A stretch of DNA of 64,000 nt from Alphaproteobacteria bacterium. Its GTDB lineage: Bacteria > Pseudomonadota > Alphaproteobacteria > Bin95. The first letter of the stretch is position 1, and the number at the start of each line of letters is the position of its first letter. Below are positions 1 to 64,000 of the stretch, in pieces. The notes under the pieces were generated by a model. The model was not told the origin of the DNA and searched no databases. It saw only the letters and a program-made list of their open reading frames with translations. The stretch lies in the NCBI GenBank assembly GCA_964291285.2, contig OZ219786.1, forward strand, positions 672,001-736,000, in the 5' to 3' direction. The position numbers and the translations under genes are program-made.

Positions 1-2006
1 CAACTCGGCTTGAGAATCGACTGATTTGACGGTTTTCCGGCGCGAGAAGTGTCGGATTTCGGTGCAGTACCTCTCGGGACCGGCTTGTAGTGCCGACCTA
101 CCCCCTTGATCGGGCTGGCGAAGATCCGGACGCTGCGCTGATGTTCGTGCGCTGCAAGAGACGCTTCAAGGACGGCAAGGAGCACCGCTACTGGAGCGTT
201 GTGGAGAACGTCCGGGTCCACGGCGGTCGGGTTGTTCAGCGTCAGGTGCTCTATCTCGGGGAGATCAACGACAGCCAGCGAGCGGCGTGGTGCCGCTCGA
301 TCGAGGTGGTGGAGGGCAAGTCGCGATCACGGCAGATGGCGCTGTTTCCCGAGGACCGGGAGGCGCCGGCGCTGACTTGCGAAGTGGTGAAGATCGACCT
401 CTCGCAGGTGGCGCTTCACGACCCGCGCCAGTGGGGGGCGTGCTGGCTGGCGCTGTCCTTGTGGGACCGCCTGGACCTGGACCGCTTCTGGGAAGAGCGG
501 CTGCCGGCGAGCCGGCAAGGCACGCGGTGGCTGGACATCCTGAAGATCCAGGTCTGCTACCGGCTGATCGACCCGGGCAGCGAGTGGCGCCTTCACCGTC
601 ACTGGTATGAGCACAGCGCGCTTCGCGATCTTCTGGGTGGCGAGCGGGCGATCGCCGACGACACACTCTATCGCTGTCTCGACAAGCTGCTGGCGCACAA
701 GCAGGGCTTCTTCTCGTTTCTGCGCGACCGCTGGGCGACGCTGTTCGAGGCGCGCTTCGACGTGCTGCTCTACGACCTGACCTCGACCTACTTCGAGAGC
801 GATCCGCCGTTCGATGACAAGCGCCGCTTCGGCTACAGCCGGGACAAGCGGCCCGACTGCGTGCAGGTGGTGATCGCCCTGATCGTTACGCCGCAGGGCT
901 TTCCGCTGGCCTATGAGGTGATGCCGGGCAACACCTCCGACGACACCACGCTGGCGGCGTTCCTCAAGAAGATCGAGGATCAGTATGGCCGCTCCGAGCG
1001 GGTGTGGATCATGGACCGCGGCATCCCCACCGAGGAGACGCTGGCCGCGATGCGCGAGGGCGAGGCGCCGGTGCGCTACCTGGTGGGCACGCCCAAGGGC
1101 CGGCTGACGCGGCTCGAGAAGGTGTTCCTGGGCCTGCCCTGGCAGGAGGTGCGCCAGTCCGTGACTGTCAAGCTTCTGGTCGAGGATGGCGAGCTCTACG
1201 TCCTGGTGCGCAGCGAGGGGCGGCAGGTGAAGGAACGCGGCATGCGCCGGCGCCGGCTGAAGAGGCTGTGGCGTCGATTGGCCGAGTTGCAAGGGCAGTC
1301 GAACAGCCGGGATCAGTTGTTGCTCAAGCTCGGCGCCGCCAGGAAGGAGGCCGGCCGGGCCTGGAGCCTGGTCGACATCACCGTGCCCGGGACCGACAGC
1401 GAACTCGCCGCCAACGGCTTCTCATTCCGCCTGCAGCGCGACCGGCTGCGCCAGGTCCGCCGCCGCGAGGGCCGTTACCTGCTGCGATCCAACATGGTCG
1501 CCGAAGACCCCGCCACGCTGTGGCATCTGTACATGCAGCTCGTCGAGATCGAGCAGGCGTTCAAGGAACTCAAGCACGACCTCGCGATCCGCCCCATCTT
1601 CCATCAGCGCCAAGAGCGCATCGAGGCGCATATCTTCGTCTCGTTCATCGCCTACTGCCTGCTGGTGACCCTGAAGAACCTCGCCCGGCCGCGCGCCCCG
1701 GGCCTCACCCCACGCGCCATCCTTGAGGCCTTCGCCACCATCCAGATGGTGGACGTCCATCTGCCAACCACCGACGGCCGGCACCTCGTCCTGCCGCGCC
1801 ACACCCGGCCGAACAAGGAGCACGAGCTACTGCTGCAACAGCTCGGCATGACCTGGCCGCAGCAACCCGCACCCCGGATCTCCGCCTGACGGCACACGGC
1901 GCCGCCTCTCCGTTCGCCGCCTTGTAGTGCCGACCCTCGGGGAGACGATCAAGGCTATTCAATGAGTTAGCATCCTCATGACCCCCGAGTTGCGGAAGTC
2001 GGGCTA
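1..2006 (+). mobile_element. IS1634-family insertion sequence, copy A (left end cut by window edge)
   Basis: Contains a DDE transposase. The right end CCGAGTTGCGGAAGTCGGGCTA ends at 2006, and the window opens inside the matching left IR (CAACTCGG). The transposase is identical in translation to that of the inverted copy at 4624-6643. Confidence 0.9.
90..1889 (+). CDS. IS1634-family DDE transposase (true start probably ATG at 141, MFVRCKRR)
   Basis: Motifs LLYDLTSTYFE, RFGYSRDKRPDCVQV, WIMDRG and IEQAFKELKHDLAIRPIFH are typical of IS1634 transposases. Confidence 0.9.
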   Translation: MPTYPLDRAGEDPDAALMFVRCKRRFKDGKEHRYWSVVENVRVHGGRVVQRQVLYLGEINDSQRAAWCRSIEVVEGKSRSRQMALFPEDREAPALTCEVVKIDLSQVALHDPRQWGACWLALSLWDRLDLDRFWEERLPASRQGTRWLDILKIQVCYRLIDPGSEWRLHRHWYEHSALRDLLGGERAIADDTLYRCLDKLLAHKQGFFSFLRDRWATLFEARFDVLLYDLTSTYFESDPPFDDKRRFGYSRDKRPDCVQVVIALIVTPQGFPLAYEVMPGNTSDDTTLAAFLKKIEDQYGRSERVWIMDRGIPTEETLAAMREGEAPVRYLVGTPKGRLTRLEKVFLGLPWQEVRQSVTVKLLVEDGELYVLVRSEGRQVKERGMRRRRLKRLWRRLAELQGQSNSRDQLLLKLGAARKEAGRAWSLVDITVPGTDSELAANGFSFRLQRDRLRQVRRREGRYLLRSNMVAEDPATLWHLYMQLVEIEQAFKELKHDLAIRPIFHQRQERIEAHIFVSFIAYCLLVTLKNLARPRAPGLTPRAILEAFATIQMVDVHLPTTDGRHLVLPRHTRPNKEHELLLQQLGMTWPQQPAPRISA

Positions 2007-2028
2007 AAGGGTGGTTCCCGGCAGGCGG
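2005..2028 (+). repeat. 24-bp direct repeat, copy 1 (TAAAGGGTGGTTCCCGGCAGGCGG)
   Basis: 23/24 identical to 2599-2622. Confidence 0.85.
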
Positions 2029-2053
2029 GTAACGGAAAGGGTAGCTGAGCGTA

Positions 2054-2416
2054 TCAGGAGCACTTCTTCTTCAGCTTGGCCTCGTAGAGCTGACGTTCCC
2101 TGTCGCGGATCTTCTGGCGAGCGATATGCTCCAGTTTCTCATCGGCCATCACCGACCACAAACCGCCCCAGAATATCTGCTTGGCCTGTCCGCTGGTGGC
2201 CTCTTGGTCAACACCTCTCTCATGGCGTTGCAGCAAAAGAAACTCCTGCTCAATGTCGTCGCATGACATCGCGCGCAGTTTGGCCGCGTCGAGCGGAGGC
2301 ATTTGCTCGAACTCCTTCGTGGCACAGGCGCCGAGTGTGAGCAGTGCCGCCGCGGCAGCTAAGCAAATGGCGACCTTTGTCTTCCCCGAAACGGGGAGAA
2401 AGTGGGGTGAACGCAT
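2054..2416 (-). CDS. Small hypothetical lipoprotein
   Basis: Hydrophobic leader VAICLAAAAALLT followed by lipobox LGAC. Visibly lower GC than the flanks. Start taken at MRSPHF (uncertain). Confidence 0.6.
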   Translation of the reverse strand: MRSPHFLPVSGKTKVAICLAAAAALLTLGACATKEFEQMPPLDAAKLRAMSCDDIEQEFLLLQRHERGVDQEATSGQAKQIFWGGLWSVMADEKLEHIARQKIRDRERQLYEAKLKKKCS

Positions 2417-2598
2417 CAAATTGAGGCCTCTGATCCGGACAGCTGGCGCACAATTGTACCGATGCAATCACACTTAAATATCATCTTTGCAGATGTCAAA
2501 CTCTCAGCGCTATTGGGGAAGTTGCGGTCCCGTTTCTTGGTTTCCTCCGCACATGGCGCCTGCTCGGCCAGCCCGCCGCCCCGGCGCTCAGGGAGCTG

Positions 2599-2622
2599 TA
2601 AAGGGTGGTTCCCGGCGGGCGG
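2599..2622 (+). repeat. 24-bp direct repeat, copy 2 (TAAAGGGTGGTTCCCGGCGGGCGG)
   Basis: 23/24 identical to 2005-2028. Confidence 0.85.
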
Positions 2623-2672
2623 CGGCGCGCTATGCTGGCCGGGACATCCATGCGGACGGGGGAGAGAGCGTC

Positions 2673-3440
2673 ATGGCGGGAATGCTGGCGGGCAAGGCGG
2701 CGCTGATTACCGGAGGTGCGAACGGGATCGGGCGGGCGACGGCGCTGCTTTTTGCGCAGGAAGGGGCGCGGGTCGCGGCGGCCGACCTCAATCTCGAAGG
2801 GGCGGAGGAGACCGCCGCCATGATCCGCGAGGCCGGCGGCGAGGCGATTGCGCTCTCCGTCGAGGTGTCGGACGCCGGACAGGTCGAGGCGATGGTCGAG
2901 GCGACCGTGGAGGCGTTCGGGCGGATCGACTGCGCCTTCAACAATGCCGGCATTGCGCCCGTCAATGTCGGCAACAACGCCAAGCGGACGCATAGCTGGT
3001 CGGAGGAAGGGTTCGACCGGATGATCGAGGTCAATCTCAAGGGCGTGTGGCTGTGCATGAAGAGCGAGATCGCGCGCATGCTGGAGACCGGCGGCGGGAC
3101 CATCGTCAACACCTCCTCCATCGCGGGCCTCGCCGGCCTGCCGACCTCGTCCGGCTATGTCGCCGCCAAGCACGGCGTCTCCGGCCTCACGCGCACCGCC
3201 GGCATCGAATACGCCACCGACAATATCCGCGTGAACGCCGTCTGCCCCGGCTTCATCGCCACCGACATGACCCGCGAGGTCATGTCCCGGCGCGGCAACG
3301 AGCTCATGGCCCTGGTGCCGGCGCGGCGGATGGGCGAGGCGCGGGAGATCGCCGAGATGGTCTGCTGGCTCTGCTCGGACCGCTCCGGATTCGTCACCGG
3401 GGCCACCTACAATGTCGATGGCGGCTACATGGCGTCCTGA
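2673..3440 (+). CDS. Short-chain dehydrogenase/reductase (classical SDR)
   Basis: TGGANGIG Rossmann motif, NNAG and YVAAK catalytic motif. RBS GGAGAG before the ATG at 2673. Confidence 0.92.
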   Translation: MAGMLAGKAALITGGANGIGRATALLFAQEGARVAAADLNLEGAEETAAMIREAGGEAIALSVEVSDAGQVEAMVEATVEAFGRIDCAFNNAGIAPVNVGNNAKRTHSWSEEGFDRMIEVNLKGVWLCMKSEIARMLETGGGTIVNTSSIAGLAGLPTSSGYVAAKHGVSGLTRTAGIEYATDNIRVNAVCPGFIATDMTREVMSRRGNELMALVPARRMGEAREIAEMVCWLCSDRSGFVTGATYNVDGGYMAS

Positions 3441-3467
3441 CGGGCGGAACGGGGAGGAGACAGGGGC

Positions 3468-4238
3468 ATGGCCGGAATGCTGGCGGGCAAGGCGGCGCTG
3501 ATTACCGGGGCCGCGAACGGCATCGGGCGGGCGACGGCGCTGCTTTTCGCGCAGGAAGGCGCGCGGGTGGCGGCGGCCGACCTCAACCTCGAAGGGGCGG
3601 AGGAGACCGCCGCCACGATCCGCGAGGCGGGCGGCGAGGCGGTTGCGCTTCCCGTCGAGGTGGTCGAGGCCGAGCAGGTCGAGGCGATGCTGGATGCGGC
3701 GGTCGAGGCCTTCGGGCGGATCGACTGCGCCTTCAACAATGCGGGCATCGGACCGGCGAATCTCGACCATTACGCCCGGCGCACCCATGAATGGACCGAG
3801 GAAGGCTTCGACCGGATGATCGCGGTCAACCTCAAGGGCGTGTGGCTCTGCATGAAGGGCGAGATCGAGCGGATGAAGGCGGACGAAGGCGGCGGGGCCA
3901 TCGTCAACACCTCCTCGGTCGCCGGCCTGCTCGGCCTGCCGGGCGGCAGCGCCTATGTGGCGGCCAAGCATGCCGTCTCGGGCCTCACGCGCACCGCCGG
4001 CATCGAATACGCCTCGGACGGCATCCGCGTGAACGCCGTCTGCCCCGGCTATATCGCGACCGACATGACGCGCGAGGCCCGCGCCCGGCGCGGCAACGAG
4101 CTCATGAACCGCGTGCCGGCCCGGCGCATGGGCGAGGCGCATGAGATCGCCGAGATGGTCTGCTGGCTCTGCTCCGAGCGCTCAAGCTACGTCACCGGCG
4201 CCACCTACAATGTCGATGGCGGCTACGTGGCATCGTGA
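3468..4238 (+). CDS. Short-chain dehydrogenase/reductase, tandem paralog of the previous gene
   Basis: TGAANGIG, NNAG and YVAAK motifs. Colinear with and highly similar to 2673-3440. Confidence 0.92.
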   Translation: MAGMLAGKAALITGAANGIGRATALLFAQEGARVAAADLNLEGAEETAATIREAGGEAVALPVEVVEAEQVEAMLDAAVEAFGRIDCAFNNAGIGPANLDHYARRTHEWTEEGFDRMIAVNLKGVWLCMKGEIERMKADEGGGAIVNTSSVAGLLGLPGGSAYVAAKHAVSGLTRTAGIEYASDGIRVNAVCPGYIATDMTREARARRGNELMNRVPARRMGEAHEIAEMVCWLCSERSSYVTGATYNVDGGYVAS

Positions 4239-4354
4239 CCACAGAGGGGCGCGAAAGCCGGGCCGTCGCCGTCCCCGGCCGGTCGGCCGGCGGCCCGGCG
4301 CGCTGGCGCGGCTCCTGGACGAACGGCGAGGCCGTGCCTGCAGCCAGGACTTTT

Positions 4355-4623
4355 TTCGTTCGATTTTTATGAAATAATTCAGAATTAAAGCTTAACCTCT
4401 GAGAAGTCCGATCTAATATAGGGCGAGAGGAAGGGAGCGGTATCCGCGCGGGGCCGCTTCTTCTCCCGGTTCGCGCCGGCGCACAAAACCCTGAGAAATG
4501 GACGGGAGATGTACGCCCTGCGTTCGGGCCTCGCGCGCGCGGGCGCAATCAGGCGCGCGATTCGCGCCGCCGCGGGACGTGCGCAGGCGCGCGCGGGGGC
4601 GCCCGCGCAGGATACGCGCGAAT
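4355..4623 (+). repeat. Dispersed structured intergenic element, diverged copy 1 (ends at the IS1634 junction)
   Basis: Shares the AT-rich TGAAAT block, the AGCGG..CCGCTTC hairpin (4435-4460), GCGCAATCAGGCGCGCGA..CGCGCC (4543-4568) and GGCGCCCGCGCAGGATACGCGCGAAT (4598-4623) with the copies at 38.9 and 58.7 kb. Confidence 0.75.
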
Positions 4624-6643
4624 TAGCCCGACTTCCGCAACTCGGGGGTCATGAGGATGCTAACTCATTGAATAGCCTTGATCGTCTCCCCGAGGGTCGG
4701 CACTACAAGGCGGCGAACGGAGAGGCGGCGCCGTGTGCCGTCAGGCGGAGATCCGGGGTGCGGGTTGCTGCGGCCAGGTCATGCCGAGCTGTTGCAGCAG
4801 TAGCTCGTGCTCCTTGTTCGGCCGGGTGTGGCGCGGCAGGACGAGGTGCCGGCCGTCGGTGGTTGGCAGATGGACGTCCACCATCTGGATGGTGGCGAAG
4901 GCCTCAAGGATGGCGCGTGGGGTGAGGCCCGGGGCGCGCGGCCGGGCGAGGTTCTTCAGGGTCACCAGCAGGCAGTAGGCGATGAACGAGACGAAGATAT
5001 GCGCCTCGATGCGCTCTTGGCGCTGATGGAAGATGGGGCGGATCGCGAGGTCGTGCTTGAGTTCCTTGAACGCCTGCTCGATCTCGACGAGCTGCATGTA
5101 CAGATGCCACAGCGTGGCGGGGTCTTCGGCGACCATGTTGGATCGCAGCAGGTAACGGCCCTCGCGGCGGCGGACCTGGCGCAGCCGGTCGCGCTGCAGG
5201 CGGAATGAGAAGCCGTTGGCGGCGAGTTCGCTGTCGGTCCCGGGCACGGTGATGTCGACCAGGCTCCAGGCCCGGCCGGCCTCCTTCCTGGCGGCGCCGA
5301 GCTTGAGCAACAACTGATCCCGGCTGTTCGACTGCCCTTGCAACTCGGCCAATCGACGCCACAGCCTCTTCAGCCGGCGCCGGCGCATGCCGCGTTCCTT
5401 CACCTGCCGCCCCTCGCTGCGCACCAGGACGTAGAGCTCGCCATCCTCGACCAGAAGCTTGACAGTCACGGACTGGCGCACCTCCTGCCAGGGCAGGCCC
5501 AGGAACACCTTCTCGAGCCGCGTCAGCCGGCCCTTGGGCGTGCCCACCAGGTAGCGCACCGGCGCCTCGCCCTCGCGCATCGCGGCCAGCGTCTCCTCGG
5601 TGGGGATGCCGCGGTCCATGATCCACACCCGCTCGGAGCGGCCATACTGATCCTCGATCTTCTTGAGGAACGCCGCCAGCGTGGTGTCGTCGGAGGTGTT
5701 GCCCGGCATCACCTCATAGGCCAGCGGAAAGCCCTGCGGCGTAACGATCAGGGCGATCACCACCTGCACGCAGTCGGGCCGCTTGTCCCGGCTGTAGCCG
5801 AAGCGGCGCTTGTCATCGAACGGCGGATCGCTCTCGAAGTAGGTCGAGGTCAGGTCGTAGAGCAGCACGTCGAAGCGCGCCTCGAACAGCGTCGCCCAGC
5901 GGTCGCGCAGAAACGAGAAGAAGCCCTGCTTGTGCGCCAGCAGCTTGTCGAGACAGCGATAGAGTGTGTCGTCGGCGATCGCCCGCTCGCCACCCAGAAG
6001 ATCGCGAAGCGCGCTGTGCTCATACCAGTGACGGTGAAGGCGCCACTCGCTGCCCGGGTCGATCAGCCGGTAGCAGACCTGGATCTTCAGGATGTCCAGC
6101 CACCGCGTGCCTTGCCGGCTCGCCGGCAGCCGCTCTTCCCAGAAGCGGTCCAGGTCCAGGCGGTCCCACAAGGACAGCGCCAGCCAGCACGCCCCCCACT
6201 GGCGCGGGTCGTGAAGCGCCACCTGCGAGAGGTCGATCTTCACCACTTCGCAAGTCAGCGCCGGCGCCTCCCGGTCCTCGGGAAACAGCGCCATCTGCCG
6301 TGATCGCGACTTGCCCTCCACCACCTCGATCGAGCGGCACCACGCCGCTCGCTGGCTGTCGTTGATCTCCCCGAGATAGAGCACCTGACGCTGAACAACC
6401 CGACCGCCGTGGACCCGGACGTTCTCCACAACGCTCCAGTAGCGGTGCTCCTTGCCGTCCTTGAAGCGTCTCTTGCAGCGCACGAACATCAGCGCAGCGT
6501 CCGGATCTTCGCCAGCCCGATCAAGGGGGTAGGTCGGCACTACAAGCCGGTCCCGAGAGGTACTGCACCGAAATCCGACACTTCTCGCGCCGGAAAACCG
6601 TCAAATCAGTCGATTCTCAAGCCGAGTTGCGGAAGTCGGGCTA
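4624..6643 (-). mobile_element. IS1634-family insertion sequence, copy B (complete, 2020 bp counting the terminal TA)
   Basis: Inverted ends TAGCCCGACTTCCGCAACTCGG at 4624 and CCGAGTTGCGGAAGTCGGGCTA ending at 6643. The terminal TA may be a 2-bp target duplication. Confidence 0.92.
4741..6540 (-). CDS. IS1634-family DDE transposase
   Basis: Identical translation to 90-1889. Confidence 0.9.
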   Translation of the reverse strand: MPTYPLDRAGEDPDAALMFVRCKRRFKDGKEHRYWSVVENVRVHGGRVVQRQVLYLGEINDSQRAAWCRSIEVVEGKSRSRQMALFPEDREAPALTCEVVKIDLSQVALHDPRQWGACWLALSLWDRLDLDRFWEERLPASRQGTRWLDILKIQVCYRLIDPGSEWRLHRHWYEHSALRDLLGGERAIADDTLYRCLDKLLAHKQGFFSFLRDRWATLFEARFDVLLYDLTSTYFESDPPFDDKRRFGYSRDKRPDCVQVVIALIVTPQGFPLAYEVMPGNTSDDTTLAAFLKKIEDQYGRSERVWIMDRGIPTEETLAAMREGEAPVRYLVGTPKGRLTRLEKVFLGLPWQEVRQSVTVKLLVEDGELYVLVRSEGRQVKERGMRRRRLKRLWRRLAELQGQSNSRDQLLLKLGAARKEAGRAWSLVDITVPGTDSELAANGFSFRLQRDRLRQVRRREGRYLLRSNMVAEDPATLWHLYMQLVEIEQAFKELKHDLAIRPIFHQRQERIEAHIFVSFIAYCLLVTLKNLARPRAPGLTPRAILEAFATIQMVDVHLPTTDGRHLVLPRHTRPNKEHELLLQQLGMTWPQQPAPRISA

Positions 6644-6664
6644 ACAAACTTCTCGATCAGCACA

Positions 6665-6970
6665 CTAGCAGCCCGCCAACCGCTCGACACGCTCGCGCCA
6701 TGCCTCTTGCCCTGTGATCTCGCGCCTCGCCTCGCTGGCGCTCTTGCGGGCATGGCAATCGGCACATAGGCCCTGCCAGCCTTCCCGATTCCAGAATGTT
6801 TATGCCGTCCGGTTGGTCCGCAGCAGCTGGATATGGTCGAGTTCGCTTGCGGCGCGGACAATGCCGTTGCGCCTGCATTCCGCGCATAGGGGATTGGCGG
6901 CGAGGAAAACCCGCCTCGCGTGCCTGTAGCGGCGCGTAGAGCGCGCCCGGCGCGGGTCGAAGCCCGTCAT
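6665..6970 (-). pseudogene. Phage-type HNH endonuclease with an in-frame TAA at 6800-6802
   Basis: Manual translation: MTGFDPRRARSTRRYRHARRVFLAANPLCAECRRNGIVRAASELDHIQLLRTNRTA*TFWNREGWQGLCADCHARKSASEARREITGQEAWRERVERLAGC. Shows the CxxC..DH..WQGLCxxCH HNH pattern. Its ATG overlaps the portal stop (ATGA). Confidence 0.8.
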
Positions 6971-7983
6971 TGCCCTTCCTCAATCAAGCCCGCGATATAG
7001 AGCGCCTCGCGCGTCGGAACGCCAAGCCGGCCCAGGGCGTCGGCCGCCCTCGCCTGCATCGCGGTGTCGGAAGCCCGTAGCGCGGCGAAGTCGAGCGAAA
7101 CCGGGCGGCCCAGCTTCAGGGACGCTTCGTCGGCAAGAATGCGGCCCAGCGGCTCGATAGTCGCCCGCACAAGGCGCCTGTAGCTTTCGCGCGATGCAGC
7201 GCCGTCACCATCCCCGCGCAATAGGTTCGTGGGGACGCCCGCCGCCGCCGCAACCCCTTCGGCGCTTGTCCGCCTCGCCGCGTCGATCGACGCGGGCGGG
7301 TCCGGCTTCACGCGGTCCGTTTGCAGCCGTTCGGGCGCAAAGAATGTCCGCCCGTTCGGCGAGTTCTTTATCCGGTCCGCCAGCACGCCCAGGAATTCGG
7401 CGGCAACCGACGCCTTGTCTTCACGGTCGATTGAAAGCATGGCGTAGGACTTGATTGCAGACTCGCCCTTCAGCGCCAAATCGCCCGCCAGCGCCAGCTC
7501 GGCATCGGACATGGCGCCTTTGAGCGGCGAGCGCCCGCGCCAGGGCGTCCCTATGGTGCCGCCGACGCGGACATGCAGCACGGCATCGGCGGGCGCCAGC
7601 ACTTGCTCGCTGCCGGCATAGGGCGAAGGGACATAGAGGCGATAGCCCCACTCGCGCGGGTCCGGCGAGCGGCCCATAACATCGGCGCTCGACGCGGGCG
7701 CAATCATGCCGTCCGCCAGTATCGCGCCTATGAATTCGCCATGGAACAGGAGCGCCCGCCCGATAAGGTCCATAAGGCCCGGCGTCAGCCCGTCCGCGCC
7801 CTCGACGCGGGCGGCGGCGAAGGCCCGCCCATAGACGCCCGCGCAGGCTTCCGCGACGCTCAGGCGGCGCAAGTCCGCCGGGGCGCCCGCCGCCCGTTCC
7901 AGCGCCCATTCCTCGATTGAGTCGCCAATGTCGGCCCGCGTTTCGGCGGGCGCTTCGGCTTGCCGCGACCAGGGCCAGCGCAT
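6967..7983 (-). CDS. Phage portal protein (short, HK97-like)
   Basis: Portal-like motifs ADAVLHVR, GRSPL, VAAAAGVPTNLL and TIEPLGRILADEASLKL. Lies between a prohead protease and an HNH gene. Confidence 0.7.
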   Translation of the reverse strand: MRWPWSRQAEAPAETRADIGDSIEEWALERAAGAPADLRRLSVAEACAGVYGRAFAAARVEGADGLTPGLMDLIGRALLFHGEFIGAILADGMIAPASSADVMGRSPDPREWGYRLYVPSPYAGSEQVLAPADAVLHVRVGGTIGTPWRGRSPLKGAMSDAELALAGDLALKGESAIKSYAMLSIDREDKASVAAEFLGVLADRIKNSPNGRTFFAPERLQTDRVKPDPPASIDAARRTSAEGVAAAAGVPTNLLRGDGDGAASRESYRRLVRATIEPLGRILADEASLKLGRPVSLDFAALRASDTAMQARAADALGRLGVPTREALYIAGLIEEGQ

Positions 7984-8465
7984 TACAGGACGCCAAGCAG
8001 CCGGCGGCGGCGGTCGCGCTCGCGCAACGAAACCGCCGTGCCCGGATAGGACGGGGCGGCGACAAGCCCTATGCCGACAAGGACCGCCTCGCCCACTTCA
8101 CGGATACCCGCGACCGATTGCGAGACGGCCCGGTTGAATTCGACGCTGAAGCCCGCCAGCCGGCCCGCGCGCACTTCCTCAAGCGCCGCCAGCCCTTCGG
8201 GCGTGTCGTCAACCGTTATGGTCGCCTCAAGCCCTTCCGCGCCGTCGCGAAGCTCGACCGCGCCGGGCCAGCCGGCAATCGGGCGCGAGCGGTCATGCGC
8301 GGCATGGACAAGGCCGCGCGGGGCGGCCCGAAGCGCGCCCGGCAGGAACCTTTCGCGGTGCGAAGGCGAAACGCGCCCGTAGGGCATCACCACGCCCGCC
8401 AGGGTGCGCTTGTCGAGGTCCGCGCGGATCTCGGCGGCCGTTTCGCGGGTTTCGGTTTCCAGCAT
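7983..8465 (-). CDS. HK97-family prohead (capsid maturation) protease
   Basis: LAGVVMPYG, ERFLPGA, AHDRSRPIAG, LAGFSVEF (catalytic Ser) and IGLVAAPSYPGT. Likely start MLETETRE at 8465. Confidence 0.8.
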   Translation of the reverse strand: MLETETRETAAEIRADLDKRTLAGVVMPYGRVSPSHRERFLPGALRAAPRGLVHAAHDRSRPIAGWPGAVELRDGAEGLEATITVDDTPEGLAALEEVRAGRLAGFSVEFNRAVSQSVAGIREVGEAVLVGIGLVAAPSYPGTAVSLRERDRRRRLLGVL

Positions 8466-8681
8466 CAGCCGGTCGAAACGCGCGCGGCGAGCTTTCGATA
8501 GGCGTTCATGTTGAAGGTTATGGACAAGTCCATGAGCGCCATGGATCACAAACCGTCAAGTGCGTTTGCGGCCCAGCAGTCGATGGTTTCCACGCCGGTT
8601 TCGGGCGCGGTCGCGTCGGAGAGCTGCGTTAGCTGACATATAAGCCCCATCAAAAGGTGGTGGGAATCCGAATGGCGGCTT

Positions 8682-9836
8682 TCAAAGGGGATCGACCGCC
8701 ATGGCCCTTGCGACAGCTTGCCCAATGCGCTCTGCTGCCTCCTCAATGTCGCGGTCTCGGACATGAGCGTAGCGCAGCGTCATGCGGACGTTGGAATGAC
8801 CGAGCATCCGGGAGACGACCGGCACCGGCACGCCGTTCATGACGGCATGGGTCGCCACCGTGTGACGCAGATCGTGGAGGCGGACGTCCTCGATCCCGGC
8901 CTCCCGGCGAACCCGATACCAGAGTTTGAGGTTGACGCTGCGTGAACTGGCGGGATTGGACAGCGAGGGAAACACGAAGGGGCTGCCGCTGCGGGGCTGG
9001 CGTTCAAGAATGCGTCGGGCCTGGCTGTTGAGGGGAACCTTTCTCGGACCCGTCTTGCTGTCCGCCAGGGCCAGCATGTCCTCCTGAACCTCGGACCAGT
9101 GGAGATTGACGATCTCGCTCCTGCGGCAACCGGTGAGCAGAAGAAGCCGGATTATATCGGCCTGCTGCCTGTCGCTCTTGCGGGTCTGCCTGTCGAGAGC
9201 CTCGTGCAGGCGGGCGATTTCCTCCTGCGACAGGAACCGGGTGAGCGCAGGGCGGCGGTTCCGTTCGAGGCCCTCGGTGGGATTGCTCCTTGTATGACCG
9301 CAGGCGACGGCGAAATTCATGATCTGACGGAAAATGTCCAGGGTGCGGTTGGCCCCGCCAGGCGCCGTCCGGCTGTACCGGTCGAACCAATGTCTGACCT
9401 GCGCATGCGTGATCCGGTCCAGTGGCCTCGACCCGAAGGCAGGCAAGAGCTGGCGCGTAAGAGCAGACAGCGTTCGTTTCCTTGTTAGCGGCTTGTAGCG
9501 GTCCAGATGCGCTTCCTTCCAGGATCCGGCGACGAAGTCCCGGAAAAGAGGAACTACGGGTGCCGGTACAACGGTTTCCTCCGGCTCCGGCCTCGCGCGG
9601 CGCGCATGGCATTCGCGGCGGGCCTCGACGACGGTTTTGGTGGAGACCGGGCCGAGCGAAACGCGCTTCGAACGCCCGCCCGCGTCCAGCAGCAGGATCC
9701 AGCTTTGCCCGCCGGAGGGCCGGACCCGAACCCCGAGGCCGGGCACGCGGCTGTCCCAGACGGTATATTCCCGCTCGCGGGGACGGAGTCGGGCGACGGC
9801 GGCATCGGTCAATTTCATGCGTTCCCTGGCGGCCAT
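8682..9836 (-). CDS. Tyrosine recombinase/integrase with N-terminal arm-binding (DUF4102-like) domain
   Basis: KLTDAAVARL..VWDSRVPGLGVRVRPSG N-terminus. Catalytic set TGCR, SKTG, LHDLRH, LGH and RY is intact. Confidence 0.92.
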   Translation of the reverse strand: MAARERMKLTDAAVARLRPREREYTVWDSRVPGLGVRVRPSGGQSWILLLDAGGRSKRVSLGPVSTKTVVEARRECHARRARPEPEETVVPAPVVPLFRDFVAGSWKEAHLDRYKPLTRKRTLSALTRQLLPAFGSRPLDRITHAQVRHWFDRYSRTAPGGANRTLDIFRQIMNFAVACGHTRSNPTEGLERNRRPALTRFLSQEEIARLHEALDRQTRKSDRQQADIIRLLLLTGCRRSEIVNLHWSEVQEDMLALADSKTGPRKVPLNSQARRILERQPRSGSPFVFPSLSNPASSRSVNLKLWYRVRREAGIEDVRLHDLRHTVATHAVMNGVPVPVVSRMLGHSNVRMTLRYAHVRDRDIEEAAERIGQAVARAMAVDPL

Positions 9837-11007
9837 GGATCAGCCTCCTCCCAGCACGGCGCCGATTTTCTCGGCGGCTTCCCGGATCATGGCGTCGGCG
9901 GCATGCGTGTATTTCAGCGTCGTTTCCGGCTTGCGGTGGCCGAGCAGCCTGCCGATGGCGAGCACCGTCTCGCCCTGCCGGAGCGCCAGGCTCGCATGCG
10001 TGTGACGCAGGTCGTGGAGGCGCACATCGTCAATATTCGCCTCCGCCCGGACCCGGGCCCAGAAGAAATCCAGCCAGCGCGCCGTCAGCGGTCGGTCGGT
10101 CCGTGCCGCGGGGAATACCCACCGGCCTTTCCGGTCCAGGGCGTTCAGGATGTCGCGGGCCGGCGTGGATAGCCAGACGGTTCGGGGTCCCGTCTTGCTA
10201 TCGCGCAAGAACAAGTGGCCGTCGCGGTAGTCGGACCATTGCAGGGTAAGGATCTCGCCCTTGCGGCAGCCCGTGAGCAGCAGCAGGCGGATGGTGGCGA
10301 CCTGCAGCGGCCATCGGGTCTCATGTGCCGTGAGCCTTGCGGACAGGCGGCGGATTTCCTCGTCGGCGAGGAACCGTTCCCGTCCCTTGCGGCGGTTGCG
10401 CCGGATGCCCCGGCAGGGATTGGAGTCCTCGGGCCTGAGGCCCATCTTCTCCGCCTCCTGCATGATGACGGAGAGCACGGGCAGGGACCGGTCGGCCGCC
10501 ACCGGGGTCGCGTGGAGAGAGGCGAACCAGTTCCGTACCTCCTGTCCGTCGATGTTTGCAATCTGGCGGCCTGCGAAATGCGGCATGATCCGCTTTCGCA
10601 GGTAGCTGCGGTTCACACGAAGCGTCCCGGCCTTCCAGACGCGGGCATAGCGCTCGAAGACGGTCCCGGCGACGGCTTCGAAGAGCGTCTCGTCAGGTCG
10701 ATGGAGGCCTCCCTTCCCGCGCCGGATGGCGGCAAGCATTTCGGCGGCGAGCGCCCGCGCTTCGCCGACGCTCGCGGTCTCCGCGTCGCCGACGACCTTC
10801 CAGACGCGTTCCCCGAGATACTGGCACTGGACGAAGAAGCATTTGCGGCCCGAGGGCAGCACCCGGACCCCGAACCCCCTGAGTTTTGCGTCGCGGATGT
10901 CCCGGGCATTCCTGCGGGGCTTGAGCGCCCAGGGCGAATTAATTGTCTGCCTGTGGGCCATGTTGAGGTGGGGTCCGGGGTGGCCATTTTTTTCTTGATA
11001 TGTCAGT

Positions 11008-12804
11008 GTGCCGGTCATGGCGAGGTTTCTGTTTGCGGGTGTTTGGGTTGATCTTCGCGCGGTCACGGTGCGCCCGACCTGGGGGGCACGGGAGCACCGG
11101 CGCTGGGACGATTTGGTAGCGGCGCACCACTATCTGCGGTTCCACGGCATCATCGGCAAGGGTCTGCGCCATGTCGCGGTTCATGGCGAGGCCTGGCTTG
11201 CCCTGGTTGGCTGGCAGCCTGGAGCGTTCAAGGTGGGAGCGCGGGACCGCTGGATCGGGTGGTCGGCGGAGCAGCAGTTCCGTCGCCTGCATCTGGTTGC
11301 CAACAACTCGCGCTTTGTCATCCTGACGCCTGAGCGGGTTCCCAACCTTGCCTCGCGGGTGCTGGGGCTGAGCGTGCGGCGGCTGTCGCAGGACCTGCGG
11401 GCGGCGCATGGCTATCCGGCTGTTGTGGCGGAGACGTTTGTGGACGTCTCGCGCTTCGCCGGCACCTGCTACCGCGCGGCCAACTGGCGCTCTCTGGGTC
11501 TGACGCGCGGCTTTGCCCGCGAGCCCGGAGGGGTGGCGCGCTGGCGTCACCACGGCCAGCCCAAGGAGGTCTTCGTGTTCGAACTGACACACGGCGCCCC
11601 CGAGGCGCTGAGCCATCCCGAGATACCGGCAGACTGGAACGCTGAGCAGCACACCGAGCCGATGGCGGCGCCCCGGCTGCGCAGCCTGTTCGAGTGTTTG
11701 GGCGAGGTGCCCGAATACCGCCATGCCCGGGGCAAGCGCTATGCGCTCACCACCATTCTGACGCTGGCCGTTGCCGCCCGGCTTGCCGGATACCGGGGTG
11801 TGAACGCCTTCGCCCAGTTCGCCGCCCTGCTCTCCCAGAAGCAACTCAAGGCGGTGGGCGCCTTCTGGAGCCCATCCAGGCAGTGCTACACGCCGCCGGC
11901 GGTCACCACCTTCCACAACATCCTCGCCGCCCTGCCGCCACAGACCCTGGACAATGCCATCGGCCAGTGGGCCGGACAGCACAGCAGTGCGCACGCGCCT
12001 GTGGCCATGGACGGAAAGGATTTGCGCGGTGCCTCGAAGCAGACCGAAGACCGGCGCAGGAGGATGGTCGCTGCGGTGGCGCATGACACCGGCGTGGTCC
12101 TCGGGCAGGTCGAAGTCAGCTCCAAAAGCAACGAAATCCCGGCCGTGCGCGAACTTTCCAGCGGTCTCGACCTCACAGGCCGGATCGTCACCATCGATGC
12201 GATGCACGCCCAGCACGAGACCGCGCGTTGCCTGCTCGAACGCCGTGCCGACTACGTGGTCAGCGCGGTGAAGGGCAACCAGCAGACCATCCTCGAAGAC
12301 CTCAAGGCGATCGACTTCAGCGATGCGCCCTGGCACGAAACCGTCGACAAGGGCCATGGTCGCATTGAGCGCCGACGCTGCGCCGTCGTCGACCTCTGCG
12401 CTGCCGAGTGGGACGGCTACGCCCACCTTCACGGGCGCCGCCAGGCAATGCGCATGGAACGCGAGCGCAAGATGCTCAAAACCGGCAAGCGCAGCATCGA
12501 GGTCACCTGGAGCCTGACGTCGCTTGGCGCAGAGCGAGCCGGCCCCAAGGAGCTTCTCGATCTGGTGCGCAACCACTGGCACATCGAGAACCGTGTGCAC
12601 TATGTGCGTGACTTCACCTATGACGAAGACCGTTGCCGGGCATATGTGCGCCACCTGCCCGGAAATCTGGCCTGCTTGAGCAACGCGGCCATCGCTATCG
12701 TGCGCTGCGACGGACGCTTCCGATATGTACCCGAGGCCAACCGGCACTACGCCGCCCGCGCCCAAGAGGCCCTCGACGCGATTATGATCGCGCCCAGCGG
12801 CTGA
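11008..12804 (+). CDS. ISAs1-family transposase fused to an N-terminal DUF4338 (DruA-like) domain
   Basis: C-terminal part has VAMDGKDLRG, KSNEIPA, IVTIDAMHAQ, VKGNQ and RNHWHIENRVHYVRD. N-terminal part has HHYL, RDRWIGWS, VANNSRFVIL, NLASRVL and ETFVD..FAGTCYRAANW. Confidence 0.85.
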   Translation: MPVMARFLFAGVWVDLRAVTVRPTWGAREHRRWDDLVAAHHYLRFHGIIGKGLRHVAVHGEAWLALVGWQPGAFKVGARDRWIGWSAEQQFRRLHLVANNSRFVILTPERVPNLASRVLGLSVRRLSQDLRAAHGYPAVVAETFVDVSRFAGTCYRAANWRSLGLTRGFAREPGGVARWRHHGQPKEVFVFELTHGAPEALSHPEIPADWNAEQHTEPMAAPRLRSLFECLGEVPEYRHARGKRYALTTILTLAVAARLAGYRGVNAFAQFAALLSQKQLKAVGAFWSPSRQCYTPPAVTTFHNILAALPPQTLDNAIGQWAGQHSSAHAPVAMDGKDLRGASKQTEDRRRRMVAAVAHDTGVVLGQVEVSSKSNEIPAVRELSSGLDLTGRIVTIDAMHAQHETARCLLERRADYVVSAVKGNQQTILEDLKAIDFSDAPWHETVDKGHGRIERRRCAVVDLCAAEWDGYAHLHGRRQAMRMERERKMLKTGKRSIEVTWSLTSLGAERAGPKELLDLVRNHWHIENRVHYVRDFTYDEDRCRAYVRHLPGNLACLSNAAIAIVRCDGRFRYVPEANRHYAARAQEALDAIMIAPSG

Positions 12805-12973
12805 TACCCCACCCCCCACCGCAATACAGGCTCGGGCCGAAGAACGGCGCAGCAAAACAACTGCGCCCGTCGAGGACGAAAACACTGGACCGCGGCATCA
12901 AGAAACCACCATGACGGCGGCCAGAAACGTCTGGGGTTCCCCAAAACACCGGCAGCCAGACCGAAATCACTCA

Positions 12974-13904
12974 GAGCCTGACCCAAAAAGAGTTGAGCGG
13001 TTTCAAGGGATTGTGATTCAGTTCGGTTATGCATCTGAACGGAGCCACGAATGCCCTGGACCGAAACCGCTCGCCGGGAGTATCGGCGGGACTGCCCACG
13101 ATATGCAAGCGATCTGACCGACGCTGAGTGGTCTCTGATCGAGCCCTTCATGCCGTTGCCCTGCCGTATCGGTCGCCCGCGCCAGACCGATCTGCGCGAG
13201 GTCGTAAATGCGGTGCTGTATATGGCCACGACCGGTTGTCAGTGGCGCCAGCTGCCGAAGGACTTTCCGCCGGTCTCGACGGTGCAGCGCTATTTCTACG
13301 AGTGGCGCGACAACAGGCTGTGGCAGACGATCCGGTTCCACCTGGCCGTGCAGGCGCGCGAACGCGAGGGGCGCGAGGCCCAGCCGAGCGCGGGCGTGAT
13401 CGACAGCCAGACGGTGAAAACCACGGAGGCAGGCGGGGTTAGCGGCTATGACGCCGGCAAGAAGGTCAAAGGGCGCAAGCGCCACGCTGTCGTCGACACC
13501 ATCGGCATGCTCTTCGGCCTCGTCGTACATGCCGCCGACGTTCAGGACCGCGACGGCGCCCCGGCCGTGCTGAAATCCATCCGCCACGCCTGCCCCTGGC
13601 TGCGTCATCTGTTCGCCGATGGCGGATATGCCGGGCCGAAACTGCGCGGCGCCCTCGACAGGATCGGCAAGTGGACGCTCGAAATCGTCAAACGCTCCGA
13701 CACCGCCAACGGCTTCGAAGTCCTCCCCGGACGATGGGTCGTCGAACGCACCTTCGCATGGCTCGGGCGCTGCCGCAGGCTGGCAAAAGACTGGGAAAAA
13801 TCCATCGCCTCAAGCGAAGCATGGATCAACATCGCCCATATCCGGCTCACAACACGCCGACTCGCAAGGCCTTGAAAAACTTCAGCGAGTTTCGAGTCAG
13901 GCTC
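12974..13904 (+). mobile_element. IS5-family (IS1031-like) element
   Basis: IRs GAGCCTGACCCAAAA / TTTCGAGTCAGGCTC. 3-bp TCA duplication at 12971-12973 and 13905-13907. Confidence 0.9.
13051..13875 (+). CDS. IS5-family transposase
   Basis: YASDLTDAEW, TGCQWRQLPKDFPP, VIDSQTVK, GYDAGKKVKGRKRH and WVVERTFAWL. Confidence 0.93.
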   Translation: MPWTETARREYRRDCPRYASDLTDAEWSLIEPFMPLPCRIGRPRQTDLREVVNAVLYMATTGCQWRQLPKDFPPVSTVQRYFYEWRDNRLWQTIRFHLAVQAREREGREAQPSAGVIDSQTVKTTEAGGVSGYDAGKKVKGRKRHAVVDTIGMLFGLVVHAADVQDRDGAPAVLKSIRHACPWLRHLFADGGYAGPKLRGALDRIGKWTLEIVKRSDTANGFEVLPGRWVVERTFAWLGRCRRLAKDWEKSIASSEAWINIAHIRLTTRRLARP

Positions 13905-13930
13905 TCAGCTCGACTTTGTACAAAATTACC

Positions 13931-14218
13931 TCACGTCCATGTCCAGAAGATCTCGTTTTTGGCGATTTCGTCGAGGGCCTGTTCGAGCGGGAGCACGATG
14001 CCCCCCATGTCTCCGACGTCCTGCCAGGACTGGCGCCAGGACCAGTAGCGCACCCTCATCTTGTCACCTGAGCCTTTCGGCTGGAGCCTTGCGATCGGTG
14101 CCTGCGTGGCCGTGAGATACAGATTGTAGCCGCCGCGCACCCTGGTGACCGTCACGCCCCCGCCCCTGGATTTGTTGAACGCTTCGATGCGCGCCAGACA
14201 GGGGTCGGATGCGGCCAT
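13931..14218 (-). CDS. Small passenger protein inside the IS701 element (possibly DUF3024-like)
   Basis: 95 aa, MAASDPCLARIEAFN...PIARLQPKGSGDKMRVRYWSWRQSW. Divergent from the transposase and inside the IRs. Confidence 0.55.
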   Translation of the reverse strand: MAASDPCLARIEAFNKSRGGGVTVTRVRGGYNLYLTATQAPIARLQPKGSGDKMRVRYWSWRQSWQDVGDMGGIVLPLEQALDEIAKNEIFWTWT

Positions 14219-14303
14219 GAAGCAGTGATATCGGATTGGATGGCTTCTGTCGCTGCAGCGATGCTGATTCACCCGGTCGCATGCGGGCGCCCTTGCATGC
14301 CGG

Positions 14304-15710
14304 ATGCTTCTGGATTCGAAGGTCGTCATGACACATTTCGACGACCCTTCGAGCGCCATCGGCGATCCGGTTCCGCCGTTCCTGATCGACTGGCTGGAGC
14401 CCTTTCGAGGCGCCTTCTCATCCCCGACCTGGCGGCTGGTGGCGGTTCTGGTCATGGGAGCGTTGCTGGCGCCGGGCAAGAGAACCGTGTCGGCCTGCCT
14501 GCGGGTGACCGGGCGGGCGATGTGCGAGACATTCTCGTCCTACCATCAGGTTCTCAATCGCGCCCGCTGGGACCCGCGTGACCTTTCACGCCGGCTCGTG
14601 CTCGTGCTGGTGGCGCGGCTTGCCGGGCAGGGACCGATCATCATCGGGCTCGATGACACCATCGAGCGCCGCTGGGGCGCGCGTATCAAGGCGCGCGGCA
14701 TCTATCGCGACCCGGTGCGTTCCAGCCATGGCCATTTCGTCAAGACCAGCGGGCTGCGCTGGCTCAGCTTCATGCTGCTTGTCCCGCTGCCCTGGTCGCC
14801 GGGCATCAGGGCCCTGCCCTTCCTGACCATCCTGGCCCCGTCCGAACGCTTCGCCGCCAGGCAAGGCCGGCGTCACAAGCAACTCACCGACTGGGCGCGA
14901 CAGGGCATGCTTCAAATCCTTCGCTGGGTCCCGCAACGCGCGATCGTCTTCGTCGCCGACAGCAGTTTCGGAACCCACGAACTCGCCTGGCGCATCGGAC
15001 AGCGCGCAACCCTCATCAGCAGGCTGAGGCTCGATGCCAACCTCTTCGCGCCCCCGCCGCCGCGCGACCCGAACAAACGCGGTCGACCCCGGCAAAAGGG
15101 GCCGCCCCTGCCCAAGCTCCAGACCCGCCTTGACGACCCCGATGCCCGCTGGACAAGCATCACGCTTCCGCGCTGGTACGGAAGTTCGAAGGAAAAGACA
15201 CTCCAGATCATCTCCGATACCGCGCTCTGGTATCGTCCCGGCACACCTCCCAAGGCCATCCGATGGGTGCTGGTGCGAGACCCGGAAGGCGAGCGGGACC
15301 CGCAGGCGTTCTTCTGCACCGACACCAACATGGAGCCGGCCAAGATCATCGCCACCTTCGTGCGGCGCTGGCAGGTCGAGGTCACCTTCCAGGAACTGCG
15401 CGCCCATCTCGGGCTCGAAACACAACGCCAGTGGTCACACGCGGCGATCGCACGAACCACCCCCGTCCTCTGCGGGCTCTACAGCCTCGTCTGCCTCTGG
15501 GCCACAGACGTGCTCTCGACAAACCACCTGTCCTACGCCGCCGCCTGGTACCAGAAAACCAGCGTCACATTCTCCGATGCAATCGCGGCCATACGATGCC
15601 AACTCTGGCTTGGAAACAATTTATCGCGCTCCCCGCCACACCGGGAACCAAACATAATTCCGCCCGACAAGATAAGGCGGATGCAGTACGCCCTCTGCTT
15701 CGCAGCATAA
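14304..15710 (+). CDS. IS701-family DDE transposase
   Basis: IIGLDDTIERRWG, GIYRDPVRSSHG, FVADSSF and RRWQVEVTFQELRAHLG. Confidence 0.85.
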   Translation: MLLDSKVVMTHFDDPSSAIGDPVPPFLIDWLEPFRGAFSSPTWRLVAVLVMGALLAPGKRTVSACLRVTGRAMCETFSSYHQVLNRARWDPRDLSRRLVLVLVARLAGQGPIIIGLDDTIERRWGARIKARGIYRDPVRSSHGHFVKTSGLRWLSFMLLVPLPWSPGIRALPFLTILAPSERFAARQGRRHKQLTDWARQGMLQILRWVPQRAIVFVADSSFGTHELAWRIGQRATLISRLRLDANLFAPPPPRDPNKRGRPRQKGPPLPKLQTRLDDPDARWTSITLPRWYGSSKEKTLQIISDTALWYRPGTPPKAIRWVLVRDPEGERDPQAFFCTDTNMEPAKIIATFVRRWQVEVTFQELRAHLGLETQRQWSHAAIARTTPVLCGLYSLVCLWATDVLSTNHLSYAAAWYQKTSVTFSDAIAAIRCQLWLGNNLSRSPPHREPNIIPPDKIRRMQYALCFAA

Positions 15711-15899
15711 TGCACAAAGTCGAGCTCAGACAAAGCCCGCGGTTCGACTAAAAATTTTCCCTGCTTGAGCGCCTTGACGCGGGCCTCGGTAAGGGCGATT
15801 CTGGGCATGTGCATTCTCCCGTTTCCTGTGGCAATCGGGGAGCCCGGCGCTTGCGGAACCGTCCCGATTGCCACTGTTTTCGAGAGAAAAACGACGCTA

Positions 15900-15912
15900 T
15901 ATCAAATAGTTA
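15900..15912 (+). promoter_or_regulatory. IHF consensus site at the probable attachment end of the integrase element
   Basis: TATCAAATAGTTA matches WATCAANNNNTTR exactly. It lies about 90 bp upstream of the split integrase start. Confidence 0.55.
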
Positions 15913-16492
15913 GCACCGAAGGTGCGCGGGCGGTGTGGCCCGCCGGCCCCGCGTCTTCGAGCGCGTCTTCCAATGCCCGCCAGGACCGGAAGACGGGGCA
16001 GGCATGGACGAGGCCGACCGGGCCGAACCGGGTCTCGACCCGCGCGGAGAAGGGCAGGACCTTCAGCATGTCCATCCAGGCGCGCACGCTGTCTTCCGGG
16101 CTCCGCTCACGCCACCAGCCGCCGCCGTTCATCCGCCAGAGGCCCCAGGGGCCGCCCGCCCTGCGCAGCCCGCCGGGCGGCGGCAGGGGCGAGGAGGCGA
16201 GCGCCTCCAGCATCATCTGCTCGTGATTGCCGCGGACCACGAGGTCGAAGCGGGCCGACGGGTCCCTGCCCGCGATCCATGTCCTGGCCTCGAAGGAGTC
16301 CGGTCCGCGGTCGATCAGGTCGCCGAGCGAGAACAGCCGGTCGCCCTGCCCGAATTCCAGCCCGGCCAGCGCCCGGCGCAGCGTGGCGAAATGGCCGTGA
16401 ACATCGCCGACGACAAGGTCGCGGCCATTCCGGTTCGGCCCGAGGCTCACGCTGAGCGCCGCGCCGGGCGGAGAGAAGCTGTCGAGTCTCAC
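15902..16492 (-). pseudogene. Metallophosphoesterase (PphA/lambda-phosphatase-like), probably C-terminally truncated
   Basis: GDVHG, GDLIDRG, RGNHE and LVHA motifs. The ORF ends abruptly in the AT-rich att-like segment and lacks the usual GHT-P/IDTG C-terminal motifs. Confidence 0.7.
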
Positions 16493-16641
16493 GGGGCTGC
16501 CGCCTTTCCTGCTGCGAGTGAAGCGGAACATAGGACAGCCTGGGCGCGAGGCCAGCGCCGAAGTCCGGTATTCCGGCCGGGTGCGGCGGCGCCGGACGGG
16601 CGCTATGCTGGACGGGCGCACGATGCCCGGAGACGACGCCC

Positions 16642-17607
16642 GTGAGACCCTATTCCGCTGCCGCCGGATGGCGCGGGGAGCCGCGCTACCCCGACCCGCT
16701 GATCGAAATCCTGGACCCGCGCTTCGAGCGCTACCGCATCTTCAGCGCGGCCGTGGAGCGGCTCTGGACGGGATGCCGCTGGGCCGAAGGGCCGGTCTGG
16801 TTCGGCGACGGGCGCTGCCTGCTCTGGTCCGACATCCCCAACAACCGCATCCTGAAGTGGGAAGAGGAAACCGGGCGGGTCTCGCTCTGGCGCCGGCCGA
16901 CGGACTTCGCCAACGGCCACACCCGCGACCTGCAGGGGCGGCTGGTGACCTGCGAGCATGGCGGGCGGCGCGTCACGCGCACCGAATATGACGGCAGCGT
17001 CACCGTGCTAGCCGACAACTGGCAGGGCAGGCGGCTCAACTCCCCCAACGATGTCGTGGTGAAGTCCGACGGCTCCGTCTGGTTCACCGACCCGCTGTTC
17101 GGGATCCTCGGCGACTACGAAGGCCACAAGTCCGAGAGCGAGACGCCGATGGCCGTCTATCGCCTCGACGGCGCGACCGGGGAGATGCGCCTCGTCGCCG
17201 ACGATATCGCCGGGCCGAACGGGCTCTGCTTCTCCCCGGACGAGAGCATTCTCTACATCGTCGAATCCCGCGGCGAGCCGACCCGCAAGATCCTCGCCTA
17301 CGATGTGGGCGGGGACGGCGCGCTCTCCGGCCGGCGCGTGGCGATCGACGCCGGCCCCGGCGGCACGCCGGACGGGATGCGCGCCGATATCGACGGCAAT
17401 CTCTGGTGCGGCTGGGGCATGGGTTCGGCCGAACTCGACGGCGTGATGGTGTTCGCCCCGGACGGCGCGCCCATCGGCCGGATCGCCCTGCCGGAGCGCT
17501 GCGCGAATGTCTGTTTCGGCGGCCGCAAGCGCAACCGGCTGTTCATGGCGGCCAGCCGGTCGCTCTACGCGGTCTATGTCAACACGCAGGGCGCGCACCA
17601 CGTCTGA
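16642..17607 (+). CDS. SMP-30/gluconolactonase family protein
   Basis: WAEGPVW, SDIPNNRI, LNSPND, PNGLCFSPDE and PDGMRAD. Confidence 0.9.
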   Translation: MRPYSAAAGWRGEPRYPDPLIEILDPRFERYRIFSAAVERLWTGCRWAEGPVWFGDGRCLLWSDIPNNRILKWEEETGRVSLWRRPTDFANGHTRDLQGRLVTCEHGGRRVTRTEYDGSVTVLADNWQGRRLNSPNDVVVKSDGSVWFTDPLFGILGDYEGHKSESETPMAVYRLDGATGEMRLVADDIAGPNGLCFSPDESILYIVESRGEPTRKILAYDVGGDGALSGRRVAIDAGPGGTPDGMRADIDGNLWCGWGMGSAELDGVMVFAPDGAPIGRIALPERCANVCFGGRKRNRLFMAASRSLYAVYVNTQGAHHV

Positions 17608-17618
17608 CCGGCGCGGCC

Positions 17619-18392
17619 ATGCTTGAGGCGCTGGACGGCGTCTCGGCGGCCGGGCTGGCGGTTGCCGGCGGGGCGGCTGTCGCCGGCGGGCTCGTCAGGG
17701 GGTTCACCGGCTTCGGCGGGGCGCTGGTGATGGTGCCCGTGCTGAGTCTGGTGCTGGGGCCGGGCGCGGCGCTGGCCGCGGTCTGCGCTTCGGGTGTGCC
17801 GGTCATCCTGCAATTGCTGCCGGCGGCGCTGCGCCACGGCGAACGCGGCTTCGTGCTGCCCTTCGCAGCCGCCGCCTTCGCGGCCGCCCCGGCGGGAACC
17901 TGGGTCCTGGTCGCGGTCCCGCCCGCCGCCATGAAGATCGCCATATCGCTCGCCGTGCTGGCGATGACGGCGATGATGGCCTGGGGCTGGCGCTTCCCCG
18001 CCCGCGCCGGCGCCGCCGTCATGGCGGGGCTCGGCGCAGCGGCCGGCCTGGTGCAGGGTGCGACGGGCGTCGGCGGGCCGCCGGCCGTCGCCGCCGCGCT
18101 CGCCCGGCACGGTTCCCCGGAAACCCAGCGCGGCAATGTCATCGGCGCGGTCTCCGCGCTCGGCCTCTGCGCGGCGGTCCCCTACTGGTTCCACGGCCTG
18201 TTCACCCTGGAGGCGCTGGCCGTCGCCGCTGTGATCCTGCCGGCCTATATCGGCTCCACCTGGGTCGGCATCCGGCTTTTCGCGGGCCGGGGCAAGGCCT
18301 GGTACCGCCGTGCGGCGCTCGCCGTGCTGGCGGCGGTCGGCCTTGCCACGCTCGCTTTCGCGCTGCATGACTACGTCCCGGCGGCAGGATAA
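17619..18392 (+). CDS. Sulfite exporter TauE/SafE family membrane protein
   Basis: GLVRGFTGFGGALV and GLVQGATGVGGPP repeats with multiple TM segments. Confidence 0.82.
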   Translation: MLEALDGVSAAGLAVAGGAAVAGGLVRGFTGFGGALVMVPVLSLVLGPGAALAAVCASGVPVILQLLPAALRHGERGFVLPFAAAAFAAAPAGTWVLVAVPPAAMKIAISLAVLAMTAMMAWGWRFPARAGAAVMAGLGAAAGLVQGATGVGGPPAVAAALARHGSPETQRGNVIGAVSALGLCAAVPYWFHGLFTLEALAVAAVILPAYIGSTWVGIRLFAGRGKAWYRRAALAVLAAVGLATLAFALHDYVPAAG

Positions 18393-18406
18393 GGAGGACA
18401 CATTCC

Positions 18407-18754
18407 GTGACCGTCACCATCTGGCACAATCCGCGCTGCAGCAAGTCGCGGCAGACGCTGGCGCTGCTGCGCGAGCGCGGCGTCGAACCGGAGATCGTCG
18501 AATATCTGAAGACGCCGCCTCCGGCCGACGAGCTTGAGGCGGTGCTGGAAAAACTCGGCATGGAGCCGCGCGACCTCATGCGCCGCAAGGAGGCGGCCTA
18601 CCGCGAAGCCGGCCTCGACGATCCCGAGCTCGGGCGCCGCGCGCTCGTCGAGGCGATGGCTGCGCATCCTGTTCTTATCGAACGGCCCGTCGTGCTGGCG
18701 GCAGGGAAAGCCGCGCTCGGCCGCCCGCCCGAGAGTGTGCTCGACATCCTGTAG
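18407..18754 (+). CDS. arsC: Arsenate reductase (glutaredoxin-type ArsC family)
   Basis: IWHNPRCSKSR, HPVLIERPVV and GRPPE. Confidence 0.88.
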   Translation: MTVTIWHNPRCSKSRQTLALLRERGVEPEIVEYLKTPPPADELEAVLEKLGMEPRDLMRRKEAAYREAGLDDPELGRRALVEAMAAHPVLIERPVVLAAGKAALGRPPESVLDIL

Positions 18755-18757
18755 CGC

Positions 18758-20566
<1,809 letters not shown>

Positions 20567-20621
20567 GGCGGCGCGGTATAGCAACCGCCCCGGCGCATGG
20601 GCAAGCGGGCGCCGGGGGCGG

Positions 20622-22094
20622 CTATCCGTCTCCGCTGCTATCGGGCGCGGCCAGCAGGCGACGGAGGATCTTGCCGACGGGGGATTTCGGGATTTCGTCG
20701 ATGAAGACATAACGGCGCGGGCGCTTGAAGTCGGCGAGCGCGCTTGCCTTGCAGTGGGCGTCGAGGGCCTCGGCAGTCGCCTCGCCCCGGGTCACGACGA
20801 AGGCGGCGACGATATGGCCCCAGCGCTCGTCGGGCAGGCCGGCGACGGCGACTTCCGCCACCGCCGGATGCAGCGACAGCACGCTCTCGATCTCCACCGG
20901 CGAGACGTTCTCGCCGCCGGTGACGATCATGTCGTCCACGCGGCCGGTGACGAACAGGTCTCCGTCCTCGTCCAGCCGGCCGGTGTCGCCCGTATGGTAC
21001 CAGCCGTCCCGCAGCGCGCGGGCATCCGCATCCGAACGCCGCCAGTAGCCCTCGAAGGCTTCGTCGCTGGCAAGCGCCGCCAGAATTTCCCCTTCTTCGC
21101 CGGGCGCGGCATCGCAGGTCCCGTCGAGGCTCCGCACGCGGATGCGCTGGTTGAGACCCGCCTTGCCGGCCGAGCCCGGCTTGGCGGGCGCGTCCGGGCA
21201 GACGGTGAAGGTGTAGATCTCCGAGGAGCCGTAATGGTTGACGAACAGCTCCGGCTCGAAGGCCTCGTCCAGCCTTTGCAGCAGGCCGTCCGTCATCGAG
21301 GCGCCGGCGAAGCCGAGCTTGCGGACCGACCGCACCCGCCCGCGCGAGAAGGCCGGATGCGCCAGCAGGTCGTGATAGAGCGTCGGCGCCAGATAGAGCG
21401 CGGTCACGCCCTCCGCCTCGATCAGGTCGAGCGCGATGCCGGGATCGAAGCGCGGCTGGCAGACGAAGACGCCGTCCACCAGCGCGGACGCCAGCAGCGA
21501 GCGCACGCCCATGGTGTGGTAGAGCGGCATGACGCCGAGCGCGACCTCGCCCGGCGCATAGCGGTTCTGCGCGACATGGGCGATGGCGGCGGCCCGCTCC
21601 GCGCGGTGGCGGCGCGGCACGCCCTTCGGCCGGCCCGTCGTGCCGGAGGTGTAGAGCATGACCGACCAGTCCTCGGCCGACGCCGCCGGCGTTGCGGGCG
21701 GCGCTTGCAGCAGGGCGTCCAGCGCCGGCCCGGCCTCGATGCGGCGGATGGACTGCGCGCGGGGCGAGGCCGCGACCGCCTCCGCCGCCGCCGGCCCGAA
21801 GACCACCGTGTCGGCCTCGGCGTCGGCGAGGCAGTAGTCGATCTCCTCGCCCTTGAGCCGCCAGTTGAGCGGCACGATCAGCTTGCCCGCTAGCTGGCAG
21901 GCTCAGTGCAGGGTCGCGGCATCGAGCGTGTTCTGGAGCACGGTTGCGACCCGCCGGCCCTCCAGCCCGCCCGCAAGCCGGAGCGCGCGGTCGAGCCACG
22001 CCCCGTAGGTCAGCCTGTCCGCGCCGGCGGTGACGGCCAGCCGGTCCGGCGCCCGCTCGGCGGCTTGCACGAGGGCCGTGCCGACATCAAGCAT
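20622..22094 (-). pseudogene. hmfD: 2-furoate-CoA ligase-like AMP-binding enzyme with an in-frame TGA at 21903-21905
   Basis: The 63-aa and 417-aa ORFs share one frame: ATLH*ACQLAGKLIVPLNW, where Trp is expected. YTSGTTGRPKG AMP motif. Follows the hmfABC-like genes. Confidence 0.75.
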
Positions 22095-22527
22095 CGGCGG
22101 CGTCCAGCGCGGCGGCGACGATGGGGGTGTAGCCCGTGCAACGGCAGAGATGGCCGCTCAGCACCTCCCGCACCTCCTGCTCCGTCGGGCGGGGCTGCTC
22201 CCGGAGGAAGGCGGTCAGGCTCAGCAGGATGCCGGCCGTGCAGAAGCCGCATTGCAGCGCGAAATGGCGGCGGAAGGCGGCGTGCAGCGGGCCTTCCTCC
22301 AGCCCCTCCACCGTCACGACCTCCGCGCCCTCGCACTGGACCGCAAGCGCCAGGCAGGACCGCGCCGGCCGGCCGTCGATCAGCACCGTGCAGGCCCCGC
22401 AGACGCCGTGCTCGCAACCTACATGCGTGCCGGTCAGGCCGAGCGTGTGACGCAGGAAGTCGGAGAGCAGCAGGCGCGGTTCCGCCGCCGCGTCCACCGC
22501 CTCGCCGTTCACGGTCATGCGCGGCAT
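22087..22527 (-). CDS. hmfC: Molybdenum hydroxylase 2Fe-2S subunit (HmfC/CoxS-like)
   Basis: GCEHGVCGACTV, QCGFCTAG and CRCTGY. Confidence 0.8.
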   Translation of the reverse strand: MPRMTVNGEAVDAAAEPRLLLSDFLRHTLGLTGTHVGCEHGVCGACTVLIDGRPARSCLALAVQCEGAEVVTVEGLEEGPLHAAFRRHFALQCGFCTAGILLSLTAFLREQPRPTEQEVREVLSGHLCRCTGYTPIVAAALDAADA

Positions 22528-23270
22528 GAAAGCGCCTCCTCCACCGTTGCCCGGCCGATGCGCGCCACCAGCCGGCGGCGGTAGGCCGCATCGGCGTGGA
22601 AGTCGTCGCGGGCGTCGATGGCGTCCGGGTCGATGACGAGGCCGTCCAGCACGACCGGCGTGTCCGCCACGCCGCCGACGGCGAGCCTGACGCCGTCGGC
22701 GTCGGCCACGGCCGCGAAGGCCGCGAGCGCGAAATCGCCGTGCCGGAGCGCGACCTCGCGGAAGGCGTAGCCGGCGCGCGGGTCCGGCGGCGGCAGTTCG
22801 ACCGCGGCAATCAGTTCGTCCTCTTCCCGCGCCGTCATCAGCGGCCCTTCGAAGAAGTCCGCGGCCTCGACCGTTCGCCCGCCGCGCGCCGAGGCGAGAT
22901 GGACCCGCCCGCCGAGCGCAACCAGGCAGAGCGGCAGTTCCGCCGCCGGGTCGGCGTGCGCGACCGAGCCGCAGAATGTGCCCCGGCCGCGCGTCTGGTA
23001 GTGGCCGACATGCGGCAGGGCGCGGTCGATGAGCGGGTGCAGGCCGGCGAGCTCCGCCTGGCGGACGGCCGCGCCCACCCGGAGCCCGCGCTCGCGAAGC
23101 TCGGCGAGATGCATGATGTCCACCAGCAGATCGGGCCGGGCGAGGCGCATGTTGAGCATCGCCACCAGCGACTGGCCGCCCGCAAGCGCCATCGCGCCGT
23201 CGGAAGCCAGCGCCTCCAGCGCCTCGCCGAGGCTCGCGGGGCGCAGATAGTCGAAGGGCGCGGGCTTCAC
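22515..23270 (-). CDS. hmfB: Molybdenum hydroxylase FAD subunit (HmfB/CoxM-like)
   Basis: MKPAPFDY, LAGGQSL and GSVAHADPAAELP. Confidence 0.8.
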   Translation of the reverse strand: MKPAPFDYLRPASLGEALEALASDGAMALAGGQSLVAMLNMRLARPDLLVDIMHLAELRERGLRVGAAVRQAELAGLHPLIDRALPHVGHYQTRGRGTFCGSVAHADPAAELPLCLVALGGRVHLASARGGRTVEAADFFEGPLMTAREEDELIAAVELPPPDPRAGYAFREVALRHGDFALAAFAAVADADGVRLAVGGVADTPVVLDGLVIDPDAIDARDDFHADAAYRRRLVARIGRATVEEALSCRA

Positions 23271-25600
23271 GGGATGAGCGCCGCGACGCGGGCGGGCGTG
23301 AGCGGCAGTTCCAGACCGTCCACGCCGAGCGCGTCCGCCACCGCGTTGGCGATGCAGGGGGGTGCGCTCATGGCGTTGCCCTCGCCGATGCCCTTGGCGC
23401 CGAGCGGGGTGAAGGGCGACGGGCTTTCGAGATGCAGGATCTCCGGGTCCGGCGCCTCGCAGGCGGTCGGCGGCGGATAGTCGGCGAAGGTGCCGGCGAG
23501 CGGCTGGCCCGCCTCGTCATAGACGAAGGCCTCGAACAGCGCCGCCCCCACGGCATTAGAGAGGCCGCCCCGCACCTGCCCGTCGGCCATCGGGCGGTGG
23601 AGCAGGCGCCCCGCGTCGTGGGCGGTCACATAGCGGTCGATGCGGACCCGGCCGGTGTCGGCGTCCACCTCCACGCCGCAGACATCGAAGATGAAGCCGT
23701 AGGCGGCGGAGCCGTTGATGCGGTCTTCGGCGTCGGGGGGCCCGAGCTCCGGCGGGGTCCAGAACTCGGTCGCCCGCAAGGCCGGCTCGACGCCCTGCGG
23801 CAGGGTGCCGGGCGACCAGTGTGCGAGGCCGGCGAGGCGGGCGAACGGCACCTCTTTGTCAGGTCCCGCGCCGACCATGCCGCCCTCGAAGCGGATGTCC
23901 TCCAGCGGCAGGTCGAGCCGCGCGGCGGCGAGGCGCGCCAGCCGGTCGCGCAAGGTCCGGGCCGCGCGCCAGGCCGTGCCGGCGACGGCGGGCGCGAAGC
24001 GGCAGGAATAGTTGCCGGCGGCGATCGACCAGGCGTCCCGCGCGCTGTCAAACTCCGCCACCACCCGGATGTCGCGGGGCGCAAGGCCGAACGCGCCGGC
24101 CACCACCTCCGCCAGCACGGTGCGGTGCCCCTGGCCCTGCGGGATGGAATCGGCGGTGACGGTGACGCCGCCATGCGGGTCGATGGCGACGGTGGCTGCG
24201 GCGAGCGCGCCGTTCTTGAGCCCGCCGGCCAGGCGGTCCTCATGCTCCAGCACCGTGGTGATGTAGCCCATGTTGGAGACGGTCGGCTCCACCGCCGCCG
24301 CCATCCCGACGCCGTAGAGCCGTCCCTCGGCGCGGGCTGCCGCGCGGCGGGCCCGGAGGTCTTCCAGCGCGGGCCTGGCGAGGTCGATGACCGCGCCGAA
24401 ATCGCCGGAGTCGTAGAGCGCGCCGGATGCCGTCCGGTAAGGCACCGTCTTCACGAGGTTGCGCCGCAGCACCTCCAGCCGGTCGAGTCCCAGCCCGTCG
24501 GCGATGCGGTGCATCAGCCGCTCCAGGGGGAAATAGACCTGCGGGCCGCCGAAGCCCCGATTGAGGCCGCTCGGCGTCTTGTTGGTGACGGCGATGCTGT
24601 TCTCGACCTCGAGGTTGGGGATGTCGTAGGCCCCGGTCATCGCGCCGTGCATCCGGTAGAGCGTCGCGGGCTCCGGCGCCTTGATGTAGGCGCCGCAGTC
24701 CTCAAGCTGCCGGTAGCGCAGCGCCGTCACCCGCCCGTCGGCCATGACGGCGGCCTCCAGCCGCGTTTCGCGGTTGGTGGCGGAGCCGGCGGCGGTTAGG
24801 TGTTCCAGCCGGTCCTCGATCCATTTCACCGGCCGGCCGGCGAGCCGGGCGACCGCTGCCATCAGCACGATATAGGGTGCCAAGCCCTGCTTGATGCCGA
24901 AGCTGCCGCCGGAGTCGTGCGGGGTGCGCAGGCGCAGCCGGTTGGCCGGCACGCCCAAGGCCGCCGCCATCACCGGATGCAGCGCGAACGGTCCCTGGAA
25001 GGGCGCCGTCACCTCGAAGGCGTCGGCGTCCGGGTCCCAGGCGGCGATCAGCCCGAAACACTCGATGGGCGTGACGGCGCTGCGCGGATAGCGCACCTCG
25101 ATGGCGAAGCGATGGTCGGCGGCGGCGAACGCGCCTTCCGGGTCGCCGTAGGAGAAGCGCCGCCGGTTCGCCAGATTCGTGCCGGCGGCCTCGTGCAGCA
25201 GCGGCGCGCCTTCGGCTATCGCGGCCGAGGGCGAGACGACGGCGGGAAGCGGCTCGTACCCGACCTCCACCAGCTCCAGCGCGTCCTCGGCCCGGTAGCG
25301 GTCCTCGGCCAGCACGACCGCGACCGGCTCGCCGGCATAGCGCACCTTGTCGGTCGCAACGGGGAAGTGGCGCATGGGCGTGCGCAGCGCCGCGATGAAG
25401 GGCCTGAGGCCGGCGGCGATGTCCTGTCCGGTGAACAGGCGCACGCCCTCCGGCGCGGTTATGGGGCCGAGCCGCGCATGGGCGTGGGGCGAGCGCAGGA
25501 TCGCGGCATGGAGCGTGCGCGGCGGCACGGGCAGGTCGTCGATGAACCGCCCCCTGCCGCTGAGCAGCGCCCGGTCCTCCACCCGCTCGCCGCCTGTCAC
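23267..25600 (-). CDS. hmfA: Molybdopterin hydroxylase large subunit (2-furoyl-CoA dehydrogenase HmfA-like)
   Basis: RVEDRALLSGRGRF, GGSFGIK, NRGFGGPQ, QGQGH and AKGIGEG. Probable GTG start at 25600. Operon order is A-B-C-D. Confidence 0.75.
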   Translation of the reverse strand: MTGGERVEDRALLSGRGRFIDDLPVPPRTLHAAILRSPHAHARLGPITAPEGVRLFTGQDIAAGLRPFIAALRTPMRHFPVATDKVRYAGEPVAVVLAEDRYRAEDALELVEVGYEPLPAVVSPSAAIAEGAPLLHEAAGTNLANRRRFSYGDPEGAFAAADHRFAIEVRYPRSAVTPIECFGLIAAWDPDADAFEVTAPFQGPFALHPVMAAALGVPANRLRLRTPHDSGGSFGIKQGLAPYIVLMAAVARLAGRPVKWIEDRLEHLTAAGSATNRETRLEAAVMADGRVTALRYRQLEDCGAYIKAPEPATLYRMHGAMTGAYDIPNLEVENSIAVTNKTPSGLNRGFGGPQVYFPLERLMHRIADGLGLDRLEVLRRNLVKTVPYRTASGALYDSGDFGAVIDLARPALEDLRARRAAARAEGRLYGVGMAAAVEPTVSNMGYITTVLEHEDRLAGGLKNGALAAATVAIDPHGGVTVTADSIPQGQGHRTVLAEVVAGAFGLAPRDIRVVAEFDSARDAWSIAAGNYSCRFAPAVAGTAWRAARTLRDRLARLAAARLDLPLEDIRFEGGMVGAGPDKEVPFARLAGLAHWSPGTLPQGVEPALRATEFWTPPELGPPDAEDRINGSAAYGFIFDVCGVEVDADTGRVRIDRYVTAHDAGRLLHRPMADGQVRGGLSNAVGAALFEAFVYDEAGQPLAGTFADYPPPTACEAPDPEILHLESPSPFTPLGAKGIGEGNAMSAPPCIANAVADALGVDGLELPLTPARVAALIP

Positions 25601-25677
25601 GCTGCGTTCCGTCCCGTCATCGCCGTTCCTGTTTAGGCCCGCGCTGGCAAGCGGTAAAGCGTCCGTCCCGAGCTCGC

Positions 25678-27309
25678 CTACGCAGCGCCGCCGTCCTTCT
25701 CCCGCAGCATGCGCTCGGCGAGGCGGCGGGCGTCTTCGCGGGTTTCCACGATCCGGTGTCCGGGCACGCTGTGCAGGCAGCGGAGCGAGTTCAGGGTCTG
25801 CGCGGCGGCGCCGTGGAGGCCGGCCACGATGCAGGAGGTTTCCGCCGCTTCCGCGAGGTCGATCAGCTGTTCGATGACCATGGCGGCGCTGTCGTCGATA
25901 TAGGCGGCGCCGGAGAAGTCGAAGATGACGATCTCGTGGTCGCGGATTTCCGGGCCGATGGCGTCGGCGAGCTTGTGGGACGAGGCGACGGTGAGGCTGC
26001 CCCGGAGCGCGACGAGGCCGGCGCGCGCGGCAAAGGCGCTCTCCTCTTCCTCTCCGTCCGCGCCGGGAAGGGTCCGGTCGAGCAGCGGCGTCGAGACCAC
26101 GCTGTCGAGTTCCAGGCGCTCCAATTGCCGCGCATGGACCATGCCGCCCGCGATGAGCCCGATGGCGACGGCCGTGATGAGGTCGACGAACACTGTGAGC
26201 GCCAGCACCGTCAGCATGACGATCAGGTGTTCGCGCCTGAGCGCATGGACGCGGGCGAGGAGGCGCCAGTCCACGATGTCCCATCCGACCTTCATCAGCA
26301 CGCCGGCAAGAGCGGCCAGCGGAACGGGCTCGACATAGCGGCCGAGGCCCAGCAGCAGCGCCAGCAGGAAGACCGCCCGCAATACGCCGGATATCGGCGT
26401 CGAGCCCCCGGACTTGATGTTGGTCACCGTCCCCATCGTGGCCCCGGCGCCGGGGAGCGCCCCGAAGAGCCCCGCCACGGCATTGCCGATACCCTGGCCG
26501 ACCAGTTCCCGGTCCGGGTTGTGGCGCGAGCCGGTCAGCGAGTCGGCGATAATCGAGGTGAGCAGGCTGTCAACGGAGCCGAGCAGGGCGAGGATCAGTG
26601 CGGGCTCCACCGCGCCGAGCAGGAAGTCCGGGGACATAAGCGGCCATTGCAGTTCCGACAGGCCGGTCGGAACTGGGCCGATGGTCGGCGCTTCGTTCAG
26701 CCAGAGCACGCCCAGCAGCGTGCCCGCAACCATCGCCGCGAGAAGGCCGGGCACGAAGCGCGCCAGCCGGCGCGGCCAGAGGAAAGCGACCGCGAGCGAG
26801 ACAGCGGCGATGGCGAAGGCGCCCGCATCGATATTGCGGACCGCGTCCGGAAGCGCCGAGACTGCGCCCATCGGGCCGCCGGGGGCAATGGGTGCGCCCA
26901 GCGCCGGCAGCAACTGGATCAGCACGATGATGATGCCGATGCCCGACATGAAGCCCGATACCACCACATGGGGCGTGTAGGCGACGAAACGGCCGATACG
27001 CGAGAGCCCGAGCAGGATCTGCAGCAGGCCCGCCATGACGACCACGGTGAGCGCTTCGGCGAGGCTGGTCGTGTGGCTGGTGATGACGACGGCCATGACG
27101 ACCGTCATCGGCGCTGTCGGGCCGGATATCTGCGACCGGGTGCCGCCGAACACGGAGGCGAAGAAGCCGACGGCGATGGCCCCGTGCAGGCCGGCAGCGG
27201 CCCCCATGCCCGAGGCGATGCCGAAGCCGAGCGCCACGGGGAGCGCCACCACGGTCGAGGTGATGCCGCCGAACAGGTCTCCCCGGAGGCTGTCGAGGCC
27301 GTATTTCAC
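25678..27309 (-). CDS. SulP-family anion transporter with STAS domain
   Basis: GDLFGGIT, QISGPTAPM, RELVGQGIGN and C-terminal DFSGAAYIDDSA. Confidence 0.92.
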   Translation of the reverse strand: MKYGLDSLRGDLFGGITSTVVALPVALGFGIASGMGAAAGLHGAIAVGFFASVFGGTRSQISGPTAPMTVVMAVVITSHTTSLAEALTVVVMAGLLQILLGLSRIGRFVAYTPHVVVSGFMSGIGIIIVLIQLLPALGAPIAPGGPMGAVSALPDAVRNIDAGAFAIAAVSLAVAFLWPRRLARFVPGLLAAMVAGTLLGVLWLNEAPTIGPVPTGLSELQWPLMSPDFLLGAVEPALILALLGSVDSLLTSIIADSLTGSRHNPDRELVGQGIGNAVAGLFGALPGAGATMGTVTNIKSGGSTPISGVLRAVFLLALLLGLGRYVEPVPLAALAGVLMKVGWDIVDWRLLARVHALRREHLIVMLTVLALTVFVDLITAVAIGLIAGGMVHARQLERLELDSVVSTPLLDRTLPGADGEEEESAFAARAGLVALRGSLTVASSHKLADAIGPEIRDHEIVIFDFSGAAYIDDSAAMVIEQLIDLAEAAETSCIVAGLHGAAAQTLNSLRCLHSVPGHRIVETREDARRLAERMLREKDGGAA

Positions 27310-27387
27310 GCGCGAAAGGTTACCTGCTGCCGCGCCGCCCGCAATCCGTTATTCTCGGCGGCAAATCCAACGGAGGAGACCGACCCG

Positions 27388-27789
27388 ATGCCCGACAGCA
27401 ATTCGCAGCTTCGCAAGCTCGCCCACGCCACCGAGGAGTCGGCGCCGCTGGTCCCCGGGCGGCGCGACTTCTTCAAGTATCGCGACCTCGGCGTCACCGA
27501 GGCGAGCCTCGGCAGCATGCGCGCCCAGACCATGACCGCGATCCGCGGCATGACCGAGCCGACCGGCTGGCACTACCACGAGTGCGAGGGCCAGTTCGTC
27601 TATGCGCTCAAGGGCTGGGTGGACCTCGAATTCGAGACCGGCGAGACGCTGCGCATCCAGGCCGGCGAATCGCTCTTCATCCCGGGCGGGCTGAAGCACA
27701 ACGAAATCGCGACCTCGGACGACCTCGAAATCCTGGAGCTGTCCATTCCGGCGGAGATGGGCACCGTCCCCTGCGACCCGCCGGCCTGA
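27388..27789 (+). CDS. Cupin domain protein
   Basis: TGWHYHECE and GESLFIPGGLKHNE. RBS GGAGG. Confidence 0.85.
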   Translation: MPDSNSQLRKLAHATEESAPLVPGRRDFFKYRDLGVTEASLGSMRAQTMTAIRGMTEPTGWHYHECEGQFVYALKGWVDLEFETGETLRIQAGESLFIPGGLKHNEIATSDDLEILELSIPAEMGTVPCDPPA

Positions 27790-27810
27790 CCCGGCGCGCC
27801 GGGAGCCCGC

Positions 27811-28914
27811 CTACGCGCGCAGGCGGGAGAGGCTGTCTTCCGGCATCCGGCCCCTGTTCATCTCCGCGAGGAGGGGCCGGACCAGTTCCGCAAAGCCGGT
27901 CGCGGCGGCGGCGTGCGGAAAGCCGGACAGGCAGAAGGAGTGGCACCCCGCGTCGATGAAGGCCTGAAGCTGGTCGGCGCACTGCCGGGGATTTCCGACG
28001 ACGGCGATGCCGGCGCCGGCCCGGACCCGGGTGATGCCGGTCCAGAGATTCGGCCCGATCATCTCGCCATGCTCGCGCGCCAGTTCCTGCACGCGCCGGT
28101 TCGCCGCCGAGTTGAACGTGTTGTCGATAATCTCCCGGCGGTTCGCATCGGTGCCGTGCGCGACCAGTCTGCGGGCCGCCGCCCAGGCCTCGTCTTCCGA
28201 CTCGCGGCACATGATCTGCAGGCGCATGCCGAAGCCGATCTCGTCCCCGCGCCCGAACTCTGCGGCGCGCCGGCGGATATCGACGATGTTTTCGGCGATC
28301 CGCTCCGGCGTGTCGCCCCAGAACAGGTGGACATCCGAGTGCCGGGCGGAAATATCGGCGGCCTGCGGCGACCCGCCGCCGAGATAGAAGCGGGGATGGG
28401 GTTTCTGGTAAATCTCCGGGATGATCGAGCAATTCCTGAGGGTGTAGAACCTGCCGTCGAAGTCGATGGGTCCCGACGCTGCCCAGAGCCGCTTCATGAT
28501 GGCGACTTCTTCCCCCATCAGGGCGTAGCGTTCCTCCTTGCCGTAGCGGATGCCGTCGGCTTCGAAGTCCGCTTCCGCCTGCCCCGCTATAAGGTTTATC
28601 GCGAGGCGCCCGCCGGTCATCCGGTCGAAGGTCGCGAGCATCTTGGCCTGGAGGACCGGATTGACATAGCCGGGCTTGGCCGCGATCAGGGGTTTGATCG
28701 TCTTCGTCTTGCCGGCGAGGAAGGCGGCGATGACATAGGCTTCCCAGCAGATGTTGACGACCGGGATCAGGATGTATTCGAACCCCGCGTCTTCCGCGGC
28801 CAGAATGATCCGCTCCATCATTTCCGGCGACGGAGCGATCTGGGACTCCGGGTCGTTGAAAGCCGTGGTGTCGCCGTTCGTCGGCAGATACCAGCCGAAT
28901 TCAAGCTGCCGCAT
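27811..28914 (-). CDS. LLM-class flavin-dependent monooxygenase (SsuD-like)
   Basis: FGWYLPTNGD, AEDAGF, GGRLAINL, YLGGGS and NLWTG. Confidence 0.88.
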   Translation of the reverse strand: MRQLEFGWYLPTNGDTTAFNDPESQIAPSPEMMERIILAAEDAGFEYILIPVVNICWEAYVIAAFLAGKTKTIKPLIAAKPGYVNPVLQAKMLATFDRMTGGRLAINLIAGQAEADFEADGIRYGKEERYALMGEEVAIMKRLWAASGPIDFDGRFYTLRNCSIIPEIYQKPHPRFYLGGGSPQAADISARHSDVHLFWGDTPERIAENIVDIRRRAAEFGRGDEIGFGMRLQIMCRESEDEAWAAARRLVAHGTDANRREIIDNTFNSAANRRVQELAREHGEMIGPNLWTGITRVRAGAGIAVVGNPRQCADQLQAFIDAGCHSFCLSGFPHAAAATGFAELVRPLLAEMNRGRMPEDSLSRLRA

Positions 28915-28984
28915 ATGCCTGCCTCCCCACCAGGCAATCTAGCACGGATTTCCCGGCTCCGGCCCCACGATCCGCCGGCCCGGG

Positions 28985-30433
28985 CTACCGCGCGGGGATG
29001 GGGCGTTCCCGGCGGAGCGCCCTGCCGGGCCGCGCGCCGGTCGGGCTCCCGTCCTTCCAGACCGTCTCGCCCGCCACGAGCACCGCGCTTATGCCGTCGG
29101 CGGGCGCCATCGGGTTCTCGAAGCTCGCCCGGTCGATCACGGTCTCGGGGTCGAACAGGCAGAGGTCGGCGACCGCGCCCGGCTCCACGACGCCGCGCCC
29201 GTCCAGCCCGAAGCGGTCCGCCGGCAGGCCGGTCATGCGGCGCACGGCCTCCTCGAGCGGCATCAGGCCGAGTTCGCGGCTGTAATGCCCCAGAACGCGC
29301 GGGAAGGTGCCCCAGAGGCGCGGATGCGGGCGCGGGTCGTGCGGAATGCCGTCGGAGCCGATCATGGCGCGCGGGAAGCGCAGCACGCGCTGCACGTCCT
29401 CCTCCGACATGGCGAAATAGATCGCGCCGGCCGGCAACAGCCGCACGGCCATCTCCTCGTCGGAGACGCCGTGCTCGGCGGCGATGTCGGAGAGGTCGCG
29501 GCCCGCCGCCTCCGGATAAGGTTCCGACCAGGTAATCAGGACCCGCTTCGAATCGGCGAGGCGGTCGGGCAGCAGCACGGTGGAGCTCATGGCGTAGGGA
29601 TAGACGTCCAGCGACACCTGCTGCTCCGCCGCGGCGGCCTCGACCATCGGCAGGGAGCGGGCGGTCTTGCCGTGATGGGCGGCGCCCGAGGCCTTGTGGT
29701 GCGAGAGCACGACGGCGACGCCCGCGCGCCGGCCGATTTCCAGCGACTCCTCGACCGATTCCTCCAGGAAGGCGCCCTCGTCGCGCATGTGGGTGGCGTA
29801 GAGGCCGCCAAAGGGCGCCGCCGCCGCCGTGAGCGCGACCACCTCGTCCGTCGTCGCGGCCCTTGAAGGCGGGTAGAAGAGGCCGGTCGAGAAGCCGACG
29901 GCGCCCGCCTGCATCGCCTGTTCGACACCCGCGCGCATGGCCGCGATCTCGGCCTCGTTCGCAGGGCGGCCCAGATTCTCCACATGCTGCACGCGCAGCG
30001 TCTGGTGGCCGACCAGGAAGAGGCCGTTGACGACCGGCGGGCGGGCGTCCAGCGCCTCAAGATAGGAAGAGAATGTGGGAAAGCGGTAGTCGCTCTCGCC
30101 GCCCAGCAGGTCCATCGGCGGCGGCGGACGGCCTTCCGGGTTGAAAGGCGCCAGCGAGATGCCGCAATTGCCGGCGACCACGGTCGTCACCCCCTGGCTC
30201 GCCTTGGCGGCCATGTCGCCGTCCAGCAGCGCGCGGTCGTCATGGGTGTGGACGTCGATGAAACCCGGCGCGACGACGAGGCCGCGCGCATCGATCTCCC
30301 GTTCGCCCGAAGCCTCGTCCAGCATGCCGACCTCCGCGATGCGCCCGCCGTCCACGGCGACATCGGCCCTGCGCGCCGGCGCGCCCGTGCCGTCGATGAC
30401 GGTTCCGCCCCGGATTACCAGATCGTGGTGCAT
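28985..30433 (-). CDS. N-acyl-D-amino-acid deacylase
   Basis: APGFIDVHTHDD, GNCGIS, HMRDE, IGSDG and HPRLWGTFPRVLG. Confidence 0.9.
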   Translation of the reverse strand: MHHDLVIRGGTVIDGTGAPARRADVAVDGGRIAEVGMLDEASGEREIDARGLVVAPGFIDVHTHDDRALLDGDMAAKASQGVTTVVAGNCGISLAPFNPEGRPPPPMDLLGGESDYRFPTFSSYLEALDARPPVVNGLFLVGHQTLRVQHVENLGRPANEAEIAAMRAGVEQAMQAGAVGFSTGLFYPPSRAATTDEVVALTAAAAPFGGLYATHMRDEGAFLEESVEESLEIGRRAGVAVVLSHHKASGAAHHGKTARSLPMVEAAAAEQQVSLDVYPYAMSSTVLLPDRLADSKRVLITWSEPYPEAAGRDLSDIAAEHGVSDEEMAVRLLPAGAIYFAMSEEDVQRVLRFPRAMIGSDGIPHDPRPHPRLWGTFPRVLGHYSRELGLMPLEEAVRRMTGLPADRFGLDGRGVVEPGAVADLCLFDPETVIDRASFENPMAPADGISAVLVAGETVWKDGSPTGARPGRALRRERPIPAR

Positions 30434-30515
30434 CGCCCTGCTCCTCCCGCCGCTTGCTGGCGCCCTCTCTACCATGCGGGTAAGGTCGCCGGAAAATCCT
30501 GGGGGCGTTCCACAC

Positions 30516-31394
30516 ATGGGCACATGCGCGGTCGGCGAGGTCGCCATTCACCGGATCGAGGAAAATGCCGGTCCTTCCTTCCTGCCGGGCCAGCTCTATC
30601 CGGACTGGACGCCGGACCATCTGGAGAAGCACCGGGACTGGATGGTGCCGCGCGCCTTCCACGAGCGCAGCGGCAGGCTGACGATGAGCCTGCACAGCTG
30701 GCTGTTGCGCACGCCGCGCCACACGGTCCTGGTCGATACATGCGTCGGCAACCGCAAGACCCGCCCGCGCAAGATGTGGGACAATCTCGACACGCCCTGG
30801 CTCGACCGGCTGAAGGCGGCCGGGGTGGCCCCGGAGGAGGTGGACTTCGTCCTCTGCACCCACCTGCACACCGACCATGTGGGCTGGAACACGAGGCTGG
30901 CGAACGGGCGCTGGGTCCCGACCTTCCCGAACGCGAAATACCTGATCGGCAAGATCGACTACCAGTACCGCACGCAGCGGCTGGAGCTCTATCCCGACGA
31001 GGAGCCGATGGACGGCGCCTTCGCCGACAGCGTGCTGCCGGTGGTGGAGGCGGGGCAGGCGGTGATGGTCGAGGACGGCTACCGGATCGACGAGACCATG
31101 CTGATCGAGGCCGCGCCCGGCCACACGCCCGGCCATGTCACCATGGCGCTCGAATCCGGCGGCGAGCAGGCGCTGTTCGTCGCCGACGTCATGCACCACC
31201 CGGTCCAGGTCTACGAGCCGCACTGGAACACGTCTTTCTGCGAGTGGCCGGAGCATGCGGCGGTTACGCGAAGGCGGGTGCTGGAGCGGGTGGCGGACAC
31301 GCCGGCGCTGCTGATGCCGGCGCACTTCCCGGCCCCGTCCTGCGGCCATGTGCTGAGCGCGGGCGACGGCTTCCGGTTCCGCTTCGCCGACTGA
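30516..31394 (+). CDS. MBL-fold metallo-hydrolase
   Basis: THLHTDHVGWN, PGHTPGH and AHFP. Confidence 0.88.
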   Translation: MGTCAVGEVAIHRIEENAGPSFLPGQLYPDWTPDHLEKHRDWMVPRAFHERSGRLTMSLHSWLLRTPRHTVLVDTCVGNRKTRPRKMWDNLDTPWLDRLKAAGVAPEEVDFVLCTHLHTDHVGWNTRLANGRWVPTFPNAKYLIGKIDYQYRTQRLELYPDEEPMDGAFADSVLPVVEAGQAVMVEDGYRIDETMLIEAAPGHTPGHVTMALESGGEQALFVADVMHHPVQVYEPHWNTSFCEWPEHAAVTRRRVLERVADTPALLMPAHFPAPSCGHVLSAGDGFRFRFAD

Positions 31395-31420
31395 GCTTCG
31401 GCGCGGCCGCTTCCTCTCCC

Positions 31421-32638
31421 ATGCCCGAAACGCCGAATGCCGGCCGCTATCCTTGGATAGTCTGCTTCACGTCGCTGCTGCTGGTCTTCTTCGGCCAAGG
31501 CGCGATGTTCGTGCTGAATGTCGAGCTGAAGCCGATTGCCGAGGACATGGGCTGGCCGCGCGAGCTGCCCTCCCTCGGCTACACCGCCGCCTTTTTCGGC
31601 GCCGGCATCGGGGCGCTTTATTTCGGCCCGCTCTCCGAACGCCTCGGCATGGGCAATGTCGCGCTGATCGGCGCGCTCTCGATCGGCTCCGGCACCTTCC
31701 TGGCGGGCTATGTCGAGACGCCCGGACAGCTGATGCTGGTCTTCGGCGTGCTGATCGGCCTTCTCGGCAATGCCTGCATGTTCGCGCCGCTGATGGCGCA
31801 CGTCATGCGCTGGTTCGACCGCAACCGGGGCCTGGCTCTGGGTATCGCCACGGCCGGGCAGAGCGTCGGCGGCGCGATCTGGCCCTATGTCATCACCTGG
31901 CTCGACGGGACGGTCGGCTGGCGCGACACCTTCCACATTTACGGCCTTCTGTGCTTCACGGTCATGGTGCCGCTGACCATGCTGCTGCGCCGCCCGGCGC
32001 CGCCGACGGCTTCGGGTAGTCCGCGCAAGGCCACGCCCGACGGCCGCGCCTTCGGACTGCCGGGCGGGATCGCGACGGGGGTGCTGTGCGCGGCGATCGT
32101 CGGCTGCTGCATCCCGATGTCGATTCCGCTGGTCCACCTCAAGGCCTACGGCACCGACCTCGGCCTCGCCCCGCAGGCGGCCGCGGCCGCGCTCTCGATG
32201 GCGCTGTTCGCCAGCCTTACCTCGCGCATTCTCGGCGGTGTGCTGGCGGACCGCATCGGCGGGTTGAAGACGCTGCTGATCGGCTCGACGATCCAGTGCG
32301 CGATGCTGGCCGTCATCTCGCAGGCCCGCGAGATGTGGACCCTCTACGCCGCCTGCATCGTCTTCGGCCTCGGCTATGGCGGCATCATCGGCATGTACGC
32401 CTATCTCGTGCGCGAGTATTTCCCGCCGGCGGGCGCGACCCGGCGGATCGCCTGGATCTTCCTGTTCGGCACCATCGGCATGGCCGCGGGCGGGTGGCTC
32501 GGCGGGCGGCTGTTCGACGCCACCGGCAGCTATGAGGCGGCGTTCCTCGCGGGCTCGGCGATCAATGCCGTGCAGCTCGCCATCGTCCTCACCCTCCTCA
32601 TCCGCGCGCGCCCCGCCGCGAGTCTGGCCGCCGCCTGA
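31421..32638 (+). CDS. MFS transporter
   Basis: About 12 hydrophobic segments, WFDRNRGLALG and GVLADRIG. Confidence 0.88.
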   Translation: MPETPNAGRYPWIVCFTSLLLVFFGQGAMFVLNVELKPIAEDMGWPRELPSLGYTAAFFGAGIGALYFGPLSERLGMGNVALIGALSIGSGTFLAGYVETPGQLMLVFGVLIGLLGNACMFAPLMAHVMRWFDRNRGLALGIATAGQSVGGAIWPYVITWLDGTVGWRDTFHIYGLLCFTVMVPLTMLLRRPAPPTASGSPRKATPDGRAFGLPGGIATGVLCAAIVGCCIPMSIPLVHLKAYGTDLGLAPQAAAAALSMALFASLTSRILGGVLADRIGGLKTLLIGSTIQCAMLAVISQAREMWTLYAACIVFGLGYGGIIGMYAYLVREYFPPAGATRRIAWIFLFGTIGMAAGGWLGGRLFDATGSYEAAFLAGSAINAVQLAIVLTLLIRARPAASLAAA

Positions 32639-32763
32639 AGGCCCCCGCCGGGGGCTGGCCCCCGGAGCGGAAAGGGGACTACCATGACCGCCGGGGTCCG
32701 GGCGGCAATGGAGCAACCGGTGCCGGCCGACTCCCCGCGCGGTAAAAATGTGGAGGAAACGGA

Positions 32764-33216
32764 ATGGCGAGCGTCACCATCAACGGTGAAGCCCGGACCT
32801 TGGACGGTCCGGACGACACCGTCCTGTTGTGGGCCCTGCGCGACATGGCGGGCCTGACGGGAACCAAATACGGATGCGGGGCGGGCCTCTGCGGCGCCTG
32901 CACGGTGCATGTGGACGGCAAGGCCGAGAAGTCCTGCATGGTGACCGTGGGCGACGTCGCCGGCAAGTCGGTCACCACCATCGAGGGCCTCTCCGCCGAC
33001 GGCAACCACCCCGTCCAGGTCGCATGGCGCGAGTTGCATGTGCCGCAATGCGGCTTCTGCCAGACCGGGCAGATCATGCAGGCCGCGAGCCTGCTGGCCG
33101 AAAACCCGAAGCCGACCGACCGGGAAATCCTGGACGGGATGGCCGACAATATCTGCCGCTGCGGCTGCTACGAGCGCATCGTCTCCGCGGTGCGGCTCGC
33201 GTCCACGGGAGTTTAG
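32764..33216 (+). CDS. Isoquinoline 1-oxidoreductase alpha-like 2Fe-2S subunit
   Basis: GTKYGCGAGLCGACTV, QCGFCQ and CRCGCY. Confidence 0.88.
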   Translation: MASVTINGEARTLDGPDDTVLLWALRDMAGLTGTKYGCGAGLCGACTVHVDGKAEKSCMVTVGDVAGKSVTTIEGLSADGNHPVQVAWRELHVPQCGFCQTGQIMQAASLLAENPKPTDREILDGMADNICRCGCYERIVSAVRLASTGV

Positions 33217-33219
33217 GCC

Positions 33220-35535
33220 ATGGCGCACATGATGGAAAAAGCGTTCCTCGGAACCCCCGTCCGCGAGGCGGCGAAGCTCGCCTTCGCCAATGTCTCCCGG
33301 CGGCGTTTCCTGCAGGGCTCGGCGGCCGGTTTCGCCGTCGCCGCCTTCGCCACCACGGCGGAAGGCTTCGCGCGCTACAAGACCGGCGGCGACTTCATGC
33401 CGAACGGCCTGCGCTACGACCCGCACATCTTCGTCTCCATCGACCCCGACGGCACGGTGACCATCGTCGCCCACCGCTCGGAGATGGGCACCGGCTCGCG
33501 CACCTCGCTGCCGATGGTGCTCGCCGACGAGATGGGCGCCGACTGGGGGATGGTGAAGATCGTCCAGGCGGAAGGCGACGAGGAGAAATACGGCAACCAG
33601 GACACGGACGGGTCGCGCTCCATGCGCCACCACATCCAGTCCATGCGCCAGATGGGCGCGTCGGTCCGCCATATGCTCGCCAGTGCCGCGGCCGAAAAAT
33701 GGGGCGTGGACGCCTCAGCGGTCACGGTCGGCGTGCATGAGGTCATGGGCGGCGGCAACAAGGCCGGCTTCGGCGAGCTCGCCGAGGCGGCGATGAAGCA
33801 GCCCGTGCCGGAGTTCGAGGCGCTCTCCTTCAGGGACGAGTCCGAGTTCCGATACATCGGCAAGGGCAATGTCGGCATCTACGACCTGCACGACATCACC
33901 ACGGGCAAGGCCGTTTACGGCGCCGACGTGATGCTGCCGGGCATGAAGGTGGCGGCCGTCGCCCGCCCACCGGTGGTCGGCGCCGAGGCGAAGAGCTACG
34001 ACGCGAGCGCGGCCATGGCCGTGCCCGGCGTCGAGCATGTGGTGCCGCTGCCGGCCTCGATCATGCCGGCCAAGTTCGCCCCGCTCGGCGGCGTCGCCGT
34101 CATCGCCTCCAACACGGATGCCGCGATCAAGGGCCGCGACGCGCTGGAGATCCAGTGGGGCGACAGCCCGCATGGCGGCTACACCTCCGAATCCTACCTG
34201 GAAGAGATGCGGGCGGCGGCGAAACAGCCGGGCCAGGTGCTGCGGGCCGAGGGCGACGCTGCGGCGGCGTTCGCGGGCGCGGCGAAGACCTTCGGGCAGG
34301 AGTACAGCCAGGCGCACATGGCGCACGCGATGATGGAGCCGCCCGCGGCGGTCGCCAGCGTCGCGGACGGCAAGTGCGAGGTCTGGGCGCCGGTGCAGTC
34401 CCCCTTCGGCGCGCGCGGCGATGTCGCGGCGGCGCTGGAGATGGACGCCGCCGACGTGCGCGTGAACGTGACCCTGCTCGGCGGCGGGTTCGGCCGCAAG
34501 TCCAAGTGCGACTTCGTCATCGAGGCGGCGCTGCTCAGCCAGAAGCTCGGCATGCCGATCAAGGTGCAGTGGACGCGCGAGGACGATATCCGGCACAGCT
34601 TCTACCACACCACCTCGGTGGAGCGGATCGAGGTTGCGCTGGACGCCGCGGACAAGGTGACCGGCTGGCGTCACAACTCGGTGGCGCCGTCGATCCTGTC
34701 CACCTTCGCGCCGGACAGCGGCCACCAGTTCTTCATCGAGAGCGGGATGGGGCATGTCGATATCCCCTTCGAAATCCCGAACCTCTCGGTCGAGAACGGC
34801 AAGGCGATGGCGCACACCCGCATCGGCTGGTTCCGCTCGGTGTCGAACATTCCGCGCGCCTGGGCGGTGCAGTCCTTCGCCTCGGAGCTTGCGGCCGAAC
34901 TCGGGCGCGACGATCTTGAGGTGATGCTGGAGCTGATCGGTTCCGACCGGAAGCTCGACCCGCCGAAGCAGGGCTTCCCGGAGAACTTCTGGGACTATGG
35001 CGAGGTGTATGACGAGTATCCGATCGACACTATGCGCCTGAAGAACGTCCTCAAACTGGCCGCCGAGAAGGGCGGCTGGGGCCGGCAGATGCCGGCCGGC
35101 GAGGGCCTCGGCCTCGCGGTGCACCGCTCCTTTGTCACCTATGTGGCGACGTGCGCGCATGTGAAGATCGTGGATGGCAGAATCACCGTGCCCGAGATGC
35201 ACATGGCGGTGGACTGCGGCTTCGCGGCCAATCCGGAGCGCATCCGCAGCCAGATGGAAGGCTCGGCGGTGCAGGGCATGACCATCGCGCTCTACAGCGG
35301 CGTCACCTTCGAGAACGGCGCTGCGGTGCAGTCGAACTACCACGACTACCAGATGGTGCGTTCGGACAACTTCCCCGAGAAGGTGCATACGCACATCGTG
35401 CCGCATCCCTTCTCGGTCCACGCCTCGGGCGTGGGCGAGCCGGGCGTGCCGCCCGTTGCGCCGGCGATCGGCAATGCGGTCTTCCACGCGACGGGCAAGC
35501 GCATGCGCGACCTGCCCATGGGCGACACCGTCTGA
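33220..35535 (+). CDS. Isoquinoline 1-oxidoreductase beta-like molybdopterin subunit (Tat signal)
   Basis: SRRRFL Tat motif, RSEMGTG, TDGSRS, GGGFGRK and GVGEPG. Confidence 0.88.
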   Translation: MAHMMEKAFLGTPVREAAKLAFANVSRRRFLQGSAAGFAVAAFATTAEGFARYKTGGDFMPNGLRYDPHIFVSIDPDGTVTIVAHRSEMGTGSRTSLPMVLADEMGADWGMVKIVQAEGDEEKYGNQDTDGSRSMRHHIQSMRQMGASVRHMLASAAAEKWGVDASAVTVGVHEVMGGGNKAGFGELAEAAMKQPVPEFEALSFRDESEFRYIGKGNVGIYDLHDITTGKAVYGADVMLPGMKVAAVARPPVVGAEAKSYDASAAMAVPGVEHVVPLPASIMPAKFAPLGGVAVIASNTDAAIKGRDALEIQWGDSPHGGYTSESYLEEMRAAAKQPGQVLRAEGDAAAAFAGAAKTFGQEYSQAHMAHAMMEPPAAVASVADGKCEVWAPVQSPFGARGDVAAALEMDAADVRVNVTLLGGGFGRKSKCDFVIEAALLSQKLGMPIKVQWTREDDIRHSFYHTTSVERIEVALDAADKVTGWRHNSVAPSILSTFAPDSGHQFFIESGMGHVDIPFEIPNLSVENGKAMAHTRIGWFRSVSNIPRAWAVQSFASELAAELGRDDLEVMLELIGSDRKLDPPKQGFPENFWDYGEVYDEYPIDTMRLKNVLKLAAEKGGWGRQMPAGEGLGLAVHRSFVTYVATCAHVKIVDGRITVPEMHMAVDCGFAANPERIRSQMEGSAVQGMTIALYSGVTFENGAAVQSNYHDYQMVRSDNFPEKVHTHIVPHPFSVHASGVGEPGVPPVAPAIGNAVFHATGKRMRDLPMGDTV

Positions 35536-35559
35536 TTCGCCTCCGGGCGCAAGGACAGG

Positions 35560-35592
35560 GAAAGGGCCGGCCTCGCGTCGGCCCTTTTTCTT
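35560..35592 (+). terminator. Rho-independent terminator
   Basis: AAAGGGCCGG...TCGGCCCTTTTTCTT after the iorB-like stop. Confidence 0.75.
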
Positions 35593-35675
35593 CGGCAGCA
35601 TCCCGGCCTGTGACGAGCGCGCTCACAGGTTTACACTGTCCGGGCGGCGCATCCGGGAAAGGAACTCCCCCGAGC

Positions 35676-36665
35676 ATGGCCATCGATGCAATTCCGGCAA
35701 TCGACCTCGGGCCCTGGCGGTCCGGGGCTGACAGGGAGCGGCGGGAGGTGGCCGGGCAGGTCGCCCGGGCCTGCGAGACTATCGGCTTCCTCATCGTCTC
35801 CGGCCACGGCATCCCGCAGGAGGTCATCGACCGCGCCTTTTCGGTCTCGCGGGCGTTCTTCGACCTGCCCGTGGAGGAAAAGGCGCGGTTCATGCCGGAA
35901 GACGGCGTGGCGCCGCGCGGCTACCACGCCGTCGCGACGCGGAACCTCGCCCGCACCTACGGGCTGGAGACGCCGCCCGACCTGAGGGAGCAGTTCTTCA
36001 TCGGCCCCCTGGTCCCGCAGGCCGACCGGTTCGCCCATATTCCCGAAGCCGCGCTCTACTATTCGGAGAATATCTGGCCGGCCCGTCCCGCCGCCTACAG
36101 AGAGGCCCTGACGGAATTCTATCGCGCGTTCGAGTCCCTTGCAGAGCGCCTGATGGGGATTTTCGCCGTGGCGCTCGGGCTCCCCGAGGCGTTTTTCGAC
36201 GACAAGATCGACAGGCATTTCAGCACCTGCCCGTCGAACCACTACCCCGTCATCGAGGACGACCCGCAGCCGGGCCAGCTCCGCTGCGGCGCACACACCG
36301 ATTTCGGCAGCCTGACGATCCTCGCCTTCAACGATGCGCCGGGCGGCCTGCAGGCGCAGATGCCGGACGGCTCCTGGCTGGATGTCCGGCCCGGGCCGGG
36401 GCAGCTGGTCGTCAATCTGGGCGACATGATGCAGCGCTGGACCAATGACCGCTGGAAATCCACCGTCCACCGCGTCGTCAATCCGCCGGCGGAACGGCGC
36501 GGGCAAAGCCGCCGCCAGACCATCGGCTATTTCCTGCACCCGAACTACGACGCCGAGATCGACTGCCTGGAAGGCTGCTGCGGCCCGGGCAACCCGGCGA
36601 AATACTCCCGGATCATGGCCGGCGACCACATGCGCGAAAAGCTGGAACGCCGGATCGACGGATAG
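35676..36665 (+). CDS. Isopenicillin N synthase-family 2OG-Fe(II) oxygenase
   Basis: IPAIDL, HTDFGSLT, VNLGDMMQRWTN and STVHRV. Confidence 0.9.
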   Translation: MAIDAIPAIDLGPWRSGADRERREVAGQVARACETIGFLIVSGHGIPQEVIDRAFSVSRAFFDLPVEEKARFMPEDGVAPRGYHAVATRNLARTYGLETPPDLREQFFIGPLVPQADRFAHIPEAALYYSENIWPARPAAYREALTEFYRAFESLAERLMGIFAVALGLPEAFFDDKIDRHFSTCPSNHYPVIEDDPQPGQLRCGAHTDFGSLTILAFNDAPGGLQAQMPDGSWLDVRPGPGQLVVNLGDMMQRWTNDRWKSTVHRVVNPPAERRGQSRRQTIGYFLHPNYDAEIDCLEGCCGPGNPAKYSRIMAGDHMREKLERRIDG

Positions 36666-36682
36666 GCGGGAGCGAGGCGGCC

Positions 36683-37558
36683 ATAACCACCTTGGGATTC
36701 ATCGGGCTCGGCGCGATGGGCAGGCCCATGTGTCGGAACCTCATCAGGCGCGCCGGCCTGCCGGTCATCGTCCACGATGCGGACCCCGAGGCGGGCGCCG
36801 CCTGCGTCCGGGAAGGATGCGTCGCTGCCGCGGATGCGGGGCAGGTGGCGCGCGAATGCGACATCGTCTTCCTGTCGCTGCCGGGCGCGGCGGAGGTCCG
36901 CCTCGTCTGCCAGGACGTGCTGGCGCAGGCGCGCCCCGGCAGCATCACCGTCGATTGCAGCACGGTGCCGCTGGCGCTCACCCGCGAGCTTGCCGCCGCC
37001 TTTGCGGAGAAGGGCGCGCGCTATGTCGATGCCCCGGTCGCCGGGACGGTCCGGACGGTGGCCGACCGGCAGATCAGCATCATGGCCGGGGCGGACGGGG
37101 AGACCTTCGCCCGGCTGGCGCCGCTGCTGGACTGCATGGCGGAGACGGTGCTGCATTGCGGCGCAAGCGGCAGCGGCACGGTGACGAAGCTGCTGCTGAA
37201 CACGGTGCTCGCCCAGTCCGTCGCCGCGCTCGCCGAGGCGCTGCTGCTCGGCCGCCGGGCGGGCGTGGACGGCGAGCGCCTGTTCGAGGCGTTCCGCCAC
37301 GGCTGCGACAGCTTCGCGCTCCGGCAGCACGGCATGACGGCCCTGCTGCCCGGCCGCTTCCCCGAAGGCCGGTTCCCGACGCGCTACATGCTGAAGGACC
37401 TCGACTATGCGATGGAACTGAAGGAGTCGCTGGGGATGACGCTCGGGGGCATGGACGCGGCGCACGGCCTGCTGGAGCGCGCCGTCGCCGCGGGCCTCGG
37501 CGACGCCTACTGGCCGGCGCTGATCGAGGTCATCGACGGGGATAGGAAATGCGGGTAG
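36683..37558 (+). CDS. 3-hydroxyisobutyrate dehydrogenase-family NAD(P) oxidoreductase (apparent ATA start)
   Basis: GFIGLGAMG, DAPVAG and KDL. The only plausible start before the first beta-strand is ATA at 36683 (TTG at 36692 is the alternative). Confidence 0.82.
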   Translation: MTTLGFIGLGAMGRPMCRNLIRRAGLPVIVHDADPEAGAACVREGCVAAADAGQVARECDIVFLSLPGAAEVRLVCQDVLAQARPGSITVDCSTVPLALTRELAAAFAEKGARYVDAPVAGTVRTVADRQISIMAGADGETFARLAPLLDCMAETVLHCGASGSGTVTKLLLNTVLAQSVAALAEALLLGRRAGVDGERLFEAFRHGCDSFALRQHGMTALLPGRFPEGRFPTRYMLKDLDYAMELKESLGMTLGGMDAAHGLLERAVAAGLGDAYWPALIEVIDGDRKCG

Positions 37559-38694
37559 CGGACGGCGCGCCGGTTAACGGCCGTTGCGAGGGGCGTTTCG
37601 CCGTCGTGGCCGAAGCGTTCGCGGAGAATTTCCGCAGCCGCGGCGAAGCCGGCGCGGCCGTCGCCGTCACCCTGAACGGCGAGCCGGTCATCGACCTCTG
37701 GGGCGGCTTCGCCGACAGCGCCCGCACGCGGCCCTGGGCGGAGGACACGCTGGTCTGCATGATGTCGGTCGCCAAGGCGGTGACGGCGCTCTGCGCCGCG
37801 ATGGCCGTGGACCGGGGGCTGATCGGCTGGCACGAGCCGGTGGCGCGCTACTGGCCGGAATTCGCGGCCGCCGGCAAGGCCGGTATTCCCGTGCGATGGG
37901 TCCTCGACCATCGCGCCGGCCTGGCGGCAATCGCGCAGGCCATGCCCGAAGGCGCGGCCTACGACTGGGAGGCGATGACCGGGGCGCTGGCGGGGCAGGC
38001 GCCGCTGTCTGCGCCGGGCAGGTCGCGCGCCTACCATTCCGTCACCCTGGGCTACCTTGTCGGCGAGCTGATAAGGCGCACCGACGGGCGGAGCCTCGGG
38101 CGTTTCCTCGCCGAGGAGGTCTGCGCGCCGCACGGCATCGACTACTGGATCGGCCTGCCGCCGGCCCTGCACGGCAGGTGCGCGGAGTTCTTCGGCGAGA
38201 CCGCCGACACGCTGTTCGACCGCTCGGACCCGGACTCCCTGATGTGTCGGGCAATGGCGCAGGTGCCGCCGGAGGACTTCAACACGGAGCGGTTCCGCGC
38301 CGCGGAAATCCCTTCGATCAACGGCATCGGCACGGCGCGCGGCGTCGCGAAGCTCTTCGACAGCCTCGCCGGCGGCGGCGTGCTGGACGGCAGGCGGCTG
38401 CTGAGCGCGGAGGTGCTGGCGGAAGCCACGGCCGAGCAGTGGTTCGGCAGGGAAGACCTGCTGGGGCACACCCGCCGCATGGCGCTCGGTTTCGCGCTCG
38501 GCCTGCCGGGGCACCTGGCGATGGGGCCGAGCCCGCGCGCCTTCGGGCACACCGGCGCGGGCGGCGCCATCGGCTTCGCCGACCCGGACGCGGGCCTCGG
38601 CTTCGCCTACGCGCCCAACCGCATGCATTCCGGCCCCGGCATCAGCCCGCGCCTCAGCGCCCTCGTGGACGCCCTCTACGCCGCGCTCGCCTGA
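37549..38694 (+). CDS. Serine hydrolase (class C beta-lactamase/esterase family)
   Basis: SVAK (SxxK), YH, FGHTGAGG and FADP. Confidence 0.88.
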   Translation: MRVADGAPVNGRCEGRFAVVAEAFAENFRSRGEAGAAVAVTLNGEPVIDLWGGFADSARTRPWAEDTLVCMMSVAKAVTALCAAMAVDRGLIGWHEPVARYWPEFAAAGKAGIPVRWVLDHRAGLAAIAQAMPEGAAYDWEAMTGALAGQAPLSAPGRSRAYHSVTLGYLVGELIRRTDGRSLGRFLAEEVCAPHGIDYWIGLPPALHGRCAEFFGETADTLFDRSDPDSLMCRAMAQVPPEDFNTERFRAAEIPSINGIGTARGVAKLFDSLAGGGVLDGRRLLSAEVLAEATAEQWFGREDLLGHTRRMALGFALGLPGHLAMGPSPRAFGHTGAGGAIGFADPDAGLGFAYAPNRMHSGPGISPRLSALVDALYAALA

Positions 38695-38919
38695 CTCCCT
38701 TCATCGAACAAATTCCGATGCGAAAGATTGACTGAAGCCATGATAATGCGATTAGTTTGCATTCTTAATTGGAACATGCAGAGCTTGAACACGATCCGTT
38801 CAGGTTGACCCGGCCCCGTCCGCAAAGCCTCAATCATCGCCCCGGCCCCCCGATCGGGGGCGATGAAGGTGTATGGCAAAAAATTCCTGAAATTTATGCA
38901 ATGATTCCTTATTTGGGAC

Positions 38920-38946
38920 TTGCACCTGAGAAAACAGTGATATGAT
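38920..38946 (+). promoter_or_regulatory. Putative sigma70 extended -10 promoter (TGaTATGAT)
   Basis: TG-n-TATGAT at 38938-38946 in an AT-rich island, with TTGCAC upstream. GTGATATGAT is conserved in copy 3 at 58713-58722. Confidence 0.55.
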
Positions 38947-39206
38947 GGGTCCGAAGTAAGCGGCATCCGGAGCCGCTTCCCGCTCGTGCCGGCCCGGTGC
39001 GGAACGACCCCGATTCAGCCGACAGGCGAAGTGCGTCCTGCGCCTGCCCCGCGCACGCGCAATCAGGCGCGCGAACCGCGCCGGCGCAAACGCCCGCCCC
39101 CGCCGGCACAGGCGCCCGCGCGGGATACGCGCGAATCAGGGTCCCGCCGCTGAGGCAACCGGGCGGCGGGAAGAACGGAACGAAGACGGATCGAAAGGAG
39201 AGACCC

Positions 39207-39302
39207 ATGCCAAAGACGCGAAGCCGGGGACACCGGATGGAATACCCGGAGCCCATGCCCGAACAGGTCACGGGATATGCGCCGCGCGCATGCAGATCAT
39301 GA
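39207..39302 (+). CDS. Putative 31-aa peptide inside the element (MPKTRSRGHRMEYPEPMPEQVTGYAPRACRS)
   Basis: Strong RBS AAAGGAGA upstream. The stop codon lies in the first CATGACA unit. Confidence 0.35.
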   Translation: MPKTRSRGHRMEYPEPMPEQVTGYAPRACRS

Positions 39303-39366
39303 CATCTCATGACATATCGCACGGGGTCCCGCCGGCCCGCATGACAAAACATGACATCCCATGACA
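39298..39366 (+). repeat. CATGACA heptamer array (5 units)
   Basis: Units start at 39298, 39308, 39340, 39350 and 39360, with a 10-bp period within each group. Confidence 0.9.
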
Positions 39367-39438
39367 TGTTCGACCGGTGTTCCTGTCCTGGCGGCAGGCG
39401 CGGGGCCGGGATGCGGGGCTGTCGGAACGGGGCCCGCT

Positions 39439-40890
39439 CTAAAACACCGACGCCCAGCGCTTGAGCAGGGCTTGCTCCAGGTTCCGCGCCCGGTCGAGCC
39501 ACGCTTCGCCCTGCTCCCGCTCTTCTTCTCCCGGCTCGGGACCGAGCGCATCGAGGCGCCGGCGCTCGTCGAGGTCGCTGGTGAAGAGCGCGAAGGCCAG
39601 CCTTCGTCCGGACGCCGCGTGCAGATATCCGGCAAGGCCGCGCCCGTAATACATGCTGCCGGTCTTTGCCCAGACGCGGAACGCCAGCGCGGGGTCTTCC
39701 TCCCAGCCGGCCAGCGAGCCCTTCCAGCCGGAAATCGGCAGGAGCGATTCGAAGCTGCGGCCCCCGTAGCGCCGGCCGTCGGCATAGCGGAGCAGCGCCG
39801 CCATCCGCCGGGGCGAGGCGCGCGACCGGCTGCTGAGGCCGGAATGGCGGTCGAGCAGCCAGCCCGTCCCATCCCCGCCCAGGCGCCGGTCGAGCTCCGC
39901 CTGCAGGCGGGCGGCGGAGGCCTCCAGCGCCTCGGGCCGGCCGGCCAGCTTGCGGGAGGCTCCGAGGCCCATCAGTTCGGCAACGAGATTGTTGCTGTAT
40001 TGCAGGGAAAGGGCGGCGATATCGACCAGCCGCGGACCGCGATGGCGGGCGACGGGCCGGGCGTCCACCGGCGCGGTCCCGGCCTCCGGTCGGGTAAGCG
40101 CCAGCCCCTGCATGGCCGCAAGCTCGCGGAAGACGGAGGCCGTGAACCGGGACGGCCGGCGCACCGGCACCCATGTCCTTCCCGGCCTGCGGGCCGTCAC
40201 CCGCCAGCTCGGCCCGTCCGGCGTTTCGAGGCGGTGGAAGAGCGCCTCGCCCTTGCCCAGGGCAGCCCGCAGCGGCGCGAGATCGCCGGCCGGCAGGGCG
40301 AAGGCCGCAAGTCCGCCGCCCTGTTTCGCGCCCCACACCAGGCGCCGCCGGTTGAAGGACAGCGAGAGCGCCGAAACGCCCGGATTGTAGGTTGCGCGGT
40401 CGCTCTGCCCCGCGTCGATTTCGGCAGCGGGCAGAAGCAGGCCGTCGTCGTAGAAGAGGCCGGCCCGGGCGATGCCGGCTTCGGCGCCGGCCCGCGCGAG
40501 CGACATCAGGTCCTCCACGGCGAGCAGCGGGTCGCCGCCGCCCACCAGGTAGAGCCGGTCGCCGGAACGCCTGAGGCTCGTCTCGAAGCGGTGCTCGCCG
40601 CCGAGGATCTCGAGCGCTGCAACGGCGGTTGCAATCTTGGCGGTCGAGGCGGGCAGGAAGGCTTCGTCCGCCCGCCGCGACGCCAGCACGGCGCCGCCAT
40701 CGAGGTCGATCACGACATAGCCGGTGCCGGCGCCTTCGAGCCCGGCGGCGGCGATCAGCGCCTCGGCGGGCGGCGGCGGCGTTTCCGGCTGCGCGGCCGA
40801 GAGAGGCGGCAGCGCCAGCGCTGCGGAGAGCGCCAGCGCCGCCAGAGGCCGCCGGCCCGCTCTCCTCAACTCGGCAGGAAGCGTTCGCAA
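39439..40890 (-). CDS. dacB: D-alanyl-D-alanine carboxypeptidase/endopeptidase (PBP4, peptidase S13)
   Basis: PASTAK (SxxK), GGGDP, SNN and KTG motifs, with a signal peptide. Confidence 0.85.
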   Translation of the reverse strand: MRTLPAELRRAGRRPLAALALSAALALPPLSAAQPETPPPPAEALIAAAGLEGAGTGYVVIDLDGGAVLASRRADEAFLPASTAKIATAVAALEILGGEHRFETSLRRSGDRLYLVGGGDPLLAVEDLMSLARAGAEAGIARAGLFYDDGLLLPAAEIDAGQSDRATYNPGVSALSLSFNRRRLVWGAKQGGGLAAFALPAGDLAPLRAALGKGEALFHRLETPDGPSWRVTARRPGRTWVPVRRPSRFTASVFRELAAMQGLALTRPEAGTAPVDARPVARHRGPRLVDIAALSLQYSNNLVAELMGLGASRKLAGRPEALEASAARLQAELDRRLGGDGTGWLLDRHSGLSSRSRASPRRMAALLRYADGRRYGGRSFESLLPISGWKGSLAGWEEDPALAFRVWAKTGSMYYGRGLAGYLHAASGRRLAFALFTSDLDERRRLDALGPEPGEEEREQGEAWLDRARNLEQALLKRWASVF

Positions 40891-41822
40891 TGAACGCGCT
40901 CTTCGGCGATGCCGGCCGCACGGAGCCGCGCGCGGGCCGCCTCGATCATCGCCGGCGGCCCGCAGACATAGGCGTCAATGTCGCTTGCAGGCGGGTCGAT
41001 CAGCCCGGTGACGAAGCCGGCGTGGAAGGACGGGTCTCCGCCCGGCCCCTCCACGGCGATGCTCACCTGCGCGCCGCTCGCGGCCAGGCGGTCGAGCGCG
41101 AACAGGCGCTCCTCGGAAGCCGCGCCGAACAGCACGACCGCCGGCTGGCGGCCGTCCAGCGCCTCCAGCATGGCCAGGATCGGGGCAAGGCCGGTGCCGC
41201 CCGCCACCATCAGGACGGGCCGGGCCGGCTCGCGCAGGAAGAACCCGCCATAGGGCCCCGACAGGTCGAGCCGGTCGCCGGGCTCCGCGCGCGCCGCCAG
41301 ATAATTCGACATCAGGCCGTCCGGCAGCAGGCGCGCATGGAACTCGGCCCGGTCCCGGCGGGAGAAGGAAAAGGCCCGCTCCGCCCCCGTGCCGGGCACG
41401 CCGATGCGCGCATACTGGCCCGGCAGGAAGGGCAGCTCCGCATCGAGCGCAAGCTCGAACCGCACCGTATCGGCCGCCACGCGCTCCACGGCCTCCAGCA
41501 CGGCCTGCCGGCGCAGCGGGCCGCCGGTCAGCGAGAAGGGATAGGGGAAGCGCAGCGTGCAGTCGCCGAGCGGCAGCATCTGGCAGGTCAGCACCAGGCC
41601 GGCGGCTTCCTCCTCGGCTGTCAACGCCTCCGGGCTGGCGTCGCCCACATCGTATTCGCCCCCGGTGCAGCGCGCCTTGCAGGTGCCGCAGGCGCCTTCC
41701 CGGCAGTCGGTCGCAAGCTCGATGCCATGGGCCTGGGCCGCCTGGAACACCGTCTGCCAGGGCAGGCCCGCGATCTCCCGCTCCGTGCCGTCCTCGAAGA
41801 CGAGGCGCAGGCTGAGGCTCAT
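40866..41822 (-). CDS. 2Fe-2S/FAD/NAD oxidoreductase (BenC/XylZ-like oxygenase reductase)
   Basis: DCREGACGTC, FLPGQY, RAFSFS, AGGTGLAP and YVCGPP. Confidence 0.88.
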   Translation of the reverse strand: MSLSLRLVFEDGTEREIAGLPWQTVFQAAQAHGIELATDCREGACGTCKARCTGGEYDVGDASPEALTAEEEAAGLVLTCQMLPLGDCTLRFPYPFSLTGGPLRRQAVLEAVERVAADTVRFELALDAELPFLPGQYARIGVPGTGAERAFSFSRRDRAEFHARLLPDGLMSNYLAARAEPGDRLDLSGPYGGFFLREPARPVLMVAGGTGLAPILAMLEALDGRQPAVVLFGAASEERLFALDRLAASGAQVSIAVEGPGGDPSFHAGFVTGLIDPPASDIDAYVCGPPAMIEAARARLRAAGIAEERVHCERFLPS

Positions 41823-41861
41823 GCCTCCTCCGCGCTGTTCCGGGGCGCGGATCGGGGCCGT

Positions 41862-42650
41862 CTATTCCGCCGCGACCGCCTGCTGCACCAGGCAGTCGTC
41901 GGGCAGCACGCGGATGGGGTCGAAATCGCGGTGCGCGATCCACTCGGCGCGCTTGAAGCGCGTGATGTGGTTGGAGACCGCGCAGAGGCTGAGATAGACG
42001 ATCACCCGGTCCCACGGGCTGATATTGGGCGGGCTCGCATGGACGAGATTGCCGTGGAACATCACCACGGAGCCCGGCGCGCCGGTCGGGGCCGCGATGC
42101 CGCCCTCGTCCGCCAGCCGCGCCACCGTCTCGCGGTCCAGCGTCCAGAGCGGGTAGCTCGTCGTCTCCAGGTCGTGCCCGGCCTCGAACACGCCCTCCTT
42201 GTGGCTGCCGGCGAGGAACATCAGCGGGCCGTTCGCCGCCGTCACCGGATCGAGGAAGACGGCGATATTCATGGCGCGCGGCTCGGGCATGCCGTCATCG
42301 CGGTGCCAGGTGCCGAAATCCTGGTGCCACTGCCAGACGGCGCCGTCGAAGGCCGCTTTGGCGTTGACCTTGTACTGGTGCATGTAAACCGGCTCGCCCA
42401 GCAACTGCTCGACCGGGCGGATGAGCCGCGGATGCGCGCCGAGGCGCCCGAACATGCCGTTGTAGCGGTGCGCGGCGAAGGCCGTGCGCGGCGCGCCGTT
42501 GTCCTCGCGCCAGACCTCCTCGCGGCCGCTGGCGAACACGGTGTCGGCCTCGCGGCGCAACAGCGCCGCTTCTTCGGCGCTGAACACGCCTTCGAGAAAA
42601 AGGTAGCCCTCCCGGTTGTAGCGGGAGACCTGTTCGGGGGTGAGTTGCAT
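41862..42650 (-). CDS. Phytanoyl-CoA dioxygenase-family 2OG-Fe(II) hydroxylase (EctD/proline 4-hydroxylase-related)
   Basis: WHQDFGTWHRDDGMP, NGPL..GSH and HGNLVHAS. Confidence 0.85.
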   Translation of the reverse strand: MQLTPEQVSRYNREGYLFLEGVFSAEEAALLRREADTVFASGREEVWREDNGAPRTAFAAHRYNGMFGRLGAHPRLIRPVEQLLGEPVYMHQYKVNAKAAFDGAVWQWHQDFGTWHRDDGMPEPRAMNIAVFLDPVTAANGPLMFLAGSHKEGVFEAGHDLETTSYPLWTLDRETVARLADEGGIAAPTGAPGSVVMFHGNLVHASPPNISPWDRVIVYLSLCAVSNHITRFKRAEWIAHRDFDPIRVLPDDCLVQQAVAAE

Positions 42651-42664
42651 CGCTCCGGTCCTCC

Positions 42665-44155
42665 TCAGCAGAGGTCGCGTTTCAGGATCTTGCCGGTCGC
42701 GCCCAGCGGCAGGCTTTCGCGCAACTCGACGATCCGGGGATACTTATATCCTGCCAGGCGCTCGCGCGCCCAGGCGACTATGGCTTCCGGTTCGGGGCCG
42801 GCGCCGGCGGCGGGCACGACAAAGGCCTTGACCTCCTCGCCATATTGCTCGTCCGGCACGCCGACCACGGCGGCGAGGGAGATCTCCGGATGAGTGACCA
42901 GAAGCTCCTCGACCTCGCGCGGATAGACGTTGAACCCGCCCCGGATGATCATTTCCTTCAGCCGGTCCACGATATAGAGGTAGCCGTCCTCGTCGAAGCG
43001 GCCGATATCGCCGGTGTGGAACCAGCCGCCGCGCAGCGCCTCGGCAGTTTCCTCCGGGCGGCCCAGATAGCCCTTCATCACGCAATGGCCGCGCACCACC
43101 ACCTCGCCGGGCTCGCCCACAGGCACGGGATTGTCCTCCGGGTCCACCACCTGCACCTCGACGCCCCAGACCGGCAGGCCGACGGAACCGACCTTCCGTT
43201 CGCGGTCGCGCCGGTTGAAGCTCACGCCCGGCGAGGTTTCCGAGAGGCCGTAGCCTTCCAGCACCGTCACATCGAACTTCTCCTCGAAGCCGCGCAGGAT
43301 CTCGACCGGCGTCGAGGCGCCGCCGACCGTGACCTGCCGCAGCGTCGAGGCGATGGCGGCGAGGTCGTGCTTCCCGGCGTCGGGATATGTGAGCAGCGCC
43401 CAGAGCATGGTCGGCACACCGGAGAACAGCGTCACCTTCTCGCTCTCCATGAGGCCGAGGCAGAGGCCCGGCTCGAAGCGCGGCGCCAGCACCATGGTCG
43501 CCGCCTTGCGGAACGCCGCCAGCATCTGCACCACCTGCCCGAACACGTGGAACAGCGGCAGGGCGACCAGCACGACATCCTCCGGGTGCACCTCGCCGAG
43601 TTCCACGCAGATTTCGGCGTTCATCAAGAGGTTGGCGTGCGTCAGCATCGCGCCCTTGGGCCGCCCGGTCGTGCCGGAGGTGTAGAGCACGACGGCCGTG
43701 TCGTCGGGGCCGCGCTGCACGGTGTCGAAGGAAGCCTCCGCCGCGGGCGCATCCGCCTCGATGAAATGCCCGCAGGCCGGCGCATCGCCGAAAGCGGCGC
43801 GGCCGACCTCGCCCAGCGGCAGTTCCGCCGAGCCCTCGTGGCAGACCAGCGCCTTCGCCCCGCTGTCGTTCAGGAGGTAGGCCATCTCGTCGCGTTTGAG
43901 CAGGATGGAGACCGGCAGCACCGTCGCCCCGGCCTTCAGCACGCCGAAATAGAAGGCCGGGAAGGCAGGCACGTTGGGGCAGGCGAGCGCCACGATGTCG
44001 CCCGGCCCGATGCCCCGCCCCGCAAGGTCCGCCGCGACCGCCTGCGCCCGCGCGTCGAGCTCCCGGTAACTCATGCGGACCGGCCCCTGCACGATGGCCG
44101 TCTTGTCCGGCCGGTCGCGGGCGCTAGTCTCCAGAATCGTGGCAAGCGAAAGCAT
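42665..44155 (-). CDS. Long-chain-fatty-acid--CoA ligase family
   Basis: YTSGTTGRPKG, EGYGLSETSP and GWFHTGD. Confidence 0.92.
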   Translation of the reverse strand: MLSLATILETSARDRPDKTAIVQGPVRMSYRELDARAQAVAADLAGRGIGPGDIVALACPNVPAFPAFYFGVLKAGATVLPVSILLKRDEMAYLLNDSGAKALVCHEGSAELPLGEVGRAAFGDAPACGHFIEADAPAAEASFDTVQRGPDDTAVVLYTSGTTGRPKGAMLTHANLLMNAEICVELGEVHPEDVVLVALPLFHVFGQVVQMLAAFRKAATMVLAPRFEPGLCLGLMESEKVTLFSGVPTMLWALLTYPDAGKHDLAAIASTLRQVTVGGASTPVEILRGFEEKFDVTVLEGYGLSETSPGVSFNRRDRERKVGSVGLPVWGVEVQVVDPEDNPVPVGEPGEVVVRGHCVMKGYLGRPEETAEALRGGWFHTGDIGRFDEDGYLYIVDRLKEMIIRGGFNVYPREVEELLVTHPEISLAAVVGVPDEQYGEEVKAFVVPAAGAGPEPEAIVAWARERLAGYKYPRIVELRESLPLGATGKILKRDLC

Positions 44156-44272
44156 GAAAGCGGGTCTCCGGTTCGGCCGCCATACGGGGGCGGCAACTCC
44201 CTGCGCGCCAGCCTAAGGCCCCCGGTCCCCGCCGCCAAGGCGGGACGCCCGCTTCCCGTTCCCCGCCCGCCT

Positions 44273-45031
44273 CTATCCGGCGGCATGCATCGTGTAGCTG
44301 AAGCCGATGGGCGAAACGCAAATGCGGTCGGTGTAGACGACCGGTCGGTCGCCCTCCGAGAAATGTTTTTGCGAGAGCATGAGCAGCGCCCGGTCGCCAT
44401 CCGCGTTCAACAGCTTCGCCTCGCTGGAATCGGCGTTGGCAGGCTGAATTCTGGTTTCGATCCGACCGATCCTGAAGCCAAGATTTTCTTCGACCAGAAG
44501 CTCCTCGGTAGGCACGCGGTCCAGGGCCGACGTATCGAATTTGGGAAATACGTCCGGAGGAAAGAAACAACTCTCCGCCTCCACCGCCTCTTCCCCGATA
44601 AACCGCAGCCTTTCCAGAACGAAAACCGGCTCGTCCGACTCTATGTTCAGCGCTCTCGATACATCGGACGGCGCCTTCTTGCGGCCGAATGCCATCAGCC
44701 GGTAAGTGACGTCGTCCTCCTCCGGCGCGGTCCCGTCGCCGAACATCGGCAGACTGTGCATATCGACGCTGAAATCCGGGGCCGTTGCCTGCCTGCCGTC
44801 GGAACGAAACGCCCCGGCGCTGGCGAAGGTGCCTCGGCCGGGAAACCGCTCGATCCAGCCCTCCCATGCCAGCCGGGACATGGCGAATTGCACCGTCGCC
44901 CGGCTGACGCCGAACATGACCGCAATATCGGCTTCTGTGGGAAGCTGTTCTCCGGTTCCGATCCGCCCCTGCTGAATCCGCTCGCAGAAATGATCGTAGA
45001 TGCGGGAGTGAGCTGGCGCCGGCTTCTCCAA
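44273..45031 (-). CDS. GntR (HutC subfamily) regulator with UTRA domain; start uncertain
   Basis: LPTEADIAVMFGVSRATV..GRGTF HTH followed by a UTRA-like C-terminus. Confidence 0.85.
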   Translation of the reverse strand: MEKPAPAHSRIYDHFCERIQQGRIGTGEQLPTEADIAVMFGVSRATVQFAMSRLAWEGWIERFPGRGTFASAGAFRSDGRQATAPDFSVDMHSLPMFGDGTAPEEDDVTYRLMAFGRKKAPSDVSRALNIESDEPVFVLERLRFIGEEAVEAESCFFPPDVFPKFDTSALDRVPTEELLVEENLGFRIGRIETRIQPANADSSEAKLLNADGDRALLMLSQKHFSEGDRPVVYTDRICVSPIGFSYTMHAAG

Positions 45032-45124
45032 CTTTCCGACCCCCTGGCGTTCCGACCACTTTGTCCGGTATCGGAATCTAGGCAAGTCGCACAAAATGAC
45101 AACGATATTCTCCAATATAACAGC

Positions 45125-45135
45125 TTGTAATACAA
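45125..45135. promoter_or_regulatory. Candidate GntR operator palindrome TTGTAATACAA
   Basis: Palindrome in the AT-rich region upstream of the GntR gene. Resembles HutC-subfamily operators. Confidence 0.4.
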
Positions 45136-45773
45136 ACATTTTTTTGCCAGAAAAGACTGTCTGATTCAGAGCAGATCAATGCATTTCAGACTGTCATTTT
45201 GTCTCCATCCCGGGGTTGGATCGACCATGGGTATTTCGGGGCGTTGCGCACGCCCGTCACCCGGCGAACGGCCGTTATGCGCGCGCGGCCGGTCTTCTGC
45301 CATTCGACCCTCGCGGGCTCGGCGGCACGGGGTTGAGGGGGGCGTGCAGGCGCGCGGGCAGTCGGGGCGGGAGGCCGGGCGGCGGCCGCTTGCGGTGCTG
45401 GTTTGGCCGCCGGTCCCGGCCCGTCCCGAAATGCGCCGGCCGCTGCGTCATTCGACCTGAAAAGACCGTCTTGTATCGAGCGAATTAGATGTAATAAATT
45501 GCTTATTGACTACCTATTTTCCGAGGCGTGTGCGCTGTTTGGAAGTGCTTTCTGAGCAAGGCATTGCGGAGGGTCTGGATTTTTCTTACCCCGTCAGGAT
45601 GGCTGATTTCCGGGGTTTTTGCGGTTTGAAGGGAAAGGTTTTGTGGATTTCCACCCCATGGCCGTGCGCGGGCTGGTTTTCGGGCGCGTCGCGTTGAGGC
45701 GCGGGACTGAGTAGAAGGTGTCGCCATCGGGCCTGCGGCCCTTGTTCCATCCACCGGCGCTGGTTGGGAGAAC

Positions 45774-47252
45774 GTGATGGCGACAGCGGAGAAGTTAGCC
45801 TTTTCGTGGTGGTCTGTGGAGGGCCTTGCGGACCTTGAGCGTCTGCGTGTGGTGCTCGACACGCTTCCCGACGAGAAGGTTGTGGCTGCGCTTGAGGCGG
45901 GTCGAGGCCGGGGTCGCAACGACTACCCGGTGCGGGCGATGTGGCGGGCTCTGATCGCGGGGATCGTGTTCCAGCATGCCTCGATGCAGTCGCTGCTGCG
46001 TGAGCTGGGCCGCAACCCGGCATTGCTTGAGATTTGCGGGTTCGAGGCGCTGCCCTTGCAGGGTGCGCCGGTGGTGGCGCTTTGCGCAGGGCGCGCGGTG
46101 AGGCGTCCGGCGCCGTTGCGCTCGACGGTGCCGGGCGCCTGGAACTTCTCGCGGTTCCTGGGGCGCGTGGTGCGCCTTGAGGACGAGCGCGGCCTTGTGT
46201 CGGGGATGATCGGGCGTCTGCGCGCCTCGCTGTTCGAGGAGTTGCCGGACTTCGGTCGCCATCTCGGCTACGACGGCAAGGCGGTGGCGAGCCACTCGAC
46301 GGGCCGGGTTGCCGGGGCCAGGGGGCAGACCTCGGACCCCGATGCGGACTGGGGCAGGCACGAGACGGGCGGGGTGAACGCGAAGACCGGCGCGGTGTGG
46401 AAGAAGGTGAAGTCGTGGTTCGGCTACGGGCTGCACCTGATCGCCGACACGGACCACGAGGTTCCTGTGGCCTTCGAGGTGACGCGGGCGTCGGCATCGG
46501 AACCCGGGGTGCTGTCCGGGATGCTGGAGGAGTTGTTCGCCGAGGCGCCGGAGATGGCCGGGCGCTGCGCCGATTTCAGCGCCGACCGCGGTCTCGACAA
46601 CGCCCGCCTGAAGGCGCGGCTGTGGGACAGGTGGCATATCCGCCCGCTGATCGACACGCGCCTGATGTGGCGGGCGGAGAAGAAGGAGCCGGGCCATGAC
46701 CCGGCCCGGCCGATCACGCGACCGCTGTTCCCCGGGCGCGCCGACGTCATCGTTCATGACGAACGCGGCCGGGTGTCCTGCGTGTGCCCGCAGACCGGCG
46801 AGGTCCGCGCCATGGCCTTCCAGGGGTTCGAGGCCGGGCGCGGCGTCTGCGGCACGCTCAAATACCGCTGCCCCGCAGCCGCCTTCGGCTTCGAGTGCAA
46901 GGGACGCCGGGCCTGCCATCGGGCGGGTGGGGTGAAGTCCGGCGAATACGGCCGCATCCTGCGCGTCGACCTCGACAGCCATGACCGGCGTATCTTCACG
47001 CCCACGCCCTGGGGCAGCCCGTCATGGCGGCGCGGATACAACCGGCGCACCGCCATGGAGCGGATCAACGCCCGCCTCGACCGCAGCTTCAACTTCGAGA
47101 CCCATTACATCCGCGGACGCGCGAAGATGAAGACCCGCATCGGGCTGGCCCTGGCGGTCATGATGGCCATGGCGCTTGCACAGGCCCGCGCCGGACGCGT
47201 CGCACGCATGCGCTCCTTGGTCGGCCCGGCGCCATACCTCGATACCGGCTGA
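45774..47252 (+). CDS. Transposase (IS1182/IS5-like, DUF772-type N-terminus plus DDE)
   Basis: RGRGRNDYPV, GYDGK, SDPDADWG, WFGYGLHLIAD, SADRGLD and YNRRTAMERINARL. Element ends not resolved. Confidence 0.8.
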   Translation: MMATAEKLAFSWWSVEGLADLERLRVVLDTLPDEKVVAALEAGRGRGRNDYPVRAMWRALIAGIVFQHASMQSLLRELGRNPALLEICGFEALPLQGAPVVALCAGRAVRRPAPLRSTVPGAWNFSRFLGRVVRLEDERGLVSGMIGRLRASLFEELPDFGRHLGYDGKAVASHSTGRVAGARGQTSDPDADWGRHETGGVNAKTGAVWKKVKSWFGYGLHLIADTDHEVPVAFEVTRASASEPGVLSGMLEELFAEAPEMAGRCADFSADRGLDNARLKARLWDRWHIRPLIDTRLMWRAEKKEPGHDPARPITRPLFPGRADVIVHDERGRVSCVCPQTGEVRAMAFQGFEAGRGVCGTLKYRCPAAAFGFECKGRRACHRAGGVKSGEYGRILRVDLDSHDRRIFTPTPWGSPSWRRGYNRRTAMERINARLDRSFNFETHYIRGRAKMKTRIGLALAVMMAMALAQARAGRVARMRSLVGPAPYLDTG

Positions 47253-47545
47253 CCCCTCAGCCGACTGCCGACAACGCTGACCCAACCCGCCGGACCCCGG
47301 CATACGGACAAACGCGACCGAAGGCCGGCGATGCTGCCGGGCTGGGCCGCTCAAGTTCGAAAAGCAACCGCGGCGACCGCCTCGAACGCCGGAACAAACA
47401 ACATCAACACCCGGACCCAACGTCCCATCCGACCGGAAAAACCCCACAGCGCAAATTTCTCTTTTCCAGACCATACAGTCATTTTCGTCGACAGCGTGGC
47501 GGACACCCGGACGAGCCGCGCTCCGGAGCAAGAAAGGAAACGCAC

Positions 47546-48331
47546 ATGTCCACCCTCCTCCCTACACCTCCGCTTGATGAGAGGACCCGCTCGCGCAGGT
47601 TGCTGGGCGGCCTCGTCGCCGCGTCCGCCATGGCGGCCCTGGCCCTGGCAACGCCGGCTGCAGCCGAGAAGGCGGCCGAGGCCGAAAAGATGGAAGCCGA
47701 GGTCTGCATGCTGGCGGGCATCGAGATCCCGAAAGCCGAGGACGCCGACTGCCCGACGGACGTGCTCTCCACGCTCCGCACCTATTATTACGAATACGAG
47801 GCGCCCAAGATGGGTGAGGACGGCGCTCCGGTCATGGATGAGGAGACGGGCGAGGTCGTCATGGAAGTCCACAAGGAAACCTTTGGGCTGATGGCGACCC
47901 TTCTGGAGGCGGCGGGCTTCGGCGACGCCCTCATGGGCGCGCCCGGCACCGTGTTTGCGCTTCCCGACTCCGTTCTGGCTCCTGTCGTGGACGCTCTCGC
48001 CGAGGCCATGAAGGACGAGGAGATGCGCGACGCGGTCATGGCCGAGGTCGCAGCGGCGGCCGGCTCGCACGCGCTGAACGAGCCGATGGCGAAGGGCGCC
48101 TTCCAGAACGCCAACGGCAAGGTGTGGACGCTCGCCGGCGGCTGGCAGTCAGCGGCCCCGCCGCTTTCGTTCTACGCACTCGGCGGCGACGGCAGCGTCA
48201 AGGTCAACGGCGTCATGCTGGACCGGACCCTGACCGCGCCGGACGGCAGCGTCATCCACACCATCGCCAGCCCGCTGGTGGCCCTGCCGCAGCCGGCGAT
48301 GGAGATGGAGATGGCCGAAAAGAGCGGCTGA
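47546..48331 (+). CDS. Exported fasciclin (FAS1)-like protein, Met/Glu-rich
   Basis: SRRLL plus a hydrophobic leader. FAS1-like motifs LLEAAGFGDAL..TVFALPD and DGSVIHTI. RBS AAAGGA. Confidence 0.6.
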   Translation: MSTLLPTPPLDERTRSRRLLGGLVAASAMAALALATPAAAEKAAEAEKMEAEVCMLAGIEIPKAEDADCPTDVLSTLRTYYYEYEAPKMGEDGAPVMDEETGEVVMEVHKETFGLMATLLEAAGFGDALMGAPGTVFALPDSVLAPVVDALAEAMKDEEMRDAVMAEVAAAAGSHALNEPMAKGAFQNANGKVWTLAGGWQSAAPPLSFYALGGDGSVKVNGVMLDRTLTAPDGSVIHTIASPLVALPQPAMEMEMAEKSG

Positions 48332-48442
48332 CGGCGACCGCAGCGGCCGGACGGAGGAGCAGCGCCTCCCCCGTCCGGAGCCGGTCCCTTTCATACCTTC
48401 CGCCAAGCGCCCGACTGTCCCACGCTTGCACGGGAAACCTGC

Positions 48443-48474
48443 GAAGCCCCGGAGGGTTGCCTCCGGGGTTTTCC
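48443..48474 (+). terminator. Rho-independent terminator
   Basis: GCCCCGGAGG-GTTG-CCTCCGGGGTTTT. Confidence 0.7.
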
Positions 48475-48548
48475 TTCTCCGCTTCCCTTTCCGCCGCCGC
48501 CGATATATCGGTGCGGCCGTCCTGCGCCCGTTGACCGGAGGGGAAGGC

Positions 48549-49787
48549 ATGTACGACCTGCTGGAAGGCCTGCGGATCGTGGAGGGGTCGGCCTTCGTGG
48601 CCGCGCCGCTCGGCGGCATGGCGCTCGGCCAGCTCGGCGCCGACGTGATCCGCTTCGATGCGCTGGAGGGCGGGCTCGACTACCGGCGCTGGCCCGTGAC
48701 CGACAAGGGCGACAGCATCTACTGGGCGGGGCTCAACAAGGGCAAGCGGTCCTTCCGCGTCGATATCCGCAACCCGCGCGGGCGCGAACTGGTGCAGGCG
48801 CTGATTGCCGCGCCGGGGCCGGAGGGCGGCATCTTCCTCACCAACCTGCCCGCCCGCGGCTGGCTCGGATACGAGGCGCTCTCGGCCATGCGGGCGGACC
48901 TCATCCTGCTGAATGTGCTCGGCACCCGCAGCGGCGCCCCGCAGGTGGACTACACCGTCAACGCCTCGGTCGGCTTTCCCCATGTCACCGGGCCGGAAGG
49001 CCGGGAAGGACCGGTCAACAACGTGCTGCCGGCCTGGGACATCGCGACCGGCATGACCGCCGCCGCCGGGCTGCTCGCGGCCGAGCGCCGCCGGGCGCGC
49101 ACGGGCGCGGGCGGGCTCATCCGCCTGCCGCTGCTCGATGTCGCGCTCTGGGCGACGGCAACGCTCGGCTATGTCGGCGAGGCGGTGGTCAATGGCGAGG
49201 ACCGGCCGCGGGTCGGAAACCATATCTTCGGCACCTTCGGGCGCGACTTCCGCACCGCCGACGGCCGCGACGTCATGGTCTGCCTGTTCACTTCCCGCAA
49301 CCTCCGGGGCATCGCCGAGGCGGCCGATCTGGACCTTGCCTTCAGCCGGATCGAGGCGGAACACGGCGCGGACCTGAACGACGAGGCGGACCGCTGGCGC
49401 CTGCGCGAGGAGATTGCCGCCGCCGTCGAGCCGTGGATCGCCGCGCGCCCGCTCGCCGCGGTGGCCGAAGCCTTCGATGCGCACGGCGTGTTGTGGGGCC
49501 CCTACCTGACGTTCCGCGAGATGGCGGACGACCCGGGGCTGGTCGGGGACAATCCGCTCTTCGAGCGCATCGAGCAGCCGGGCATGGGCGCCTGGCCGGT
49601 ACCGGGCGCGCCGCTCGATTTCGCCGGCCTTGCGCGCGGCCGGCCGCGGCCCGCGCCGCGCCTTGGCGAGCACACGGACGAGATTCTGGCCGGCATACTG
49701 GGCCTGCCCGATGCCGAGATCGGACGCCTGCATGACGAAGGCGTGGTCAGGGGGCCCGACAGCCAGCCCGGAAGTCTTGGCCCGTAG
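48549..49787 (+). CDS. mct: Family III CoA transferase, mesaconyl-CoA C1-C4 transferase (Mct)-like
   Basis: N-terminus GLRIVEGSAFVAAPLGGM..GGLDYRRWPVT..WAGLNKGKRS and PVNNVLPAWD match the Mct family as I recall it. Confidence 0.75.
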   Translation: MYDLLEGLRIVEGSAFVAAPLGGMALGQLGADVIRFDALEGGLDYRRWPVTDKGDSIYWAGLNKGKRSFRVDIRNPRGRELVQALIAAPGPEGGIFLTNLPARGWLGYEALSAMRADLILLNVLGTRSGAPQVDYTVNASVGFPHVTGPEGREGPVNNVLPAWDIATGMTAAAGLLAAERRRARTGAGGLIRLPLLDVALWATATLGYVGEAVVNGEDRPRVGNHIFGTFGRDFRTADGRDVMVCLFTSRNLRGIAEAADLDLAFSRIEAEHGADLNDEADRWRLREEIAAAVEPWIAARPLAAVAEAFDAHGVLWGPYLTFREMADDPGLVGDNPLFERIEQPGMGAWPVPGAPLDFAGLARGRPRPAPRLGEHTDEILAGILGLPDAEIGRLHDEGVVRGPDSQPGSLGP

Positions 49788-49839
49788 GGCGAACGGCGCT
49801 ATGGTCCGCAATCTGGAGTGTGCGGAAATATCAATCGGA

Positions 49840-50345
49840 ATGTCGAAAATGTTGGCGCGCCCGCTGATCGTTTTGTCGATGCTCCTGGCCAGCGCCGCCG
49901 CGGCGCAGGAGCCGAAGCGCATTGCCGCGCATCATGACTGGGTGGCTTATGTGTACGGGTCCGGCGACGACAGGATCTGCTACATCGCCTCCAGTCCGAC
50001 CGGCTGGAAGCCCAAGGGCATCAACCGCGACCCGGCCTATTTCCAGGTGGCGCATTTTCCGGGCCGGAACCTGAGGGGCGAGATCCATGTCGAGGTCGGC
50101 TATCCGCTGAAGCCGAACAGCCGGCCCCGCGCGCGCGTCAGGGTCAAGAAGAAGAGGCAGGACTTCCGCTTCTTCGTCAAGGACAGCTCCGCCTGGGTGG
50201 TGGAGCAGAAGAACGCGCCCGTGGTGGAGGCGATGAAGGCCGGCAGCACGATGGCCTTCACGGCAACTTCGGCGCGCGGCACCGTGGTCACCGACAGCTA
50301 TTCGCTCAGGGGCTTTACCGCCGCCTACAAGGCGATCAACAAGGC

Positions 50346-50358
<13 letters not shown>
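49840..50358 (+). CDS. Invasion-associated locus B (IalB)-family periplasmic protein
   Basis: Signal peptide, DW..Y..CYIAS, VEAMKAG and [16 protein letters not shown]. Sits upstream of rlmN. Confidence 0.8.
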
Positions 50359-52696
<2,338 letters not shown>

Positions 52697-52711
52697 GGGC
52701 GCAACGACTCC

Positions 52712-53359
52712 TCAGCCGCCCTCCTCCCGCAACACGATATCGCCGTACCAGGCGCGGGCGCGCTGGCGGCTGTTGTCGGCGTCCGTCATCACGGCGACGC
52801 CCTCCAGTTCGTCCACCTCGCGGCCGAACAGGCGGCGGAAATCCTCGCGCACATTGCGGCGGTAGCTCCGCCATTCGCCGGCATGGGCCGGGCCGGACTC
52901 GACCGCCACCATGCGGACCTTGGCGGTGAACGGGTTGGACCAGTCCGCGCCGATGGGCGCGCTGGCCGACCAGACATAGGAGATCGCGACGGGCAGCGCG
53001 AACAGTCCCTCGCCCGGCGCCACGACATAGACGCGCGCCGCGAAATCGTCGCCCGCCTTGACGCGCTCGTCGGGGACCCGAAGCGGCGCCTCCACCCGCC
53101 AGCGCCACTCCAGCACCGGGCGTGCGGCAAGGTCGATCTCCCGCTCGAGATAGAAGCTGGACGCGGCGCCATCGCTTTTCGCTTCCAGCACCCGGGTCCC
53201 GCCGGCCTCGACGATCCGGTAGCGGGTCTCGCCCTCGAAATGGCGGAGCTGCCAGCCTTCCGTGTCGCCGGCCGAAAAGCGGCCCAGCACGAGCGGCTCC
53301 GCGCGAAGCGGCAGGGCGGCGAGCAGCGCGGCGGCCAACAGGGCGAAGCGGACGGTCAT
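52712..53359 (-). CDS. DUF3047-family exported protein
   Basis: Signal peptide, LEWRWRV, GDDFAARVYV, SYVWS and MTDADN. Confidence 0.8.
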   Translation of the reverse strand: MTVRFALLAAALLAALPLRAEPLVLGRFSAGDTEGWQLRHFEGETRYRIVEAGGTRVLEAKSDGAASSFYLEREIDLAARPVLEWRWRVEAPLRVPDERVKAGDDFAARVYVVAPGEGLFALPVAISYVWSASAPIGADWSNPFTAKVRMVAVESGPAHAGEWRSYRRNVREDFRRLFGREVDELEGVAVMTDADNSRQRARAWYGDIVLREEGG

Positions 53360-53494
53360 GGCGTCTCAATATCGCAGCCCCCGCCCGCCGTCACGCGGTT
53401 GCGGCAAAGCGGTCCGGGGAGTGTCGGAGTCCTTCCGCGCGGGGGTATTTCCCTTTAGCATCGGGCGGACCCTGTGCCGGAGGTGCCGCGCCCC

Positions 53495-54259
53495 ATGTTC
53501 GAGATCGAGATCGTCCCCGCGCTGTCGGACAACTACGTCTATATCGTCCACGATGCCGCCTCGGGCGCAACCGCCGTGGTGGACCCGGCCGAGGCGCCCC
53601 CGGTGCTCGCGGCGCTGGAGCGGCGGGGGCTGCAGCTCACCCATATCCTCAACACCCACCACCATTTCGACCATATCGGCGGCAATGCGGAGCTGGTGGA
53701 GCGCTACGGCGCGCCGGTGATCGGCCCGCGGGCGGACAGCGCGCGCATTCCGGGGCTCGATGTCGAGGTCGGCGAGGGCGACAGCTATACGGTCGGCACG
53801 CAGACCGCGCGGATCTTCGACGTACCGGGCCACACCAGCGGCCATATCGCCTTCTGGTTCGAGGAGAGCCGCGCGCTGTTCTGCGGCGACACGCTGTTCG
53901 CGCTCGGCTGCGGGCGGATGTTCGAGGGCACGCCGGAGCAGTTCTGGTCCTCGCTCGGCAAGCTACGCGCGCTCCCGGACGACACCCGCGTCTATTGCGG
54001 GCACGAATACACCCAGTCCAATGCCCGCTTCGCCATTTCGGTGGACCCGGACAACGAGGCGCTCCAGGCGGCCTGCCGGCGCATTGACGACCTCCGCTCG
54101 CGCGGCGAGCGCACCATCCCCTCAGAGCTCGGCGAGGAGAAGCTCGCCAACCCCTTCCTGCGGGCCGACCTGCCGGAAATGCAGCGCCTGGTCGGCATGG
54201 AGGGCGAGGCGCCCGAGGCCGTCTTCGCCGAAATCCGCCGGCGCAAGGACAACTTCTAG
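53495..54259 (+). CDS. gloB: Hydroxyacylglutathione hydrolase (glyoxalase II)
   Basis: DNYVY, THHHFDHIGG, GDTLFALGCGR, CGHEYT and NPFLR. Confidence 0.93.
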   Translation: MFEIEIVPALSDNYVYIVHDAASGATAVVDPAEAPPVLAALERRGLQLTHILNTHHHFDHIGGNAELVERYGAPVIGPRADSARIPGLDVEVGEGDSYTVGTQTARIFDVPGHTSGHIAFWFEESRALFCGDTLFALGCGRMFEGTPEQFWSSLGKLRALPDDTRVYCGHEYTQSNARFAISVDPDNEALQAACRRIDDLRSRGERTIPSELGEEKLANPFLRADLPEMQRLVGMEGEAPEAVFAEIRRRKDNF

Positions 54260-54273
54260 CCGGCCGCGGTTCC

Positions 54274-54747
54274 TTGTCCGGCGCTGAACCCGTGCTGTTC
54301 GACGCGGTGCTGACGCCGCACCGTTCCCTGCCGCCCGCCGGCTTCCGGCTGCTGATCGGCGCGCTCGTGCTGGTCGGCCTGGTGGCGGGGATCGCGTTCC
54401 TCCTGCTCGGCGCCTGGCCGGTGCTGGGCTTCTTCGGGCTCGATATCGCGCTGCTCGCCTGGTGCTTCCACGTGAATTACCGGCAGGGACGCCGGCGCGA
54501 GCGGCTCCGGCTCACCCCCGACGCCCTCACCGTCGAGCGCATGAGCCCGGCCGGCGCGGTGGAGCAGGTGCGCCTGCCGCCCTGGTGGCTCCGGGTCGAG
54601 ATCGACCAGAGCGGCGAGCGACCGGGGCCTCTGACGCTCGCCACGCACGGCCGGCGCGAGACCGTGGGCGCGTTCCTGGCGCCCTGGGAGCGGGTCGAGG
54701 TTGCGGAAGCGCTCCGCCGGGCGCTCGCCCCGCTCCGCGCCGGATGA
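54274..54747 (+). CDS. DUF2244-family membrane protein
   Basis: LTPHRSL, GAWPVLGFFGLD and GAFL..ER. Confidence 0.82.
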   Translation: MSGAEPVLFDAVLTPHRSLPPAGFRLLIGALVLVGLVAGIAFLLLGAWPVLGFFGLDIALLAWCFHVNYRQGRRRERLRLTPDALTVERMSPAGAVEQVRLPPWWLRVEIDQSGERPGPLTLATHGRRETVGAFLAPWERVEVAEALRRALAPLRAG

Positions 54748-54787
54748 CCGCCGCAGCATCACCCGACCGTCACCCAGCCGAGGCCCG

Positions 54788-55660
54788 ATGACCGATCCCG
54801 GACCGATCCCGCCGCGCTTCGAGCGCTTCGAAGGGGCGGAGGGGCTTTCGCTCGCCGCCGACATACTGGGCGACGACCACCGCCCGACCGTGCTGCTCGC
54901 GCATGGCGGCGGGCAGACGCGCCATGCCTGGGGCGAGGCCGCGCTGGCGCTGGCGCTGCGCGGCTGGCGGGCGGTCAGCCTCGACCAGCGCGGCCACGGC
55001 GACAGCGACCGCTCGCCCGACGGGCGCTACCTGATCGAGCATTTCGGTGCGGATCTGCGCGCCGTCGCCCGGCAACTCGACCGTCCGGTCGCGGTCGGCG
55101 CCTCGCTCGGCGGCATCGCTTCGCTCATCGCCGAGGGAGAATCGCCGGAGCCAGTGCTGCGCGCCCTCGTGCTGGTGGACATCACGCCCCGCGTGCGCCC
55201 GGAAGGGGCGGCGCGCGTCGTCGAGTTCATGAAGGCCCATGTGGAGACCGGCTTCGGTTCTCTGGAGGAGGCGGCCGATGCGGTGGCCGCCTACCTGCCG
55301 AACCGCAGGCGCCCGCGCGACCTCTCCGGACTGCGCAAGAACCTGCGCGAGGGCGCGGACGGGCGCTGGTACTGGCACTGGGACCCCGCCTTCATCACGG
55401 ATGTGCGCGACCGGCAGGAGGACCGCGACCCGGAGCGGCTGGAAGCCTGCGCGCGCGTGCTGGCGCGGCGGCGCACCCCCACCCTGCTGGTGCGCGGCGG
55501 CAGCAGCGACCTGGTGACCGAGACCGAGGCGCGCGCCTTCCTGGACCTCGTGCCGCACGCGCGTTTCGTCGATGTCTCGGGCGCGGGCCATATGGTCGCC
55601 GGCGACCGGAACGACGCCTTCAACACCGCCATCATCCGCTTCCTGCGCGATTTGCCCTGA
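54788..55660 (+). CDS. Alpha/beta hydrolase
   Basis: HGGGQT, DQRGHGDS, GASLGG and GHMVAGD. Confidence 0.88.
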   Translation: MTDPGPIPPRFERFEGAEGLSLAADILGDDHRPTVLLAHGGGQTRHAWGEAALALALRGWRAVSLDQRGHGDSDRSPDGRYLIEHFGADLRAVARQLDRPVAVGASLGGIASLIAEGESPEPVLRALVLVDITPRVRPEGAARVVEFMKAHVETGFGSLEEAADAVAAYLPNRRRPRDLSGLRKNLREGADGRWYWHWDPAFITDVRDRQEDRDPERLEACARVLARRRTPTLLVRGGSSDLVTETEARAFLDLVPHARFVDVSGAGHMVAGDRNDAFNTAIIRFLRDLP

Positions 55661-55717
55661 GACGGCGAACGGAGTTGAATGCGTCCCGTCGCGGCAGCCA
55701 CCCCCGGAGACACGTCC

Positions 55718-57034
55718 ATGCCGGATACCCCCGCCGACCGTACGAATTTCGACCTCGCCGCCGCGCTGGAGGACGCCGAGGCCCGCTTCGCCGAGGCCAA
55801 TCCCACCAGCGCCGGCCTCTACGAGCAGGCCTGCCGCGCCATGCCGGGCGGCAATACCCGCACCGTGCTCTACTACCCGCCTTTCCCGGTTTCGCTCGCG
55901 CGCGGCGACGGCTGCTATGTTGAGGACGCCGACGGCCACCGCTATGCGGATTTCGTCGTCGAGCAGACCGCCGGCATTTACGGCCACTCGGAGCCCGCCA
56001 TCCAGCGGGCCATCTCCTCCGCCCTCGCCCAGGGCATCACGCTCGGCGGCCCGACGCCGCGCGAGGGCCGGCTTGCGGAGATCATGTGCGAGCGCTTCCC
56101 CTCGCTCGACATGGTGCGCTTCACCAACTCCGGCACCGAGGCGAACCTGATGGCGTTGAGCGCGGCGCGCGCCTTCACCGGGCGCACCGCCATTCTCGCT
56201 TTCGAGGGCAGCTACCATGGCAGCGTGCTTTCCTTCGGCGCCTATGGCAACCGGATGAACGTCCCCCTCGACTGGGTGATGGGGCGCTACAACGACATGG
56301 AAGGCACGCGCGCGCTCATCGAGGAGAACAGGGACAATCTCGCGGCCATCATCATCGAGCCGATGACCGGCAGCGGCGGCTGCATCCCGGCCGAGCCCGA
56401 GTTCCTGCAAATGCTGCGCGATGCGGCCGACGAGCATGGCATCATCCTGCAATTCGACGAGGTGATGACCTCGCGCCTCGGCCCCGGCGGCCTGCAGAAG
56501 GTGCATGGCATCACCCCGGACATGACCTCGTTCGGCAAATATCTGGGCGGCGGCCTCACCTTCGGCGCCTTCGGCGGCAAGGCGGAGGTGATGTCGCGCT
56601 TCGACCCGCGCGAGCCGGACCATTTCGGCCATGCCGGCACCTTCAACAACAATGTCCTGACCATGCAGGCGGCGATCGCGGGGCTGACGGAGGTGTACAC
56701 CGAGAAGGCGGCGGAGGAGATCAACGCCCAGGGGGACCTGCTGCGCCACCGCCTGAACAATGCCGCGGAGACGCGCAACCTGCCCGTGCAGGTGACCGGC
56801 TACGGCTCCATGATGATGTTCCACCCGACCGACGCCGACCTCACCGGCCCGAAGGACACCGACGCCGCGCCGAAGGAGGCCCGCGCCCTCTTCCACCTGG
56901 AGATGATGGCCCGCGCCCACTATGTCTCGCGCCGCGGCATGATGGTCCTCTCGCTGCCCATGGGCCCGGAGGAATTCGACGGCCTGACGGCGGCCTTCGA
57001 GGATATTCTGGATACTTACGGCGCGCTGTTCTGA
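55718..57034 (+). CDS. Class III aminotransferase (GSA-aminomutase/beta-amino-acid transaminase-like)
   Basis: MPGGNTR, FTNSGTEA, FDEVMTSR, FGKYLGGG and HAGTFNNN. Confidence 0.88.
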   Translation: MPDTPADRTNFDLAAALEDAEARFAEANPTSAGLYEQACRAMPGGNTRTVLYYPPFPVSLARGDGCYVEDADGHRYADFVVEQTAGIYGHSEPAIQRAISSALAQGITLGGPTPREGRLAEIMCERFPSLDMVRFTNSGTEANLMALSAARAFTGRTAILAFEGSYHGSVLSFGAYGNRMNVPLDWVMGRYNDMEGTRALIEENRDNLAAIIIEPMTGSGGCIPAEPEFLQMLRDAADEHGIILQFDEVMTSRLGPGGLQKVHGITPDMTSFGKYLGGGLTFGAFGGKAEVMSRFDPREPDHFGHAGTFNNNVLTMQAAIAGLTEVYTEKAAEEINAQGDLLRHRLNNAAETRNLPVQVTGYGSMMMFHPTDADLTGPKDTDAAPKEARALFHLEMMARAHYVSRRGMMVLSLPMGPEEFDGLTAAFEDILDTYGALF

Positions 57035-57060
57035 GGAGCGCTTCCCGGCGGCGGAAAAGG

Positions 57061-57284
57061 TCAGGGCAGGCCCGCGGCCTTTCGGAGCGCGTCGTTGATG
57101 CGGGTTTGCCACCCGGGCCCGCCGGAGCGGAAGGCAGCAAGGACATCGGGATCGAGACGGAGGGTGGTCCGAACCTTCGTCACATCGGATTTCGGCCGGC
57201 CGCGGCGCAGCGGGCCCTGGCGAATTTCGCCTGCCATTCGGGGGTGCTGAAATCCGGCAGGTCATCGTCCGAATCGGGAGGCAT
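57061..57284 (-). pseudogene. BrnA-family antitoxin, frameshifted near 57213
   Basis: MPPDSDDDLPDFSTPEWQAKFARA, then after a 1-nt shift LRRGRPKSDVTKVRTTLRLDPDVLAAFRSGGPGWQTRINDALRKAAGLP. The span is 224 nt, one short of a multiple of 3. Confidence 0.82.
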
Positions 57285-57330
57285 AGAGCTCTTGTTCACG
57301 GGCGTTGGCCTTTCTCGTGTTTATGATGCG
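57262..57330 (-). pseudogene. C-terminal remnant of a BrnT-family toxin
   Basis: RIINTRKANAREQELY resembles the BrnT C-terminal RIISARKA..RE..Y motif and overlaps the brnA start. The 5' part is absent. Confidence 0.65.
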
Positions 57331-57361
57331 CCAAGCAGCAAGCGGCAAGCGGGACAGGCTT

Positions 57362-58540
57362 ATGAAATACGACGTCATCGTCATCGGCGGCGGGCTTCAC
57401 GGCAGCAGCACGGCTTATCACCTGGCCGTCCGCGAACCGGGGCTCGGCATCGCGGTGGTCGAGCGCGACCCGGCCTATGAGCATGCCGCCTCGATCCGCT
57501 CGACGGCCGGCGTGCGGGCCATGTTCTCGCAGGAAGAGAATGTGCGCATGTCGCAATACGGCCACGAGTTCTACCGGGGCTACGAGCGGACGATGACCGT
57601 GGACGGCGATCCGGCCACCGTGTCCTTTCGCCGTCAGGGCTATCTGCACATCGCGACTTCGCCCGAAATGGCCGGGAGCATGCGCGCCAATCACGCGCTC
57701 CAGAGACGCCTCGGCTGCAATGTCGACCTTCTCGATGCGGCCGGGACGGCGTCCCGCTTTCCCTCGCTCCGCACCGGCGACATGGTCTGCGCGACCCACT
57801 CCCCCGACGACGGCTGGATCGATTCGCACGGCGCGCTGACGGCGCTCAGGCGCAAGGCGCGGGCGCTCGGCGTCAGCTACATCGCGGGCTCGGTGGCCGG
57901 TCTGAACGTCTCCTCCGGCCTCGTCCGTTCGGTTGCGCTCGAAAGCGGCGAGGTGCTGGAGGGCGACCGGGTCGTCAACAATGCCGGCGCTTGGGCGCAC
58001 GAGGTCTCTGCGATGGTCGGCCTCGACATTCCGGTCCGCCCGATGCCGCGCACGACCTGGTTTTTCGACTGCCGGGCGGAGATCGAGCCGCTGCCGCTCA
58101 CCACTGACGCCGCGAACGGCCATTCGATCGGGTTCCGGCCCGAAGGCGCGGGCTTTATCGCAGGCATATCCGACTACGAGCGCACCGGCGATTTCGACTG
58201 GGAGCCGGACCTGGAAGGGTTCGAGAGCGAGGCGTGGCCGCGCCTCGCGCACCGCGTGCCGGCGTTCGAGGCGATCCGGCTCAGGAACGCCTGGGCCTGC
58301 CACTACGCCTACAACACCTTCGACGGAAACATGATTATCGGCGCATGGCCGGGCGCGCCGGAGAATTTCCTCATCGCGACCGGGTTTTCCGGCCACGGCC
58401 TCCAGCACGCGCCGGCGGCGGGCCGGGCGCTCTCGGAACTGATTCTCGACGGAGGCTTTGCGACCATCGATCTCGACCGCTTCCATTGCCGACGCGTCCC
58501 CGAAAACAGGCGCGAACCGGAGCGCGGCGTAACCGCTTGA
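57362..58540 (+). CDS. FAD-dependent oxidoreductase (DadA/sarcosine oxidase beta/FOXRED1-like)
   Basis: VIVIGGGLHG, VVNNAGAWA and GFSGHGLQHAPA. Confidence 0.9.
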   Translation: MKYDVIVIGGGLHGSSTAYHLAVREPGLGIAVVERDPAYEHAASIRSTAGVRAMFSQEENVRMSQYGHEFYRGYERTMTVDGDPATVSFRRQGYLHIATSPEMAGSMRANHALQRRLGCNVDLLDAAGTASRFPSLRTGDMVCATHSPDDGWIDSHGALTALRRKARALGVSYIAGSVAGLNVSSGLVRSVALESGEVLEGDRVVNNAGAWAHEVSAMVGLDIPVRPMPRTTWFFDCRAEIEPLPLTTDAANGHSIGFRPEGAGFIAGISDYERTGDFDWEPDLEGFESEAWPRLAHRVPAFEAIRLRNAWACHYAYNTFDGNMIIGAWPGAPENFLIATGFSGHGLQHAPAAGRALSELILDGGFATIDLDRFHCRRVPENRREPERGVTA

Positions 58541-58996
58541 CACGTTGCATTAGAGCGGCACCCGTTCGGGTTGAAACGGCTTCGTCCGTAAAGCCTCAAG
58601 CATCACCCCGGACGGCACGTCAGCAGCCTGCCCCGGACTTGATCCGGGGCGACGAGCCTTTCATGAAATTTAGGTAATATTTCTCTATTTCTGGTCTGAA
58701 TCAGGAAAACCCGTGATATGATGGGTTCGAGGTAAGCGGCATCCGGAGCCGCTTCCCGCCCGCGCCGGCCCGGTGCGGAACGACCCCGATTCAGCCGACA
58801 GGCGAGGCGCGTCCTGCGCCTGCCTCGCGCACGCGCAATCAGGCGCGCGAACCGCGCCGGCGCAATGGCGCGCCCGCGCCGGCACAGGCGCCCGCGCAGG
58901 ATACGCGCGAATAGGGGTCGCTCCGATGCCGGGACGGTGCGTCTGCCAACCCGCTCCGGTGTCCGCACCGGGCGCAAGCCGAACCAGGGAGCCGCC

Positions 58997-59296
58997 ATGC
59001 CTATCATCGACCCGACCGTCGCCCTCTCCACCCGCCAGGAAGCCTTCTGCCGCCACTGCACGGCTTCCGGCAATGCCGCAGACGCCGCAAGGCGCGCCGG
59101 CTATGCCGAACGCTCCGCAAGGCAGACAGGATGCGCGCTCCTGGAGCGGCCCTGGATCGTGGAGAACATCGAACAGCGCCGCCGGGACAGCCTCGACTGG
59201 CTCCAGAGGGCCGGACCCCTCAATGCGCCCCGGCAGCCGGACGGGCCCGACGGCGGGGATTTCACCCCGACCATGACAAAACATGACATTTCATGA
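58997..59296 (+). CDS. Terminase small subunit-like HTH protein (99 aa)
   Basis: LSTRQEAFCRH..GNAADAARRAGY.ERSARQTGCALLERPWI matches the TerS N-terminal pattern (LT.KQ..F...Y....NAT.AA..AGYS..A...G..LL..P.I). RBS AGGGAG. Confidence 0.72.
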   Translation: MPIIDPTVALSTRQEAFCRHCTASGNAADAARRAGYAERSARQTGCALLERPWIVENIEQRRRDSLDWLQRAGPLNAPRQPDGPDGGDFTPTMTKHDIS

Positions 59297-59298
59297 CA
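59272..59298 (+). repeat. CATGACA heptamer triplet (10-bp period)
   Basis: CATGACAAAACATGACATTTCATGACA; 25/27 identical to 39340-39366. Confidence 0.9.
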
Positions 59299-59332
59299 CG
59301 GCGCTGGAGTGGGCCCCTTGGGTCGGACAGTT

Positions 59333-60127
59333 TCACGCGGCATTTTTGACAGGGTTGCGTTGTTGTTTCTCCTCGAAGCGGTTTGGGCTCAGATATCCGA
59401 GGGCGGAGTGCAGGCGTCTGTGGTTGTAGCTGTCGATGAAGCGTGGCAGTTGCCTTGCGACGTCTTCGGCGGTCTCGAAGGCCATGGGATAGACGCCTTC
59501 GACCTTCAGGGTTTTCATGAAGCTCTCCATCATGGCGTTGTCGTAGGGGTTGGCTCGTCGTCCCATGGAGCCGACCATCCCGTGTTTGTCGAGCCGGGTC
59601 CGGTAGGCATGGGCGGCGTATTGCGAGCCCCTGTCGGAGTGGTGGATGCAGCCGGGCTGAGGGCTTCGGTTCCCGATCGCCTTGTCGAGCGCCGCGAGCG
59701 TCAGGCGCGCGTCGATGCGTTGCCCGAGCGCGTAGCCGACAATGCGGCGCGACCAGGCGTCCATGACCGCCGCCAGATAGACGAAGCCGTCCAGGATGGC
59801 GATGTAGGTCAGGTCGGCGACCCAGAGCCGGTTCGGGCCCTCGACCTCGCAGTCCCGGGACCGGTCCGGGAAGACCGGCCCGTCGTGGCCGCTGTCCGTG
59901 GTGGCGACAAAGCGGCGCTTGCGCGGCGGCTGCAGGGCGTGTTCGCGCATCAGCCGCCTGACCTTCTTGTGGTTGACGGTCCGGCCCCGGTGGCGAAGTT
60001 CCGCCTGCATGCGCCGCCAGCCATAGGCCTCGAACTCGTCCTTGATCTCGTGCATCGCCTCGACCAGGGCGGTGTCGTCGACCGGGCTCTGCGGCTCGCG
60101 GTAACAGGTGGAGCGCGCGATCCCCAT
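59333..60127 (-). CDS. IS3-family transposase OrfB (rve integrase core)
   Basis: YGWRRM, WVADLTYI, HHSDRGSQY, DNAMMESF and HSALGY. Confidence 0.92.
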   Translation of the reverse strand: MGIARSTCYREPQSPVDDTALVEAMHEIKDEFEAYGWRRMQAELRHRGRTVNHKKVRRLMREHALQPPRKRRFVATTDSGHDGPVFPDRSRDCEVEGPNRLWVADLTYIAILDGFVYLAAVMDAWSRRIVGYALGQRIDARLTLAALDKAIGNRSPQPGCIHHSDRGSQYAAHAYRTRLDKHGMVGSMGRRANPYDNAMMESFMKTLKVEGVYPMAFETAEDVARQLPRFIDSYNHRRLHSALGYLSPNRFEEKQQRNPVKNAA

Positions 60128-60477
60128 CAGTCGGCATCCTTCGGCAACGGAGAGGCCTCGGGGCCGGCGATCACGGACATGGGCGCGCGCCTCGACCGCC
60201 GTCCTTGCCGCAAAGCCCCCTTTAGGAACTCCAGCTCCGCGGCCTGCCGGCCGACCAGCCGTTCGAGCGTCGCGATCCGGGCCTCATACGCCCGGAGCGT
60301 GTCAGCCGCCTCGGCCTCCTCATCGAAGGCGCCGGCCTCGTATTTCTCCAGCCACAGCCGGATCAGGGTGCGAGACAGGTCATGACGGCGGGCCAGACCG
60401 TAAAACGTCTCGCCTGCCAGATACTCCTCAACGACCTGGCGCTTGAAGGCCATGCTGTGCGTGCGGTGCTTCCTCAT
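60127..60477 (-). CDS. IS3-family transposase OrfA (HTH)
   Basis: MRKHRTHSMAFKRQVVEEY..LARRHDLSRTLIRLW. Its stop overlaps the OrfB ATG (TGATG). Confidence 0.88.
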   Translation of the reverse strand: MRKHRTHSMAFKRQVVEEYLAGETFYGLARRHDLSRTLIRLWLEKYEAGAFDEEAEAADTLRAYEARIATLERLVGRQAAELEFLKGALRQGRRSRRAPMSVIAGPEASPLPKDAD

Positions 60478-60705
60478 CGGCGTCGATCCTTCCAATGACC
60501 GCGCACCTGTCAATTTCCTACAACAAAACTGTCCGAGACCAGGGGCCCACTCCACGCGAGAGGGCGCCGCCACTCCTCTCTTCTCCCGCCTGCAGGGGAA
60601 GCCGCGGACGGGGGAACGGGAGTGCATGCAATCCGCGTCCGGGGGTGGTAAACCGTCCGCCTCCGGTTTTCCTGCACACCCGATGCCCGTTTGAAGGACG
60701 ACGAC

Positions 60706-61581
60706 ATGACCAACGCCTCCGCCTACGAACCGCCGAAAGTCTGGACCTGGGAGCAAGAGAGCGGCGGCCGCTTCGCCTCGATCAACCGTCCCGTCGCCGG
60801 CGCCACGCACGAGCAGGAGCTGCCTCGCGGCAGGCATCCGCTGCAGCTTTACTCGCTGGCCACGCCCAACGGCGTGAAGGTGACGGTGATGCTGGAGGAG
60901 CTGCTGGCGGCCGGGCACAGCGGCGCGGAATACGACGCCTATGTCATCAGGATCGGCGACGGCGAGCAGTTCGGCTCCGGCTTCGTCGCCATCAACCCGA
61001 ATTCGAAAATCCCGGCGCTCGTGGACCATTCCACGCCCCAGCCGACGCGCGTGTTCGAATCCGGCGCGATCCTGCTTTATCTCGCGGAGAAGTTCGGCGC
61101 CTTCCTTCCCGAAGACCCCTCGGAGCGGGCTGAATGCCTCTCCTGGCTGTTCTGGCAGATGGGCTCCGCGCCCTATCTCGGCGGCGGCTTCGGGCACTTC
61201 TACGCCTATGCGCCGAGCAAGCAGCAATACCCGATCGACCGCTACACCATGGAGGTGAAGCGCCAGCTCGACGTGCTCGACAGGCAGCTCGCCGAAACGC
61301 GCTATGTGGCGGGCGGCGACTACACCATCGCCGACATGGCGATCTGGCCCTGGTACGGCGTGCTGACGACGGACGCGCTCTACGGTGCCGCCGAATTCCT
61401 CGCCGCGCAGGACTACCGGAATGTCGTGCGCTGGTACGACGAGATCGCGGCGCGCGATGCCGTCATCCGGGGGCGAAAGGTCAACCGGATCAGGGGGCCG
61501 CTCGAGGACCAGCTCCATGAGCGCCACGACGCCTCCGACTTCGAGCTGCGCACCCAGGACAAGCTGGAAGCGGTGGAATAG
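60706..61581 (+). CDS. yghU: Glutathione-dependent disulfide-bond oxidoreductase (GST Nu class)
   Basis: YEPPKVWTW, LYSLATPNGVKV, NPNSKIPAL and LHERHDASDF. Confidence 0.92.
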   Translation: MTNASAYEPPKVWTWEQESGGRFASINRPVAGATHEQELPRGRHPLQLYSLATPNGVKVTVMLEELLAAGHSGAEYDAYVIRIGDGEQFGSGFVAINPNSKIPALVDHSTPQPTRVFESGAILLYLAEKFGAFLPEDPSERAECLSWLFWQMGSAPYLGGGFGHFYAYAPSKQQYPIDRYTMEVKRQLDVLDRQLAETRYVAGGDYTIADMAIWPWYGVLTTDALYGAAEFLAAQDYRNVVRWYDEIAARDAVIRGRKVNRIRGPLEDQLHERHDASDFELRTQDKLEAVE

Positions 61582-61698
61582 GGGTGGGGCTTCCTGCTCC
61601 GTTCGGCGCGGGCGGCGGTTGCGCGGCCCGTCGTTTCGGGGCACGGTTCCGGGGTCCGGGGGGCGCCCCGCGCGTCCCCGCCGCAATGGGTCCTGGCC

Positions 61699-62898
61699 AT
61701 GCCTGAAGCCGTTCCGCCGCTTGCCGGCGTCAAGGTCGTCGATATCTCCAATTTCCTTGCCGGCCCCGTTTCGACGATGTTCCTGGCGGACTTCGGCGCC
61801 GAGGTCGTCAAGATCGAGCGCCCGGACACCGGCGACGAATTGCGCTTCTGGGGCAACGACAAGAACGGCGTCGGGCTGATGTTCAAGCTGGTGAACCGCA
61901 ACAAGCGTTCGGTCACCGCGGACCTGCGCACGCCGCTCGGCGTCGAGATCGTCAAGCGCCTCGCCGCGGACGCCGACATCGTGGTCGAGAACTACCGCAA
62001 GGGCACGCTGGAGCGCTGGGGGCTCGGCTACGAGGTGCTGAGCGAAATCAATCCGGGCCTCATCATGGTGCGCCTGACCGGCTTCGGCCAGACCGGCCCC
62101 AACAGCCACCGGCCGGGCTTCGGCACGCTGGCCGAGGGCTATTCGGGATATGCCTACATCACCGGATATGCCGACCGGCCGCCGCTGCTGCCCGGTTTCG
62201 GCCTGGCGGACGAGAGTTCGGGCCTGATGGGCGCTTTCCTCGCCATGGTGGCGCTCCAGGAGAAGCGCCGGTCCGGCAAGGGGCAGGTGGTGGACTTCGC
62301 CATCTACGAGCCGCTGTTCACCCTGCTCGGGCCGCAGGTGGTGGACTTCGACCAGCTCGGCATCGTGCAGGAGCGCAACGGCAGCCGCCTACCCTTCACC
62401 GCGCCGCGCAACACCTACCGGACGAAGGACGACAAGTGGGTGTCGATCTCCGGCAGCGCCCAGTCCACCTTCGAGCGCATGTGCGAGGCGCTGGAGGTGC
62501 CGGAGCTTGTCCATGACGAGCGCTTCCTCGACAACCGGCTCCGCATCCAGAACGCGCCGGCGCTCGACGAGGCGCTCCAGGCGGCGATGCTGCGGTTCGA
62601 CCGCGACGACCTGCTCGCGCTTTTCGACCGCTTCGACGCGGCGGCGGCGCCCTGCAACAGCATTGCGGAGATTTTCGAGGACCCGCACTACAAGGCGCGG
62701 GAGAACATCATCGCGGTCGAGGATGCGGAGCTCGGCGGGCCGATCCGGATGCAGAACGTGGTCGGCAAGTTTTCGCGCACACCGGGCGGGATCCGCCATG
62801 CCGGGCCGAAGCTCGGGGCCGACAACCGGGCCGTCCTCGTGGAACGGCTCGGTTTCGACGAAACGGAGTTGCGCGCAGCCGGCCTGCCGCTCGACTGA
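61699..62898 (+). CDS. Family III (CaiB/BaiF) CoA transferase
   Basis: LAGP..LADFGAEVVKIE, NRNKRS and GFGQTGP. Confidence 0.9.
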   Translation: MPEAVPPLAGVKVVDISNFLAGPVSTMFLADFGAEVVKIERPDTGDELRFWGNDKNGVGLMFKLVNRNKRSVTADLRTPLGVEIVKRLAADADIVVENYRKGTLERWGLGYEVLSEINPGLIMVRLTGFGQTGPNSHRPGFGTLAEGYSGYAYITGYADRPPLLPGFGLADESSGLMGAFLAMVALQEKRRSGKGQVVDFAIYEPLFTLLGPQVVDFDQLGIVQERNGSRLPFTAPRNTYRTKDDKWVSISGSAQSTFERMCEALEVPELVHDERFLDNRLRIQNAPALDEALQAAMLRFDRDDLLALFDRFDAAAAPCNSIAEIFEDPHYKARENIIAVEDAELGGPIRMQNVVGKFSRTPGGIRHAGPKLGADNRAVLVERLGFDETELRAAGLPLD

Positions 62899-62934
62899 GG
62901 CGGCGGCCGGAAGAGGCGCGACGGGAGGAAGGAC

Positions 62935-63846
62935 ATGCTGGCGCTGCCCGAACGGGTGACCGTGGTCGAGGTGGGTCCCCGCGACGGCCTGCAGTCGCTC
63001 GGCCGCTGGATCGAGACCGACGTCAAGGTCCGGATGATCGACCGGCTGACCGACGCCGGCTTTCCGGTCATCGAGATCACCAGCTTCGCCAGCCCGCGCT
63101 ACGTGCCGATGCTGACGGACGCCGAGGAGGTCGTCTCACGGGTGAAACGCCGCGAGGGCACCGTCTATCGCGCGCTGGTGCCGAACAAGCGCGGCGCGCT
63201 CCGCGCCGTCGAGACCGATATCGACGAGATACTCGGCCTCATGACGGTGAGCGGCACCTACATGGCGAAGAACCAGAACATGACGGTGGACGAGGCGATC
63301 CGGGCGGGCGGGGACTGCTTCCGCGTCGCGGACGAGGCCGGCCGGGCCTTCATCATGGCGCTCGGCATGTCGCTCTACTGCCCCTATGAAGGCGTCATTG
63401 CGCCGGAGCGCACGCTGGACTGCGTGGACCGGCTGCGCAAACTGGGCGTGCGGCGCTTCTATCTGGCCGGCAGCACCGGCATGGAGGAGCCGCGCCAGGT
63501 GGGCACGCTCTTCCGCATGGCGCTCGACCGCTTCCCGGACTGCGAGTTCGGCTTCCATGTCCACGAGAAGCGGGGCTGGGCGCAGGCGAATGTGATGGCG
63601 GCGCTGGATGCGGGCGTCGCGATGGTCGAGGGGTCGATCTGCGGCATCGGCGGCGGCATCGCCTTTCCCGGCGACTACGGCTCGGTCGGCAACCTGCCGA
63701 CGGAGGATATCGTGAGCTTCCTGAACGCCATGGGCGTCGATTGCGGCGTCGGCACGGGCGAGGCGGTGGAAGCCGCGCGGGATGTTGCGGGAATGACCGA
63801 AATCCCGCTTGCCAGCCGCGCGGGCAACATGCCGGAGCTGTCCTGA
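62935..63846 (+). CDS. HMG-CoA lyase-family (DRE-TIM) lyase
   Basis: EVGPRDGLQ, FHVH and GNLPTED. Confidence 0.85.
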   Translation: MLALPERVTVVEVGPRDGLQSLGRWIETDVKVRMIDRLTDAGFPVIEITSFASPRYVPMLTDAEEVVSRVKRREGTVYRALVPNKRGALRAVETDIDEILGLMTVSGTYMAKNQNMTVDEAIRAGGDCFRVADEAGRAFIMALGMSLYCPYEGVIAPERTLDCVDRLRKLGVRRFYLAGSTGMEEPRQVGTLFRMALDRFPDCEFGFHVHEKRGWAQANVMAALDAGVAMVEGSICGIGGGIAFPGDYGSVGNLPTEDIVSFLNAMGVDCGVGTGEAVEAARDVAGMTEIPLASRAGNMPELS

Positions 63847-63880
63847 CCGCCGGCCCCGCCGGGCGGTTGCGGTGGGCGGC

Positions 63881-64000
63881 ATGAGGGTGCTGATCTGCGG
63901 CGGTGGCGTCATCGGGACGTCACTTGCCTATTTCCTGAGCCTGCGCGGCGTCGAGGCGCTCGTTGTCGAGTGCGCGGGCGTCGCCAACGCCGCTTCCGGC
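63881..64000 (+). CDS. FAD-dependent oxidoreductase, N-terminal fragment (runs off the window)
   Basis: MRVLICGGGVIGTSLAYFL dinucleotide-binding motif. Confidence 0.75.
   Translation, partial: MRVLICGGGVIGTSLAYFLSLRGVEALVVECAGVANAASG

Follow-up and report, generated by a model that had tools for sequence, protein, structure and literature searches.

A modular intergenic cassette family with variable cargo, including a small-terminase-like gene, in one genus of uncultured sponge-associated bacteria

Introduction

Among described systems, the small terminase (TerS, G1P) of the phages SPP1 and SF6 and its pac site offer the closest counterpart to the main gene of the cassettes reported here. 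Direct repeats are described at the small-terminase gene in the SPP1 pac region, and the isolated SF6 DNA-binding domain is reported to bind DNA from pac with low sequence specificity, without favouring the box repeats (PMC4737164). The cassettes resemble this arrangement in an N-terminal helix-turn-helix (HTH) domain that matches 4zc3, 2cmp and the Terminase_2 family, in the long helices behind it, and in direct repeats beside the gene. They differ from it in that 10 intact and about 9 broken copies lie on the chromosome with no other phage genes, none of four large-terminase (TerL) Pfam families is present, the protein has a 200-residue disordered tail, and the repeats come after the gene, on its 3' side. 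Phage-inducible chromosomal islands and other satellites carry a TerS of their own, with which the islands redirect packaging. The cassettes are likewise chromosomal elements with a small-terminase homologue and no large terminase, but they are only 0.3-1.5 kb long, have no integrase, replication or capsid-remodelling genes, and number about 90 instead of one or a few.

Other repeat systems share further traits with the cassettes. REP, BIME, REPIN and MITE families also occur as tens to more than 100 intergenic, lineage-restricted, hairpin-rich copies that are targeted by IS elements, as is known for REPs. In contrast to these, the cassette is much longer and directional, has a promoter-like block, an RBS and an ORF slot, and comes without terminal inverted repeats, target duplication or any RAYT-like or DDE partner that we could find. 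Integron cassettes and 'mobile promoters' (promoter reuse in prokaryotes, PMC3575422) combine a constant promoter module, unrelated genes, a constant 3' site and occasional tandems, as the cassettes do; here, however, no integrase adjoins the platforms examined, the arrays have no attC-type palindrome, platforms number about 90, and the cargo is mostly the decay series of one gene. The bridge RNA of IS110 and the omega RNA of IS605 resemble the cassette leader in being conserved, structured non-coding segments of about 200 nt tied to a repeat, but the core has no DEDD or TnpB gene behind it, the copies have no strand bias (44/89), no omega-RNA match was obtained, and the resident IS110-family element differs from the core in sequence and interrupts it. 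Unlike in retrons, no reverse transcriptase gene adjoins the core. A search of the full-text literature, supplementary files aside, returned no description of such an element.

Results

Three copies in the window

The original prediction described a dispersed element in three same-strand copies within the 64,000-nt stretch of DNA analysed here (the window), and all three were recovered on the + strand where it had placed them (Table 1). Copies 2 and 3 aligned without gaps over 282 nt at 85% identity in a repeat search (38884-39165 versus 58660-58941). The 200-nt core within this alignment is gap-free, as had been proposed, and has 16 mismatches instead of the roughly 12 that had been counted; all three copies share two stretches of the core, 46 and 50 nt long. 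The stems AAGCGGC/GCCGCTT and GGCGCG/CGCGCC and the hairpin CGCGC..GGATA..GCGCG are present in the sequence as described. Copy 1 was found with its core, but it is interrupted by an IS at ..GAATTAG and has no tail.

Table 1. Coordinates of the cassette copies and adjoining IS elements in the window
Feature	Position	Strand	Basis or remark
Copy 1, promoter-like block and core	4355-4626	+	core 4414-4626; cut off at ..GCGCGAATTAG
IS4/IS1634-like IS truncating copy 1	4627-6637	-	inverted ends CCCGACTTCCGCAACTCGG
599-aa DDE_Tnp_1 transposase of the IS4/IS1634-like IS	4741-6540	-	ORF and family match
Copy 2, upstream block CCGTTCAGGTTGA..AAAGCCTCAA and hairpin TCATCGCCCC/GGGGCGATGA	38796-38866	+	separate small repeat adjoining the cassette
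Copy 2, AT-rich promoter-like block	38870-38952	+	TTGCAC 38920-38925, 15-nt spacer, TG-A-TATGAT 38938-38946 (extended -10 type)
Copy 2, GC-rich hairpin-rich core (leader)	38953-39152	+	200-nt core of the repeat comparison; leader annotated as 38953-39150; nhmmer
P1 hairpin, stem AAGCGGC/GCCGCTT	38958-38978	+	inside copy 2 core
Invariant 24-nt motif GCAATCAGGCGCGCGAACCGCGCC	39059-39082	+	copy 2 core; contains the GGCGCG/CGCGCC stem
Terminal hairpin CGCGC..GGATA..GCGCG	about 39117-39134	+	copy 2 core
Boundary box GGGTCCCGCC	39139-39148	+	copy 2, at core end
Hairpin CCCGCCGC / GCGGCGGG	39143-39171	+	directly 3' of core; no T-run behind it; read from sequence
31-aa ORF MPKTRSRGHRMEYPEPMPEQVTGYAPRACRS, 'class B' peptide	39207-39302	+	AAGGAGAG upstream; predicted ORF
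Copy 2, CATGACA arrays (right-hand cassette module)	39298-39366	+	2 units (39298, 39308), 25-nt GC-rich spacer, then terminal triple
Copy 2, terminal triple CATGACAAAACATGACATCCCATGACA	39340-39366	+	units at 39340, 39350, 39360
Copy 3, promoter-like block and core	58660-58928	+	core 58729-58928; repeat search, nhmmer
Copy 3, cargo: 99-aa internally deleted TerS-like ORF	58997-59296	+	PF03592 match at C2:731027-731182
Copy 3, terminal triple CATGACAAAACATGACATTTCATGACA	59272-59298	+	CATGACA units at 59272, 59282, 59292
IS3-family IS, 1,250 bp	59305-60554	+	ends TGGAGTGGGCCCC..GGGGCCCACTCCA, 3-bp duplication CGC

Behind the core, the arm GGGCGGCGGGA (39161-39171) forms the 3' side of the hairpin that directly follows it in copy 2, and was also returned as an arm in an inverted-repeat scan. 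The ORFs of copies 2 and 3 (31 and 99 aa), which the original prediction took to be unrelated, both stop at a TCA-TGA within a CATGACA unit, which in the 31-aa ORF is the first unit. The 99-aa ORF is 86% identical to residues 1-65 of a 329-aa form found elsewhere in the genome. Similarity of copy 2 to most other copies ends with its last CATGACA unit, and homology to the corresponding flank in genome G007 picks up again at 39396. The IS3-family IS downstream of copy 3 is inserted 6 nt past the array.

The block CCGTTCRGGTTGA..AAAGCCTCAA and the hairpin upstream of the promoter-like block, which the original prediction counted as a shared cassette part, proved to be a separate repeat. The hairpin was recovered as an inverted pair in the inverted-repeat scan; the block, however, is non-collinear when copies 2 and 3 are compared (at the offset given by the core, identity is 31%), the query positions covering it (1-50) had only 4 other BLAST matches in the whole genome, and a similar block adjoins an element-free site in genome G007. 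This block is a neighbour of the cassette and lies outside it.

Copy number and genomic distribution

Iterated nhmmer searches of the 6.1-Mb genome yielded 105 core matches, 89 of them near full length. The 24-nt motif of the core occurred 91 times and its reversed control not once, so that the repeat lies far above chance, and further copies with variable cargo confirm a multicopy dispersed unit. The motif was counted 35-116 times in each of 12 other genomes of the genus, while four further genomes of the genus had 3 occurrences in one and 0 in three; it was absent from 20 genomes of two sister genera and from 2.9 million viral contigs, and the core was not found among the plasmids searched. 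Between species the motif is near-invariant and the remaining core diverges to about 72%. The family is restricted to one genus of uncultured sponge-associated bacteria, with about 90 cassettes per genome.

Cassettes are 0.3-1.5 kb long, directional and intergenic. Rough gene calls covered about 60% of the genome, with 9 of the 89 core midpoints falling inside them. With respect to GC skew, 44/89 copies were on the G-rich strand, indicating no bias, in a genome where the skew signal is weak. Many copies in draft genomes of the genus were located at contig ends.

A host cis-regulatory leader common to a regulon, be it a riboswitch, a thermometer or an attenuator, would account for a GC-rich, structured 5' region downstream of a conserved promoter-like block. 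Yet the approximately 90 copies mostly have no real gene behind them, the next downstream gene is co-oriented with the core in only 47/89 cases, and the element is absent from the sister genera and from three species of the genus and has no Rfam match; this reading is close to refuted.

Promoter-like block and leader core

Sub-families share the promoter-like block over about 70 nt in front of the -10 element, and further out the flanks diverge. TATGAT was found in 38/89 copies and the TG extension in 47/89. The -35-like hexamer is separated from TATGAT by a non-canonical 15 nt, not 16-18, and a consensus promoter scan of 38700-39500 listed none on the + strand. Because the hexamer sits at 15 nt, a -35 match at a spacing of 16-18 nt was obtained for only 13/89 copies.

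Core copies differ by indels of 2, 5 and 12 nt, which speaks against a coding leader. Its local hairpins were paired in 88.8% of cells, compared with 23-60% for slid partners, for a structure derived from the same sequences, and double changes occurred at 13 hairpin pairs against a shuffled mean of 8.7. RNAalifold on a MAFFT alignment gave a weak global fold of 17 pairs (-9.98 kcal/mol, covariation term -0.58). Single-sequence folds had pointed to a long-range helix between columns 96-105 and 257-266, which was dropped, as it had no compensating changes. The RNA structure of the core is therefore modestly supported: the predicted hairpins stand, with some double changes, but a global fold does not gain comparable support. 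Rfam searches returned no match for the whole window at gathering thresholds and, for 38700-39450 at E up to 10, two chance-level matches (11.1 and 9.7 bits); the omega-RNA and retron families of Rfam did not match the core.

The RNA run, one of 23 listed sequencing runs, produced one 205-nt contig of depth 2.5 and less than 90% likeness, which spans 38974-39104 with a T-rich loose end or preceding sequence, and is evidence neither for transcription nor for a start site. In runs X1-X3, flanks were covered at even, DNA-like depth, and the high summed depth over the core does not represent copy number.

At 14 loci of more distant MAGs with a TerS-like gene of 44-61% identity, nhmmer found no core. 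The loci that we read consist of a promoter of the TTGCAT/TTGACA and TATGTT/TAGATT type, a short leader and then the gene, and several end in xxTGACx units with a 10-bp period. Since promoter, gene and repeats stand together in these MAGs with no core among them, the core looks like something inserted into an existing leader. Under the main explanation, to which as a whole we give about an even chance, the ancestral unit was made up of a promoter, a TerS-like gene and TGAC repeats in phase, and the GC-rich core came into the leader later, as a genus-specific insertion.

The same loci bear on whether the core is a free-standing multicopy ncRNA gene, a structured ncRNA being one of two options in the original prediction. 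Such a gene might encode a guide or scaffold for a distant recombinase or nuclease, or a regulatory sRNA, with the ORFs and arrays secondary. Most cassettes could yield RNA only, given that 46/89 have little or no cargo and that the core-array gap is 308 nt or less in 53/63 copies on metagenome contigs, which fits an ncRNA at least as well; the near-invariant motif in a core otherwise diverging to about 72%, the hairpins with some covariation and a promoter-like block kept across sub-families agree with it too. Against this, the core appears as an addition to an existing mRNA leader, intact copies have an RBS and ORF after it, no Rfam family (omega-RNA and retron families included) matches, and the RNA run gave no expression evidence. 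IS110-family copies interrupt cores (4 cases) instead of carrying one, and a comparison of coordinates placed none of the 4 reverse transcriptase (RVT_1) matches of the genome beside a core. We regard a free-standing ncRNA as quite unlikely.

Cargo genes and the small-terminase-like protein

In a census of the 89 cassettes, the cargo was a TerS-like gene in 19 (10 full, 9 partial), a class C gene in 8 (6 full, 2 partial), a class B peptide in 16, and other or none in 46. By kind, the cargo takes in, besides the TerS-like protein, an isochorismatase, a fusion of MTase and HNH, a DUF7946-DUF7947 protein, an unknown protein of about 200 aa and tiny peptides, in line with the variable ORF slot that had been proposed, filled by unrelated genes, by peptides or by nothing recognisable. 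For the DUF7946 cargo PADLOC gave only a weak match to PDC-S42, and for the MTase-HNH cargo only methyltransferases. Class A and class C proteins showed no likeness beyond the array-encoded tail, and an Atlas search with the class C protein gave scores of 0.82 or less, which are noise.

The intact TerS-like cargo (10 copies) encodes 329 aa. Residues 11-70 matched PF03592 (Terminase_2) with an E-value of 1.2e-10 and 42.6 bits against a cut-off of 26.1, over profile positions 2-61 of 141 only, and PHROG terS families matched as well. All 12 PF03592 matches in the genome fell within cassettes. An AF2 model had a pLDDT of about 90 for residues 11-60 and of 77-79 for long helices at 52-90 and 93-106, followed by a 200-residue disordered acidic/basic tail. 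The best Foldseek matches, 4zc3 and 2cmp (the SF6 small-terminase DNA-binding domain), had a probability of 1.00, a TM-score of 0.82 on the target and 40% identity over 50 columns. The N-terminal domain is thus predicted to be an SPP1/SF6-type small-terminase HTH that would bind DNA by homology. Given the low specificity reported for the isolated SF6 domain (PMC4737164), binding to CATGACA does not follow from homology. Among the 10 intact copies, dN/dS was 0.22 for codons 1-110 and 0.35 overall, and the protein is under purifying selection. Among 150 further genomes drawn from the class as a whole, 1 had the protein.

These results also bear on DNA packaging, to which the original prediction had loosely tied the element. 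On infection by a phage or GTA, dispersed pac-like sites with their own TerS could take over its large terminase, for transduction of neighbouring host DNA or as a decoy defence: the sole conserved intact protein is small-terminase-like, its gene adjoins direct repeats phased by one helical turn, the pairing of a TerS-like gene with TGAC repeats predates the core, and SPP1 pac likewise has direct repeats at the small-terminase gene (PMC4737164). However, the proposed tie comes down to the N-terminal homology of one cargo, and PF03237, PF03354, PF04466 and PF05876 gave no match in this 100%-complete genome. The Pfam match at 2-61 of 141 gives no support for an oligomerisation or TerL-binding part, phage records match residues 7-97 alone, confining the likeness to phage TerS to the N-terminal 60-90 residues, most copies have no such gene, and none of the 2.9 million viral contigs has the 24-nt motif. 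A packaging module is improbable on this evidence.

CATGACA arrays and IS elements

Among 113 CATGACA arrays, 102 had a same-strand core within 3.5 kb upstream, in agreement with the predicted pairing of a constant 5' promoter-leader and a constant 3' CATGACA module. The genome contains 106 terminal triples; the triple, 27 nt long, reads CATGACAAAACATGACAYYCCATGACA. In each of the three reading frames it offers a TGA and an ATG, and a cargo frame of any phase therefore stops there. Its reverse strand reads as three TGTCATG heptamers with a 10-bp period. The Pho box (PhoB site) is built of CTGTCAT-type heptamer direct repeats with an 11-bp period upstream of the -10 element; the heptamer is similar, but the period here is 10.

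Behind the core stands a GGGTCCC-type box, which some copies have again about 6 nt past the array. At 6 places, promoter-less mini-cassettes of about 198 nt, each with its own triple, stand in tandem behind a full cassette. IS insertions fall exactly at cassette boundaries, and three IS families use the cassettes as a landing pad. A TGGAG-type motif was found 3-9 nt past 28 arrays, 7 of which are followed by a complete IS; 'solo IS3 ends' after the other 21 may be variants of the post-array GGGTCCC box or mini-cassette starts. For the IS110 family, 14 PF01548 matches were obtained, and the 13 copies examined represent one near-identical IS of about 1.07-1.14 kb, whose ends differ from the core and which splits a core in 4 cases.

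Unrelated cargo between constant boundaries, the box on both sides, the tandem mini-cassettes and the IS insertions exactly at boundaries would all be expected of a miniature-integron-like site-specific system, in which a distant recombinase exchanges an ORF and attC-like array at a platform with an attI-like GGGTCCCGCC. Some IS1111-type elements target integron attC sites in like manner. Such a system is nevertheless doubtful, and we hold it with low confidence: no integrase adjoined any platform examined, there are about 90 platforms and not one, the arrays have no attC-like imperfect palindrome, unequal crossing-over between arrays also yields tandem units, and most of the 'cargo' represents one gene in successive states of deletion.

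Orthologous sites and mobility

Copies group by genome: a tree of seven groups needed 7 label changes, where the minimum is 6 and the shuffled mean 31.1. For four class A copies, nevertheless, other species have an element at the orthologous site. Three of them show 85-93% identity in the flanks but only 78-79% in the element, and for the fourth one alignment at 88% runs through left flank and element. Orthologous sites across species combined with clustering by genome indicate concerted evolution, and point to old residents homogenised in each genome, not to the mobilisation in trans that had been envisaged.

The site of copy 2 is occupied also in genomes G006 and G014. In G007, G005 and G016 the two flanks lie apart, and the comparison of empty sites proposed for defining the element's ends yielded no clean empty site among these three. 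Another candidate, L081 compared with C3:1259850 of genome G000, was rejected as it has a 21-nt direct hairpin repeat and locus-specific bounds and may be a deletion.

Consistent with the original prediction, our searches turned up neither a mobility enzyme for the cassette nor terminal inverted repeats nor a duplicated target, so that a 'selfish mobile element' lacks a mechanism. Inverted pairs reaching past the cassette join GC-rich flanks outside it, and none links its two ends. The longest recurrent form encodes the TerS-like protein alone and no transposase; the DDE, IS3-family and IS110-family genes nearby belong to separate ISs with their own ends.

Discussion

Copy 2 is a short, probably decayed member of a genus-wide family of modular cassettes consisting, in order, of a promoter-like block, a leader, a box with hairpin, an RBS with a variable ORF, and the triple. 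The sequence comparisons establish the cassette's anatomy, copy number, distribution and cargo, the selection on the protein and the concerted evolution; to the following explanation as a whole we give about an even chance. The master form would be the cassette with the 329-aa TerS-like gene, of which copies 2 (31 aa) and 3 (99 aa) may be internal-deletion derivatives, a few cassettes carrying other genes. The promoter-like block would drive transcription of a leader of about 200-250 nt with local hairpins and the invariant 24-nt motif, and this leader may act in cis on its own mRNA as a 5' stem-loop that controls stability or translation. The TerS-like protein might bind the 10-bp-phased heptamers beside its own gene, as small terminases do on pac repeats. 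The family would persist as selfish resident DNA at fixed intergenic sites, homogenised by gene conversion, and serve three IS families as a landing pad.

A bolder alternative, which we consider unlikely, is a transposase-free chromosomal module in which the TerS-like protein and the phased TGAC array act as dispersed pac-like or att-like sites that capture the packaging motor of incoming phages, for transduction or decoy defence in a sponge symbiont, or direct cassette exchange between GGGTCCCGCC and the array, the leader motif being an RNA or DNA handle.

If the modular-cassette reading is true, an uncharacterised family would make up roughly 0.5-1% of the genome across the genus, if one reckons roughly with some 90 copies, each 0.3-1.5 kb long. 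As a landing pad shared by three IS families, it bears on the assembly, binning and annotation of these MAGs, and proteins now named 'terminase small subunit' risk being taken for a sign of prophage. Its triple is a sequence that sets stop and start codons in all three frames, and its roughly 10 dispersed gene copies would offer a natural case of strong concerted evolution. With a TerS relative as the sole conserved protein in a genome lacking four TerL families, the cassettes may also show what the TerS fold does outside packaging.

Three cassettes in the window

Reading of the window sequence located three same-strand copies, as originally predicted, all on the + strand (see table). A repeat search aligned copies 2 and 3 without gaps over 282 nt (38884-39165 versus 58660-58941) at 85% identity and returned two core blocks common to copies 1, 2 and 3. 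The 200-nt core is gap-free, but the predicted count of about 12 mismatches was too low, as 38953-39152 and its counterpart in copy 3 have 16 mismatches. The named core stems are present in the sequence, and the ORFs of 31 aa (39207-39302) and 99 aa (58997-59296) both stop within CATGACA units as described. Copy 1, proposed as a further copy, holds the promoter-like block and the core and nothing beyond, being cut at ..GAATTAG by an insertion sequence (IS). The CCGTTCRGGTTGA..AAAGCCTCAA block and adjoining hairpin (38796-38866), assigned to the cassette in the original prediction, turned out to be another small repeat with four other matches in the genome, and a block resembling it adjoins an element-free site in the related genome G007. 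The small repeat reads CCGTYCRGGTTGA(A/C)CGG.., with a GC hairpin after it, and does not belong to the cassette. No tRNA or riboswitch had been recognized, and Rfam gave zero matches in the window at gathering thresholds and chance-level matches only at E up to 10. The direct duplication that immediately precedes copy 1 (see table) probably arose by tandem duplication of a gene.

Features and their coordinates (C, contigs of the genome of the window; L, loci from relatives)
Feature	Location	Strand	Description
Copy 1	window 4355-4626	+
Copy 2	window 38796-39366	+	feature under study; span as first delimited, small repeat included
Copy 3	window 58562-59298 (span as first delimited, small repeat included)	+
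IS4/IS1634-like IS	window 4627-6637		599-aa DDE_Tnp_1 transposase at 4741-6540; truncates copy 1
IS3-family IS	window 59305-60554		1,250 bp, 3-bp duplication; after copy 3 array
IS110-family IS, examples	C1:640087-641407, C3:1276434-1277764
Mini-cassettes	C1:228056, C1:292895, C1:1183962-1184160, C3:319153, C4:370487
Small repeat	window 38796-38866, 58562-58655; L130:2520-2600
Direct duplication	window 2658-4187		~1.5 kb; two adjacent blocks, spacing 795-798 nt, 84-88% identity
Phage_portal homologue	window 6967-7983	-	338 aa (PF04860, E 1.8e-11); adjoins IS truncating copy 1
MITE-like insert	L123:3640-3750 (genome G006)		~110 nt, arms CGTCATGCCCGGACTTGTTCCGGG / CCCGGAACAAGTCCGGGCATGACG; just after copy 2 orthologue

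Copy number and distribution

The genome of the window (6.13 Mb in five contigs, 68% G+C, rated 100% complete, with the window in contig 2) was searched with the core by nhmmer in three rounds, which gave 89, 102 and then 105 matches; further copies with variable cargo, as anticipated, are thus present, in several cargo classes. We defined 89 cores spanning at least 150 of 211 model positions as near-full-length, and several of the counts below come from purpose-written scripts. A 24-nt core motif (window 39059-39082), sought with up to 2 mismatches, occurred 91 times in this genome, 35-116 times in each of 12 other genomes of the genus and 3 times in one further genome, with no occurrence in three more genomes of the genus or in 20 genomes from two sister genera, and its reversed control was absent from all genomes searched. 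The exact motif was present in 116 metagenome contigs and matched no viral contig, and the cassette had no match among plasmids. The cassette-bearing genomes are assigned to uncultured Alphaproteobacteria from sponge metagenomes. By rough gene calls covering ~60% of the genome, only 9 of the 89 core midpoints lay inside genes and neighboring genes showed no preferred orientation; cassette orientation was not biased relative to GC skew.

Cassette architecture and cargo

Alignment of the left flanks revealed ~70 nt of conserved AT-rich sequence, upstream of which the copies are unrelated. This block ends in TTGACA or TTGCAT, 15 nt and TG-n-TATGAT, a non-canonical spacing of the -35-like and -10 elements; of the 89 copies, 38 have TATGAT and 47 the TG extension, and a consensus scan called no promoter in copy 2. 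The core, ~75% G+C by eye, is built of local hairpins, and indels of 2, 5 and 12 nt among the copies indicate that it is not coding. It ends in the box (A)GGGTCCCGCC and a GC hairpin, followed by a ribosome-binding site, a variable stretch and the CATGACA tail.

CATGACA clusters with a 10-bp period numbered 113 in the genome, and in 102 cases a core on the same strand lies no more than 3.5 kb upstream. The tail closes with a 27-nt triple (consensus CATGACAAAACATGACAYYCCATGACA; 106 in the genome with up to 3 substitutions), at the last base of which similarity among most copies stops. Since its three units lie 10 nt apart and each shifts the frame by one, TGA and ATG occur in all three frames, so that ORFs in any frame end in ..MTKHDIP, ..DHDKT or ..S before the stop. 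On the reverse strand the triple (window 39340-39366, and all triples) reads TGTCATG three times with a 10-bp period. The Pho box has the heptamer CTGTCAT with an 11-bp period; the heptamers are alike while the periods differ, and by this analogy an OmpR/PhoB-type response regulator would be a candidate alternative binder.

Sorted by tblastn and a peptide motif, the 89 cassettes carried full-length (10) or partial (9) TerS-like genes, full (6; 190-234 aa) or partial (2) genes for an unrelated protein, or a 31-41-aa peptide as in copy 2 (16), and 46 had other or no cargo. An isochorismatase-family gene and an N6_N4 methylase fused to HNH were each the cargo of a single cassette, and a DUF7946-DUF7947 protein, one of the cargoes in the metagenome contigs, weakly matched the PADLOC candidate system PDC-S42. 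An array followed within 3.3 kb of the core in 82 of the 89 (median distance 233.5 nt), and 53 of 63 metagenome cassettes had at most 308 nt between the two. These counts bear out the predicted swappable ORF slot, although in most cassettes it is empty or occupied by a member of a decay series from one gene.

Promoter-less mini-cassettes of ~198 nt starting with TCCACGGTGGAGAGGACGGTCCCGCC stand in tandem behind full cassettes at 6 places, each with a core-like hairpin, a ribosome-binding site, a 12-codon ORF and its own terminal CATGACA triple. These tandem units, and the box noticed on both sides of cargo in places, are compatible with a main rival explanation, an integron-like site-specific cassette system that would use the GGGTCCCGCC box together with the arrays.

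The TerS-like protein

The 329-aa master protein P0001 matched Pfam Terminase_2 over residues 11-70 (E 1.2e-10) and PHROG small-terminase families. Its AF2 model (mean pLDDT 62) is confident for residues 11-60, with helices to about residue 106 and a largely disordered remainder; the best Foldseek matches were the SF6 small-terminase DNA-binding domain and the full-length SF6 protein, and the whole model had no match at E 0.001. A word-index search returned 310 relatives, the named ones being 'terminase small subunit', and a single weak match came from 150 other genomes sampled throughout the class. The dN/dS of 10 intact copies, 0.22 for codons 1-110 and 0.35 overall, indicates purifying selection.

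All 12 Terminase_2 matches in the genome were cassette genes, and a search for four large-terminase families (Pfam) found no match, for which reason the Phage_portal gene near copy 1 looks like a prophage remnant. Homology to small terminase is compatible with another main rival, a pac-like packaging or decoy module. The isolated SF6 domain is reported to bind pac DNA almost non-specifically (PMC4737164), so array binding by the TerS-like protein is no easy assumption.

Origin and structure of the core

More distant MAGs (44-61% identity) supplied 14 loci in which nhmmer found no core. In the loci that were read, a TTGCAT/TTGACA plus TATGTT/TAGATT-type promoter and a short leader immediately precede the TerS-like gene, and several of these loci end in xxTGACx units with a 10-bp period; gene and phased repeats were accordingly associated before the GC-rich core arrived, and we read the core as having been inserted into the leader in this genus.

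A hairpin model, hand-built and fitted by eye on the same sequences, was evaluated on 79 non-redundant copies from several species, with controls that are lenient for such related, non-independent sequences. Paired cells made up 88.8% versus 23-60% with slid partners, two-sided changes occurred at 13 pairs versus a shuffled mean of 8.7 (10 of 500 shuffles reached 13), and the covariation score exceeded all 500 shuffles. Most of the signal came from the first hairpin, with double changes in 5 of 10 pairs; at its top the register differs between sub-families and the palindrome is kept. RNAalifold on the raw alignment gave a weak fold, and a long-range helix failed the covariation check. We conclude from these alignments that the core hairpins are conserved; they may work as RNA or as DNA structures. 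A third main rival would make the cassettes a family of trans-acting ncRNA genes, where we favor a leader.

Residence, homogenization and IS insertion

A tree built on residues 1-205 of the TerS-like protein from seven genomes grouped the copies by genome (7 label changes versus a minimum of 6 and a shuffled mean of 31.1), with 9 of the 10 copies of this genome in one supported clade. Four TerS-like cassettes occupy sites orthologous to cassettes of other species; three pairs have flanks 85-93% and cassettes 78-79% identical, and the fourth gives one alignment, 88% identical, that runs from the left flank into the element. Within this genome, paralogues share 93-97% identity, with one divergent copy at 87%. 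Together, these patterns argue for long residence with homogenization within each genome, and the sequence comparison does not indicate recent transposition. Two orthologous sites lack the cassette here, one empty and one replaced by other sequence.

The flanks of copy 2 (38700-39450 compared) are adjacent in G006 and, judged from separate contigs, in G014, and are far apart in three other species of the genus (G005, G007 and G016), so the cassette marks a synteny break. The G006 locus also contains a MITE-like insert and, upstream, a 435-nt insert with a small ORF.

The IS4/IS1634-like element of copy 1 and its other copies in the genome share one insertion point, the TTAG that immediately precedes the cassette GGTCCCGCC box; five cores end in ..GAATTAG and three arrays are preceded by an end of this IS and then TTAGGGTCCCGCC, which suggests a 4-bp TTAG target within the cassette. 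The IS3-family element lies 6 nt past the last CATGACA in 7 cassettes (that in the window and six others), in either orientation, and one copy abuts the upstream side of an array (C3:1316269); the IS end TGGAGTGGGCCCC is similar to the post-array GGGTCCC box. An IS110-family element (13 copies, at least 99.7% identical) interrupts the core at a single position (..CCGACG^GGAGA..) in 4 cases, and a fifth copy is flanked on one side by half a core. Three IS families thus use the cassette as a common insertion site.

Nature of the family

Full-text literature searches found no description of this cassette family. Among known kinds, interspersed intergenic repeats, cassette systems and small-terminase/pac modules come closest, but the family departs from each in defining features; we class it as a dispersed repeat or cassette family and regard a new kind of module as unlikely. 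In the mechanism that we predict, with confidence evenly balanced for and against the whole, transcription would start from the extended -10-type block, the leader would act in cis, and an HTH protein would assemble on the 10-bp-phased heptamers adjoining its own gene. Most likely, this is a resident selfish cassette family that arose from a unit of promoter, small-terminase-like gene and phased array of putative binding sites. We read the structured leader as probably acquired in this genus by the ancestral unit, and most copies, copy 2 among them, as now being deletion derivatives.

Follow-up and report, generated by a model that had tools for sequence, protein, structure and literature searches.

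The question raised by this locus is what a gene resembling that of a phage small terminase subunit (TerS) is doing inside a repeat element of a bacterial genome. In the window, i.e. the whole stretch of 64,000 nucleotides that was analysed, the gene appears as a 99-aa open reading frame (ORF; 58997..59296 with stop, plus strand), with its ATG at 58997, 99 codons running through 59293, a TGA stop at 59294-59296 and a purine-rich stretch, AGGGAG, 5' of the ATG at 58986-58991. The initial annotation had seen in it either a minimal cassette of packaging gene and packaging site or a domesticated regulator of the element. Judged by sequence comparison, the ORF is an in-frame internal-deletion remnant of a selected, multi-copy TerS-derived gene, and that gene is the principal cargo of a repeat unit that is specific to one genus and has constant ends.

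A terminase-type helix-turn-helix in a shortened reading frame

The TerS-like helix-turn-helix (HTH) that had been recognised by its pattern is confirmed. Pfam Terminase_2 (PF03592) matches the 99-aa ORF with an E-value of 1.3e-9 and 39.2 bits (Pfam cut-off 26.1 bits), whereby residues 11-62 (59027..59182, plus strand) align with profile positions 2-53 of 141, that is with the HTH only. The small-terminase families of PHROGs also match this same part, and the structural and phage matches of the full-length protein described below agree. The ORF frame has a GC3 of 0.80, versus 0.68 for an overlapping ORF on the minus strand. The noted absence of phage genes near the ORF holds as well, the next features being an IS3-family insertion sequence and ORFs that, judged by eye, look metabolic.

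The gene is not, however, the orphan that it had been taken for: it is one of 18 copies in the genome and derives by internal deletion from a TerS-derived protein of 329 aa. Alignment to the full-length protein P0106 places ORF residues 1-56 on P0106 residues 1-56 and ORF residues 42-95 on P0106 residues 257-312; in terms of the full-length type, the ORF consists of residues 1-56 joined to about 266-312. Some 210 codons have gone in frame between the similar motifs ERPWIVE and DPWSPE, with the junction lying between the two PW..E motifs (59150..59170, plus strand), after codon 56 (nt 59164/59165). The proposal of a minimal autonomous cassette falls with this loss, which covers parent residues about 57-268 of 329 and includes the predicted ring-forming helices.

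The same deletion junction occurs at two further loci (C2:599649 and C1:23217), both of which carry extra in-frame deletions within the HTH itself. Since sister copies that share the junction are deleted inside the HTH, the 99-aa form looks unselected, and the comparison suggests that it is not maintained by selection. The ORF is a shortened, probably dead copy of a gene for a phage-derived DNA-binding protein.

A repeat unit with constant ends

The ORF lies in copy 1 of a repeat unit (58660..59298, plus strand) that consists of an AT-rich promoter region, a leader core, the deleted TerS-like ORF and an array of heptamers. The left edge of copy 1 is approximate, the similarity fading some 60-90 nt upstream of the -10 element, and its right edge lies immediately after the third heptamer. 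The array (CATGACA x3; 59272..59298, plus strand) has a 10-bp period, with heptamers at 59272-59278, 59282-59288 and 59292-59298. The statement that the ORF ends in this triplet stands in so far as its final nine codons (ACC ATG ACA AAA CAT GAC ATT TCA TGA, i.e. T M T K H D I S stop) fall within it; position 59298, given as the end of the gene, is the end of the array, the stop codon ending at 59296. Because 10 mod 3 = 1, TGA and ATG occur in each of the three frames across the array, and part of its conservation could serve translation.

A conserved promoter and core had been placed upstream of the ORF. The core is there (58713..58924, plus strand; nhmmer profile match C2:730713-730924, 179 bits), and 58660-58941 is 85% identical to 38884-39165 in copy 2 of the window. 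The promoter is not recovered in copy 1, where a sigma-70 consensus scan of 58400-59500 gave no sites: an extended -10 element (TGaTATGAT; 58714..58722, plus strand) is present with a degenerate -35. Most other copies have a near-consensus TTGACA/TTGCAT, 17 nt and TATGAT at the aligned place. A scan for intrinsic terminators at the window unit gave 0 sites.

A pattern for the heptamer doublet matches five times in the window and not once in 100 shuffles, well above what chance would give. Copy 2 (38884..39366, plus strand) has promoter and core as copy 1 and a 31-codon ORF; its triplet (39340-39366) is preceded by two extra heptamers (39298-39314). Copy 3 (4340..4622, plus strand; left edge approximate), in which the core profile matches window positions 4430-4626, is cut inside the core by an insertion sequence of 2,007 bp. 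Alignment of ten intact loci together with their flanks gives the order of the unit as AT-rich promoter stretch, conserved leader, Shine-Dalgarno sequence, ORF and array, with a leader of ~290 nt between the sigma-70 promoter and the cargo. The similarity among these ten loci ends directly past the array; the 5' edge of the units cannot be fixed to the base. No inverted repeat linking the two ends of the unit was found, and a weak CATGAAA-like motif at some 5' edges proved too inconsistent to be regarded as a terminal repeat.

Abundance and cargo within the genome

With the unit as query, the genome to which the window belongs (6.1 Mb, five contigs) yielded 59 matches. The leader profile recovers 96 cores, and the triplet is present 91 times exactly and 109 times when up to two mismatches are allowed, on all five contigs. 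An array follows on the same strand within 1.6 kb downstream of 76 of the 96 cores; conversely, 90 of the 109 arrays have a core upstream at that distance, and several of the remaining 19 have been parted from their core by insertion sequences. The longer core-to-array intervals are explained by insertion sequences or unrelated genes. The units are 0.45-1.5 kb in size and hold one ORF or none. This undescribed repeat unit is thereby present in about 100 copies in the genome of a sponge-associated bacterium.

The first cargo is the TerS-like gene. A tblastn search of the genome with the 99-aa ORF gave 22 segments, and reading the copies from their start codon sorted the 18 gene copies into 10 intact ones (329-336 aa) and 8 shortened ones (99, 89, 89, 81, 57, 57, 51 and 51 aa). 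The initial annotation had proposed counting the paralogs linked to the core, and the link holds: a core lies upstream of all 18 copies, and at 57 of 80 loci in other genomes. A full array lies at the end of 17 of the 18, and the ORFs terminate within it in two different frames. The second cargo is a family of 192-241 aa (P0122), with at least four intact copies and no Pfam match. The TerS-less units that had been surmised do exist in large numbers and have the same ends; many are short, the common type having a 31-codon ORF and two extra heptamers, like copy 2 of the window. Most cargos are short, variable and probably non-coding.

No transposase domain was detected in P0122 or in P0001, the 329-aa representative of the intact TerS-like proteins. 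PADLOC had no match for the three proteins queried, and a search of NCBIfam gave a single match of 14.5 bits against a cut-off of 400, which we took as noise. Of the genes that follow a unit, 43 have its orientation and 33 the opposite one, and the idea that the units deliver promoters to downstream genes was rejected. Thirteen ORFs that seem to start inside the array are most likely an artefact of a crude ORF caller.

The intact protein: ancestry and selection

P0001 matches Terminase_2 with 42.6 bits (cut-off 26.1), over a stretch that extends no further than profile position 61 of 141. Of 8,000 scored candidates, 310 are relatives with an E-value of at most 0.001; many lie on contigs of several megabases, and where a name is given, as it is for a few, it reads 'terminase small subunit'. 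In the case of deposited phages, 25 records match P0001 with 28-48% identity, all within residues 7-129 and none further. In a sequence search of the PDB the TerS of SF6 was the sole credible relative, next to two fused isobutyryl-CoA mutase matches at E 0.77.

An AlphaFold2 model of P0001, built on 29 sequences, has a pLDDT above 90 for the HTH and of about 80-85 for two helices (residues 52-90 and 93-107); the remainder is of low confidence (mean 62.9), and the model as a whole contains no strands. Foldseek superposes the HTH of an intact paralogue on the DNA-binding domain of SF6 G1P (4zc3) with a TM score of 0.85, an rmsd of 1.6 A and 39% identity. The best structural matches of P0001 in the PDB, of which none reaches E 0.001, are this same domain, full-length SF6 G1P and the small terminases of PaP3 and NV1. 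Oligomer modelling of four copies of residues 1-115 gave a best score of 0.23, versus a mark of 0.42, a value that weighs on neither side. By the sequence and fold matches, the first 110-125 residues derive from the small terminase of a pac phage of the SPP1/SF6 G1P type.

For residues 113-300, a search of 1.84 billion representatives returned 35 matches, whose lengths and matched positions are consistent with the same family or fragments of it, and the family alignment contains conserved motifs past the TerS-like part. In the ESM Atlas, residues 60-329 best match viral hypothetical proteins, with values of 0.87-0.89 that stay under the mark of 0.9; we treat this as a lead only. By these searches, the remaining 200 residues are confined to this family, and no catalytic domain is predicted in P0001. 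The intact copies have a median dN/dS of 0.27 (45 pairs), from which it follows that the intact protein is under purifying selection and functional.

The leader RNA

At the 5' end of the leader an inverted repeat can form a hairpin, P1 (GGTAAGCGGC / GCCGCTTCCC; 58731..58757, plus strand). Across 77 cores, 89% of the P1 cells pair, compared with 45-65% in slid controls, and double-sided changes occur in 20 cells, a number matched by 4 of 500 shuffles. The covariation thus lends the predicted hairpin modest support. The whole leader structure, P1 included, has 79% pairing versus about 40% when slid. RNAalifold, applied to the same 77 cores, gave a weak consensus of -9.4 kcal/mol that misses P1, and Rfam has no match in the window at gathering scores. 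Two long-range leader helices that had been drawn from inverted repeats were discarded: each pairs at 71-93%, with conservation of sequence but covariation not above that of shuffles. As a guess, the 5' stem-loop would fit an mRNA-stabilising role.

Insertion sequences that land at the units

The IS3-family element next to copy 1 (59305..60554, minus strand; ends TGGAGTGGGCCCC... and ...GGGGCCCACTCCA) begins 6 bp past the array and is flanked by a 3-bp duplication, CGC (59302-59304 and 60555-60557). Its OrfB has rve and HTH_21 domains, its OrfA HTH_Tnp_1. The genome contains 23 exact matches to the 13-nt end of this element, 12 of which lie exactly 6 bp past an array. A second element, the IS of 2,007 bp that encodes a 599-aa DDE_Tnp_1 transposase, gives 55 BLAST segments, ten of which, including the one that cuts window copy 3, abut the core at the same position, in either orientation. 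Targeting at a fixed distance suggests that in the cell the array adopts an unusual structure or is occupied by a protein. The IS3-family element at +6 bp offers, besides, a convenient system in which to study how a DDE transposase chooses its target.

Distribution across genomes

Relatives of the protein were located at 118 places in public genomes, of which 80 loci were kept. All of these belong to uncultured Alphaproteobacteria; a source is named in two of the record titles, in both cases indicating sponges, and the sequencing runs that hold the sequence are mostly labelled as sponge metagenomes, with no RNA runs among the listed holders. The array is found at 54 of the 80 loci, eight of which have no upstream sequence owing to contig ends, a limit to be kept in mind with the core count given above. 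In the most distant group (44-61% protein identity) the core profile fails, and an array lies downstream at six loci.

A reference set of 37 genomes, namely 17 of the genus and 20 of two sister genera, places the family more precisely. The exact triplet is present in 14 of the 17 genus genomes, with 7 to 129 copies each, and in none of the 20 sister-genus genomes; it is also absent from three complete, smaller genomes of the genus. A reversed control pattern gave 0 matches in all 37. The protein occurs in 13 of the 14 array-bearing genomes of the genus and in none of the three array-free ones. The exception is G008, which has 7 arrays and zero copies of the protein; G009 (67 arrays, an assembly of 280 contigs) and G022 hold the gene as fragments only.

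Exchange between copies

In a tree of 66 proteins the copies group by genome, in the case of G000 for 9 of the 10 copies. One site is occupied by a unit in two species, where the flank is ~95% identical and the unit about 80%; per 100-nt bin, the flanking gene has 91-100% identity and the unit 66-93%, and the protein encoded there differs from the G000 copies (72%) as much as the other copies of its genome do. Furthermore, two G000 loci share ~99.5% identity between mid-leader and the final heptamer, while their promoters and P1 hairpins differ and their flanks are unrelated. The genome-wise clustering, the shared site and the two-locus tract together point to frequent exchange between units with the array as one fixed edge. 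On this comparative evidence the array is a recombination boundary, and the units exchange segments that are bounded by it. Gene conversion between units being evident, shared deletion junctions need not mean transposition, and the identical junctions described above are weakened as proof of it.

Comparison of two loci with genomes of the same genus gave no clean empty site: in one genome the unit is at the same site, and elsewhere the similarity breaks at or before the unit. Logan contigs from four DNA runs likewise stop at the repeat, and none of them spans an empty site; their summed depth over the core, which is not to be read as a copy number, is far above that of the flanks. Neither a target duplication nor a terminal inverted repeat was found for the units, whose 5' edge is too loosely placed for duplications to be judged. 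As none of these signs of insertion turned up, the mobility of the units is only presumed.

Possible roles of the protein and the array

The explanation that we prefer, with a probability of roughly 0.45, is that the units are a family of selfish cassettes whose TerS-derived protein docks on the array. The 329-aa protein would assemble like a TerS ring, with neighbouring HTHs about one DNA turn apart, and this ring would dock on the phased heptamers that end every unit. The resulting nucleoprotein complex would mark the 3' boundary of the unit, where the DNA would be broken or exchanged, and repair from another copy would run leftward until the shared leader. Such repair would homogenise the copies of a genome and carry cargo, including the deleted forms, into other units. 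The window copy, which keeps HTH and array and has lost the ring-forming helices, is at most a passive site or competitor and not a working terminase subunit. Passages of a report on these proteins (PMC4737164) describe adjacent HTHs of SF6-type rings as about one turn of B-DNA apart and the pac site of SPP1 as containing direct repeats. The same passages describe the SF6 HTH as a weak DNA binder of low sequence specificity, a behaviour that is hard to square with an invariant heptamer and counts against docking. The preferred reading is further weakened in that no catalytic domain is predicted and no nuclease partner was identified, and by the arrays that occur without the protein in G008 and with fragments only in G009. 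Finally, a second cargo family and many short units have these ends without encoding the protein, which could then be no more than a passenger.

Alternatively, though we regard this as unlikely, the units could be packaging cassettes, in which the protein recruits the large terminase (TerL) of a helper phage or of a system like a gene transfer agent (GTA) to the arrays. Headful packaging from ~100 dispersed pac-like sites would then move host DNA, and the protein-less units would be pac-only sites. The descent of the protein from a pac-type small terminase points this way, as does the presence of arrays, each a boundary of DNA exchange, on all five contigs. Phased direct repeats at or within terS resemble SPP1-type pac sites as these are described in parts of PMC4737164, and satellites manipulate helper packaging according to parts of PMC11417361. 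A resident partner, as a packaging cassette had seemed to invite, did not emerge: a genome-wide search for Terminase_6N gave no match, and all 12 Terminase_2 matches of the genome belong to the family studied here. The one Phage_capsid match is weak and lies, outside the window, in a decaying island of 13 kb. This island encodes a P4-type integrase and a D5-type primase that an insertion sequence has split, next to a TerL_nuclease match of 25 bits and two ORFs, one capsid-like and one portal-like (the latter under the Pfam cut-off). The relatives of this single TerL-like gene, weak and in an IS-disrupted island as it is, occur in 5 of the 17 genus genomes, versus 14 of 17 for the arrays. A resident terminase partner thus appears unsupported, the TerL-like gene not tracking the family; a helper phage from outside might still supply one. 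Moreover, the region past residue 125 is unrelated to any phage TerS, with no beta-strands predicted, and packaging would leave the multiplication of units within a genome unexplained.

A bolder variant would join the two ideas: small terminase and ~100 arrays would constitute genome-wide sites of packaging initiation, and the same complex would drive a break-and-copy spread of the cassettes without a transposase. We consider this distinctly improbable. If true, an incoming pac-type phage, or a particle from the resident island, would package from many points on every replicon, and the whole multi-replicon genome of the symbiont would be transducible.

That a domesticated HTH protein sits on the array where each strongly transcribed unit ends and stops or tunes read-through, so that the units would be a regulon of small genes rather than mobile DNA, is likewise doubtful. 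The TerS-derived protein may also autoregulate under this reading, which retains the regulatory half of the initial proposal. [quoted passage not shown] Yet a regulator does not need 10 intact copies next to decaying ones, and array numbers that vary from 0 to 129 between the species of a single genus are as expected of selfish DNA. In addition, most cargos are short, variable and probably non-coding, and the orientation of the neighbours (43 versus 33) has no strong bias.

It is, lastly, a slim possibility that the TerS-like gene is one passenger among several. Something else, be it a host recombinase, the IS3 transposase or a further factor, would then recognise the array, or the array would act chiefly as a three-frame stop/start signal. 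This reading accommodates the sharing of these ends by at least two unrelated kinds of protein cargo and by many short units, the 7 arrays without the gene in G008, the ATGA in all three frames and the ORF ends in two frames, but leaves unaccounted for the conservation of all seven heptamer positions, beyond TGA or ATG, the status of the protein as the sole cargo with many intact, selected copies and its co-occurrence with arrays in 13 of 14 genomes.

Implications and comparison with known systems

If the protein binds the arrays, a DNA-recognition module of a phage would have been re-used outside the virus at ~100 chromosomal sites. It could then act as the trans-factor of transposase-free selfish cassettes, as the origin of start sites for genome-wide transduction or as a roadblock regulator, each of which would be a new way for bacterial repeat families to arise and stay uniform. 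It would also bear on the exchange of DNA in uncultured sponge symbionts, which are rich in insertion sequences and defence islands. For annotation, the label 'terminase small subunit' in these genomes (300-plus database proteins) should not be taken for a sign of prophages.

The repeat family fits none of the known kinds considered, namely insertion sequences and MITEs, satellites and GTAs by the tests above, integrons by architecture and REP/BIME elements by inspection; no earlier description was found in the main texts of open-access papers and preprints. As in families of insertion sequences and MITEs, there are intact and internally deleted copies that keep both ends, with the same junction at several loci; unlike them, the units have no transposase domain, no terminal inverted repeats and no target duplication that was seen. 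Integron cassettes, which are promoterless and form arrays beside intI and attI, differ in architecture, as the units are dispersed, have their own promoter and end 3' in a direct heptamer repeat rather than in the imperfect palindrome of attC.

REPs are palindromes of 20-40 nt without promoter or ORF, and their RAYT, whose gene they flank, is a catalytic, transposase-like HUH (Y1) enzyme, usually in single copy; IS3-family elements such as IS1397 and ISKpn1 insert into REPs. The REP/BIME-RAYT system thus resembles the present family in combining an abundant intergenic repeat with one domesticated protein derived from a mobile element, and in being a landing site for the IS3 family. By inspection it differs in that the units are cassettes with their own promoters, the protein having a DNA-binding module as its only recognisable part.

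Satellites can encode packaging specifiers of their own, the SaPI small terminase being one. Those of PLE (GpsA/GpsB) and pac mimicry, as described in parts of PMC11417361, are comparable in that phage-derived parts for packaging recognition are found on non-phage DNA and could turn the motor of a helper to other DNA. However, the satellites (PICI, PLE, PICMI and P4-like) are single-copy islands of 5-20 kb with integrase, replication genes and att sites, whereas the units are 0.45-1.5 kb, number ~100 copies and have neither integrase nor replication genes. In the GTA of Rhodobacter capsulatus, a terminase small subunit in an alphaproteobacterial chromosome reportedly serves the transfer of host DNA. 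The likeness lies in a TerS in such a chromosome; the GTA gene sits in a head-tail cluster, of which the terminase and capsid searches found no counterpart here beyond one weak capsid match and a portal-like ORF.

The closest relatives remain the small terminases of the SPP1/SF6 G1P type, whose helical core forms a ring of 8-11 subunits. The HTH is 39-40% identical to theirs (4ZC3, 2CMP, 3ZQQ) over 50-56 residues, with TM scores of 0.82-0.85, and the long helices predicted after it resemble those of the ring-forming core; the phased direct repeats at the gene recall the SPP1 pac site as described in parts of PMC4737164. In contrast to G1P, the family has no beta-barrel or TerL-binding tail and carries in their stead a family-only region of 200 residues, and its genes have no TerL, portal or capsid neighbours, are present in 10 intact chromosomal copies and have their repeats at the 3' end of the gene.

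Reading frames and cargo of the repeat units

Because the CATGACA heptamers of the array that closes each repeat unit recur with a period of 10 bp (10 mod 3 = 1), every array, including that at 59272-59298 in the window, presents ATGA, in which a start codon overlaps a stop codon, in each of the three reading frames. The cargo ORFs end within the array in at least two different frames (…DHDKT stop and …KHDIS or KHDIP stop). Tandem arrays about 200 nt apart are found in the genome of the window on contigs C1 (C1:228056/228255 and C1:1183962/1184160/1184354), C3 (C3:319153/319352) and C4 (C4:370487/370686). Every such interval holds one ORF of 63-70 codons that starts inside an array (MTFHDIHGG…), and the full-length ones (66-70 codons) end inside the next array, an arrangement that is like that of stacked mini-cassettes. 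Further arrays in this genome are doubled at a spacing of 43-58 nt.

A second cargo family is carried at C2:1233771-1234427 (locus L126, 472-1125) and at least three further loci, between the same promoter/leader and array as in the TerS-like units. Its proteins (192-241 aa) start with MTATDPRPALAA…, are acidic and proline-rich and yielded no match in Pfam, NCBIfam or PADLOC; truncated derivatives are present as well.

Promoter variant and divergence of the units

In copy 1 the -35 region is replaced by a palindrome, CTGAATCAG (window 58696-58705), which is common to at least five other copies (e.g. at C1:227648 and C3:1311960) and may be an operator. A second short repeat lies directly upstream of two units (window 58555-58650 and 38780-38870); it has the layout …CCGTTCRGGTTGA…AAGCCTCAA…, followed by a GC hairpin, and BLAST (nine segments) shows that a few other partial copies exist in this genome.

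At an insertion site common to two species (locus L007 versus locus L119 of genome G007), the unit is about 80% identical and the adjacent gene about 95%, and the unit copies inside each genome are alike. This combination points to concerted evolution within the family of repeats.

Mobile elements and a small island

Outside the window, a small island (locus L125, C2:84000-98000) contains a portal-like ORF (36.8 bits, below the cut-off), a TerL_nuclease match at 25 bits, a capsid-like ORF, a P4-type integrase and a D5-type primase interrupted by an IS. The island may represent a prophage remnant or else a satellite that forms capsids; relatives of its TerL-like protein occur in just five of 17 genus genomes.

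The arrays appear to be the landing site of an IS3-family element (1,250 bp; window 59299-60557 with the 6-bp gap and a 3-bp duplication): of the 23 occurrences of its 13-nt end in the genome, 12 follow a CATGACA array at a distance of exactly 6 bp, namely that in the window, C2:1256608, C2:44383, C3:1370493 and eight more.

The 2,007-bp IS, encoding a 599-aa DDE_Tnp_1 transposase, accounts for 55 segments in the genome by BLAST, ten of which adjoin a leader core, all at the same position. Two inverted, 100% identical copies (window 1-2007 and 4623-6629) enclose 2.6 kb with two tandem paralogues (2487-3440 and 3468-4238), labelled short-chain-dehydrogenase-like by eye, a layout that resembles a composite transposon.
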